Assembly: GCF_048403405.1 (NCBI RefSeq)
Contig: NZ_CP183129.1
Strand: one strand, 5' to 3'
DNA from: Escherichia coli
GTDB taxonomy: Bacteria > Pseudomonadota > Gammaproteobacteria > Enterobacterales > Enterobacteriaceae
Length of the DNA: 64,000 nucleotides
The first letter of the stretch is position 1, and the number at the start of each line of letters is the position of its first letter. This document shows positions 1 to 64,000 of this stretch, one piece after another. A model generated the notes under the pieces. That model saw nothing but the letters and a program-made list of their open reading frames with translations, did not search any database and was not told where the DNA came from. The position numbers and the translations under genes were made by a program.

Positions 1-595
1 GGCACTGGTTGCAGTGGCGTGCCATACGCTGGCCGATTTTGTCGGCTTCCTGATTCTTGGCGGGTTGTCGATCATTGCCGCTATCACCTACACCGTGGGC
101 AATCGTCCTTATGGTTATATCGGTCTGGGTGATATTTCCGTACTGGTTTTCTTTGGCTGGTTGAGCGTCATGGGGAGCTGGTATTTACAGGCTCATACAT
201 TGATTCCGGCACTGATCCTTCCGGCGACCGCATGCGGCCTGTTGGCAACGGCAGTACTGAACATTAATAACCTGCGTGATATCAATAGCGACCGCGAAAA
301 TGGCAAAAACACGCTGGTGGTGCGCTTAGGTGAAGTGAACGCGCGTCGTTATCATGCCTGCCTGCTGATGGGCTCTCTGGTGTGCCTGGCGCTGTTTAAT
401 CTCTTTTCGCTGCATAGCCTGTGGGGCTGGCTGTTCCTGCTGGCGGCACCATTACTGGTGAAGCAAGCCCGTTATGTGATGCGGGAAATGGACCCGGTGG
501 CGATGCGACCGATGCTGGAACGCACTGTCAAGGGAGCGTTACTGACTAACCTGCTGTTTGTTTTAGGGATATTCCTAAGCCAGTGGGCAGCATAA
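1..595 (+). CDS. menA: 1,4-dihydroxy-2-naphthoate octaprenyltransferase, C-terminal part (5' end is off the window)
   Basis: The open frame runs from the window edge to TAA at 593-595. It is a polytopic hydrophobic UbiA-family sequence (..NNLRDINSDRENGKNTLVVRLG..). Synteny with rraA supports the call. Confidence 0.9.
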   Translation, partial: ALVAVACHTLADFVGFLILGGLSIIAAITYTVGNRPYGYIGLGDISVLVFFGWLSVMGSWYLQAHTLIPALILPATACGLLATAVLNINNLRDINSDRENGKNTLVVRLGEVNARRYHACLLMGSLVCLALFNLFSLHSLWGWLFLLAAPLLVKQARYVMREMDPVAMRPMLERTVKGALLTNLLFVLGIFLSQWAA

Positions 596-687
596 CTGAC
601 AAATATCAATTAACAATTGATGATTTTGCCAACAGCCTACATAGCGCGATATACTGAAAATTCTCGCAGCAACTGAATGTTAAGCCT

Positions 688-1173
688 ATGAAATACGATA
701 CTTCCGAGCTTTGTGACATCTATCAAGAAGATGTTAACGTCGTGGAACCGCTGTTCTCCAACTTTGGCGGACGGGCGTCGTTTGGCGGACAAATAATCAC
801 GGTAAAATGTTTCGAGGACAACGGGTTGCTGTACGATCTGCTCGAACAGAATGGCCGTGGTCGTGTTCTTGTCGTCGATGGCGGTGGTTCTGTTCGTCGC
901 GCACTGGTCGATGCTGAACTGGCGCGTCTGGCAGTACAAAATGAATGGGAAGGTCTGGTCATTTACGGCGCGGTGCGTCAGGTAGATGACCTGGAAGAGT
1001 TGGATATCGGCATCCAGGCGATGGCGGCAATTCCGGTTGGTGCCGCTGGCGAAGGCATTGGCGAAAGCGATGTCCGCGTCAATTTTGGCGGTGTCACCTT
1101 CTTCTCCGGCGACCATCTTTATGCCGACAATACCGGGATTATTCTTTCTGAAGATCCGTTGGATATTGAATGA
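688..1173 (+). CDS. rraA: RNase E inhibitor RraA (formerly MenG)
   Basis: The 161-aa [31 protein letters not shown]... is recognised as RraA. A terminator follows it. Confidence 0.95.
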
Positions 1174-1176
1174 TAG

Positions 1177-1202
1177 AAAAGGCACCGCAAGGTGCCTTTT
1201 TT
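1177..1202. terminator. Bidirectional intrinsic terminator between convergent rraA and zapB
   Basis: The hairpin is aaaaggcacc-gcaa-ggtgcctttt. It has A-runs and T-runs on both sides. Confidence 0.8.
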
Positions 1203-1257
1203 CTGCGTTACCTGTTGGCCTACACAGTAAAGAAATTACGCGAAAGATGAAGCGTAA

Positions 1258-1551
<294 letters not shown>

Positions 1552-1807
1552 TTACCGGTGACGCCTTAATAAATACGAGCGCACTTTAGTTAGCTCCGAT
1601 TGTATGAAGCCGCGCCATCGCTGTCCAGCGGCACGCCTTGCAGATTACGGTTTGCCACACTTTTCATCCTTCTCCTGGAGACATAATCCACACCAATCGA
1701 AAATGTTAATAAATTTGTTGCGTGAATGATCTAACAAACATGCATCATGTACAATCAGATGGAATAAATGGCGCGATAACGCTCATTTTATGACGAAGCA
1801 CACACAT

Positions 1808-1850
1808 TTTAAGTTCGATATTTCTCGTTTTTGCTCGTTAACGATAAGTT
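1808..1850 (+). promoter_or_regulatory. glpFKX control region with GlpR-operator-like half sites
   Basis: aagttcgata and ttgctcgttaacgataag resemble the GlpR operator half-site consensus ATGTTCGWT/AWCGAACAT. They lie 80-120 nt upstream of glpF. This was read by eye only. Confidence 0.4.
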
Positions 1851-1927
1851 TACAGCATGCCTACAAGCATCGTGGAGGTCCGTGACTTTCACGCATACAA
1901 CAAACATTAACTCTTCAGGATCCGATT

Positions 1928-4304
<2,377 letters not shown>

Positions 4305-4310
4305 TGTAAA

Positions 4311-4342
4311 TGCCGGATGAAGCGTTTATGCCGCATCCGGTA
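4311..4342. repeat. REP element in the glpK-glpX spacer
   Basis: tgccggatgaagcgtttatgccgcatccggta is an imperfect palindrome of the gccggatg...catccggc type. Confidence 0.75.
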
Positions 4343-4438
4343 GTCCTGAATCGTGCGGGGGCAACCCCGCACACATCAATAATCCCGCCCTTCCCCTGTG
4401 CTACACTTCGCGCCATTCCTTACTGCTTAGAGTTTGCT

Positions 4439-5449
4439 ATGAGACGAGAACTTGCCATCGAATTTTCCCGCGTCACCGAATCTGCGGCGCTGGCTGGCTA
4501 CAAATGGTTAGGACGCGGCGATAAAAACACCGCGGACGGCGCAGCGGTAAACGCCATGCGTATTATGCTCAACCAGGTCAACATTGACGGCACCATCGTT
4601 ATTGGTGAAGGTGAAATCGACGAAGCACCGATGCTCTACATTGGTGAAAAAGTCGGTACTGGTCGCGGCGACGCGGTAGATATTGCTGTTGATCCGATTG
4701 AAGGCACGCGCATGACGGCGATGGGCCAGGCTAACGCGCTGGCGGTGCTGGCAGTAGGCGATAAAGGCTGTTTCCTCAACGCGCCAGATATGTATATGGA
4801 GAAGCTGATCGTCGGACCGGGAGCCAAAGGCACCATTGATCTGAACCTGCCGCTGGCGGATAACCTGCGCAATGTAGCGGCGGCGCTCGGCAAACCGTTG
4901 AGCGAACTGACGGTAACGATTCTGGCTAAACCACGCCACGATGCCGTTATCGCTGAAATGCAGCAACTCGGCGTACGCGTATTTGCTATTCCGGATGGCG
5001 ACGTTGCGGCCTCAATTCTCACCTGTATGCCAGACAGCGAAGTTGACGTGCTGTACGGTATTGGTGGCGCGCCGGAAGGCGTGGTTTCTGCGGCGGTGAT
5101 CCGCGCATTAGATGGTGACATGAACGGTCGTCTGCTGGCGCGTCATGACGTCAAAGGCGACAACGAAGAGAATCGTCGCATTGGCGAGCAGGAGCTGGCA
5201 CGCTGCAAAGCAATGGGCATCGAAGCCGGTAAAGTATTACGTCTGGGCGATATGGCACGCAGCGATAACGTCATCTTTTCTGCCACCGGTATTACCAAAG
5301 GCGATCTGCTGGAAGGCATTAGCCGCAAAGGCAATATCGCGACTACCGAAACGCTGCTGATCCGCGGCAAGTCACGCACCATTCGCCGCATTCAGTCCAT
5401 CCACTATCTGGATCGCAAAGACCCGGAAATGCAGGTGCACATTCTCTGA
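4439..5449 (+). CDS. glpX: Class II fructose-1,6-bisphosphatase
   Basis: The protein is 336 aa (MRRELAIEFSRVTESAALAGYKWLGRGDKN...). The start was trimmed from 4310, because the longer ORF reads through the REP. Confidence 0.95.
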   Translation: MRRELAIEFSRVTESAALAGYKWLGRGDKNTADGAAVNAMRIMLNQVNIDGTIVIGEGEIDEAPMLYIGEKVGTGRGDAVDIAVDPIEGTRMTAMGQANALAVLAVGDKGCFLNAPDMYMEKLIVGPGAKGTIDLNLPLADNLRNVAAALGKPLSELTVTILAKPRHDAVIAEMQQLGVRVFAIPDGDVAASILTCMPDSEVDVLYGIGGAPEGVVSAAVIRALDGDMNGRLLARHDVKGDNEENRRIGEQELARCKAMGIEAGKVLRLGDMARSDNVIFSATGITKGDLLEGISRKGNIATTETLLIRGKSRTIRRIQSIHYLDRKDPEMQVHIL

Positions 5450-5469
5450 GTGATTTGATCGATTGAGCC

Positions 5470-5498
5470 TTCCAGTCCTTCGGGACTGGAATTTTTTT
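5470..5498 (+). terminator. Intrinsic terminator of the glpFKX operon
   Basis: The hairpin is ttccagtcc-ttcg-ggactggaa, followed by T7. Confidence 0.85.
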
Positions 5499-5545
5499 GT
5501 TCGGAGAACGAAGATAAGGCAAGTCAATCAAAACAGGAGAAAAAC

Positions 5546-6292
5546 ATGGCTGATTGGGTAACAGGCAAAGTCACTAAAGTGCAGAACTGGACCGACGCCC
5601 TGTTTAGTCTCACCGTTCACGCCCCCGTGCTTCCGTTTACCGCCGGGCAATTCACCAAGCTTGGCCTTGAAATTGACGGCGAACGCGTCCAGCGCGCCTA
5701 CTCCTATGTTAACTCGCCCGATAATCCGGATCTGGAGTTTTACCTGGTCACCGTCCCCGATGGCAAATTAAGCCCGCGACTGGCGGCACTGAAACCGGGC
5801 GATGAAGTGCAGGTGGTTAGCGAAGCCGCTGGCTTCTTTGTTCTGGATGAAGTACCAGATTGCGAAACGCTATGGATGCTGGCAACCGGTACAGCGATTG
5901 GCCCTTATTTATCGATTCTGCAACTGGGCAAAGATTTAGATCGCTTCAAAAATCTGGTCCTGGTTCACGCCGCACGTTATGCCGCCGACTTAAGCTATTT
6001 GCCACTGATGCAAGAACTGGAAAAACGCTACGAAGGCAAACTGCGCATTCAGACGGTGGTCAGTCGGGAAACGTCGGCGGGATCGCTCACCGGGCGGATA
6101 CCGGCGTTAATTGAAAGTGGTGAACTGGAAAGCGCGGTTGGCCTGCCGATGAATAAAGAAACCAGCCATGTGATGCTGTGCGGCAATCCACAGATGGTGC
6201 GCGATACGCAACAGTTACTGAAAGAGACCCGGCAGATGACGAAACATTTACGTCGCCGACCGGGCCATATGACAGCGGAGCATTACTGGTAA
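5546..6292 (+). CDS. fpr: Ferredoxin/flavodoxin-NADP+ reductase
   Basis: The 248-aa protein (MADWVTGKVTKVQNWTDALFSLTVHAP...) has the RAYSYVN FAD-binding motif. Confidence 0.95.
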   Translation: MADWVTGKVTKVQNWTDALFSLTVHAPVLPFTAGQFTKLGLEIDGERVQRAYSYVNSPDNPDLEFYLVTVPDGKLSPRLAALKPGDEVQVVSEAAGFFVLDEVPDCETLWMLATGTAIGPYLSILQLGKDLDRFKNLVLVHAARYAADLSYLPLMQELEKRYEGKLRIQTVVSRETSAGSLTGRIPALIESGELESAVGLPMNKETSHVMLCGNPQMVRDTQQLLKETRQMTKHLRRRPGHMTAEHYW

Positions 6293-6296
6293 GCGG

Positions 6297-6725
6297 TTAC
6301 TTATCGATAAACGGCACGATGAGCAAATCCGCACTCAACTTATTGATCATCCCGCGATATGCCGGCATCAAACGGTTGATAAATGAGTGGTGATGACCAC
6401 AGACAAGGAGGTCGCACTGCTCTTTTTGCATAATTTCCAGCAGTGTTTCCGGCATTTCTCCGCGTTCAATACGCAGTTTTGTCTTCGGCCATTGAATATT
6501 TTTCGTCAGTTTATACAGCTTGTTATCCGACTTATTCTTCAACAATTGAAGAATATCTTCTGTTGCAGGGAAGTAGATACCCGGATACAACTCGCTTAAG
6601 CCATCATCAATATGAATTAACGTCAGGTGAGCGTCATTATGTCTGGCGAGCTCCAGGGCTTTATTCACCAGTAAGGCATCTTCTTCATTCCCGGAAATTG
6701 CCACGCCAATGTGTTTATAAGCCAT
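6297..6725 (-). CDS. uspD: Universal stress protein D
   Basis: The 142-aa Usp-fold protein begins [27 protein letters not shown]... It is convergent with fpr. Confidence 0.93.
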
Positions 6726-6751
6726 GTTTAACTCCTTCTAAAGCAACTCCA

Positions 6752-7051
6752 TCAAGCTAACGAACGCAGTGATAACTCAAAAATAATCATCTCGGCCTGG
6801 CATGAGAAGGTGAAGGCCGCATCAAGCTCAACTTGCCCTTCCAGATCCTTAATCTTATAGGCCACGCTGGCCCCTTCATCTGCAGAGGATGCAGCGGCGG
6901 CAAGCTCTTTCAGTTTGGTCATAAAGGACTCTGCTTCTTCGCGGGTGGCAAAAAAACGCGAAAACTTACTGGTACAGTTGTCGTTATCAATCACCGTACC
7001 GATATCAATCGCACATCCTTTAGTACTGCATTTATCTACGACATCTTTCAT
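6752..7051 (-). CDS. yiiS: UPF0381/DUF406 family protein YiiS
   Basis: The 99-aa protein ([30 protein letters not shown]...) sits in the syntenic position. Confidence 0.88.
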
Positions 7052-7262
7052 AGGGCACCTCTGTATATTCGCCTCTCTGTCGATTACGACTTAAGAATAA
7101 TGCGCCGTTAAGGGAAGAACAAACAAGTAATGATCTTATGGATTACCATTTTTTTTGATATTGCTTAAGGTGAAGAGTTCAGAAGGATTTTCCGGGCATT
7201 GTCATTTGCATCGTGGAAATAACAATCCCGGAAAAAAATAGCAGTAAGAGATATATTAAAGG

Positions 7263-7703
7263 TTAATTACTTGATTTATTGTCGGCTTTATACTTCACAT
7301 CCTGGGTATCTTTACCATATTTATTTTCGCCTTGTGTGCCAACAAACGCACCAAGATCGATAAGCATCATCACCAGAATCAACGTCGGGACAAAACGCCC
7401 TACCGCCCATTGCCAGACACCCGGTAAAATCGCCCAGTTACCCGCCAGTAGCATCCACGCCACAATCATCAGAAATGCCCATGCGCCGGAACGCCCGCGA
7501 TCATGCAAGCGCTTAACGGTTACTGCCGCTGTTGGCCAGAGCAAGCACACAAGGCAAAACGCCGCAGTCTGAATATCGAGTAAATTTTTACCCGCCAGTG
7601 AGAAAAGCACCAGCATGCCTGCGAACCACAGGCCTATCCAAATCCAGAAATCACGGCGTCCAATACGCCCTTTAAATGAGAATAACCATTGCTGTATGGT
7701 CAT
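7263..7703 (-). CDS. yiiR: DUF805 inner-membrane protein YiiR
   Basis: The protein is 146 aa with the DUF805 opening FSFKGRIGRRDFW and several hydrophobic spans. Confidence 0.88.
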   Translation of the reverse strand: MTIQQWLFSFKGRIGRRDFWIWIGLWFAGMLVLFSLAGKNLLDIQTAAFCLVCLLWPTAAVTVKRLHDRGRSGAWAFLMIVAWMLLAGNWAILPGVWQWAVGRFVPTLILVMMLIDLGAFVGTQGENKYGKDTQDVKYKADNKSSN

Positions 7704-7803
7704 GTAAGTTCCTTGATGGTTGTCTTTTCCAGGATTCTACCCTTTTGACAAGGGCGACAGATATCGTTTTAATCGGAGCCAGTCATAACAAAAGGTACTG
7801 TCA

Positions 7804-8403
7804 ATGAAGCCAGGGTGTACGCTGTTTTTTCTCTTATGTTCTGCATTAACCGTTACAACAACGGCGCATGCACAAACACCAGATACGGCAACGACCGCGC
7901 CTTATCTGCTGGCTGGAGCCCCTACTTTCGATCTCTCCATCAGCCAGTTTCGAGAAGACTTTAACAGCCAGAATCCCAGCCTGCCACTGAACGAATTTCG
8001 TGCCATCGACAGCAGTCCCGACAAAGCCAATCTCACTCGTGCTGCAAGTAAAATTAATGAGAACTTGTATGCTTCTACAGCGCTGGAGCGCGGTACCTTA
8101 AAAATCAAAAGCATTCAAATGACCTGGCTACCCATCCAGGGGCCAGAGCAAAAAGCCGCGAAAGCGAAAGCTCAGGAATACATGGCAGCGGTGATCCGCA
8201 CACTCACCCCATTAATGACCAAAACACAAAGCCAGAAAAAACTGCAGTCGCTACTAACGGCGGGGAAAAACAAACGTTATTACACCGAGACCGAAGGTGC
8301 ACTGCGTTATGTTGTCGCGGACAACGGCGAAAAGGGGCTGACCTTCGCTGTTGAACCGATTAAGCTGGCGCTATCTGAATCGCTTGAAGGTTTGAATAAA
8401 TGA
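7804..8403 (+). CDS. yiiQ: DUF1454 periplasmic protein YiiQ
   Basis: The 199-aa protein has an N-terminal signal peptide (MKPGCTLFFLLCSALTVTTTAHA). Confidence 0.88.
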   Translation: MKPGCTLFFLLCSALTVTTTAHAQTPDTATTAPYLLAGAPTFDLSISQFREDFNSQNPSLPLNEFRAIDSSPDKANLTRAASKINENLYASTALERGTLKIKSIQMTWLPIQGPEQKAAKAKAQEYMAAVIRTLTPLMTKTQSQKKLQSLLTAGKNKRYYTETEGALRYVVADNGEKGLTFAVEPIKLALSESLEGLNK

Positions 8404-8510
8404 CAAAAAGCAAAGCCTTTGTGCCGATGAATCTCTATACTGTTTCACAGACCTGCTGCCCTGCGGGGCGGCCATCTTCCTTTATTCGCTTATAAGCGTG
8501 GAGAATTAAA

Positions 8511-9278
8511 ATGCGACATCCTTTAGTGATGGGTAACTGGAAACTGAACGGCAGCCGCCACATGGTTCACGAGCTGGTTTCTAACCTGCGTAAAGAGCTG
8601 GCAGGTGTTGCTGGCTGTGCGGTTGCAATCGCACCACCGGAAATGTACATCGATATGGCGAAGCGTGAAGCTGAAGGCAGCCACATCATGCTGGGTGCGC
8701 AAAACGTGGACCTGAACCTGTCCGGCGCATTCACCGGTGAAACCTCTGCTGCTATGCTGAAAGACATCGGCGCACAGTACATCATCATCGGCCACTCTGA
8801 ACGTCGTACTTACCACAAAGAGTCTGACGAACTGATCGCGAAAAAATTCGCGGTGCTGAAAGAGCAGGGTCTGACTCCGGTTCTGTGCATCGGTGAAACC
8901 GAAGCTGAAAACGAAGCGGGCAAAACTGAAGAAGTTTGTGCACGTCAGATCGACGCGGTACTGAAAACTCAGGGTGCTGCAGCATTCGAAGGTGCGGTAA
9001 TCGCTTACGAACCAGTATGGGCAATCGGTACTGGCAAATCTGCAACTCCGGCGCAGGCACAGGTTGTTCACAAATTCATCCGTGACCACATCGCTAAAGT
9101 TGACGCTAACATCGCTGAACAAGTGATCATCCAGTACGGCGGCTCTGTAAACGCGTCTAACGCTGCAGAACTGTTTGCTCAGCCAGACATCGACGGCGCG
9201 CTGGTTGGCGGTGCTTCTCTGAAAGCTGACGCTTTCGCAGTGATCGTTAAAGCTGCAGAAGCGGCTAAACAGGCTTAA
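8511..9278 (+). CDS. tpiA: Triosephosphate isomerase
   Basis: The 255-aa protein ([19 protein letters not shown]...) has the IGHSERR and [11 protein letters not shown] motifs. Confidence 0.98.
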
Positions 9279-9287
9279 GTCTGACAG

Positions 9288-9310
9288 GTGCCGGATTTCA
9301 TATCCGGCAC
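9288..9310. terminator. Hairpin between convergent tpiA and cdh (probable terminator)
   Basis: The hairpin is gtgccggat-ttcat-atccggcac. The flanking T-runs are weak. Confidence 0.55.
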
Positions 9311-9332
9311 TTACTTTCCTTAACTCCTCGCC

Positions 9333-10088
9333 TTAACGCAAAATCTCACACTGATGATCCTGAATTTCCTCGGCTGAAGCACGGTTAAGCGTCAGTAGAT
9401 TTCGTTGTGTCGCCAGCAATACAAATGAGTTATCACTCTGCCGTACCATCGCCAGCCCGTAGCTTCCCATATGTTCCCGCGCCTCAGGTACTTCTTCTGC
9501 CAGCATCATAAATGGACTGCGTTGTACCAGTTCGCTTTCCGTTACCCGACGCGCCAGGTATTCATGCCCGCGCAAACCACCTGGCAGTGGCAACCAGCGG
9601 CTGCTGATGTTCGCCAGATTGTTATCCAGCTGTTCGCGCACATCAGGACGAATACAAGAGATATGAATATGAAAATGGTTTTGCGTACGCCCGGTGCGGG
9701 AGTTGATCGCCAAAGAAACCGCGCGATCGGGAACCGGCTGGCCGTATTTTTTGCTCATAAAATCACGCGCCTGCCAGGCCAACCAAAAGAAGTTCGGCGT
9801 TGAAGGATCGGTCAACAAAGGACTTTCAGTACCGTTAATACGATACGTTGGCATCAACAGATATTGCAGTGGGCCATTAAGATCTTTTAAAACCACGTAT
9901 CCGGCATTGGGTTTGACTTCCGCACATGGCGAAGGATTTTGATTTTGCTGTTGATTGGGCAAACATTCCTCAAGGACAATCTTACGTAATGTATCCGACT
10001 CTTCACCGGTTAATTTCCAGTAACCAATACCGGCAGCCACAACGGCGATAACTATCATCACCAAAAAAAGAAGACCCGCTTTTTTCAT
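9333..10088 (-). CDS. cdh: CDP-diacylglycerol pyrophosphatase
   Basis: The 251-aa protein begins [26 protein letters not shown]. The 315-aa ORF-track version extends into sbp and was rejected. Confidence 0.92.
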
Positions 10089-10194
10089 CTTTTTTTCCCT
10101 GTACCTCAAAGAGATGCAAGGGTAACGCAAAATCGTGACAAATAAAAAACCCGGTCGCGAGAAACCACCGGGTTTGATAATTATCCTGGGGAAA

Positions 10195-11184
10195 TCAGCG
10201 TTTGCTGATCTGATCGAACGTACCGCCGTTAGCAAAATGCTCTTTTTGCGCTTTCGTCCAGCCGCCGAACTCTTCATCAATGGTGAATAACTTCAATTTT
10301 GGAAACGCATTTTCGTACTTTTTCGCTACCTCAGCGTCGCGCGGACGGTAGTAGTTTTTCGCGGCAATTTCCTGACCTTCTGGCGAGTAGAGATATTTCA
10401 GATAGGCTTCCGCCACCTCTTTGGTGCCTTTTTTCTCGACCACTTTATCGACCACCGACACGGTTGGCTCTGCGAGGATAGACTCACTCGGCGTAACGAT
10501 TTCGAATTTATCTTTCCCCAGTTCATTCGCTGCCAGCAGAGCTTCGTTTTCCCAGGCGATCAGTACATCGCCAATTCCGCGCTCGACAAAAGTGTTAGTG
10601 GAGCCGCGCGCGCCAGAATCCAGAACTTCGACGTTTTTATACAGTGCCCGAACAAAATCCTGTGCTTTTGCCTGATCGTTGTTGTTGTGATGCAGCGCGT
10701 AGCCCCAGGCTGCCAGGTAGTTCCAGCGCGCGCCACCAGAGCTTTTCGGATTAGGCGTGATCACCGAAACACCCGGTTTAATCAGATCGTTCCAGTCATG
10801 GATCTGCTTCGGATTGCCCTTACGCACCAGGAAAACAATGGTGGAAGTGTACGGTGCGGAGTTATCCGGCAGACGTTTGATCCACTCTTTATCAATCCGC
10901 CCGCGTTCCGCAATCGCGTCCACGTCATAGGCCAGAGCCAGAGTGACAACATCAGCTTCAATACCATTGATTACCGACGTCGCTTGTTTGCCTGAACCAC
11001 CGTGTGACTGACGAATCACCACGTTATCGCCAGTTTGCTGTTTCCAGTGGGCGCTGAATGCCTTGTTGTACTGTTCGTACAATTCGCGCGTTGGATCATA
11101 TGAAACGTTAAGAAGCTGAATATCCTTTGCCATAACGCTGGTTGCCGCCAGCAAAAATGTTAACCCTACGCCCCACTTGTTCAT
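10195..11184 (-). CDS. sbp: Periplasmic sulfate-binding protein
   Basis: The 329-aa protein ([36 protein letters not shown]...) carries a signal peptide. Confidence 0.95.
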
Positions 11185-11347
11185 CGCCCGACTCTCTTAT
11201 GTTGTGTTGTGATGAGCAAAGCGTGCCAGAAGGTTAACCAAACATTAAAGAATAAAAAAAGATTGGCTATAACTTGCGGGTATATGTTGAGGGATTAAAA
11301 AGGCGGAAGAAATCCGCCTCATATTGCTGACAAAGTGCGCTTTATCG

Positions 11348-11449
11348 ATGCCGGATGCGGCGCGAACGCCTTATCAGGCCTACAAAAGTTTGCAAATTCA
11401 ATAAATTGCAGAATTCACGTAGGCCTGATAAGCGAAGCGCATCAGGCAT
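11348..11449. repeat. BIME: two inverted REP units
   Basis: The two units are atgccggatgcggcgcgaacgccttatcaggcctac and gtaggcctgataagcgaagcgcatcaggcat, in opposite orientation. Confidence 0.85.
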
Positions 11450-11503
11450 TTTTGCTTCTGTCATCGGTTTCAGGCTAAAGGAATCTGCCTTTTTCCGAAA
11501 TCA

Positions 11504-12466
11504 TTAATACAGTTTTTTCGCGCAGTCCAGCCAGTCGCCTTTGAACGGACGCTTCATGTTTTCGATAGCGTCGATGATGTCGTGGTGAACCAGCTGTTCG
11601 TTCTGGATACCTACGCAACGACCGCCGTAACCTGCCAGCAGCAGATCGATAGCGTAAGCGCCCATACGGGAAGCCAGAATACGGTCGTAAGGCACCGGAG
11701 AACCACCGCGCTGGATGTGGCCCAGCACAGTTGCGCGGGTTTCACGACCGGTTTCTTTCTCGATGAAATGCGCCAGTTCGTCAACATCACACATATGTTC
11801 GGTAATCGCCACGATCGCGTGTTTTTTACCTTTCGCGATACCCGCTTTGATTTCGTTTACCAGGTCTTCACGGCTGAATTCAACTTCCGGAACTACAACG
11901 AATTCACAGCCACCGGCAATGGCCGCAGCCAGGGTCAGATCGCCACAATAACGACCCATCACTTCCACCACGGAAATACGCTGGTGAGAAGAAGAGGTAT
12001 CACGCAGACGGTCGATCGCTTCTACAACGGTGCTCAGCGCAGTGAAGAAACCGATAGTGTAGTCAGTGCCTTTGATGTCGTTGTCGATAGTGCCAGGCAG
12101 ACCGATGCACGGGAAGCCCATTTCGGTCAGACGCATTGCACCCATGTAGGAACCGTCACCGCCGATAACCACCAGCGCGTCGATACCACGTTTTTTCAGG
12201 TTTTCGATAGCCACGGCGCGGATGTTCTCGTCGCGGAATTCCGGGAAACGCGCAGAACCGAGGAACGTACCACCACGGTTGATCATGTCAGACACGCTGT
12301 AACGGTCTAGCTGTACCATACGGTCTTCATACAGACCCAGATAGCCGTCATAAATGCCCATTACTTCCAGACCTTCTGTCAGCGCAGAACGAACAACCCC
12401 GCGAATTGCGGCGTTCATGCCTGGCGCATCACCGCCGCTTGTCAACACACCGATTTTCTTAATCAT
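11504..12466 (-). CDS. pfkA: 6-phosphofructokinase I
   Basis: The 320-aa protein begins [26 protein letters not shown]. It was trimmed from ORF start 12562. Confidence 0.97.
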
Positions 12467-12646
12467 GACTACCTCTGAACTTTGGAATGCAAAATGAAAT
12501 CTGTTGCCGGAAGTCTTCTTGCACATCGAAGTGATCCAACGAATGTGCAAATAGTATAACAATCACTTCCTGCTGAATTGATTCAGGTCAGGCCAAATGG
12601 CGGTATTTTATACACAAAATGCGGGTCTGGCTCTCTTTTATACTGA

Positions 12647-13549
12647 TTATGAAAGCATAGACCGTTTACCCTCCCTGGGTACGACGGAACAGGGGTCCTG
12701 ATGGATAATCACATCCGATCCCGGAAAACGCCGTAAAATAGCCTGCTCTACCTGATCCGCCACCATATGTGCCTGAACCAAAGGCAGAGAGTCTTCCATT
12801 TCCAAATGAATCTGAATAAAGCGGGTCGGCCCTGACTGCCGCGTGCGAAGATCGTGAGCGCCGCTAACACCCGGCCAGGAAGTCACGATATCAATAATTT
12901 CTTGCCGTTCTTCATCAGGCAATGCGCGATCCAGTAATGACTGTACCGCCTCATATCCCATGCGTAACGCGCTATATAAAATATAGATGCCGATTCCCAA
13001 TGCAAACAGAGCATCGGCGCGATGCCAGCCATACCAGGACAACCCCAGCGCCAGCAGAATTGCGCCGTTCATCATAACATCAGACTGGTAATGTAGCATA
13101 TCAGCCCGCACCGCCTGGCTTTGCGTCCGGCGCACCACCCACCGCTGAAACGAGACAAGGATAATCGTACAAATTAGCGCCACAATTGTCACGATAACCC
13201 CGACGCCTGGATCTGTCATCGGTGTTGGAGATACCAGATGTTGAATACCCGTCAAAAAGAGGAATAGTGCCGAACCGGAGATAAACATACTTTGCGCCAG
13301 CGCCGCGAGGGACTCAGCTTTACCGTGACCAAACGAGTGATTATCGTCGGCAGGTTGCAGGGAATATCGCACCACCAGTAAATTCGTCAACGACGCGCCG
13401 ATATCCACCAGCGAATCCACCAGCGCGGCGAGAATACTCACCGACCCGGTATACCACCATGCAAAAATTTTAATCAGCAATAGCAGCGAAGCCATCGCCG
13501 TCGCAGCAATCGCCGCCCGACTGACCAGCCGTCCATAAGATTGATTCAT
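12647..13549 (-). CDS. fieF: Cation diffusion facilitator (Fe/Zn efflux) FieF/YiiP
   Basis: The 300-aa CDF-family protein begins [36 protein letters not shown]. Confidence 0.95.
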
Positions 13550-13630
13550 AAATACTCCCGCTATCAACTGACGCTAGTATAACGGAAGCAAATCATCTGC
13601 AATGCATTAAGCAGCAGGCAAATTGAGGAT

Positions 13631-13692
13631 AAAAAAAACCCCCACATCATGTGGGGGAAGACAGGGATGGTGTCTATGGCAAGGAAAACAGG
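13631..13692 (-). ncRNA. cpxQ: CpxQ-type 3'UTR-derived sRNA plus the cpxP intrinsic terminator
   Basis: The segment lies directly after the cpxP stop. Its minus-strand sequence is ...uuuuccuugccauagacaccaucccugucuu-cccccac-augau-guggggg-U8. CpxQ is known to be processed from the cpxP 3'UTR. The 5' end given here is approximate. Confidence 0.6.
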
Positions 13693-13697
13693 GTTTA

Positions 13698-14198
13698 CTA
13701 CTGGGAACGTGAGTTGCTACTACTCAATAGCTTCAACGATGAACTTTTTTGCCATTGCGTCACGTCGCGCAACTGCTCCATTCGTTGTTGATGTTTCTCG
13801 TTTAAAACCGCTTGCTGCTCCGGCGTTAACAGGCGATACATTTGGTTGCGGACTTTTGCCATCTCAACCTGACGAGCAATTTGCTCATTCGCCATTTTTT
13901 CTGCCTGCGCGCGCACAGCGTTTTCATCAAAATTTTCTGCGGTGACAAGGCGATGCATTGTCTCCAGTTCGCTAACATTAACAGGAGGCTGTTCGTGCCG
14001 GGCCTGTTGCATAAGATCTCGCATCTGCTGACGCTGATGTTCGGTTAAACTTATGCCGTCGAACATATGGCTCTGCGTACTGCGCTGCGTAAGTTCTTCA
14101 CCCGGATGCCAGTTATCGCCTGAACCGACTTCAGCAGCGTGGCTTAATGAACTGACTGCCAGCGTTGAGGCCATGACGGCAGCGGTAACTATGCGCAT
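13698..14198 (-). CDS. cpxP: Periplasmic Cpx pathway inhibitor/adaptor CpxP
   Basis: The 166-aa protein begins [36 protein letters not shown]. It is divergent from cpxRA. Confidence 0.95.
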
Positions 14199-14277
14199 CA
14201 TTTGCTCCCAAAATCTTTCTGTCGCGATTCAACGATAGAGAGTTTACGATTCAGGCTGCAAACATGCGTCAGGGGGT

Positions 14278-14292
14278 GTAAAACAACGTAAA
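14278..14292. promoter_or_regulatory. CpxR~P binding box in the cpxP/cpxRA divergent promoter region
   Basis: gtaaa-acaac-gtaaa is an exact match to the GTAAA(N5)GTAAA consensus. Confidence 0.85.
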
Positions 14293-14347
14293 GTCATGGA
14301 TTAGCGACGTCTGATGACGTAATTTCTGCCTCGGAGGTATTTAAACA

Positions 14348-15046
14348 ATGAATAAAATCCTGTTAGTTGATGATGACCGAGAGCTGACTTCCCTATTAAA
14401 GGAGCTGCTCGAGATGGAAGGCTTCAACGTGATTGTTGCCCACGATGGGGAACAGGCGCTTGATCTTCTGGACGACAGCATTGATTTACTTTTGCTTGAT
14501 GTAATGATGCCGAAGAAAAATGGTATCGACACATTAAAAGCACTTCGCCAGACACACCAGACGCCTGTCATTATGTTGACGGCGCGCGGCAGTGAACTTG
14601 ATCGCGTTCTCGGCCTTGAGCTGGGCGCAGATGACTATCTCCCGAAACCGTTTAATGATCGTGAGCTGGTGGCACGTATTCGCGCGATCCTGCGCCGTTC
14701 GCACTGGAGCGAGCAACAGCAAAACAACGACAACGGTTCACCGACACTGGAAGTTGATGCCTTAGTGCTGAATCCAGGCCGTCAGGAAGCCAGCTTCGAC
14801 GGGCAAACGCTGGAGTTAACCGGCACTGAGTTTACCCTGCTCTATTTGCTGGCACAGCATCTGGGTCAGGTAGTTTCCCGTGAACATTTAAGCCAGGAAG
14901 TGCTGGGCAAACGCCTGACGCCTTTCGACCGCGCTATTGATATGCACATTTCCAACCTGCGTCGTAAACTGCCGGATCGTAAAGATGGTCACCCGTGGTT
15001 TAAAACCTTGCGTGGTCGCGGCTATCTGATGGTTTCTGCTTCATGA
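14348..15046 (+). CDS. cpxR: Envelope stress response regulator (OmpR family)
   Basis: The protein is 232 aa (MNKILLVDDDRELTSLLKELLEMEGF...). It has a receiver domain plus a winged-helix domain. Confidence 0.97.
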   Translation: MNKILLVDDDRELTSLLKELLEMEGFNVIVAHDGEQALDLLDDSIDLLLLDVMMPKKNGIDTLKALRQTHQTPVIMLTARGSELDRVLGLELGADDYLPKPFNDRELVARIRAILRRSHWSEQQQNNDNGSPTLEVDALVLNPGRQEASFDGQTLELTGTEFTLLYLLAQHLGQVVSREHLSQEVLGKRLTPFDRAIDMHISNLRRKLPDRKDGHPWFKTLRGRGYLMVSAS

Positions 15047-16416
15047 TAGGCAGCTTAACCGCGCGCATCTTCGCCATCTTCTGGCTGACGCTGGCGCTGG
15101 TGTTGATGTTGGTTTTGATGTTACCCAAGCTCGATTCACGCCAGATGACCGAGCTTCTGGATAGCGAACAGCGTCAGGGTCTGATGATTGAGCAGCATGT
15201 CGAAGCGGAGCTGGCGAACGATCCGCCCAATGATTTAATGTGGTGGCGGCGTCTGTTCCGGGCGATTGATAAGTGGGCACCGCCAGGACAGCGTTTGTTA
15301 TTGGTGACCACCGAAGGCCGCGTGATCGGCGCTGAACGCAGCGAAATGCAGATCATTCGTAACTTTATTGGTCAGGCCGATAACGCCGATCATCCGCAGA
15401 AGAAAAAGTATGGACGCGTGGAACTGGTCGGTCCGTTCTCCGTGCGTGATGGCGAAGATAATTACCAACTTTATCTGATTCGTCCGGCCAGCAGTTCTCA
15501 ATCCGATTTCATTAACTTACTGTTTGACCGCCCGCTATTACTGCTGATTGTCACCATGTTGGTCAGTACGCCGCTGCTGTTGTGGTTGGCCTGGAGTCTG
15601 GCAAAACCGGCGCGTAAGCTGAAAAACGCGGCCGATGAAGTTGCCCAGGGAAACTTACGTCAGCACCCGGAACTGGAAGCGGGGCCACAGGAATTCCTTG
15701 CCGCAGGTGCCAGTTTTAACCAGATGGTCACCGCGCTGGAGCGCATGATGACCTCTCAGCAGCGTCTACTTTCTGATATCTCTCACGAACTGCGCACCCC
15801 GCTGACGCGTCTGCAACTGGGTACGGCGTTACTGCGCCGTCGTAGCGGTGAAAGCAAGGAACTGGAGCGTATTGAAACCGAAGCGCAACGTCTGGACAGC
15901 ATGATCAACGATCTGTTGGTGATGTCACGTAATCAGCAGAAAAATGCGCTGGTTAGCGAGACCATCAAAGCCAACCAGTTGTGGAGTGAAGTGCTGGATA
16001 ACGCGGCGTTCGAAGCCGAGCAGATGGGCAAGTCGTTGACGGTTAACTTCCCGCCTGGGCCGTGGCCGCTGTACGGCAATCCGAACGCCCTGGAAAGTGC
16101 GCTGGAAAACATTGTTCGTAATGCTCTGCGTTATTCCCATACGAAGATTGAAGTGGGCTTTGCGGTAGATAAAGACGGTATCACCATTACGGTGGACGAC
16201 GATGGTCCTGGCGTTAGCCCGGAAGATCGCGAACAGATTTTCCGTCCGTTCTATCGGACCGATGAAGCACGCGATCGTGAATCTGGCGGTACAGGTTTGG
16301 GGCTGGCGATTGTTGAAACCGCCATTCAGCAGCATCGTGGCTGGGTTAAAGCGGAAGACAGCCCGCTGGGCGGTTTACGGCTGGTGATTTGGTTGCCGCT
16401 GTATAAGCGGAGTTAA
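15043..16416 (+). CDS. cpxA: Envelope stress sensor histidine kinase
   Basis: The 457-aa protein has the H-box SDISHELRTPLTRL and a 4-nt ATGA overlap with cpxR. Confidence 0.97.
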   Translation: MIGSLTARIFAIFWLTLALVLMLVLMLPKLDSRQMTELLDSEQRQGLMIEQHVEAELANDPPNDLMWWRRLFRAIDKWAPPGQRLLLVTTEGRVIGAERSEMQIIRNFIGQADNADHPQKKKYGRVELVGPFSVRDGEDNYQLYLIRPASSSQSDFINLLFDRPLLLLIVTMLVSTPLLLWLAWSLAKPARKLKNAADEVAQGNLRQHPELEAGPQEFLAAGASFNQMVTALERMMTSQQRLLSDISHELRTPLTRLQLGTALLRRRSGESKELERIETEAQRLDSMINDLLVMSRNQQKNALVSETIKANQLWSEVLDNAAFEAEQMGKSLTVNFPPGPWPLYGNPNALESALENIVRNALRYSHTKIEVGFAVDKDGITITVDDDGPGVSPEDREQIFRPFYRTDEARDRESGGTGLGLAIVETAIQQHRGWVKAEDSPLGGLRLVIWLPLYKRS

Positions 16417-16477
16417 ACTCGGCGCAGAGCCGTCCCCTTCGGGGTGAAGACAACAGGTCAGCACTGTGCGAACTGAT

Positions 16478-16600
16478 ACCCTCACCCCGGCCCTCTCCCT
16501 GAAAGGGCGAGGGGGAAAAACGTAGCCCTGTTCAGCAACGGAGCTGAGCACCGCTCCGGACAGTCCCCTCGCCCCTCTGGGGAGAGGGTTAGGGTGAGGG
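16478..16600. repeat. Pair of about 37-bp GC-rich repeat units in inverted orientation (boxC-like intergenic repeat; family name uncertain)
   Basis: Unit 1 (16478-16514) is ccctcaccccggccctctccctgaaagggcgagggg. The reverse complement of unit 2 (16564-16600) is ccctcaccctaaccctctccccagaggggcgagggg. They match at about 29/36 positions by eye. Confidence 0.7.
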
Positions 16601-16671
16601 GAAAAATTCAGCACAATGCAAACGGCACTGCTCTCACCGGAAACCATGCCAGATTTCGTATTAAGGCAGAC

Positions 16672-17346
16672 TTATTTTCCCCACAACCGGCGGGAAAAAT
16701 CTTCGATCTTGCCGCTCAGTCGGCGCTTTTGCATCGTCCGCGTCCAGCTTTTCGATAACCCGGCGGCGGAGAGTAAACGGTGATACTGCTCGTCATCAAA
16801 CGGCATATGCCATGCGATGGCGGCAGCCTCCTGCACGGTCACATCACTGACACGGGAAACCAACTCCAGCGGCGCATCAGCAGATACCAACCCTGGCGCA
16901 ATCACGCTATACAACCACCCCACTTTACCCGTGTTTTGCATCAACTGCGCTATATCGCTGATATCAAAATGGTAATTGAGTTTATAGCAAGGTGAGCGTG
17001 GCTGGCTGACCTGAATTAATGCCTCTCCCCAGCGGAAAATATCGCCAATATAAACATTACTTTCCGTCAGACCGTCGGTTGAGAGATTTTCGCCAAACGC
17101 AGGCGCAACAAACAACTCCGCCTGTTCCGGAAATTCCCGCGCCCAGTAGAGATAGTGCTCACGAGGATAATGACACAGCGCTCTGTCTGGCCCGCCGTGA
17201 ACCTTTTTCTCCGCCTGCTCGTCACCTTCCAGCCCCAGCTCCGTCAGCATCAACTCACCATCAACCTGGATTTTAGCAATTGCGCTGGGTTTGCCTTCGG
17301 GATAAGCCTGAATCTTGCCTGTGTATACATCAACCGGATATCGCAT
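16672..17346 (-). CDS. yiiM: MOSC-domain protein YiiM (N-hydroxylated base analogue detoxification)
   Basis: The 224-aa protein begins MRYPVDVYTGKIQAYPEGKPSAIAKIQV. It was trimmed from ORF start 17376. Confidence 0.9.
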   Translation of the reverse strand: MRYPVDVYTGKIQAYPEGKPSAIAKIQVDGELMLTELGLEGDEQAEKKVHGGPDRALCHYPREHYLYWAREFPEQAELFVAPAFGENLSTDGLTESNVYIGDIFRWGEALIQVSQPRSPCYKLNYHFDISDIAQLMQNTGKVGWLYSVIAPGLVSADAPLELVSRVSDVTVQEAAAIAWHMPFDDEQYHRLLSAAGLSKSWTRTMQKRRLSGKIEDFSRRLWGK

Positions 17347-17494
17347 CTGTTCCCTCTCCACGAGAAATTTCCCCATTAGACCATATTTATTTTATGTCAG
17401 GCGTGCTGTTTTCGCGGTAAGTATCCAGGCAGGAACTCAATAGCAAACCGGACGAACGTTAGTTCATCCGGCTGTGGGGATTAAGGAAGCAGGT

Positions 17495-18439
17495 TTATTT
17501 CACCGTACCTAAAATTTCGATTTTCGCTGCTCTGGCTTTGACTTTACGTGACCAGATAGAGGTAAGAATTGGCACCAGAATCGAAGTCACAATGACCGCC
17601 GTCGCGACCAGCGAAGTTGCTGCCGGAGCCATCGGTTTAAACGCAGGCACCATTTCTGCAATCAGCACAGGTGTCGCTACCGCGGCCCCTGCGGAACTGG
17701 AAGCGGCAATTCCGGCAGTGCCATCGCCACCGCCAATCAATTTATCGGCGATAATCAACGGAATACCGGTCACGATAATTACTGCCACACCCAACAGGAT
17801 CCCCAGCAAACCTGTCTGGGCAATTACAGTCAAATCAATGGTATTGCCCAGCGCGAAGGCAAAGAATGGAATCAGCGTCTGCACCGCTTTGCTGAAAAAT
17901 TCTCGTAATTCAGGGTCAAGGTTCCCAAGGGCAAAGCCCACCAGGAACGGTAATACTGCGCCGACGAAAACATGCGGTTCAAACGAGGCAATCCCGGCAG
18001 TGCCCAGAATAATCATCGTCATGAGCGGCCCGGACTCCAATGACATCAACACAAATGCCCCAGCTTCTTCTTTTGTGCCGTACTGCTGCATGATGGAAGC
18101 GTAAAGTCCGCCGTTGGTCATATCCATCGCCGCCACCAGCGCCAGCGTTGAAAGTCCGGCAAAGAATCCAACTTCAACACCATGTTCCGGAATAATGCGC
18201 GAGGCAATTGCCGCAACCACCCACGCGACGGCAATTTTTGTTACCACCAGCGTACCGGATTTACGCAATACCGTTCCCGTCGCGCTTAATTGTATTGACG
18301 CCCCCATGCAAAAAAACCACACCGCCAGAATGGGCACCGTACCGGTAATCATCCCGTTGGTGAATGATCCAAAATATTTCCCCGCCTCCGGCGAGAAGGT
18401 GTGGCACAGTGCGCCAAGGAATAGCGGGACGAGCATCAT
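17495..18439 (-). CDS. kdgT: 2-keto-3-deoxygluconate permease; the N-terminus is disrupted or shortened (see findings)
   Basis: The 314-aa ORF begins [15 protein letters not shown]... An SD-preceded ATG at 18477 opens [13 protein letters not shown] in another frame, 38 nt upstream. Confidence 0.85.
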
Positions 18440-18596
18440 CCCCCCGGGATTTTCTCAATCGAGCGTTTTATCTGCATTTCCATCACCTGTCGGCATATTT
18501 TTAAGGGCTGATGCGTAATTCCTCAATGGAGCATCAGTGTTGATGGAAACGAAGATAGACATTCATTTAATCAATAAAAGTGATCAAAACCACATC

Positions 18597-18617
18597 AATT
18601 GAAACACTGTTTTATTT
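18597..18617. promoter_or_regulatory. KdgR-operator-like palindrome upstream of kdgT
   Basis: aattgaaacactgttttattt resembles the KdgR box AATGAAACAnTGTTTCATT. This was read by eye. Confidence 0.5.
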
Positions 18618-18661
18618 TTATCGGATCATTGTTTTTATTTTGAAATTGATCACAAATAAAT

Positions 18662-19363
18662 ATCCTCCGGCATAGCCGGAGGTTTTTCAAATGCGCCTAT
18701 AAGGCTCTCTTACCAGCCGCGCCCTAACAGGCGCACACGATCTGACATTTGCATCCAACTTCGTTACTTACGGCCCGTAAACGGGCTGCCCGGATAGGGA
18801 ATCGATAACTGCTCTCCCATTTTATCCTCTTCAAGCTGGTGCTTTATGTAATCCTGTATCTTCGCCGTGTTCTTACCCACCGTATCGACGTAGTACCCTC
18901 TGCACCAGAACTCCCTGTTCCTGTATTTGAATTTCAAATCACCAAACTGCTCGTAAAGCATCAGACTGCTTTTCCCTTTCAGATATCCCATAAAGCCGGA
19001 TACGCTCATTTTGGGCGGGATCTCCACAAGCATATGGATATGATCTGCACAGCATTCAGCTTCCAGAATCCGTACACTTTTCCACTCACACAGCTTTCTC
19101 AAAATACTGCCTATTGCTCTACGCTTCTCTCTGTAGAACACCTGTCTTCGGTATTTTGGCGCAAAAACTATGTGATATTTACAGTTCCATCGGGTGTGCG
19201 CTAAGCTCTTTTCGTTCCCCATTGGGACCCCCTTTTGATTTCTTGTTTGACACTTGCAGTTGCCAGACCGCAAGGTGTTTTAACAAATCAAAAGGGGTTT
19301 TAATAACTGGCTTAAAGCTGAAAGCTTTCCGGAACCCCCAGCCTAGCTGGGGGTTTTCTGTGC
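18662..19363 (-). mobile_element. IS200 (IS200/IS605 family) insertion sequence, about 0.7 kb; ends are approximate (+/-10 bp)
   Basis: The element contains a Y1 transposase gene. The 5' terminator-like hairpin is aaccccca-gcctagc-tgggggtt (19333-19355). A long stem (about 19224-19295) sequesters the RBS. A 3' subterminal hairpin is cctccggc-ata-gccggagg (18664-18682). There are no terminal inverted repeats, as expected for this family. Confidence 0.85.
18764..19222 (-). CDS. tnpA: IS200 TnpA, HUH/Y1 single-strand transposase
   Basis: The 152-aa protein (MGNEKSLAHTRWNCKYHIVFAPKYRRQ...) has the HUH motif HIHMLV and the catalytic-Tyr region RGYYVDTVG. It was trimmed from ORF start 19273. Confidence 0.93.
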   Translation of the reverse strand: MGNEKSLAHTRWNCKYHIVFAPKYRRQVFYREKRRAIGSILRKLCEWKSVRILEAECCADHIHMLVEIPPKMSVSGFMGYLKGKSSLMLYEQFGDLKFKYRNREFWCRGYYVDTVGKNTAKIQDYIKHQLEEDKMGEQLSIPYPGSPFTGRK

Positions 19364-19396
19364 ACAACAAAAAAACCACCGCCGTTGGCGATGGTT
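19364..19396 (-). terminator. sodA intrinsic terminator
   Basis: The minus-strand sequence is aaccatcgcc-aac-ggcggtggtt followed by T7-8. It lies about 55 nt after the sodA stop. Confidence 0.8.
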
Positions 19397-19451
19397 CATT
19401 TTTTAAGCTGATATGCGGCGTAAACGCCTCATTGCAGCAGGCGGCAAATGA

Positions 19452-20072
19452 TTATTTTTTCGCCGCGAAACGTGCCGCTGCTTCGTCCCAGTTCACCACG
19501 TTCCAGAACTCTTTGATGTAGTCAGGACGGCGGTTCTGGAATTTCAGGTAGTAAGCATGTTCCCACACATCCAGGCCCAGAATCGGGAAGCCGGAAGCGC
19601 CAGAAATAGCTTCACCCATCAGCGGGGAGTCCTGGTTAGCAGTAGAAACCACCGCCAGTTTATCGCCTTTCAGCACCAGCCATGCCCAGCCGGAACCAAA
19701 GCGGGAAGCTGCCGCTTTTTCAAATTCTGCTTTGAAGTTATCAACGGAGCCGAAGTCACGTTCGATAGCCGCTTTCAGGTCACCCTGCAGGGTGGTGCCT
19801 TTTTTCAGACCTTTCCAGAACAGGCTGTGGTTAGCGTGACCGCCAGCGTTGTTGCGCAGTACGGTTTTCTTGTCTGCTGGCAGCTGGTCCAGTTTGGTGA
19901 TCAGCTCTTCAACCGGCAGGTTGGCAAATTCTGGCAGGCTTTCCAGCGCCGCGTTGGCGTTGTTGACGTAGGTCTGATGGTGTTTGGTGTGGTGGATTTC
20001 CATGGTCTGCTTATCGAAGTGCGGTTCCAGGGCATCGTAAGCATACGGCAGGGATGGCAGGGTATAACTCAT
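19452..20072 (-). CDS. sodA: Manganese superoxide dismutase
   Basis: The protein is 206 aa and begins [36 protein letters not shown]. It also contains the DVWEHAYY motif. Confidence 0.98.
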
Positions 20073-20146
20073 ATTCATCTCCAGTGTTGTCGGGCGGCCG
20101 ATTGTTAATGCCGCGTAAGCAGTTGGTTCATTATAGTTAATTAAAT

Positions 20147-20165
20147 GATATTGAAAATGATTATC
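20147..20165. promoter_or_regulatory. Fur box in the sodA promoter
   Basis: gatattgaaaatgattatc matches the consensus GATAATGATAATCATTATC at 16/19 positions. Confidence 0.75.
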
Positions 20166-20356
20166 AATGCCGTACTTTTCGTAAGGGTATGGTTTTGCAG
20201 GAAAATGCCCGAGATGTGAAGCAAATCACCCACTTAATGCCGTGATTGCCAGTAAATCGACAACGGCGGCAACAGGCGAAAGGTTAATCGACAGCACGAT
20301 TTTTACACTCATCTCGTCGGAGATGTGACGCGACGAAAAATGATGAGGATAAGAAG

Positions 20357-21391
20357 ATGAGTAACGCGATTACGATGGGGATATTTTGGCATTTGATCGG
20401 CGCGGCCAGTGCAGCCTGTTTTTACGCTCCGTTCAAAAAAGTAAAAAAATGGTCATGGGAAACCATGTGGTCAGTTGGTGGGATTGTTTCGTGGATTATT
20501 CTGCCGTGGGCCATCAGCGCCCTGTTACTACCGAATTTCTGGGCGTATTACAGCTCGTTTAGTCTCTCTACGCTGCTGCCTGTTTTTCTGTTCGGCGCAA
20601 TGTGGGGGATTGGTAATATCAACTACGGCCTGACCATGCGTTATCTCGGCATGTCGATGGGGATTGGTATCGCCATTGGTATCACGTTGATTGTTGGTAC
20701 GCTGATGACGCCAATTATCAACGGCAATTTCGATGTGTTGATCAATACCGAAGGTGGACGCATGACATTGCTCGGCGTTCTGGTGGCGCTGATTGGTGTA
20801 GGGATTGTGACTCGCGCCGGGCAGTTGAAAGAGCGCAAGATGGGCATTAAAGCCGAAGAGTTCAACCTGAAAAAAGGGCTGGTGCTGGCGGTGATGTGCG
20901 GCATTTTCTCTGCCGGAATGTCCTTTGCGATGAACGCCGCAAAACCGATGCATGAAGCCGCTGCCGCACTGGGCGTCGATCCACTGTATGTCGCTCTGCC
21001 AAGCTATGTTGTCATCATGGGCGGCGGCGCGATCATTAACCTCGGTTTCTGCTTCATTCGTCTGGCAAAAGTGAAGGATTTGTCGCTAAAAGCCGACTTC
21101 TCGCTGGCAAAACCGCTGATCATTCACAATGTGTTACTCTCAGCACTGGGCGGGTTGATGTGGTATCTGCAATTCTTTTTCTATGCCTGGGGCCACGCGC
21201 GTATTCCGGCGCAGTATGACTACATCAGCTGGATGCTGCATATGAGCTTCTATGTATTGTGCGGCGGTATCGTCGGGCTGGTGCTCAAAGAGTGGAACAA
21301 TGCAGGTCGCCGTCCGGTAACGGTGTTGAGCCTCGGTTGTGTAGTGATTATTGTCGCCGCCAACATCGTCGGCATGGGCATGGCGAATTAA
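20357..21391 (+). CDS. rhaT: L-rhamnose:H+ symporter
   Basis: The 344-aa polytopic protein begins [29 protein letters not shown]. Confidence 0.95.
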
Positions 21392-22236
21392 TCTTTCTGC
21401 GAATTGAGATGACGCCACTGGCTGGGCGTCATCCCGGTTTCCCGGGTAAACACCACCGAAAAATAGTTACTATCTTCAAAGCCACATTCGGTTGAAATAT
21501 CACTGATTAACAGGCGGCTATGCTGGAGAAGATATTGCGCATGACACACTCTGACCTGCCGCAGATATTGATTGATGGTCATGCCAGTCTGCTGGCGAAA
21601 TTGCTGACGCAAAACGCGCTCACTGCACGATGCCTCATCACAAAATTTATCCAGCGCAAAGGGACTTTTCAGGCTGGCCGCCAGCCGGGTAATCAGCTTA
21701 TCCAGCAACGTTTCGCTGGATGTTGGCGGCAACGAATCGCTGGTGTAACGATGGCGATTCAGCAACATCACCAACTGCCCGAACAGCAACTCTGCCATTT
21801 CGTTAGCAAACGGCACATGCTGACTACTTTCATGCTCAAGTTGACCGATAACCTGCCGCGCCTGCGCCATCCCCACGCTACCTAAGCGCCAGTGTGGCTG
21901 CCCTGCGCTGGCACTAAATCCCGGAATCGCCCCCTGCCAGTCAAGATTCAGCTTCAGCCGCTCCGGGCAATAAATAATATTCTGCAAAACCAGATCGTTA
22001 ACGGAAGCGTAGGAGTGTTTATCGTCAGCATGAATGTAAAAGAGATCGCCACGGGTAATGCGATAAGGGCGATCGTTGAGTACATGCAGACCATTACCGC
22101 GCCAGACAATCACCAGCTCACAAAAATCATGTGTATGTTCGGCAAAGACATCTTGCGGATAACGGTCAGCCACAGCGACTGCCTGCTGGTCGCTGGCAAA
22201 AAAATCATCTTTGAGAAGTTTTAACTGATGCGCCAC
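21388..22236 (-). CDS. rhaR: AraC-family L-rhamnose regulator RhaR (GTG start)
   Basis: The protein is 282 aa, counted from the GTG at 22236 ((V)[21 protein letters not shown]...). The longer ORF-track version (start 22347) would overlap rhaS. Confidence 0.9.
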
Positions 22237-22309
22237 CGTGGCTACCTCGGCCAGAGAACGAAGTTGATTATTCGCAATATGGCGTACAAATACGTTGAGA
22301 AGATTCGCG

Positions 22310-23146
22310 TTATTGCAGAAAACCATCCCGTCCCTGACGAATATCACGCGGTGACCAGTTAAACTCTCGGCGAAAAAGCGTCGAAAAGTGGTTACTGTCG
22401 CTGAATCCGCAGCGATAGGCGATGTCAGTAACGCTGGCCTCGCTGTGGCGTAGCAGATGTCGGGCTTTCATCAGTCGCAGGCGGTTCAGGTAACGCTGAG
22501 GCGTCAGTCCCGTTTTCTGCTTAAGCTGCCGATGTAGCGTACGCAGCGAAAGAGAAAATTGATCCGCCACGGCATCCCAATTTACCTCATCGGCAAAATG
22601 GTCCTCCAGCCAGGCCAGAAGCAAGTTGAGACGTGACGCGCTGTTTTCCAGGTTCTCCTGCAAACTGCTTTTACGCAGCAAGAGCAGTAATTGCATAAAT
22701 AAGATCTCGCGACTGGCGGTCGAGGGTAAATCATTTTCCTCTTCCTGCTGTTCCATCTGTGCAACCAGCTGTCGCACCTGCTGCAACACGCTGTGGTTAA
22801 CGCGCCAGTGAGACGGATACTGCCCATCCAGCTCTTGTGGCAGCAACTGATTCAGCCCGGCGAGAAACTGAAATCGATCCGGCGAGCGATACAGCACATT
22901 GGTCAGACACAGATTATCGGTATGTTCATACAGATGCCGATCATGATCGCGTACGAAACAGACCGTGCCACCGGTGATGGTATAGGGCTGCCCATTAAAC
23001 ACATGAATACCCGTGCCATGTTCGACAATCACAATTTCATGAAAATCATGATGATGTTCAGGAAAATCCGCCTGCGGGAGCCGGGGTTCTATCGCCACGG
23101 ACGCGTTACCAGACGGAAAAAAATCCACACTATGTAATACGGTCAT
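22310..23146 (-). CDS. rhaS: AraC-family activator of rhaBAD/rhaT
   Basis: The protein is 278 aa and begins [39 protein letters not shown]. Confidence 0.95.
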
Positions 23147-26159
<3,013 letters not shown>

Positions 26160-26164
26160 ACACT

Positions 26165-26290
26165 GCCTGATGCGGCGCAAGCGCCTTATCCGGCCTACGG
26201 GTCGGCAATAGTTGTAGGCCTGATAAGACGCGACAGCGTCGCATCAGGCATTGATTGCCGGATGCGGCACGAGTGCCTTATCCGGCCTAC
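26165..26290. repeat. BIME with three REP units in the rhaA-rhaD spacer
   Basis: The three REP units are gcctgatgcggcgcaagcgccttatccggcctac, gtaggcctgataagacgcgacagcgtcgcatcaggca and tgccggatgcggcacgagtgccttatccggcctac. Confidence 0.85.
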
Positions 26291-26343
26291 AGATCGTATA
26301 TCCGGCAACAGGCACGGACGTCCAATTAACAGGAACACAGAAC

Positions 26344-27168
26344 ATGCAAAACATTACCCAGTCCTGGTTTGTCCAGGGAATGATCAAAGCCACCACCGAC
26401 GCCTGGCTGAAAGGCTGGGACGAGCGCAATGGTGGTAACCTGACGCTGCGCCTGGATGACGCCGATATCGCGCCTTATCACGGCAACTTTCATGCACAAC
26501 CGCGCTATATCCCGCTCAGCCAGCCCATGCCTTTACTGGCAAATACACCGTTTATTGTCACCGGCTCCGGCAAATTCTTCCGCAACGTCCAGCTTGATCC
26601 TGCGGCTAACTTAGGCGTCGTAAAAGTCGACAGCGACGGCGCGGGCTACCACATTCTCTGGGGGCTAACTCACGAAGCCGTTCCAACCTCTGAACTTCCG
26701 GCGCACTTCCTCTCTCATTGCGAACGCATTAAAGCCACCAACGGTAAAGATCGGGTGATCATGCACTGCCATGCCACCAACCTGATCGCCCTTACCTACG
26801 TACTGGAAAACGACACCGCGGTCTTCACTCGCCAACTGTGGGAAGGCAGCACCGAATGTCTGGTAGTGTTCCCGGATGGCGTCGGCATTTTGCCGTGGAT
26901 GGTGCCCGGCACCGACGAAATCGGCCAGGCGACCGCACAGGAAATGCAAAAACATTCGCTGGTGTTGTGGCCCTTCCACGGCGTCTTCGGCAGCGGTCCG
27001 ACACTGGATGAAACATTCGGTTTAATCGACACCGCAGAAAAATCAGCACAAGTATTAGTGAAGGCTTATTCGATGGGCGGCATGAAACAGACCATCAGCC
27101 GTGAAGAGCTGATAGCGCTCGGCCAGCGTTTCGGCGTTACACCACTCGCCAGTGCGCTGGCGCTGTAA
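26344..27168 (+). CDS. rhaD: Rhamnulose-1-phosphate aldolase
   Basis: The 274-aa protein begins [37 protein letters not shown]-track start 26251 reads through the REPs and was rejected. Confidence 0.95.
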
Positions 27169-27177
27169 GGAGCAAAC

Positions 27178-27492
27178 ATGATCCGCAAAGCCTTTGTCAT
27201 GCAGGTTAACCCCGACGCCCACGAAGAGTATCAGCGTCGGCATAATCCAATCTGGCCGGAACTGGAAGCAGTGTTGAAATCTCACGGTGCGCATAACTAC
27301 GCCATTTACCTCGACAAAGCGCGTAATCTGCTATTTGCCACAGTAGAGATTGAATCTGAAGAACGGTGGAATGCGGTAGCCAGTACTGATGTTTGCCAAC
27401 GTTGGTGGAAATATATGACCGACGTTATGCCAGCTAACCCGGATAACAGCCCAGTCAGTAGCGAGCTGCAAGACGTGTTTTACCTGCCTTAA
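27178..27492 (+). CDS. rhaM: L-rhamnose mutarotase
   Basis: The protein is 104 aa and begins [41 protein letters not shown]. Confidence 0.93.
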
Positions 27493-27532
27493 TGAGTTGC
27501 GGTGCCGGAAAATATCCAGCACCGCGCCTTCA

Positions 27533-28927
27533 TCAGAAGAAGTATTTAAAGCGAACGCGTGCCCCGTAACGGTCATCAGTATCATCACCGTGTTTTTTAT
27601 CACCGTCGCTATCCAGAATGGAGTAATACGTCCCGAGGTAAATATTAAAGTTCTCCATATCCATCACATTAGCGAACTGATAAGACGCATGAATGGTATG
27701 AATGGTGTACGTCCCTTCATCATCAATCCAGCAGTCGTTATCACAAACTACACCGCTGAATTCATCAATCTTATTGTGCGCGTAGATATAACCGAGCTCG
27801 AAACGTTTCCACAGCGCGTTAATCCCGGCAGTGAAATCTTTCTCATTATTAGCATCTAAATAGGCGGTATTAAGATTAACCACGACGCCATTTTCCGGAT
27901 CCGTTTTCAGGCCATTCCAGGTCATGCTCATACCATAGCCGGTACGATCGGACTGATCGACAAAATTACCCTTGCTATCGGTATAACCATAAGCATTATT
28001 TACCACGTTCGCTTCCATCGCTGCGGAAACGGTGAATTCTTCTGTCGGCGACCAGGCAATTACCGGACGCAGATAAGCAACATTTTTCTGCTGCTCCATA
28101 TCGCGTCCATGATAATTACCGTCATTATATAAAGATGTTCCGTCTTCAAGTAACGTGTTTAATTCAAAATACCAGTTATCGAGTTGTTTGCTGACGAGGA
28201 AATTACCGCCAGCGTTAGAGCGCCCGCGGCCCTCTTTCATCATATAGATATAACCGCTGCCATCGTCATAAAGATCGTTCGCAGTATTACCGGAATGTTC
28301 AACAAAGGTATCCTGATTCAGCGGGAACATATCATAGGCTTCGAAACGACCGACTTTGACCTTCCAGTCATTCTCTTTCCCAAAGAAGAATACCGCGTCA
28401 TCAATATTCACTGAACCGTGCATATCCCCCAGCGGTTGTGCGGAGAACCCGGCGAAATAACCATTATCCAGTTTTCGCATACCATCAAAACCTAACAGAA
28501 TACGACCATTGAGATTCCACTGTTCATTAGTGGGATCGCTATTCACATCAGCGTTGGTCATTGCCAGCAGGCCATGATTACTTTCTGCATCCATATTAAA
28601 TTCTACGTCGCCGTAGATTTTTAAATCGCCATAACCTGAGAGCAAAAGATTAGGTGAGGTGGAATTTTTCTTTGCAGATTCCGCCGTTGCCTGTCCATTT
28701 ACCGGCGTATTGCCCTGGGCAGCCTTAATTTCGCGGATCTCAGCGGCTTGTTGTGTCTGCAGCTGTTTAACCTGGCTCTCTGCTTTTGCTGCCCGCATTT
28801 CTGCCGCTTCCAGGCGTTCTTCCAGCAATGCCATGCGTTGTTCCAGCGTTAAATGCTGTGTTTTTGCCATTCCGGTACTACATGCCAATAATAAACCGAT
28901 GGCTAAAGATAATGTCGATTTTTTCAT
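27533..28927 (-). CDS. Accessory outer-membrane glycoporin-like protein (sugar-porin type with an N-terminal coiled-coil extension; RafY/ScrY/OprB-like, family not verified)
   Basis: The 464-aa protein has a signal peptide (MKKSTLSLAIGLLLACSTGMA|KT). A heptad-like stretch follows (LTLEQRMALLEERLEAAEMRAAKAESQVKQLQ). The remainder has alternating aromatic/polar beta-strand character and ends with the OMP terminus RVRFKYFF. The gene is AT-rich (about 38% GC in sampled lines). Confidence 0.7.
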   Translation of the reverse strand: MKKSTLSLAIGLLLACSTGMAKTQHLTLEQRMALLEERLEAAEMRAAKAESQVKQLQTQQAAEIREIKAAQGNTPVNGQATAESAKKNSTSPNLLLSGYGDLKIYGDVEFNMDAESNHGLLAMTNADVNSDPTNEQWNLNGRILLGFDGMRKLDNGYFAGFSAQPLGDMHGSVNIDDAVFFFGKENDWKVKVGRFEAYDMFPLNQDTFVEHSGNTANDLYDDGSGYIYMMKEGRGRSNAGGNFLVSKQLDNWYFELNTLLEDGTSLYNDGNYHGRDMEQQKNVAYLRPVIAWSPTEEFTVSAAMEANVVNNAYGYTDSKGNFVDQSDRTGYGMSMTWNGLKTDPENGVVVNLNTAYLDANNEKDFTAGINALWKRFELGYIYAHNKIDEFSGVVCDNDCWIDDEGTYTIHTIHASYQFANVMDMENFNIYLGTYYSILDSDGDKKHGDDTDDRYGARVRFKYFF

Positions 28928-29403
28928 TATTTACGTTCCCTGAAATAAAAGAGACCCTACGCTTTCCAAAAGGAATACGTATATAGAGAAATATAAGGTG
29001 TGCACTTTCGAATTTTTAATCCAACTTCAGCAGGCCGATGGATAGTATCCCGCTGCATAATATGAGTAAATCCGCTGATTTCCTGGAACGTGAGGAATAT
29101 AACAATAGTGCCGTTTTTAACCAAATATCGTAAAAAATATTAGATATAATTCACGCTGACTCATAAGCCACAAATATAAATAACCTTGCTGCAAAACATG
29201 TGCGGCAGTTAAACATTCACAACATCATTAAATAATGATTTTTTATTCACTGCATTTATTTTTCCCATCAATATGTGCCTTACACCGCAAAATTTATCCT
29301 TCACTCTGCCTTATATTGTCACGACTTCACGACATATCCGCGCTCATCACAAAACCGCCCCGCCGTTACAATTAACTATAATATTTTTTCATGGAGTCCA
29401 ATA

Positions 29404-29850
29404 ATGGCAGCACTTACTGCAAGCTGTATTGACCTGAATATTCAGGGCAATGGCGCTTATTCCGTTCTGAAGCAGTTGGCGACAATGGCGTTACAAAACG
29501 GTTTTATCACCGACTCACACCAGTTCCTGCAAACCCTGCTGCTGCGCGAAAAAATGCACTCCACCGGTTTTGGTTCCGGCATCGCCGTGCCGCACGGTAA
29601 AAGCGCCTGCGTTAAACAACCGTTCGTGTTATTCGCCCGCAAAGCGCAGGCCATTGACTGGAAAGCCAGCGACGGCGAAGACGTCAATTGCTGGATCTGC
29701 CTCGGCGTGCCGCAAAGTGGCGAAGAGGATCAGGTCAAAATCATCGGCACACTGTGTCGCAAAATTATCCACCAGGATTTTATCAACCAACTGCGACAGG
29801 GCGACGCCGACCAGGTGCTTGCTTTGTTAAATCAAACCCTCAGCTCATAA
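29404..29850 (+). CDS. frvA: PTS fructose-like EIIA component
   Basis: The 148-aa protein (MAALTASCIDLNIQGNGAYSVLKQLA...) has the PTS EIIA type-2 His region GSGIAVPHGKS. It was trimmed from ORF start 29275. Confidence 0.9.
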   Translation: MAALTASCIDLNIQGNGAYSVLKQLATMALQNGFITDSHQFLQTLLLREKMHSTGFGSGIAVPHGKSACVKQPFVLFARKAQAIDWKASDGEDVNCWICLGVPQSGEEDQVKIIGTLCRKIIHQDFINQLRQGDADQVLALLNQTLSS

Positions 29851-29860
29851 GGAAGTGGCG

Positions 29861-31312
29861 ATGGAGTCATCCTTACGTATTGTCGCGATCACCAACTGCC
29901 CCGCCGGGATCGCTCACACCTACATGGTGGCGGAAGCCCTGGAACAGAAAGCCCGTTCTCTCGGTCATACCATTAAAGTTGAAACTCAAGGATCAAGCGG
30001 CGTCGAAAACCGCTTATCCAGCGAAGAGATTGCCGCTGCCGATTACGTGATTTTCGCCACCGGGCGTGGCCTGAGCGGTGACGATCGCGCGCGATTTGCC
30101 GGGAAAATGGTTTATGAGATTGCCATCTCCCAGGCGCTGAAAAATATCGACCAGATTTTCAGTGAATTACCGACAAACTCACAACTTTTTGCCGCAGATA
30201 GCGGCGTGAAGCTCGGCAAACAGGAAGTGCAAAGTGGCAGCGTAATGAGCCATCTGATGGCGGGTGTCTCTGCGGCGCTGCCGTTTGTCATCGGTGGCGG
30301 TATCCTGGTGGCGCTTGCCAACATGCTGGTGCAGTTCGGTTTGCCGTATACCGATATGTCGAAAGGCGCGCCGTCGTTTACCTGGGTGGTTGAATCCATC
30401 GGTTATCTCGGCTTCACCTTTATGATCCCCATCATGGGCGCTTATATTGCCTCGTCGATTGCCGATAAACCCGCTTTCGCTCCGGCGTTTCTGGTTTGCT
30501 ATCTGGCGAATGACAAAGCCCTGCTCGGCACCCAGTCTGGCGCGGGCTTCCTCGGCGCGGTGGTGCTGGGGCTGGCGATTGGCTATTTCGTCTTCTGGTT
30601 CCGTAAAGTGCGCCTTGGCAAAGCATTACAACCGCTGCTCGGTTCCATGCTGATCCCGTTCGTCACTCTGCTGGTTTTCGGCGTACTGACTTACTACGTT
30701 ATCGGACCGGTGATGTCCGACCTCATGGGCGGGTTGCTGCACTTCCTGAACACCATTCCTCCGTCAATGAAGTTTGCGGCAGCGTTTTTGGTCGGTGCGA
30801 TGCTGGCGTTCGATATGGGCGGCCCTATCAATAAAACCGCCTGGTTCTTCTGCTTCTCACTGCTGGAAAAACACATTTACGACTGGTACGCCATCGTCGG
30901 CGTTGTCGCGCTGATGCCGCCTGTCGCGGCGGGTCTTGCGACGTTCATTGCGCCCAAACTGTTTACCCGACAGGAAAAAGAGGCTGCCAGTAGTGCCATT
31001 GTGGTCGGTGCCACAGTCGCAACCGAACCGGCTATTCCTTACGCTCTGGCAGCTCCGTTGCCGATGATTACCGCCAATACGCTGGCGGGCGGTATTACCG
31101 GCGTGCTGGTGATCGCTTTCGGAATCAAACGTCTGGCGCCAGGTTTGGGTATCTTTGACCCGCTGATCGGCCTGATGTCGCCGGTGGGTTCGTTTTATCT
31201 GGTGCTGGCGATTGGCCTCGCGCTGAACATTTCATTCATTATCGTCCTGAAAGGATTATGGTTACGCCGCAAAGCGAAAGCCGCGCAACAGGAGCTTGTC
31301 CATGAACATTGA
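29861..31312 (+). CDS. frvB: PTS fructose-like EIIBC component
   Basis: The protein is about 483 aa (MESSLRIVAITNCPAGIAHTYMVAEALE...), with an EIIB Cys followed by a polytopic EIIC domain. An alternative start lies at 29855. Confidence 0.9.
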   Translation: MESSLRIVAITNCPAGIAHTYMVAEALEQKARSLGHTIKVETQGSSGVENRLSSEEIAAADYVIFATGRGLSGDDRARFAGKMVYEIAISQALKNIDQIFSELPTNSQLFAADSGVKLGKQEVQSGSVMSHLMAGVSAALPFVIGGGILVALANMLVQFGLPYTDMSKGAPSFTWVVESIGYLGFTFMIPIMGAYIASSIADKPAFAPAFLVCYLANDKALLGTQSGAGFLGAVVLGLAIGYFVFWFRKVRLGKALQPLLGSMLIPFVTLLVFGVLTYYVIGPVMSDLMGGLLHFLNTIPPSMKFAAAFLVGAMLAFDMGGPINKTAWFFCFSLLEKHIYDWYAIVGVVALMPPVAAGLATFIAPKLFTRQEKEAASSAIVVGATVATEPAIPYALAAPLPMITANTLAGGITGVLVIAFGIKRLAPGLGIFDPLIGLMSPVGSFYLVLAIGLALNISFIIVLKGLWLRRKAKAAQQELVHEH

Positions 31313-32372
31313 GTTACTGCAACAGTTGTGCGAAGCCAGCGCCGTCAGCGGCGATGAACAGGAAGTTCGCGACATCCTGATAAACACGCTGGAACCTTGC
31401 GTTAATGAAATCACCTTTGATGGTCTGGGTAGCTTTGTTGCCCGTAAGGGGAATAAAGGTCCAAAAGTTGCCGTTGTCGGGCATATGGATGAAGTCGGCT
31501 TTATGGTCACCCACATCGACGAGAGCGGTTTTTTGCGTTTCACCACCATTGGTGGCTGGTGGAATCAGTCGATGCTCAACCACCGGGTAACCATACGCAC
31601 ACACAAGGGAGTGAAAATCCCTGGTGTGATTGGTTCCGTCGCGCCTCATGCGTTAACCGAAAAGCAAAAGCAACAGCCGCTTTCATTTGATGAGATGTTC
31701 ATTGATATTGGCGCGTACAGTCGCGAAGAGGTGGAAAAACGCGGCGTGGAAATTGGCAATTTTATTAGCCCGGAAGCCAATTTTGCCTGCTGGGGCGAAG
31801 ATAAAGTGGTCGGCAAGGCTCTGGATAATCGCATCGGCTGCGCGATGATGGCTGAGCTACTACAGACAGTAAATAACCCCGAAATTACGCTGTACGGCGT
31901 CGGCAGCGTGGAAGAAGAAGTTGGGCTACGCGGGGCACAAACCTCGGCTGAACACACTAAACCGGATGTGGTGATCGTGCTGGATACCGCTGTCGCAGGT
32001 GATGTTCCGGGCATTGATAACATAAAATACCCTCTGAAACTGGGCAACGGGCCGGGGCTGATGCTGTTTGACAAGCGCTACTTCCCCAACCAGAAACTGG
32101 TAGCAGCGTTAAAAAGCTGTGCCACGCAGAATGATTTACCGCTGCAATTTTCCACTATGAAAACCGGTGCGACGGATGGCGGGCGCTACAACGTGATGGG
32201 CGGCGGGCGTCCGGTTGTCGCGCTGTGCTTGCCAACTCGTTATCTGCACGCCAACAGCGGCATGATTTCAACAACCGATTACGATGCTCTGCTCACGTTG
32301 ATACGGGATTTTCTGACCACCTTAACCGCAGAGAAAGTCAACGCGTTTAGCCAGTTCCGTCAGGTGGATTAA
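31302..32372 (+). CDS. frvX: M42-family aminopeptidase/endoglucanase-like protein FrvX
   Basis: The protein is 356 aa and begins MNIELLQQLCEASAVSGDEQEVRDILINTLEP. It also contains the HMDEVGFMV motif. Confidence 0.9.
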   Translation: MNIELLQQLCEASAVSGDEQEVRDILINTLEPCVNEITFDGLGSFVARKGNKGPKVAVVGHMDEVGFMVTHIDESGFLRFTTIGGWWNQSMLNHRVTIRTHKGVKIPGVIGSVAPHALTEKQKQQPLSFDEMFIDIGAYSREEVEKRGVEIGNFISPEANFACWGEDKVVGKALDNRIGCAMMAELLQTVNNPEITLYGVGSVEEEVGLRGAQTSAEHTKPDVVIVLDTAVAGDVPGIDNIKYPLKLGNGPGLMLFDKRYFPNQKLVAALKSCATQNDLPLQFSTMKTGATDGGRYNVMGGGRPVVALCLPTRYLHANSGMISTTDYDALLTLIRDFLTTLTAEKVNAFSQFRQVD

Positions 32373-34120
32373 TGCTAAACGAACGCCAGTTAAAGATTGT
32401 CGATCTGCTGGAGCAACAGCCGCGCACGCCTGGCGAGCTGGCGCATCAGACTGGCGTTTCTGGCAGGACCATCCTGCGTGATATTGACTATCTCAACTTC
32501 ACCCTTAACGGCAAAGCCCGCATTTTCGCCAGTGGCAGTGCGGGCTATCAGCTGGAAATCTTCGAGCGCCGCAGCTTTTTTCAGTTGCTGCAAAAGCACG
32601 ATAACGACGATCGGCTGCTGGCGCTGTTATTACTGAATACCTTTACTCCCCGTGCGCAACTCGCCTCGGCGCTTAATTTGCCAGAAACGTGGGTAGCAGA
32701 GCGCCTGCCCCGCCTGAAACAGCGTTATGAACGTACTTGCTGCCTGGCCAGTCGCCCCGGTTTGGGCCATTTCATTGATGAGACAGAAGAGAAACGCGTT
32801 ATATTGCTGGCGAACTTGCTGCGCAAAGATCCGTTTTTAATTCCGCTGGCGGGCGTAACACGAGACAACCTTCAGCATTTATCCACGGCCTGCGACAACC
32901 AACACCGCTGGCCGCTCATGCAGGGTGATTATCTCTCCAGCCTGATTCTGGCGATTTACGCCCTGCGTAATCAACTGACCGATGAGTGGCCGCAATATCC
33001 CGGTGACGAGATAAAACAAATCGTTGAATATAGCGGCCTGTTTCTTGGTGATAACGCTGTAAGAACGTTGACGGGGTTGATAGAAAAACAGCATCAACAG
33101 GCGCAGGTTATTTGTGTCGATAATGTGCTGGCATTGCTGCAAAGGGTGCCGGGCATTGCGTCATTGAATATTATTGATACGCAACTGGTTGAGAATATTA
33201 CCGGGCATTTATTACGTTGCCTTGCCGCGCCGGTGTGGATTGGTGAGCACCGCCAAAGCAGCATGAATAACCTGAAAGCCGCCTGGCCTGCGGCCTTTGA
33301 TATGAGTCTGCACTTTATTACGCTACTGCGTGAACAACTCGATATTCCCCTTTTCGACAGCGATCTGATCGGTTTGTATTTTGCCTGTGCGCTGGAACGG
33401 CATCAAAACGAACGCCAGCCGATCATTTTGCTCTCGGACCAGAACGCGATTGCCACTATTAATCAGCTCGCTATTGAGCGCGACGTCCTGAATTGTCGGG
33501 TGATTATTGCCCGCAGCGTAAGCGAACTGGTTGCCATTCGCGAAGAGATTGAGCCGTTATTGATCATTAATAACAGCCATCATTTACTGGATGATGCAGT
33601 CAATAATTGCATCATCGTAAAAAATATCATTACGGCTGCCGGTATCGAACAAATAAAACATTTTCTGGCGACGGCATTTATTCGCCAGCAACCGGAGCGT
33701 TTTTTCTCTGCCCCCGGAAGTTTTCATTATTCGAATGTACGCGGTGAAAGCTGGCAACATATTACCCGGCAAATTTGTGCGCAATTAGTGGCACAACACC
33801 ATATTACCGCCGATGAAGCGCAACGGATCATCGCCCGCGAAGGCGAAGGTGAAAACCTGATTGTTAATCGCCTCGCCATCCCACATTGCTGGAGCGAACA
33901 GGAGCGACGTTTTCGTGGATTTTTTATTACCCTCGCCCAACCAGTTGAGGTGAATAACGAAGTCATTAACCATGTCTTGATCGCCTGTGCCGCCGCCGAT
34001 GCGCGTCATGAGCTAAAAATATTTAGCTATCTGGCAAGCGTATTGTGTCAGCATCCGGCAGAGGTTATTGCCGGGTTAACAGGATATGAGGCATTTATGG
34101 AGTTACTTCACAAGGGGTGA
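32372..34120 (+). CDS. frvR: frv operon regulator (HTH plus PRD/EIIA-like domains)
   Basis: The 582-aa protein begins MLNERQLKIVDLLEQQPRTPGELAHQTGVSGRTILRDIDYL. Its start overlaps the frvX stop by 1 nt. Confidence 0.9.
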   Translation: MLNERQLKIVDLLEQQPRTPGELAHQTGVSGRTILRDIDYLNFTLNGKARIFASGSAGYQLEIFERRSFFQLLQKHDNDDRLLALLLLNTFTPRAQLASALNLPETWVAERLPRLKQRYERTCCLASRPGLGHFIDETEEKRVILLANLLRKDPFLIPLAGVTRDNLQHLSTACDNQHRWPLMQGDYLSSLILAIYALRNQLTDEWPQYPGDEIKQIVEYSGLFLGDNAVRTLTGLIEKQHQQAQVICVDNVLALLQRVPGIASLNIIDTQLVENITGHLLRCLAAPVWIGEHRQSSMNNLKAAWPAAFDMSLHFITLLREQLDIPLFDSDLIGLYFACALERHQNERQPIILLSDQNAIATINQLAIERDVLNCRVIIARSVSELVAIREEIEPLLIINNSHHLLDDAVNNCIIVKNIITAAGIEQIKHFLATAFIRQQPERFFSAPGSFHYSNVRGESWQHITRQICAQLVAQHHITADEAQRIIAREGEGENLIVNRLAIPHCWSEQERRFRGFFITLAQPVEVNNEVINHVLIACAAADARHELKIFSYLASVLCQHPAEVIAGLTGYEAFMELLHKG

Positions 34121-34123
34121 ACT

Positions 34124-34148
34124 GTGTCGGATGCGCCGCATCCGACAC
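34124..34148. terminator. Perfect 12-bp-arm palindrome between convergent frvR and yiiG (REP-like hairpin / probable terminator)
   Basis: The palindrome is gtgtcggatgcg-c-cgcatccgacac. It has no strong T-run. Confidence 0.5.
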
Positions 34149-34194
34149 TGCATTTATCACCAAAATCAAAAATGTTTAACGCAGGCTGTTATAG

Positions 34195-34827
34195 TCATCG
34201 ACCATTTCGTTGTACTCGCATAATGCTCTCGGGAAATGAGTCGTCGACCATCCAGCTTGTGTTTGCATCCTGAAGTTGCTCTTTATCCCAGTCAGAGTAC
34301 GGAACTTTATCTCTGACGCGGCGAACATATTTTTTAGCCTCGAGTTGATACTGGTCTGCCGAATTAATGAACGAGAAATTCATACCGCCTTTATCCGCTT
34401 CTTTGGCCTGCGTCACCAGCGTTTTCAGTTCAGAGACTTTCTTCATTGCCGCATCAACATCAAACTTCTCTTGCGAAATCAGGTTATTAATTTGTTTCGC
34501 TGAAATCATGACTGCCAGAGAGTAGTAGTGGAATGTTTTCCCTTCTCTTTGTTCAATATTTTTCAGTTCCGCAAGCTGGCGCTTATCGTTAATTTCCTGA
34601 ATCGCCGCATGATAAGATTCTGCTACAGGTTCAAAGGCTTCAAGATTTTTTAAGAATGTCTGGTGCAGCGTTTTCCCTTTCGCAAACGCATCGTCTTTAT
34701 AATTTTCCTGGGTGTAATATTTATCCATTTCGTTAATGGTATTACCCAACGCCACGGCAGCATAAATATAACTTACCGCCACGCCATCAATAGGTTGCAG
34801 CGCAGGCGTTAACGCCACTACACGCAT
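34195..34827 (-). pseudogene. yiiG: yiiG (DUF3829 lipoprotein family), apparently 5'-truncated
   Basis: The ORF is 210-220 codons and lacks any signal peptide or lipobox. Similarity to YiiG begins at ..VALTPALQPIDGVAVSYI.. The full-length K-12 protein is recalled as about 351 aa. Only about 40 nt of AT-rich filler separates this ORF from the fdhD terminator. Confidence 0.55.
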
Positions 34828-34863
34828 TTTGTTTATAAATAAAATAATAAAATTCACGAAATG

Positions 34864-34902
34864 AATAAGTCCTGCAATTTAATATATATCGCAGGACTTA
34901 TT
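34864..34902. terminator. Hairpin immediately after the fdhD stop (probable terminator)
   Basis: The hairpin is aataagtcctgc-(15 nt AT loop)-gcaggacttatt. Confidence 0.55.
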
Positions 34903-34906
34903 TTAA

Positions 34907-35740
34907 TTAATTGCTCAAACGCTGCGGATGGGTATAAACCGTTGCCCGACCCGGTTTACAAAAGCCCACCAGCGTCAAATTACAGCGTTCAGCCACTTCT
35001 ACAGCAAGCGTGGTCGCGGCAGACACCGCAAACAAAATCTCTACGCCGCACATCGCCGACTTTTGCACCATTTCATAACTGGCACGACTGGAAACCAGCA
35101 CCGCACCTTGCTGCCAGCTTTCCCCTTCTTGCGCCCGGCGGCCCAGCAGTTTATCCAGCGCCACATGGCGACCCACGTCTTCATGCCCGCCGACCAGTTC
35201 GCCAGATGGCAACATCCAGGCGGCGGCGTGAGTACAACCGGTCAGTTGCCCCACTGGCTGAAAATCATTGAGATGACGTAATGCATCATCCAGTTTGTTG
35301 AGATCAAACGTCTGGGTGAACGGTAGCGGCTGCACCGGTTTTCCGATGTCATTAAGTTGCTCCACGCCGCATACGCCACAGCCCGTACGTCCCGCCAGCG
35401 CCCGGCGGCGCTCCTTCAACCCCATAAAGCGGCGGCTGGAAAGCTCAATTTGTACTTCAAGACCATTACAGGAAGGAACGACATCCATGCCGAAGATATC
35501 GCGCGGACTTTCGATAATCCCCTCGGAAAGCGAAAAACCGAGCGCAAAGTACTCAAGGTCTTTGGGCGACGCCATCATCACCACATGCGAAATGCCGTTG
35601 TAGACCAGCGCAACGGGAACTTCTTCCGCGACCTCATCTAACCGTGGGTGTTGTAAATCATCACGCCGCCATAACTCAATTTGACGAACACCTGTGACAT
35701 TTGTCACATTTTCGATTTCTTTTTGCTGTGTTTTTTTCAC
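34907..35740 (-). CDS. fdhD: Formate dehydrogenase sulfurtransferase/maturation protein FdhD
   Basis: The 277-aa protein begins [29 protein letters not shown]. It is divergent from fdoG. Confidence 0.95.
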
Positions 35741-35933
35741 TTTCTCTTAACCAGATAAGAACACACACACCAACATTATGGTATTCTGTTACAAACCCTT
35801 CCTGGATGGAGGGAAATTGAGCCAATTCTGGACCTTTGCGGCCCCTTCCGCAAAGAAAAATAACTCCCACTCCCTGCACACGCAGCAAGCGAATGTAAAT
35901 GGGACGTGACAATGTCGAAACAAGGAGCAATCC

Positions 35934-45805: not shown

Positions 45806-46239
45806 ACCTGCAACCAGAATGTCACGGGGCCATCATTGACCAGCGATACCTGCATATCCGCAGCGAAGCGTCCTGTTTGCGTGTTCATCTCTTGCTGACG
45901 GCAGCGTTCGACGAAATAGTCATATAACGCCTCTGCGCGATCCGGTGATGCACCTTTGGAGAAACTTGGACGCATCCCCCGTTCGGTATCTGCGGCAAGG
46001 GTAAACTGGGAAACCACCAGTACACTGCCGCCCGCCTGTTGCACGTTGAGATTCATCTTGCCTTCGGCATCGCTAAAGATGCGGTAGCCGAGCACACGCT
46101 CGCACAGACGGTTTGCTTTCTGTTCGTCGTCATCCTTTTCGACACCCAATAACACCAAAAGTCCCGCGCCAATTTCGCCCGTCACTTCTCCCTCCACGGT
46201 GACGCTGGCACGGGTTACGCGTTGAATTAATGCAATCAT
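45802..46239 (-). CDS. dtd: D-aminoacyl-tRNA deacylase
   Basis: The 145-aa protein ([33 protein letters not shown]...) has the SQFTL motif. Confidence 0.96.
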
Positions 46240-47108
46240 GGTTCGTCGTCTTCTTCTTGTTCAGCAGCTTGTTTTAATTTGCGGTATTCCCCGAGAGTGA
46301 CAGTAATTTCCGCGCCAAGCAAGACGATACACCATGTCCAGTAGACCCAAACAAAGAGAATGGGGATCACCGCCAGCACGCCGTAAATGAGCTGATATGA
46401 CGGGAACATGGTGATATAAAGCGCGAAACCTTTCTTTCCTGCTTCGAACAGGAGTGCAGCGACAAACGCGCCGACAATCGCGTCGCGGTTAGGTACGCGG
46501 ATGGTAGGAACAATGCTGTACAGCAACCAGAAGGAGATCCACGACAACAGCAGCGGAAAAATACGCAGCACGTTGTCGATGACAGTATTGAGATCGCTCG
46601 CCCAGCGCAGGGAGAGCAAATAGGAACTGATCGCCAGACTGGCCCCTGCCAGCAGCGGCCCCAGCGTTAAAATCATCCAGTACACGGCGAACGAGTAAAT
46701 TTTTGGTCGAGCTCGTTTACTGCGCCAGATGGTATTCAACGCGCTATCGATGGAGTACATCAACAATAACGCGGTGACGATCAGCCCGCACGCCCCAACG
46801 GCGGTCATCTTGTTGGAATTGGCAACAAATTGTTCGATATACCGCTGAATAACATCGCCAGTAGCAGGCAGAAAGTTGGCAAAAATAAAGTGACGCAACT
46901 GAATGCTGACGTCGGAAAACATGGGAAAAGCGGCGAAAAGCGCAAAAACAACGGCAACCAGCGGCACTAATGAGAGCAACGACACATAGGCAAGGTTACC
47001 TGCCAAGGTAGTCATGTTGTCCTCATCAATGCGTTGCCAGAGTAGTTTTAGCCAGGCCCATAGTGGACGGGTACGGTGCCTGGCTTTGTCCTGAATGGTT
47101 TTTAGCAT
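46236..47108 (-). CDS. yihY: BrkB/YihY-family inner-membrane protein (formerly rbn)
   Basis: The 290-aa polytopic protein begins [41 protein letters not shown]. Confidence 0.92.
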
Positions 47109-47701
47109 AACACCTTCGCGAAATAGCCCGGGATGGTGGTTTTATCTTTCACCAGAATGCTGGTAATGCCTAGCTGATTAGCTCCTTCTATATTATCGGC
47201 GTTATCGTCGAAAAAGACCGTATCGCTGGGTGAAAAACCTTCCGCCTGCAAAACATGCTGGTAAATTCGTGCTTCAGGTTTGCGCATCCCCAGATCTTGC
47301 GACAGATAGATATGGTCAGCAGCATCACGAATTTCCGGGTATTCTTCCGGCCAGAAGGTGGTATGCAGGCGGTTGGTATTGGAAAGCACCACCACGCGAT
47401 GCCCCTGCTCACGCAGTTTATGCATGATGGCGATCACTTCCGGGCGCAGCGCAACAAACACCGCCTGCCAGCCGTGAGAGAACTGCTCATAGCTTAGCGG
47501 TAGAGCCATCTCATGACACAGCGCCTCTGCGAACGCTTCGTCGCTAATTTCCCCACGCTCATGCTGATGAAACGCCTCGCCCATGTGGAAACTCTTCTTA
47601 AGCGTAGCCAGTGGAACACGCGTTAAATCGCTCCAGGCTCCCAGCACACGGTTAAAGTCGATATCGACAATCACATTACCTAAATCAAAGATATAGAGCA
47701 T
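47102..47701 (-). CDS. yihX: HAD-family alpha-D-glucose-1-phosphate phosphatase
   Basis: The 199-aa protein begins [16 protein letters not shown], which contains the DxD-like HAD motif I. It was trimmed from ORF start 47722. Confidence 0.92.
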
Positions 47702-47799
47702 TTTTGCCTCCTTTCGCGCCACAAGAAATTAACTGTAGCGGGAAAGGATAGGTTTGGCTATGTGGTCAGGTATGAAGCAAGGTCAACGGTCACAAAATT

Positions 47800-48585
47800 C
47801 TACGCGTCTTCCTGGGGAAGGATGATTTCAATTTGGCTGTCTTGTAAGCGTGATTTTAGCGCAGCGGGCGGCAGCTCGTCGGTAAAGAGCGCGGTAACCT
47901 GTGCCACGTTACCAATTTCAACCGCCGCCGAAGCATGATACTTAGTGTGATCGGCGACCAGCAGGATATTTCTCGCGTGCGCCATCATCGTTTTCACCAC
48001 GTTAGCTTCGTTAACATCAAACTCCATCAACGCGCCATCGCTCTCAATCGCCCCAACGCTTGTTACCAGATAATCAGCACGAAAATCAGCCACAAAGGAC
48101 GCCGCTGAAGGGCCAATGATCCCGCTATTATGAGAGCGCAACGTACCGCCGGGCACCATCACTTCAAAGCGCGGGTTGTGGTAAAGAATATGCGCCACAC
48201 GCAGGCTGTTGGTGATTATCCGCAAATGATTGTGGTTAAGTAACGCCCGGGCAACATGCTCAACGGTCGTACCAATGGTGATAAATATTGTTGAACCATC
48301 AGGAATATAATCTGCCACCGCTTCGGCAATCGCTTTTTTTTCTTCGGTTTGCGAAACCTCACGCTGCTCGAACGCCGTATTAACGACGCTGGAAGCCCGA
48401 CCCGCGCCACCGTGATGGCGCGTAATCAGTCCTTGCTCGCTTAATTTACGAATATCCCGGCGGACCGTCTGCGTGGAGACATCCAGCAGATTTGCCAGCT
48501 CATCAATATTCATATACCCACGCTCGGCGATCAGCATGAGGAGTTGGTCGTGCCGCGGGTTACCGGTTAGTTCGGTAAGGCTCAT
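47800..48585 (-). CDS. yihW: DeoR-family repressor of the sulfoquinovose cluster (CsqR)
   Basis: The 261-aa protein begins MSLTELTGNPRHDQLLMLIAERGYMNIDELANLLDVSTQTVRRDIRKL. Confidence 0.92.
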   Translation of the reverse strand: MSLTELTGNPRHDQLLMLIAERGYMNIDELANLLDVSTQTVRRDIRKLSEQGLITRHHGGAGRASSVVNTAFEQREVSQTEEKKAIAEAVADYIPDGSTIFITIGTTVEHVARALLNHNHLRIITNSLRVAHILYHNPRFEVMVPGGTLRSHNSGIIGPSAASFVADFRADYLVTSVGAIESDGALMEFDVNEANVVKTMMAHARNILLVADHTKYHASAAVEIGNVAQVTALFTDELPPAALKSRLQDSQIEIILPQEDA

Positions 48586-48618
48586 GAAAATTCCTCGAAA
48601 AACCATCACCCGGGCATT

Positions 48619-49515
48619 TTATACAAAAAGTGACAAAAAAGATCGGGTTTGATCACAGTCAGGGATCCCGGCTCGTCCACCGGGACGCGTGCATTTTAAC
48701 GCCGCCACACCGCTGGCGAAGCGAACTGACTCCGCTAAATTCCCACCGGTTGCCAATGCCACCGCCAGCGCACCGTGAAAAACATCGCCCGCACCGGTGG
48801 TATCTACCACATCAACTTTGAAAGCCGGTTGATGTTGACGCCCGCCATTTTCCAGCCAGTCGCAGCCGGCACTCCCCTGGGTCACATAGACATGACCATT
48901 TGTGAGCGTTTGTGCCTGTTTTAGCGCACTGGCCATCTCTTTCACGCCCGTTAAGCGCGCCAGACCCGGTTCTGAAAAGGCCGCGTGATCGCTTAATGCC
49001 ACCAGCTCGCTGATATCCTGCGGCGTAATGTCCCCGTCCAGAACGGTCATCACGCCCGCCTGCCGGGCCAGGGTAAAGGCTTTTTTAGCGCCGTCGTGCC
49101 AGCGCACATCTGCCAGCACAACGTCCCACTGAGAGAAATCAATTTTCTCCAACCACTCTGCGTCAGGCAGCAGATCCGGGCTGGGGTAGTTAATGATTAT
49201 CCGCTCGCCTTTGGCATCCACCATGATGGCGGATTGCGAAGATTTCGCCTGGTTATACCGTTTGGTGTAACGGGTGTTAACGCCCCAGGATTCCAGCTCT
49301 GCCAGCAGGCTGTTGCCCGTGTCGTCATCACCGACGCGACCAATAAAATCGACCTGCGCCCCCAGCCTTGCCGCCGCAACCGCTGCCGTCGCCGCTGGCC
49401 CGCCACCAACTTCCGTATAATTTCTCGCCACGTATTTACCGCTCTCCGTCGGTAATCCTTCCACGTAATAAATACGATCCATCACGGTAATACCTACACA
49501 AGCAACACGAATCAT
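48619..49515 (-). CDS. yihV: 6-deoxy-6-sulfofructose kinase (PfkB family)
   Basis: The 298-aa protein (MIRVACVGITVMDRIYYVEGLPTESGKY...) has the DTTGAGD motif. Confidence 0.92.
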   Translation of the reverse strand: MIRVACVGITVMDRIYYVEGLPTESGKYVARNYTEVGGGPAATAAVAAARLGAQVDFIGRVGDDDTGNSLLAELESWGVNTRYTKRYNQAKSSQSAIMVDAKGERIIINYPSPDLLPDAEWLEKIDFSQWDVVLADVRWHDGAKKAFTLARQAGVMTVLDGDITPQDISELVALSDHAAFSEPGLARLTGVKEMASALKQAQTLTNGHVYVTQGSAGCDWLENGGRQHQPAFKVDVVDTTGAGDVFHGALAVALATGGNLAESVRFASGVAALKCTRPGGRAGIPDCDQTRSFLSLFV

Positions 49516-49682
49516 GGTCATTCCTTAAGCATTTTGGGATGCGTTCATTTTAATTTCACCAATTGTTTAAAAAGTGACGGCTGTCAATTTTTTGACGATA
49601 AATTACAAATACGATCAAAAACAGACAAGCAAAGCATGTCATAAATGACAAAAAGTGACATCACTGTATTCAGGAGAGGGTT

Positions 49683-50579
49683 ATGGCAGCAATCGCGTTT
49701 ATCGGTTTAGGACAAATGGGTTCGCCAATGGCGAGCAATTTATTGCAGCAAGGGCATCAACTTCGCGTCTTTGATGTGAACGCCGAAGCTGTGCGGCATC
49801 TGGTAGACAAAGGTGCGACTCCCGCCGCCAACCCGGCGCAGGCCGCTAAAGATGCCGAATTTATCATTACCATGTTGCCGAATGGCGATCTGGTGCGCAG
49901 CGTGTTGTTCGGTGAAAACGGCGTTTGCGAAAGCTTATCTACCGATGCGCTGGTCATCGATATGTCGACCATCCACCCGCTGCAAACCGATAAATTGATT
50001 GCCGATATGCAAGCCAAAGGCTTCAGCATGATGGATGTTCCGGTAGGCCGTACTTCTGCAAATGCCATTACCGGTACTCTGTTACTGCTGGCTGGCGGCA
50101 CCGCTGAACAAGTTGAACGCGCCACACCGATCCTGATGGCGATGGGCAGTGAGTTGATCAACGCGGGCGGTCCGGGCATGGGGATCCGCGTTAAGCTCAT
50201 CAACAACTACATGAGCATCGCGCTCAATGCGCTTTCGGCAGAAGCCGCTGTTTTGTGCGAAGCCCTGAATCTTCCCTTCGATGTTGCCGTCAAGGTGATG
50301 AGCGGCACCGCCGCCGGTAAAGGCCACTTCACCACTTCCTGGCCAAACAAAGTCCTCAGCGGGGATCTTTCTCCCGCCTTCATGATCGATCTTGCCCATA
50401 AGGATCTTGGTATCGCCCTTGATGTCGCCAACCAGCTGCATGTGCCAATGCCGCTGGGGGCCGCCTCACGGGAGGTTTATAGCCAGGCGCGCGCAGCGGG
50501 TCGTGGTCGCCAGGACTGGTCCGCCATTCTGGAACAAGTCCGTGTCAGTGCCGGGATGACTGCCAAAGTAAAAATGTAA
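49683..50579 (+). CDS. yihU: 3-sulfolactaldehyde reductase
   Basis: The 298-aa protein has the Rossmann opening [21 protein letters not shown]. Confidence 0.93.
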
Positions 50580-50602
50580 CGACTGGATAAAGGAATAAAT
50601 GA

Positions 50603-51481
50603 ATGAATAAGTACACCATCAACGACATTACACGCGCATCGGGCGGTTTTGCCATGCTGGCGGTCGATCAACGCGAAGCCATGCGCATGATGTTTGCCGC
50701 GGCTGGGGCACCCGCTCCAGTAGCCGATAGCGTTTTAACTGATTTCAAAGTTAACGCTGCAAAGGCCCTCTCGCCTTATGCCTCGGCGATTCTGGTGGAT
50801 CAGCAATTCTGTTACCGCCAGGTGGTTGAGCAAAACGCGATTGCCAAAAGTTGCGCCATGATTGTCGCCGCCGATGAGTTCATTCCTGGCAACGGTATTC
50901 CGGTAGATAGCGTGGTCATTGACCGCAAAATCAATCCGCTACAAATCAAACAAGACGGTGGCAAAGCCTTAAAACTGCTGGTGCTGTGGCGTAGTGATGA
51001 AGATGCGCAGCAACGTCTGGATATGGTGAAAGAGTTTAACGAACTGTGCCACTCACACGGCCTGGTAAGCATTATTGAGCCAGTCGTCCGCCCACCACGT
51101 CGTGGCGATAAATTCGATCGCGAACAAGCGATCATCGATGCTGCCAAAGAGCTGGGCGACAGTGGCGCTGACCTCTACAAAGTTGAAATGCCGCTTTACG
51201 GTAAAGGTCCGCAACAAGAGCTTCTCAGTGCTTCACAACGTCTGAATGACCATATCAATATGCCGTGGGTGATCCTCTCATCCGGTGTCGACGAAAAACT
51301 GTTCCCGCGTGCCGTACGCGTGGCAATGACAGCGGGTGCATCGGGCTTCCTGGCTGGTCGTGCCGTCTGGGCATCGGTTGTCGGTTTACCAGACAACGAG
51401 CTGATGCTGCGTGACGTTTGCGCACCGAAATTACAACAACTTGGCGATATCGTCGACGAAATGATGGCTAAACGCCGTTAA
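50603..51481 (+). CDS. yihT: 6-deoxy-6-sulfofructose-1-phosphate aldolase
   Basis: The 292-aa class I aldolase-like protein begins [28 protein letters not shown]. Confidence 0.93.
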
Positions 51482-51496
51482 GATGGGGATACAAAA

Positions 51497-52738
51497 ATGA
51501 AATGGTTTAACACCTTAAGTCACAACCGTTGGCTGGAACAGGAAACCGATCGCATCTTTGATTTTGGTAAAAATTCCGTAGTACCGACCGGATTTGGCTG
51601 GTTAGGCAATAAAGGGCAAATCAAAGAAGAGATGGGCACCCATCTGTGGATCACAGCCCGTATGCTGCACGTTTATTCTGTTGCTGCGGCGATGGGTCGA
51701 CCTGGCGCTTACTCGTTGGTTGATCACGGTATCAAAGCGATGAACGGCGCGCTGCGCGATAAAAAATATGGCGGTTGGTATGCCTGCGTGAATGACGAGG
51801 GCGTAGTGGATGCCTCCAAACAGGGCTATCAACACTTCTTTGCTCTGCTGGGTGCTGCCAGCGCCGTCACTACCGGTCATCCGGAAGCGCGCAAGCTGCT
51901 CGATTACACCATTGAAATTATCGAGAAATACTTCTGGAGCGAAGAAGAGCAGATGTGCCTGGAGTCCTGGGACGAAGCCTTCAGCAAAACCGAAGAGTAC
52001 CGCGGCGGCAATGCCAATATGCACGCAGTGGAAGCTTTCTTAATTGTTTATGACGTCACGCATGACAAAAAATGGCTGGATCGCGCCATTCGCGTGGCTT
52101 CCGTGATTATCCACGATGTCGCCAGAAATAATCATTATCGCGTTAACGAGCACTTCGATACCCAGTGGAATCCGCTGCCGGATTACAACAAAGATAACCC
52201 GGCGCACCGCTTCCGCGCGTTCGGAGGTACTCCGGGCCACTGGATCGAATGGGGCCGTTTAATGCTGCACATCCACGCTGCCCTGGAAGCCCGCTGCGAA
52301 CAGCCGCCTGCCTGGCTGCTAGAAGATGCCAAAGGTCTGTTTAACGCCACCGTGCGCGATGCCTGGGCACCCGATGGCGCGGACGGGATTGTTTATACCG
52401 TTGACTGGGAAGGAAAACCGGTGGTCCGCGAACGTGTACGTTGGCCTATCGTCGAAGCGATGGGTACGGCTTACGCGCTCTACACCGTCACCGGCGATCG
52501 CCAGTACGAAACCTGGTATCAGACATGGTGGGACTACTGCATTAAGTACCTGATGGACTATGAAAATGGTTCATGGTGGCAGGAGCTGGACGCGGATAAT
52601 AAAGTCACCACCAAAGTCTGGGACGGTAAACAGGATATTTATCACCTGCTGCATTGCCTGGTGATCCCGCGTATCCCGTTAGCCCCTGGTCTGGCTCCGG
52701 CTGTTGCCGCAGGCCTGCTGGACGTTAACGCGAAATAA
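51497..52738 (+). CDS. yihS: Sulfoquinovose isomerase (AGE-superfamily)
   Basis: The protein is 413 aa and begins [36 protein letters not shown]. Confidence 0.93.
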
Positions 52739-52796
52739 CTGAGCTGAAATAACGGCATATCAGGCTACATGCCGGGTATGTCGTTATTCAATATAG

Positions 52797-53708
52797 GTGC
52801 CTCGTATGCAAATCACCAACATGCATTGCAGTGGACAAACCGTTTCACTTGCCGCGGGGGATTATCACGCGACTATCGTGACGGTTGGTGCTGGTCTGGC
52901 TGAATTAACTTTTCAGGGTTGTCATTTAGTCATCCCACACAAACCCGAAGAGATGCCGCTGGCGCATCTGGGTAAAGTGCTTATTCCGTGGCCGAACCGG
53001 ATCGCCAACGGCTGTTATCGCTATCAGGGGCAGGACTATCAGTTACCCATTAATGAACATAGTTCAAAAGCCGCTATTCACGGGCTGCTTGCCTGGCGTG
53101 ACTGGCAAATTAGCGAATTAACCGCCACCAGCGTTACCCTGACAGCTTTTCTGCCGCCCAGTTACGGCTATCCGTTTATGCTGGCTTCACAAGTTGTTTA
53201 TTCGCTCAATGCACGCACGGGTCTTTCCGTTGAGATCGCAAGCCAGAATATTGGTACTGTGACCGCACCTTATGGTGTGGGTATTCATCCTTATTTAACC
53301 TGCAACTTAACATCTGTTGATGACTATCTTTTCCAGCTTCCGGCAGAACAGGTTTATGCCGTCGATGAGCACGCAAATCCGACAACGCTTCACCACGTTG
53401 ATGAGTTGGATTTAAATTTCACGCAGGCGAAAAAAATAGCCGCGACAAAAATCGACCACACCTTTAAAACCGCTAATGATCTGTGGGAAATGACCATTAC
53501 CCATCCACAGCATTTGCTTTCGGTGAGCCTCTGTTCCGATCAACCCTGGGTGCAGGTTTATAGCGGTGAAAAATTACAGCGTCAGGGACTGGCAGTTGAA
53601 CCTATGAGTTGCCCGCCTGATGCGTTTAATTCCGGCACCGATTTAATATTACTGCAACCCGGAAAAACACACCGCCTGTTTTTTAATATTTACGGACAGA
53701 GAAAATAA
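52797..53708 (+). CDS. yihR: Aldose-1-epimerase family (sulfoquinovose mutarotase)
   Basis: The ORF is 303 codons, counted from the GTG at 52797. An in-frame TAG lies immediately upstream. An ATG alternative is at 52806. Confidence 0.88.
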   Translation: MPRMQITNMHCSGQTVSLAAGDYHATIVTVGAGLAELTFQGCHLVIPHKPEEMPLAHLGKVLIPWPNRIANGCYRYQGQDYQLPINEHSSKAAIHGLLAWRDWQISELTATSVTLTAFLPPSYGYPFMLASQVVYSLNARTGLSVEIASQNIGTVTAPYGVGIHPYLTCNLTSVDDYLFQLPAEQVYAVDEHANPTTLHHVDELDLNFTQAKKIAATKIDHTFKTANDLWEMTITHPQHLLSVSLCSDQPWVQVYSGEKLQRQGLAVEPMSCPPDAFNSGTDLILLQPGKTHRLFFNIYGQRK

Positions 53709-53912
53709 CTTGTATTGATTAGCAGTCAAAATCATTGAAGAACATTTCACTCGCTAAAGGCAACGTTATGTATCATCAATTTATTAAGTTAAAAACAGCT
53801 CAGCTTCTTTAAAGTTTATATATATCAGTTTTATGAGAATCATTTTACATAAGCCTGTAATAACAATAACAGGAAGGAAACAACCTCGTTCTCAACTCTA
53901 TGGAGATTATTT

Positions 53913-55949
53913 ATGGATACGCCACGCCCACAGTTATTAGATTTTCAATTTCATCAGAATAACGACAGTCTTACCCTACGTTTTCAGGGCCGTCTTATTT
54001 TAACCCATAGTAAAGATAATCCTTGTTTATGGATTGGTTCAGGTATTGCGGATATCGATATGTTCCGCGGCAATTTCAGCATTAAAGATAAATTGCAGGA
54101 GAAGATTGCGCTCACCGACGCTACCGTCAGCCAGTCACCGGATGGCTGGTTAATCCATTTCAGCCGTGGTTCTGACATTAGCGCCACGCTGCGTATCTCT
54201 GCCGACGAACAGGGCCGTTTATTGCTGGAACTACAAAACGACAACCTTAACCACAACCGTATCTGGCTGCGCCTTGCCGCTCAACCAGAGGACCATATCT
54301 ACGGCTGCGGTGAACAATTCTCCTACTTTGATCTGCGCGGCAAACCGTTCCCGCTATGGACCAGTGAACAAGGCGTTGGTCGCAACAAGCAAACCTATGT
54401 CACCTGGCAGGCCGACTGCAAAGAGAACGCGGGCGGCGACTATTACTGGACTTTCTTCCCACAGCCTACGTTTGTCAGCACGCAGAAGTATTACTGCCAT
54501 GTTGATAACAGTTGCTACATGAACTTCGACTTTAGCGCCCCGGAATACCATGAACTGGCGCTGTGGGAAGACAAAGCAACGCTGCGTTTTGAATGTGCTG
54601 ATACATACATCTCCCTGCTGGAAAAATTAACTGCCCTGCTGGGACGCCAGCCAGAACTGCCCGACTGGATTTATGACGGGGTAACGCTCGGCATTCAGGG
54701 CGGGACGGAAGTGTGTCAGAAGAAACTGGACACCATGCGTAACGCGGGTGTGAAGGTTAACGGCATCTGGGCGCAGGACTGGTCCGGGATCCGTATGACC
54801 TCTTTTGGCAAACGCGTAATGTGGAACTGGAAGTGGAACAGCGAAAACTATCCGCAACTGGACTCACGTATTAAGCAGTGGAACAAAGAGGGCGTGCAGT
54901 TCCTGGCCTATATCAACCCGTATGTAGCCAGCGATAAAGATCTCTGCGAAGAGGCGGCAAAGCGCGGTTATCTGGCAAAAGATGCCTCTGGCGGCGACTA
55001 TCTGGTGGAGTTTGGCGAGTTCTATGGCGGCGTTGTCGATCTCACCAATCCAGAAGCCTACGCCTGGTTCAAGGAAGTGATCAAAAAGAACATGATTGAA
55101 CTTGGCTGCGGCGGCTGGATGGCTGACTTCGGCGAGTATCTGCCCACCGACACGTACCTGCATAACGGCGTCAGCGCGGAGATTATGCATAACGCCTGGC
55201 CTGCGCTGTGGGCGAAATGTAACTACGAAGCCCTTGAAGAAACGGGCAAGCTCGGCGAGATCCTTTTCTTTATGCGCGCCGGTTCTACCGGTAGCCAGAA
55301 ATACTCCACCATGATGTGGGCGGGTGACCAGAACGTCGACTGGAGTCTGGACGATGGCCTGGCGTCGGTTGTCCCGGCGGCGCTGTCGCTGGCAATGACC
55401 GGACATGGCCTGCATCACAGCGACATTGGCGGTTACACAACCCTGTTTGAGATGAAGCGCAGCAAAGAGCTGCTACTGCGCTGGTGTGATTTCAGCGCCT
55501 TCACGCCGATGATGCGCACCCACGAAGGCAACCGTCCGGGCGACAACTGGCAGTTTGACGGCGACGCGGAAACTATCGCCCATTTTGCCCGTATGACCAC
55601 CGTCTTCACCACCCTGAAACCTTACCTGAAAGAGGCCGTCGCGCTGAATGCGAAGTCCGGTCTGCCGGTCATGCGCCCGCTGTTCCTGCATTACGAAGAC
55701 GATGCGCACACTTACACCCTGAAATATCAGTACCTGTTAGGTCGCGACATTCTGGTCGCTCCGGTGCATGAAGAAGGCCGTAGCGACTGGACGCTCTATC
55801 TGCCGGAGGATAACTGGGTCCATGCCTGGACGGGTGAAGCATTCCGGGGCGGGGAAGTGACCGTTAATGCGCCCATCGGCAAGCCGCCGGTCTTTTATCG
55901 CGCCGATAGCGAATGGGCGGCACTGTTCGCGTCGTTAAAAAGCATCTAA
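53913..55949 (+). CDS. yihQ: Sulfoquinovosidase (GH31)
   Basis: The 678-aa protein contains the GH31 catalytic region GGWMADFGEYLP. Confidence 0.93.
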   Translation: MDTPRPQLLDFQFHQNNDSLTLRFQGRLILTHSKDNPCLWIGSGIADIDMFRGNFSIKDKLQEKIALTDATVSQSPDGWLIHFSRGSDISATLRISADEQGRLLLELQNDNLNHNRIWLRLAAQPEDHIYGCGEQFSYFDLRGKPFPLWTSEQGVGRNKQTYVTWQADCKENAGGDYYWTFFPQPTFVSTQKYYCHVDNSCYMNFDFSAPEYHELALWEDKATLRFECADTYISLLEKLTALLGRQPELPDWIYDGVTLGIQGGTEVCQKKLDTMRNAGVKVNGIWAQDWSGIRMTSFGKRVMWNWKWNSENYPQLDSRIKQWNKEGVQFLAYINPYVASDKDLCEEAAKRGYLAKDASGGDYLVEFGEFYGGVVDLTNPEAYAWFKEVIKKNMIELGCGGWMADFGEYLPTDTYLHNGVSAEIMHNAWPALWAKCNYEALEETGKLGEILFFMRAGSTGSQKYSTMMWAGDQNVDWSLDDGLASVVPAALSLAMTGHGLHHSDIGGYTTLFEMKRSKELLLRWCDFSAFTPMMRTHEGNRPGDNWQFDGDAETIAHFARMTTVFTTLKPYLKEAVALNAKSGLPVMRPLFLHYEDDAHTYTLKYQYLLGRDILVAPVHEEGRSDWTLYLPEDNWVHAWTGEAFRGGEVTVNAPIGKPPVFYRADSEWAALFASLKSI

Positions 55950-55994
55950 TCACATCCGCCCGTGGGGAAACTCATGGGCAAAGGGAGAACATCG

Positions 55995-57380
55995 ATGAGT
56001 CACATCACAACGGAAGATCCAGCAACTTTACGCCTGCCCTTTAAAGAGAAACTCTCTTACGGTATCGGCGATCTGGCCTCTAACATCCTGCTGGATATTG
56101 GTACGCTTTATCTTTTGAAGTTTTATACCGACGTTCTGGGGCTGCCCGGCACCTATGGCGGCATTATCTTTTTGATCTCGAAATTCTTTACCGCCTTTAC
56201 CGATATGGGAACCGGCATCATGTTGGATTCCCGACGCAAGATCGGTCCAAAAGGTAAATTCCGTCCTTTTATTCTGTATGCGTCATTCCCGGTTACCTTA
56301 CTGGCGATCGCCAACTTTATCGGTACGCCGTTCGATGTCACCGGTAAAACGGTGATGGCAACTATCCTGTTTATGCTTTATGGACTGTTTTTCAGCATGA
56401 TGAACTGTTCCTACGGCGCAATGGTGCCTGCCATCACCAAAAACCCCAACGAGCGCGCCTCACTGGCGGCATGGCGTCAGGGCGGCGCTACGCTGGGCCT
56501 GCTGCTGTGTACGGTGGGATTCGTACCAGTGATGAATCTTATCGAGGGGAATCAGAAACTTGGCTATATCTTCGCCGCCACGCTGTTTTCACTGTTCGGC
56601 CTGCTGTTTATGTGGATCTGCTACTCGGGCGTGAAAGAGCGTTATGTCGAAACCCAACCTGCTAATCCGGCGCAAAAGCCTGGCCTGTTGCAATCTTTCC
56701 GCGCAATTGCCGGTAACCGCCCGCTGTTCATTCTGTGTATTGCTAACCTCTGCACCTTAGGGGCGTTTAACGTCAAGCTCGCCATTCAGGTTTATTACAC
56801 CCAGTACGTGCTTAACGATCCCATCCTGTTGTCATATATGGGATTTTTCAGCATGGGCTGTATTTTCATCGGCGTGTTCCTGATGCCCGGCGCAGTCAGA
56901 CGTTTTGGTAAGAAGAAGGTCTATATCGGCGGCCTGCTGATTTGGGTGCTTGGCGATCTGCTCAACTATTTCTTTGGCGGCGGTTCGGTCAGCTTCGTGG
57001 CGTTCTCCTGCCTGGCATTCTTCGGCTCAGCGTTTGTTAACAGCCTGAACTGGGCGCTGGTTTCCGACACCGTGGAATATGGCGAATGGCGCACCGGCGT
57101 GCGTTCGGAAGGGACGGTCTACACCGGTTTCACCTTCTTTCGCAAAGTTTCTCAGGCGCTGGCTGGTTTCTTCCCCGGCTGGATGCTGACGCAAATCGGC
57201 TATGTGCCGAACGTCGCACAGGCTGACCACACTATTGAAGGGTTGCGCCAGCTGATCTTCATCTACCCAAGCGCACTGGCAGTAGTCACCATTGTGGCGA
57301 TGGGTTGCTTCTACAGTCTGAACGAGAAGATGTACGTCCGCATTGTTGAAGAGATAGAAGCCCGTAAACGCACGGCGTAA
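55995..57380 (+). CDS. yihP: GPH-family (glycoside-pentoside-hexuronide) transporter
   Basis: The 461-aa protein begins MSHITTEDPATLRLPFKEKLSYGIGDLASN. It was trimmed from ORF start 55962. Confidence 0.9.
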   Translation: MSHITTEDPATLRLPFKEKLSYGIGDLASNILLDIGTLYLLKFYTDVLGLPGTYGGIIFLISKFFTAFTDMGTGIMLDSRRKIGPKGKFRPFILYASFPVTLLAIANFIGTPFDVTGKTVMATILFMLYGLFFSMMNCSYGAMVPAITKNPNERASLAAWRQGGATLGLLLCTVGFVPVMNLIEGNQKLGYIFAATLFSLFGLLFMWICYSGVKERYVETQPANPAQKPGLLQSFRAIAGNRPLFILCIANLCTLGAFNVKLAIQVYYTQYVLNDPILLSYMGFFSMGCIFIGVFLMPGAVRRFGKKKVYIGGLLIWVLGDLLNYFFGGGSVSFVAFSCLAFFGSAFVNSLNWALVSDTVEYGEWRTGVRSEGTVYTGFTFFRKVSQALAGFFPGWMLTQIGYVPNVAQADHTIEGLRQLIFIYPSALAVVTIVAMGCFYSLNEKMYVRIVEEIEARKRTA

Positions 57381-57422
57381 TTATAATAAACAACGCCCTG
57401 CGGGGCGTTATAAGGAGTGATT

Positions 57423-64000: not shown

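Follow-up and report, generated by a model that had tools for sequence, protein, structure and literature searches.

An inverted pair of BoxC repeats in the cpxA-yiiM spacer of Escherichia coli, a minority allele in place of REP

Introduction

The BoxC repeat family of Escherichia coli was described in the 1990s, and its biophysics followed in 2015-2016. REP elements are generally described as stabilisers of mRNA 3' ends and have a dedicated transposase, RAYT; we know of no BoxC transposase. A 152-bp repeat called "RSA" is also listed for K-12.

Holder et al. (2015, NAR, PMC4666352) described 23 TMECO motifs in K-12 MG1655, formerly known as BoxC or PIT (potential intrastrand triplex) elements. 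Each motif has three blocks of 9-10 nt, the first C-rich and the other two G-rich; a loop separates the first block from the second, and a 3-nt loop (TTA in type A, CCG in type B) the second from the third. At five K-12 sites two motifs lie near one another on opposite strands, and these are always one of type A and one of type B. The same authors found neither a gene-expression pattern around the motifs nor a link to mobile elements, and reported that motif-carrying loci vary more than control intergenic regions. As cited there (ref. 41 in PMC4666352), an earlier study reported no promoter or terminator activity of PIT elements and no effect on RNA polymerase. Kaplan et al. (2016, PMC5100583) treated the same motifs as two conserved groups of G-quadruplex/hairpin sequences, HPG1 and HPG2, which are intergenic, often close to 3' UTRs, and paired on opposite strands. 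Such a motif has four G3 tracts with short loops, from which a quadruplex may form in competition with the hairpin.

Here we describe a pair of such repeats between the cpxA and yiiM genes in a stretch of 64,000 nucleotides of E. coli DNA (the window, to which all positions refer unless a K-12 coordinate is given). The element is of an already known kind, real but ordinary; it occupies a site at which other strains carry REP, and we discuss below what it may do for the transcripts that run into it.

Results and Discussion

Gene content of the locus

Positions 16100-17000 are 100% identical to strain TUM14771 (NZ_CP128875.1), in which the annotated order is fieF, cpxP, cpxR and cpxA (+), followed by yiiM (-), kdgT and sodA. 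Based upon the open reading frames of the window and the PGAP annotation of this identical locus, cpxA lies at 15043-16416 on the + strand and yiiM at 16672-17346 on the - strand. The two genes are convergent, the cpxA transcript entering the element from the left and the yiiM transcript from the right, and the repeat pair sits inside their 255-bp spacer (16417-16671, stop codon to stop codon). Both units are strictly intergenic, enclosed by the stop codons of cpxA (16416) and yiiM (16672).

An open reading frame of 90 codons (16375-16647, - strand) also runs through the repeats, and the earlier note on this DNA was right to regard it as spurious. It begins with ATG, and enterobacterial repeats often carry ORFs (Delihas, PMC2759123), but it is extremely improbable that it encodes a real small protein: it overlaps the 3' end of cpxA on the opposite strand, and the protein-coding reading was rejected on the grounds that the 90-amino acid product has no Pfam match and that PGAP leaves the frame unannotated in the identical TUM14771 locus. 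Its richness in P, G and R results from translation of GC-rich palindromic repeats.

The two repeat units

Unit 1 (16478-16513, - strand; CCCTCGCCCTTTCAGGGAGAGGGCCGGGGTGAGGGT) is of type B "mm", with CCG as second loop, and is an exact string match to K-12 TMECO no. 10. Unit 2 (16566-16601, + strand; CCCTCGCCCCTCTGGGGAGAGGGTTAGGGTGAGGGG) is of type A "mm", with TTA as second loop, and matches TMECO nos. 9, 16, 19 and 22 exactly. The reference motifs are those of Table 1 of PMC4666352, where nos. 9, 16, 19 and 22 are classed as type A with one mismatched triplet and no. 10 as type B with one mismatch. Since these are exact string identities to published K-12 motifs, BoxC membership is established; judged by sequence, the units are an inverted BoxC pair (PIT elements, TMECO triplex motif). 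Each contains the three blocks that define the motif, and with B on the - strand and A on the + strand the pair conforms to the A-plus-B rule. Four of the five K-12 paired sites have the order motif(+) then motif(-), and lldD-trmL alone has motif(-) then motif(+), like the window. The G-rich part of unit 2 also fits the G-quadruplex motif family of PMC5100583.

The earlier note had guessed at a boxC-type extragenic repeat, and this is borne out by the exact copies of published BoxC/TMECO motifs and by the multicopy nature of the family. A 43-nt query made from unit 2 matched 5425 of 5426 complete E. coli genomes, at a median of 19 places per genome (range 2-34), which disposes of the possibility, also raised in that note, that the units are unique. 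Within the window these two are the only BoxC copies.

Some of the dimensions first given for the pair needed adjustment. Both units are present, at the exact spans given above rather than at 16478-16514 and 16564-16600. Unit 1 and the reverse complement of unit 2 are identical at 28 of 36 positions when aligned in the correct register, close to the 29 of 36 first claimed, but the coordinates that accompanied that claim are 1-2 nt out of register and give 16 of 37 when compared ungapped. The segment between them, which we call spacer 2 (16514-16565), had been put at about 49 nt and is 52 nt long; it is found in 943 of the 5426 genomes. It contains a small inverted repeat of its own, CGGAGC (16539-16544) and GCTCCG (16553-16558), and these two hexamers are invariant across the copies at cpxA-yiiM and at a second locus, rhaA-rhaD. 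The remaining observations of the earlier note held without change: each unit has an internal palindrome (CCCTCTCCC / GGGCGAGGG, with one mismatch, in unit 1; CCCTCGCCCC / GGGGAGAGGG in unit 2), and A-runs follow both units (16516-16520 and 16602-16606). The structure is real and far beyond chance; the 22-mer GGGAGAGGGTTAGGGTGAGGGG, for example, has an expected 0.00 occurrences in the shuffled window.

Other families were considered and rejected. An E-value-mode Rfam search of 16000-17000 gave no family at its gathering score, the best candidate being Antizyme_FSE (21 bits against a required 40; E = 0.11); the candidates were eukaryotic miRNA and frameshift models, all at chance level. RU-3 of Delihas is a REP/BIME sequence, the TRIP1 repeats are unrelated elements near aqpZ, putP and yohI, and the core of ERIC/IRU shares no 9-mer with the element.

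A minority allele of the cpxA-yiiM spacer

Of 5426 complete E. coli genomes, 160 have the 255-bp spacer in full, among them a strain named ST38. Its outer flanks (16417-16477 and 16602-16671) are single-copy and confined to the same 160 genomes. When the window was aligned with four carrier genomes, three of which had been picked as the most divergent matches, the copies proved to be about 99% identical. REP/BIME repeats fill this spacer in all the other E. coli that were examined (a K-12-like lab strain, Nissle 1917, IAI1 and two longer variants), and the BoxC and REP alleles diverge right at both stop codons. REP motifs are also found at this site in Shigella, E. ruysiae, E. whittamii, E. 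albertii and another Escherichia species, as judged from GTDB representatives. The spacer is thus polymorphic, holding two REPs, three REPs, other variants, or BoxC. The BoxC allele itself has no REP motif (palindromes of the type GCCGGATGCGGCG ... CTTATCCGGCCTAC) in 16417-16671; the same pattern gives six matches in the rhaA-rhaD spacer of the window.

That the whole spacer is a minority allele standing in place of REP was absent from the earlier note.

The composite core and its copy between rhaA and rhaD

The best non-allelic matches of the spacer lie in the rhaA-rhaD spacer of other strains. The shared part is a 152-bp composite core (16467-16618) made up of B(-), spacer 2, A(+) and short flanks. 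Its identity to the rhaA-rhaD copies is 90% for strains N3 and SCU-102 and 87.5% for 2015C-3121, which has the commoner variant; in TC24 the match reaches out to 16453. A 57-nt inter-unit segment (16512-16568) occurs in 943 of the 5426 genomes, in 160 of them at cpxA-yiiM and in the rest at lower identity, and the lower-identity copies inspected (2015C-3121, TC24, N3 and SCU-102) all lie between rhaA and rhaD. Five genomes have this segment at two places. Strain N3 carries both copies of the composite, about 9.7 kb apart, while in SCU-102 the spacer search gave a single place, at rhaA-rhaD. The rhaA-rhaD spacer of the window (26160-26344) contains three REPs and no composite. The data from the two loci together indicate that BoxC composite and REP alternate between strains at both.

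The earlier note treated the pair by itself and missed that it is one copy of a larger composite common to the rhaA-rhaD spacer.

The pair sits in a larger imperfect palindrome with what appear to be decayed remnants of further units. On the left (16434-16477, + strand, boundaries approximate) we recognize a putative third unit, an A-type remnant with an internal deletion (CCCCTTCGGGGTGAAGAC), and after it spacer 1, a sequence that also occurs between the A(+) and B(-) units of K-12. Positions 16442-16523 align at 80-86% to the K-12 pairs at gcvP-ygfF, alx and fepB-entC, an inverted repeat joins 16440-16459 to 16470-16489, and the leader GAGCCGTCCCCT has its match immediately in front of Enterobacter A units. 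On the right, 16602-16645 appears to hold part of another copy of spacer 1, and CTCACCGG may be what remains of one more B(-) unit; this is the weakest call among the parts. Here 16559-16614 aligns at 88-90% to the "A unit plus following spacer" of K-12 pairs, and an inverted repeat (16586-16598 / 16633-16645) is 77% complementary. The spacer may accordingly be read as a decayed alternating array, in the probable order remnant A (about 16434-16450), spacer 1, B(-), spacer 2, A(+), partial spacer 1 and possible B remnant, the outermost remnants being weak calls.

A composite found at only two loci, 9.7 kb apart, invites comparison with non-autonomous, MITE-like mobile elements, and one might suppose that a unit of 152-170 bp has recently been moved or copied from rhaA-rhaD into cpxA-yiiM. 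The copy at cpxA-yiiM most resembles (90%) the rhaA-rhaD variant of N3, which has both copies, and of SCU-102, for which the spacer search gave rhaA-rhaD as the single place. The composite is inverted at its ends and forms a long imperfect palindrome, flanked on both sides by the 7-mer TCAGCAC (16458 and 16608). Since this 7-mer falls inside the spacer 1 homology, it is not convincing as a target-site duplication. Neither locus offers a clean comparison of filled and empty sites; at both, the difference from the REP allele begins at the gene ends and takes in the entire spacer. As stated in the Introduction, we know of no BoxC transposase; nor did Holder et al. find a link to mobile elements (PMC4666352). 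A source for the unique flanks (16417-16452 and 16627-16671) was sought elsewhere in E. coli, where there is none, and in 80 cpxA/yiiM loci of related species, which gave 12-15-nt matches only. Ectopic recombination or gene conversion fits the two-locus distribution equally well, and we consider a MITE-like element unlikely.

The same site in Enterobacter

BoxC motifs also occur in the cpxA-yiiM spacer of 13 Enterobacter and related species. Those species that have two separate units show the (-)(+) layout of the window, with either type first, and a few species of the group have one intact unit only. In two Enterobacter species there is instead a perfect hairpin of 55-57 nt which looks like a collapsed pair; deletion of this kind at palindromic sites was described by Holder et al. 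(PMC4666352). Sister species have an Enterobacter-type REP in the spacer. Beyond the units, these spacers have only the short leader GAGCCGTCCCC in common with the window, and import of the allele from Enterobacter is therefore not supported.

Folding of the element

The predicted folding energy of the spacer RNA (16417-16671) is -129 kcal/mol for the + strand (z = -8.5) and -134 kcal/mol for the - strand (z = -7.6); the 200 shuffled sequences all folded less well. The earlier note had predicted a super-hairpin of about 120 nt, and in the computed folds such a structure does win: as a single hairpin a 143-nt core reaches -91.2 (+) and -86.2 (-) kcal/mol, compared with -61.4 (+) and -55.9 (-) kcal/mol for the sum of the local folds. 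With the G-quadruplex option of ViennaRNA the isolated G parts give -12.6 kcal/mol, and the full units favour hairpins, at -26.2 and -20.8 kcal/mol.

The DNA strands of such motifs can also adopt other structures. In vitro, CD and NMR showed stable triplexes for type A mm and type B mm oligonucleotides, with Tm values of 74 and 70 °C, respectively (PMC4666352), and circular dichroism demonstrated G-quadruplex/hairpin switching (PMC5100583). Hairpin, triplex or G-quadruplex structures at the DNA level may explain the frequent rearrangement of these loci. Taken to its conclusion, this gives a reading in which the pair has no role at the RNA level and is selfish or neutral repeat DNA, whose triplex, G-quadruplex or cruciform strands would disturb replication and repair and so produce the patchy distribution and the rearrangements. 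The greater variability of motif loci over control intergenic regions (PMC4666352), the polymorphism of the cpxA-yiiM spacer, the decayed remnants on both sides of the pair and the collapsed pairs of two Enterobacter species all agree with it. Against it, in vivo DMS footprinting gave no sign of a stable triplex, and the duplex outcompetes the triplex once the complementary strand is present (PMC4666352); moreover, the five aligned copies of the allele hardly vary, so that instability is not visible here, and the coincidence of RNA 3' ends with BoxC hairpins, described below, is left unexplained. As a sufficient account we find this reading possible but doubtful. It is compatible with the explanation that we prefer, namely a part for the RNA hairpins in setting 3' ends, and DNA-level effects can coexist with an RNA role.

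RNA 3' ends and the question of termination

The earlier note suggested that the pair might act as a terminator for cpxRA and might insulate it from yiiM. A bidirectional intrinsic (Rho-independent) terminator, ending transcription of both cpxRA and yiiM and insulating the two units from one another, would be in keeping with the position between convergent genes and with hairpins that are very stable on both strands. The definition of such a terminator is a GC-rich hairpin followed by a U-tract on the transcribed strand, and this combination is not found here. There is no T-run of at least four on the + strand of 16417-16671, the two T-runs of the - strand come before the hairpins and not after them, and a terminator scan in the cpxA direction found no site within the spacer. 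The study cited as ref. 41 in PMC4666352, to the extent reported there, likewise speaks against terminator activity of PIT elements.

K-12 Term-seq data bear upon the same question. RNA 3' ends were looked up, by both coordinate and motif sequence, in the supplementary tables of Adams et al. (2021, eLife, PMC7815308); the lldD stop codon and the coordinates of TMECO 7 served to check the register of the sequences printed there, in which the 3' end is the 51st base of each string. Five ends were found at BoxC or BoxC-like hairpins (all PMC7815308). The end at 3781065 (+), the "primary" lldD end, lies 4 nt after TMECO 17, the first unit of a (-)(+) pair; 164636 (+) lies 5 nt after TMECO 2; 3959467 (-), with 28044 reads and downstream of ppiC, lies 4 nt after the Watson-Crick hairpin of TMECO 20; 624567 (-), with 50300 reads, lies 12 nt after TMECO 7; and 632098 (+) is at a BoxC-like hairpin. 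These are five ends for 23 K-12 units in a partial count, compared with about one estimated by chance in intergenic DNA, where 3' ends are dense, and the enrichment is therefore modest. Neither Holder et al. (2015) nor Kaplan et al. (2016) mentions 3' ends just after BoxC hairpins.

Ends 4-5 nt past a BoxC hairpin would also be expected if transcription terminated at the hairpin. The lldD end, in contrast, has an intrinsic score of 1.32 (threshold 3), a Rho score of 1.49 and the entry "significant Rho termination region: Yes" (PMC7815308), and thus falls below the intrinsic threshold and inside a region of Rho termination. Taken with the sequence of the spacer and with ref. 41, this leaves the terminator proposed for cpxRA unsupported, and we judge a bidirectional intrinsic terminator very unlikely. 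Since the lldD end follows the first unit and not the whole pair, it also argues against the 120-nt super-hairpin as the relevant form in vivo, and suggests that the local hairpin is what matters there.

Rho-terminated transcripts are usually trimmed by 3'-to-5' exonucleases (PMC7815308). At the K-12 cpxA-yiiM locus, which has the REP allele, no cpxA or yiiM 3' end is listed in supplementary file 1 of that study; Rho termination regions are reported antisense inside yiiM (4103186, -) and inside cpxA (4103957, +). Being antisense and inside both genes, these regions indicate that the convergent K-12 transcripts read through the spacer repeat and stop some 300-350 nt into the opposite gene.

By a narrow margin of belief over doubt we favour the following explanation, in which the BoxC pair is repeat DNA kept or tolerated at gene ends, rather than an intrinsic terminator, and its RNA hairpins set stable 3' ends once Rho has terminated transcription further on, a task commonly ascribed to REP as well. 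The rightward cpxRA transcript and the leftward yiiM transcript would each first meet the C-rich version of a unit, which would fold as a GC-rich Watson-Crick hairpin. Transcription would run on, to be ended by Rho downstream, inside the opposite gene, and 3'-to-5' exonucleases would then trim the transcript back to the hairpin. Stable mRNA 3' ends are predicted a few nt past it, at about 16517-16518 for cpxA and about 16561-16562 for yiiM. We infer this 3'-end role for the BoxC allele by transfer from other K-12 loci. The mRNA-stabilising structure that the earlier note proposed as the other option finds its support in that analogy, with K-12 ends 4-12 nt after BoxC hairpins at five sites, and in nothing beyond it. 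Trimming and U-tract-independent termination at the hairpin give the same 3' ends and are indistinguishable here.

Significance

As one more copy of a known repeat family the element itself matters little. What gives the locus some value is the natural swap, REP and BoxC replacing each other at one convergent gene pair whose carriers are directly comparable. By analogy the 3'-end idea is plausible, and it lends itself readily to a test because natural strains carry either repeat at this exact position; since cpxRA is a major envelope-stress system, even small effects on expression would be of interest. The K-12 Term-seq ends just after BoxC hairpins suggest a testable function for the family, and the presence of the 152-bp composite at two loci is one of the rare indications that BoxC DNA has been copied recently.

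A broader proposal may be formulated from these observations. BoxC pairs and REP/BIME might be interchangeable occupants of one 3'-end slot, serving as an exonuclease stop after Rho, and, as a separate matter, the 152-bp composite might still be mobile (from rhaA-rhaD to cpxA-yiiM) without a known enzyme. We advance this tentatively and would sooner expect it to fail than to hold. Were the slot interchangeable, this would explain why the cpxA-yiiM spacer holds BoxC or REP in both Escherichia and Enterobacter; and either point, if true, would supply what the repeat family has lacked since the 1990s, a function or a mobility mechanism.

Comparison with known systems

The closest described system is the BoxC/PIT/TMECO family itself, with which the element shares sequences identical to listed K-12 units, an intergenic position, multiple copies, the inverted pairing of A with B and a strain-variable locus. 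By comparison, the cpxA-yiiM locus of K-12 carries no BoxC. The (-)(+) layout of the window is found in one of the five K-12 pairs; its spacer is longer (52 nt) and has a small hairpin of its own, and the pair is flanked by decayed remnants of further units. The individual pair most like it is that of K-12 lldD-trmL (TMECO 17 and 18, NC_000913.3 3781028-3781156), which has the (-)(+) layout directly after a stop codon and a spacer of similar length (59 nt, versus 52 nt in the window). The two differ in that the A and B types stand in swapped order, the spacer sequences are weakly similar (about 72% overall), and the flanking genes are co-directional at lldD-trmL whereas those of the window are convergent.

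The MITE-like elements ERIC/IRU (RU-1) and YPAL (RU-2) of Delihas (2007/2011, PMC2759123, PMC3184786) resemble the composite in size (about 150 bp), in being long imperfect palindromes and in their intergenic position with spurious ORFs. Unlike them, the composite has only two genomic homes, and it lacks a clear target-site duplication.

REP/BIME, finally, is found between the same two stop codons, those of cpxA and yiiM, and is, like BoxC, a GC-rich palindromic multicopy intergenic repeat often arranged in inverted pairs. The two have no sequence similarity, and BoxC differs further in possessing a third block, which permits triplex or G-quadruplex folding.

Alternation of REP and BoxC at two loci

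The rhaA-rhaD spacer of the window (26160-26344) contains three REP elements, whereas the four copies of this spacer inspected from other genomes (4/4) each carry one REP together with a composite paralogous to the 152-bp BoxC composite of the window's cpxA-yiiM spacer. The arrangement of one REP plus BoxC composite between rhaA and rhaD appears to be shared by approximately 780 other E. coli genomes. Since the window has three REPs where these have a REP and a BoxC composite, REP and BoxC alternate at two loci which lie 9.7 kb apart.

In Enterobacter, too, the cpxA-yiiM spacer carries an Enterobacter-type REP in some species and a BoxC pair in others, a parallel to the E. coli polymorphism that may reflect common ancestry, transfer or repeated colonisation; the contrast is between loci L048, L091, L067, L050 and L076 on the one hand, and L059, L087, L075 and others on the other. 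In Enterobacter asburiae TN152 (L078) and Enterobacter sp. ECC-175 (L086) the spacer consists of one near-perfect hairpin of 55-57 nt, laid out as two C-blocks, a loop and two G-blocks, which looks like a BoxC inverted pair after deletion of its inner halves. Unusually long cpxA-yiiM spacers were observed in E. coli ECGI0523 (L021; 683 bp) and Citrobacter sp. wls619 (L031; 452 bp).

Relationship to TUM14771 and N3

An IS200-type transposase gene (18767-19222, minus strand; Pfam Y1_Tnp, E = 3.8e-38) is located between kdgT and sodA. This gap is ~970 bp in the window as against 260 bp in TUM14771 and N3, two of the E. coli strains carrying its BoxC allele; the window strain is therefore distinct from both, with an additional IS200 copy.

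BoxC in K-12 and on plasmids

A very strong Term-seq 3' end is recorded in the fepB leader of K-12 (NC_000913.3, 624680, minus strand), with 103563 reads (LB, OD 0.4; supplementary file 3) and 243213 reads (supplementary file 1 tab), and with low Rho and intrinsic-terminator scores (PMC7815308). It lies 4 nt upstream of the BoxC unit TMECO 8, not downstream.

When 5426 complete E. coli genomes were searched with a 43-nt BoxC unit, 365 of the 96761 matches were plasmid-borne, in contrast to the report of Holder et al. that BoxC motifs are not associated with plasmids, phages or transposons (PMC4666352).

Follow-up and report, generated by a model that had tools for sequence, protein, structure and literature searches.

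RafY-type porins and related channels

RafY, the porin encoded by plasmids of the pRSD2 type (TC 1.B.15; Pfam PF16966), is composed of 464 residues and is presented as a general diffusion pore in the title of a bilayer study. The family also includes GlyP from K. pneumoniae, whose derepression restores the fitness of OmpK35/36 mutants (bioRxiv 10.64898/2026.03.29.715108). Once expressed, GlyP provides another wide channel and makes up for the loss of the major porins. The gene belongs to an operon encoding a LacI-type regulator (GlyR), a permease, a hydrolase, and the porin.

Oligosaccharide uptake is also the role of ScrY and LamB (TC 1.B.3). These proteins form 18-stranded barrels containing a greasy slide, and ScrY carries an N-terminal periplasmic coiled coil. 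In the 16-stranded trimeric porins, such as OprP, PorB, OmpF/OmpC/Omp-Pst1, VhChiP, and OprB, strands 5 and 6 are connected by a long loop (loop 3) that forms the constriction of the channel. Most of them lack the coiled-coil extension predicted for RafY-type porins. DcaP from Acinetobacter baumannii (6eus) also has a coiled coil at its periplasmic N terminus, which holds the trimer together; its reported substrates are dicarboxylates, not sugars.

Here, we describe a chromosomal gene located between rhaM and frvA in a 64,000-nucleotide stretch of E. coli DNA, referred to below as the window (Table 1).

Table 1. Features of the porin locus (positions in the window)
Feature	Position	Strand	Basis
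Inverted repeat GCGGTGC-N13-GCACCGC	27499..27525		Read from alignment; not called by terminator scan
RafY-family porin CDS, 464 aa	27533..28927	-	ORF list, Pfam PF16966, RefSeq annotation
Predicted beta-barrel domain, residues ~98-464; 16 long strands, C-terminal Phe	27536..28636	-	AF2 models
Long loop between predicted strands 5 and 6, residues ~195-240	28208..28345	-	Invariant columns, both AF2 models
Putative periplasmic N-terminal coiled-coil extension, residues ~26-70	28718..28852	-	AF2 helix, heptads
Signal peptide, residues 1-21 (MKKSTLSLAIGLLLACSTGMA), predicted cut before KTQ	28865..28927	-	Read by inspection
AT-rich divergent spacer between porin and frvA, 476 bp, 35.9% GC	28928..29403		Coordinates, composition
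Shine-Dalgarno-like AGGGAA, 8 nt before ATG	28936..28941	-	Sequence comparison
Leader stem-loop TACGTATTCC-TTTT-GGAAAGCGTA, 9-bp stem	28958..28981	-	Folding of leaders
Candidate proximal promoter TTAAAA, 18 nt, TATATT	28990..29019	-	Consensus scan
Candidate distal promoter TTTACT (29070-29065), 17 nt, TACTAT (29047-29042)	29042..29070	-	Conserved spacing
Conserved 16-mer TGTTATATTCCTCACG, centre 169 nt before ATG	29089..29104	-	Cross-genus alignment

Assignment of the gene to the RafY family

A preliminary description of this DNA had noticed a minus-strand open reading frame of 464 codons ending in RVRFKYFF and had regarded its product as glycoporin-like, RafY being cited as a match in size only. 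The open reading frame is real, with an ATG start and a stop codon at positions 27533-27535, and is labeled as a "carbohydrate porin" in RefSeq (WP_000749944.1). The profile search suggested in that description did identify a porin family: Pfam analysis of the protein returned PF16966 (Porin_8, "glycoporin RafY") with a score of 513.9 bits (E = 3e-154) for a curated cut-off of 25 bits, the match extending over residues 104 to 464 and over positions 1 to 372 of the 372-position profile. The same analysis returned no match to LamB (PF02264) at E ≤ 1 and none to OprB (PF04966), Porin_1, or Porin_4. Scanning NCBIfam provided no family-level match, the only hit being a chance coiled-coil match, and a sequence search of the PDB did not detect any relative of solved structure.

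Sequence identity with plasmid RafY was 77 to 79% over the full 464 residues, the plasmid sequence used for comparison being NZ_CP078136.1 rather than pRSD2. The two proteins share their length, the full-length Pfam family, the signal peptide, the coiled-coil extension, the barrel, and the C-terminal RFKYFF sequence. They differ by their genetic context, since the plasmid porins compared stand after rafR-rafA-rafB-rafD and a kinase gene, whereas the chromosomal copy stands alone without rafRABD and has a different upstream region. Homologues of rafA, rafB, or rafD were not found in the window. Linkage to raffinose genes is typical of the RafY family, yet it lies outside the definition of the family. 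Together, the profile match and the full-length identity show that the 464-residue protein is a member of the RafY family, and the gene probably represents, on the Escherichia chromosome, the orthologue of the genes for RafY outer-membrane porins (TC 1.B.15, Pfam Porin_8).

The porin family is already known and annotated, and the gene is in this respect ordinary rather than new. The copy present in O157:H7 was named rafY2 in a 2016 paper (PMC4809568), and the direct value of recognizing an annotated member of a described family is small. For the chromosomal orphan itself, our literature search retrieved no experiment or functional study.

Predicted domain organization

Inspection of the protein revealed the signals expected for the outer membrane, i.e., the N-terminal sequence MKKSTLSLAIGLLLACSTGMA followed by K and the aromatic C terminus. 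The cleavable signal peptide proposed earlier is in keeping with the MKKSTLSLAIGLLLACSTGMA and KTQ pattern, and orthologues have FA and KT on either side of the cut position and no Cys. Reading the LLACS motif as the lipobox of a lipoprotein was rejected, as the Cys residue is not kept in orthologues. Downstream from the signal peptide, AF2 predicted a single helix for residues ~27 to 70 (28 to 70 in the model) with the a/d heptad pattern L-M-L-L-A-A-A-V-L. The protein scored 15.3 bits against Sugarporin_N (PF11471), below the cut-off of 25.7 bits, and this domain is listed for many homologues in precomputed Pfam annotation. These observations bear out the heptad stretch of about 45 residues that had been noted previously and are consistent with a ScrY-type extension.

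Structure prediction, also suggested in the preliminary description, produced a barrel. The first full-length AF2 model was poor (pLDDT of 62.9) and was replaced by a barrel-only model based on a deeper alignment (pLDDT of 78.2), in which residues ~98 to 464 form a barrel with 16 long strands. The segment connecting predicted strands 5 and 6 contains the densest run of invariant residues of the family (invariant columns R194 to R236) and is of low confidence and partly helical in both models. This segment is a candidate for an L3-type constriction loop, a feature that would be shared with the 16-stranded trimeric porins, although identity with these proteins is only 8 to 14% and their Pfam families are not matched. 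DcaP belongs to a different family (10% identity). In comparisons with porins of known structure, 16-stranded proteins scored above those of the LamB/ScrY type. Thus, the predicted barrel looks 16-stranded and general-porin-like, rather than LamB/ScrY-like, and the specific channel envisaged at the outset was not borne out: the protein resembles ScrY by its putative coiled coil and by a potential role in oligosaccharide uptake, but shows no sequence-family match to ScrY or LamB.

Conservation of the locus and loss of the gene in K-12

The porin gene and rhaM are convergent, the inverted repeat being located within the 40-bp gap that separates their stop codons. The same convergent arrangement was found in at least 10 enterobacterial genera, with occurrences in Kluyvera, Citrobacter, Klebsiella, Raoultella, Pseudocitrobacter, Scandinavium, Trabulsiella, Superficieibacter, Pseudescherichia, and E. 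ruysiae. Comparison of gene order shows that the position convergent to rhaM is ancestral across the Enterobacteriaceae. The gene is intact, and dN/dS ratios ranging from 0.024 to 0.042 within Escherichia show that it is under strong purifying selection.

On the other side of the porin gene, the layout varies. In most other genera, azlDC and the gene for an XRE regulator lie between frv and the porin gene, and a stand-alone porin gene following azlDC-XRE is the commonest layout. In some other genera, lacI-rafA-rafB is located upstream of the porin gene. Remnants of azlC, azlD, the XRE regulator gene, rafA, or rafB were not detected in the window. E. coli genomes lack the azlDC-XRE block, and only three of them contain an XRE homologue, which is unlinked. 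Since raf, azl, and XRE companion genes are all missing, gene content shows the porin gene to be an orphan in E. coli.

The gene was detected in 2,557 of the 5,426 complete E. coli genomes (47%), whereas 2,814 have a porin-less junction of the K-12 type, so the strain variability surmised in the preliminary description is genuine. Carriers include O157:H7, B2 extraintestinal strains, and derivatives of BL21. In some strains, the gene is truncated or interrupted by IS1. As also anticipated, rhaM and frvA are separated in K-12 by nothing more than a 300-bp intergenic region. In comparisons with all loci, only the 134 bp adjacent to frvA could be matched (76% identity). The first ~165 bp are unique, and for this reason no simple deletion scar can be reconstructed. 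Scars of mobile elements were not seen at the porin junctions. The gene had been thought to be inserted at this site. The comparison leads to the opposite conclusion: because at least 10 genera have the porin gene at this place, converging with rhaM, its absence from K-12 is a loss by that lineage, not a gain by the strain studied here, and the half of E. coli with a junction of the K-12 type has likewise lost the gene.

Upstream region

The divergent spacer preceding frvA, which starts at position 29404, is AT-rich, as stated previously. The value of ~38% GC proposed for the gene is appropriate for the spacer (36 to 38%) but not for the coding sequence (44.9%). The Shine-Dalgarno-like element lies in a T-rich block (TTTATTTCAAGGAA) that is kept across genera. 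The 3' end of the leader stem-loop is located 30 nt before the ATG codon, and a comparable hairpin ending 24 to 32 nt before this codon was found in at least 35 of 46 distinct leaders, with unrelated stem sequences. The mean ΔG of the leader hairpins was −8.2 kcal/mol versus −3.3 kcal/mol for shuffled sequences, a test based on per-sequence folding against mononucleotide shuffles and not on formal covariation. Since the stems have no common sequence, RNAalifold did not provide any consensus structure for a MAFFT alignment of 29 leaders. An Rfam search of positions 27400-29500 at a permissive threshold returned no match. What is conserved in the leader hairpin is its position, not its sequence.

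The conserved 16-mer (TGTTATATTCCTCACG) matches the CRP core TGTGA-N6-TCACA at 8 of 10 positions. It appears as TGTTAYMTYSCTCACG at most loci of other genera amid spacers that are otherwise poorly alignable, and its pattern has two matches in the window versus 0.16 expected. We regard the 16-mer as a putative CRP site. It is devoid of the second G of TGTGA, and its semi-conserved spacer would suit another regulator as well as CRP. The elements TTTAC and TAnTAT occur at a fixed spacing from the 16-mer across genera, and initiation at this candidate distal promoter would place the CRP-like box near position −61.5. The consensus scan returned three promoter-like sites in the region, fewer than in shuffled sequences (mean of 6.0). 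In most genera, TATA-rich elements precede the hairpin by 5 to 12 nt, and with initiation at the candidate proximal promoter, the mRNA would begin with the hairpin. The region upstream from plasmid rafY contains neither the 16-mer nor the hairpin, and these elements are not described in the literature that we searched.

Possible function and alternative explanations

For outer-membrane location, trimeric state, pore size, and substrates, we infer the properties of the protein from relatives displaying 60 to 79% identity. Following Sec-dependent export and removal of the signal peptide, the C-terminal ~367 residues would fold as a 16-stranded barrel with the conserved strand 5-6 loop folded inside, and the N-terminal heptad helix of ~45 residues would reach into the periplasm, probably as a trimeric coiled coil. 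The channel may let di- to tetrasaccharides (raffinose family, sucrose, and maltose) and other solutes diffuse passively. It would work as a wide pore for general diffusion, of the kind reported for plasmid RafY, and not by means of a binding slide like that of LamB. Transport of the sugars across the inner membrane would then fall to existing carriers, including LacY and MelB. Expression would probably originate from a promoter of its own within the AT-rich spacer, the conserved CRP-like box and leader hairpin suggesting catabolite and post-transcriptional control, and the porin could be silent under most conditions in E. coli. We tentatively propose, as a possibility that may well prove wrong, that the rhaM-linked RafY orthologue is a conditionally expressed, wide-channel backup porin controlled by a module that combines the CRP-like box and the hairpin and is not described in the literature searched.

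The preliminary description had raised the possibility of a LamB/ScrY-type glycoporin providing the outer-membrane step for the frvABXR phosphotransferase system or for rhamnose-containing oligosaccharides. The gene does diverge from frvA and converge with rhaM, and the N terminus of its product resembles that of ScrY. This assignment is nonetheless very improbable in view of the missing LamB and OprB matches, the higher scores of 16-stranded porins, and the description of RafY as a general diffusion pore in the title of the bilayer study. Furthermore, about 1,180 genomes with a B2-type layout (2,557 minus 1,378) have kept the porin gene and deleted frvABXR, azlDC-XRE or lacI-rafAB intervenes between the porin gene and frv in other genera, and the porin gene shares neither strand nor operon with the rha genes. 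Judged from gene order, the porin is not tied to frv or to rhamnose.

Base composition might instead point to a recently inserted AT-rich islet, silenced by H-NS and contributing nothing in most strains. The coding sequence (44.9% GC) is 7 to 10 points below the rha (55.0%) and frv (52.5%) genes, the spacer is poorer still in GC, presence is polymorphic, and a close relative is carried by conjugative plasmids. However, all of the genera checked show a porin gene whose GC content is 2 to 10 points (mostly 5 to 10) lower than that of its flanks and increases with that of the host, indicating a trait of the family. The dS value of 0.83 between the chromosomal and plasmid copies argues against a recent plasmid origin. 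With the identical position in at least 10 genera, the low dN/dS ratios indicative of a gene kept by selection, and junctions devoid of mobile-element scars, a recent insertion of this kind is very improbable. Silencing by H-NS, which the preliminary description had deemed likely from base composition, would be a separate possibility. Alternatively, the gene might be all that remains of a chromosomal raffinose cluster (lacI-rafA-rafB-porin), with no function left in E. coli and in the process of disappearing. This would account for the direct adjacency of rafA and rafB homologues to the porin gene in Klebsiella, Raoultella, and some Enterobacter and their absence from E. coli, as well as for the lack of the gene in half of E. 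coli and its disruption in some strains. We consider this very improbable, as the predominance of the stand-alone layout makes rafAB look like a later insertion rather than an ancestral partner, purifying selection within Escherichia is strong, and E. coli has retained the conserved elements of the promoter region.

The corrections obtained here may be useful in themselves: the gene was lost by K-12, it has no tie to frv or rhamnose, and its product is predicted to resemble a 16-stranded general porin to which a coiled coil of the ScrY kind is attached. Most of what laboratories have learned about E. coli porins is based on K-12, in which this RafY-type channel is missing, whereas 47% of the complete genomes carry the gene. 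If the protein is a backup porin, this near 50:50 polymorphism could affect the use of oligosaccharides as nutrients in the gut and, by analogy with GlyP, both the permeability to drugs and the cost in fitness of resistant strains deficient in OmpF/OmpC. In contrast with glyP, no repressor gene is located next to the E. coli gene. More generally, the E. coli porin gene stands without an adjacent catabolic or regulatory partner. The layout of the GlyP operon matches that of a group of paralogues with ~60% identity (L082 and L084), not that of the rhaM-linked orthologue.

Identification of a RafY-family porin

The minus-strand ORF located between rhaM and frvA, which encodes a 464-residue protein ending in RVRFKYFF as initially described, matched over its full length the Pfam profile PF16966, Porin-like glycoporin RafY (E = 3e-154; 513.9 bits for a cut-off of 25). 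In the same scan, the LamB, OprB, and general-porin profiles gave no match, and residues 27 to 54 matched PF11471, the maltoporin periplasmic N-terminal extension, below threshold. A 464-residue porin encoded by conjugative E. coli plasmids belongs to the same family and is 77 to 79% identical to the window porin. Its gene directly follows genes for a LacI-family repressor, an alpha-galactosidase, an MFS permease, a GH32 hydrolase, and a kinase, an arrangement corresponding to the raf operon followed by rafY. The RafY-like glycoporin proposed in the preliminary description was thus correctly recognized, and the size match with RafY pointed out there is due to true homology. Positions 27100 to 29900 are 100% identical to E. 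coli TUM14771, in which RefSeq annotates the porin as a carbohydrate porin (WP_000749944.1). The gene is an already known, annotated member of its family.

A 2016 genome comparison reported O157:H7 to lack rafRABD but to carry "a rafY homolog annotated as rafY2" (PMC4809568), and many E. coli with rafY but without rafABD were noted in a GWAS. In Klebsiella pneumoniae, the RafY-family porin GlyP alone restores the fitness of OmpK35/36-deficient cells in a gut community once its LacI-type repressor is mutated (bioRxiv 10.64898/2026.03.29.715108). GlyP corresponds to a ~60%-identical paralogue group found in a permease-hydrolase-porin operon (loci L082 and L084). A Salmonella homologue is reported to be induced by lactulose, and Klebsiella RafY has been tried as a vaccine antigen. 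No experiments on the chromosomal copy of E. coli were found in the literature searched, and of the features analyzed here only the conserved box upstream of the gene and the hairpin of its leader were not found described there.

Positions of the porin gene and associated features (window coordinates unless a comparison locus is named)
Feature	Position	Strand	Remark
Inverted repeat GCGGTGC-N13-GCACCGC	27499-27525		rhaM and the porin converge with 40 bp between their stop codons; the repeat takes up most of this stretch
Porin gene	27533-28927	minus	464 codons, ATG start
Porin-frvA spacer	28928-29403		476 bp; frvA starts at 29404
Leader stem-loop	28981-28958	minus	Between conserved block and porin ATG
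Conserved 16-mer	29104-29089	minus	TGTTATATTCCTCACG
Other match to 16-mer pattern	1721-1736	minus	Probably chance
yiiG, beyond frvR	34176-34818		Frameshifted, N-terminally truncated pseudogene in the annotation of the near-identical TUM14771
Transposase and truncated hypothetical gene	~42586-44400		In TUM14771, between fabY (yiiD) and yiiE; 1-base difference from window
ompL	58893-59585		Second accessory sugar-linked porin gene, end of yih sulfoquinovose cluster
K-12 rhaM-frvA junction	L002 3394-3693		Compare window 27493-29403
Porin, yiiG pseudogene, fdhD in Ecol_656	L003 8434-11657		Compare window 27533-35000
IS1A and porin remnant in HS30-1	L085 1788-2577		frvABXR and yiiG missing
azlD-azlC and regulator between frvA and porin	L016 6004-7640	minus; plus	
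lacI-rafA-rafB upstream of porin, Klebsiella sp. R390	L017 2969-9386		
rafA-rafB downstream of porin, Enterobacter	L022 and L040 8001-14100		

Protein features and predicted fold

The N-terminus, MKKSTLSLAIGLLLACSTGMA/KTQ, resembles a Sec signal peptide, residues ~27 to 70 form a single long predicted helix with a heptad a/d pattern, and the remainder is predicted by the models to be a beta-barrel. Inspection, the heptad pattern, and the AF2 models agree with the original reading of a signal peptide, a coiled-coil stretch, and a barrel-like region. A lipobox was also considered at the N-terminus and rejected, since the cysteine is not kept in the orthologues.

Sequence searches revealed no relative of solved structure. 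AF2 modeling of the full-length porin was weak (pLDDT of 62.9); modeling of the barrel only, with a 79-sequence alignment, led to a pLDDT of 78.2 and a pTM of 0.78. The barrel-only model comprises 16 long strands plus a short additional hairpin, and its strands 5 and 6 are joined by a long loop that is helical in part. This loop (residues ~195 to 240), modeled at low confidence, contains the densest run of invariant residues of the family. Loop 3 is the constriction loop in 16-stranded porins, and the strand 5-6 loop of the model sits where loop 3 would be expected. The figures obtained for the 16-stranded porins (OprP, 24.1; PorB, 23.1; Omp-Pst1, 23.0; VhChiP, 22.8; Omp32, 22.8; DcaP, 22.7; OprB, 19.6) were above those for the 18-stranded ScrY (18.5) and maltoporin (18.4), in agreement with Foldseek. 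Sixteen strands were also predicted for the RafY family in a TCDB-based survey (PMC4827864). Together, the model, Foldseek, and the published prediction argue that the porin would work like a wide general porin with a ScrY-like coiled-coil extension. Membership in the LamB/ScrY family was rejected, because the 16-stranded porins compare better and the LamB profile was unmatched.

Distribution and ancestry

The porin gene (at least 80% of its length) was present in 2557 of 5426 complete E. coli genomes, and 2814 displayed a K-12-type 300-bp rhaM-frvA intergenic region devoid of the porin, the two states accounting for 99% of the genomes. The preliminary description of a strain-variable porin missing from K-12 was correct. 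The porin is followed by frvABXR, as in the window, in 1378 genomes; in the second layout, exemplified by strain Ecol_656, frvABXR is deleted and a truncated yiiG lies between the porin and fdhD. Further matches with 77% coverage, like that of Ecol_656, include O2:H6 and O6:K2:H1 strains. By subtraction, the latter layout apparently occurs in ~1180 complete genomes; in Ecol_656, frvABXR is missing as one block and the retained porin is directly followed by the yiiG (DUF3829) pseudogene. IS1 struck the porin gene more than once, an IS1A copy abutting a 75-bp 3' remnant in HS30-1 and another IS1 copy breaking the gene in two in strain EC09.

The porin had been described as inserted between rhaM and the frv operon, and its GC content as ~38%. 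A value this low applies only to the spacer (35.9%) and not to the coding sequence (44.9%), the rha and frv genes having GC contents of 55.0% and 52.5%, respectively. A cross-genus scan (one genome per species, across bacteria) revealed porins 65 to 85% identical at the same site and in the same orientation, convergent to rhaM, in Kluyvera, Citrobacter, Klebsiella, Raoultella, Pseudocitrobacter, Scandinavium, Trabulsiella, Superficieibacter, and Pseudescherichia; the copies of Escherichia ruysiae and one more Escherichia species are 98 to 99% identical. The GC content of the porin is 2 to 10 points (mostly 5 to 10) below that of its flanks in every genus checked and climbs with host GC, from 45% to 54%. 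Within Escherichia, dN/dS is 0.024 to 0.042, and comparison with the plasmid copy gives a dS of 0.83. The shared site, the GC trend, and the substitution rates argue against insertion and indicate that the porin is ancestral next to rhaM and kept by selection, K-12 having lost it. Simple deletion of the porin does not account for the K-12 junction: nothing in the window or other loci matches its first ~165 bp, and the 134 bp beside frvA are just 76% identical, compared to 93 to 100% for the flanking genes. Such a pattern points to two haplotypes that diverged long ago or to replacement by recombination. In K-12, rhaM is followed by a hairpin that differs from the inverted repeat of the window, plus a T-run.

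Upstream elements

Within the spacer, the half nearer the porin includes a block that is shared across genera amid barely alignable sequence. The conserved 16-mer of this block matches the CRP core at 8 of 10 positions, and its exact pattern has two matches in the window for 0.16 expected. Across genera, the element upstream of the porin reads TGTTAYMTYSCTCACG and is CRP-site-like, its spacer being semi-conserved too. TTTAC is found 18 nt downstream, and TAnTAT ~17 nt further; if these serve as -35 and -10 promoter elements, the 16-mer would be centered near -61.5, a class I CRP position. The 16-mer lacks the second G of TGTGA, so that binding of CRP and of another regulator are equally possible. 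Silencing by H-NS is plausible, given the 36% GC of the spacer.

A hairpin comparable to the stem-loop of the window leader is present in at least 35 of 46 distinct leaders, ending 24 to 32 nt before the ATG (mean dG of -8.2 kcal/mol versus -3.3 in shuffles). The stems are unrelated in sequence between genera and the position is kept (window and loci L005 to L051). A T-run directly follows the hairpin in Scandinavium-type loci, as in intrinsic terminators, versus 8 to 10 nt later in E. coli. The hairpin could be a 5'-terminal stabilizer, if transcription begins at the proximal TATA-rich promoter-like site, or equally an attenuator or an sRNA/Hfq module. It matched no Rfam family, and the plasmid rafY leader contains neither the 16-mer nor the hairpin.

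Neighboring genes and putative role

A dedicated role in uptake of the frv substrate or of rhamnose-containing oligosaccharides, as proposed in the preliminary description, was not supported, since strains deleted for frvABXR keep the porin, other genes intervene elsewhere, and the rha genes are on the opposite strand. In most other genera, an XRE-HTH/cupin regulator gene precedes the porin on the same strand, divergent from azlC-azlD, with frvRXBA beyond. This block was seen in ~37 loci (e.g., L006, L011, L030, and L038), the regulator being 84 to 97% identical between genera. In Klebsiella and Raoultella, lacI-rafA-rafB is inserted immediately before the rhaM-linked porin, and rafA-rafB lies directly downstream of the porin in some Enterobacter; alpha-galactoside genes thus seem to have come to lie beside this porin twice, independently. 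Neither azlDC, the XRE regulator, lacI, rafAB, nor remnants of these genes were found beside the E. coli porin, which is an orphan. Among the chromosomal copies compared, that of Escherichia is closest to plasmid RafY (77 to 78% identity versus 58 to 72% for the others). Plasmid RafY reportedly speeds up growth on maltose, sucrose, and raffinose (Ulmke 1997, as summarized in later papers). This reported function and the repeated linkage to alpha-galactoside genes point to general oligosaccharide entry as the role of the porin.
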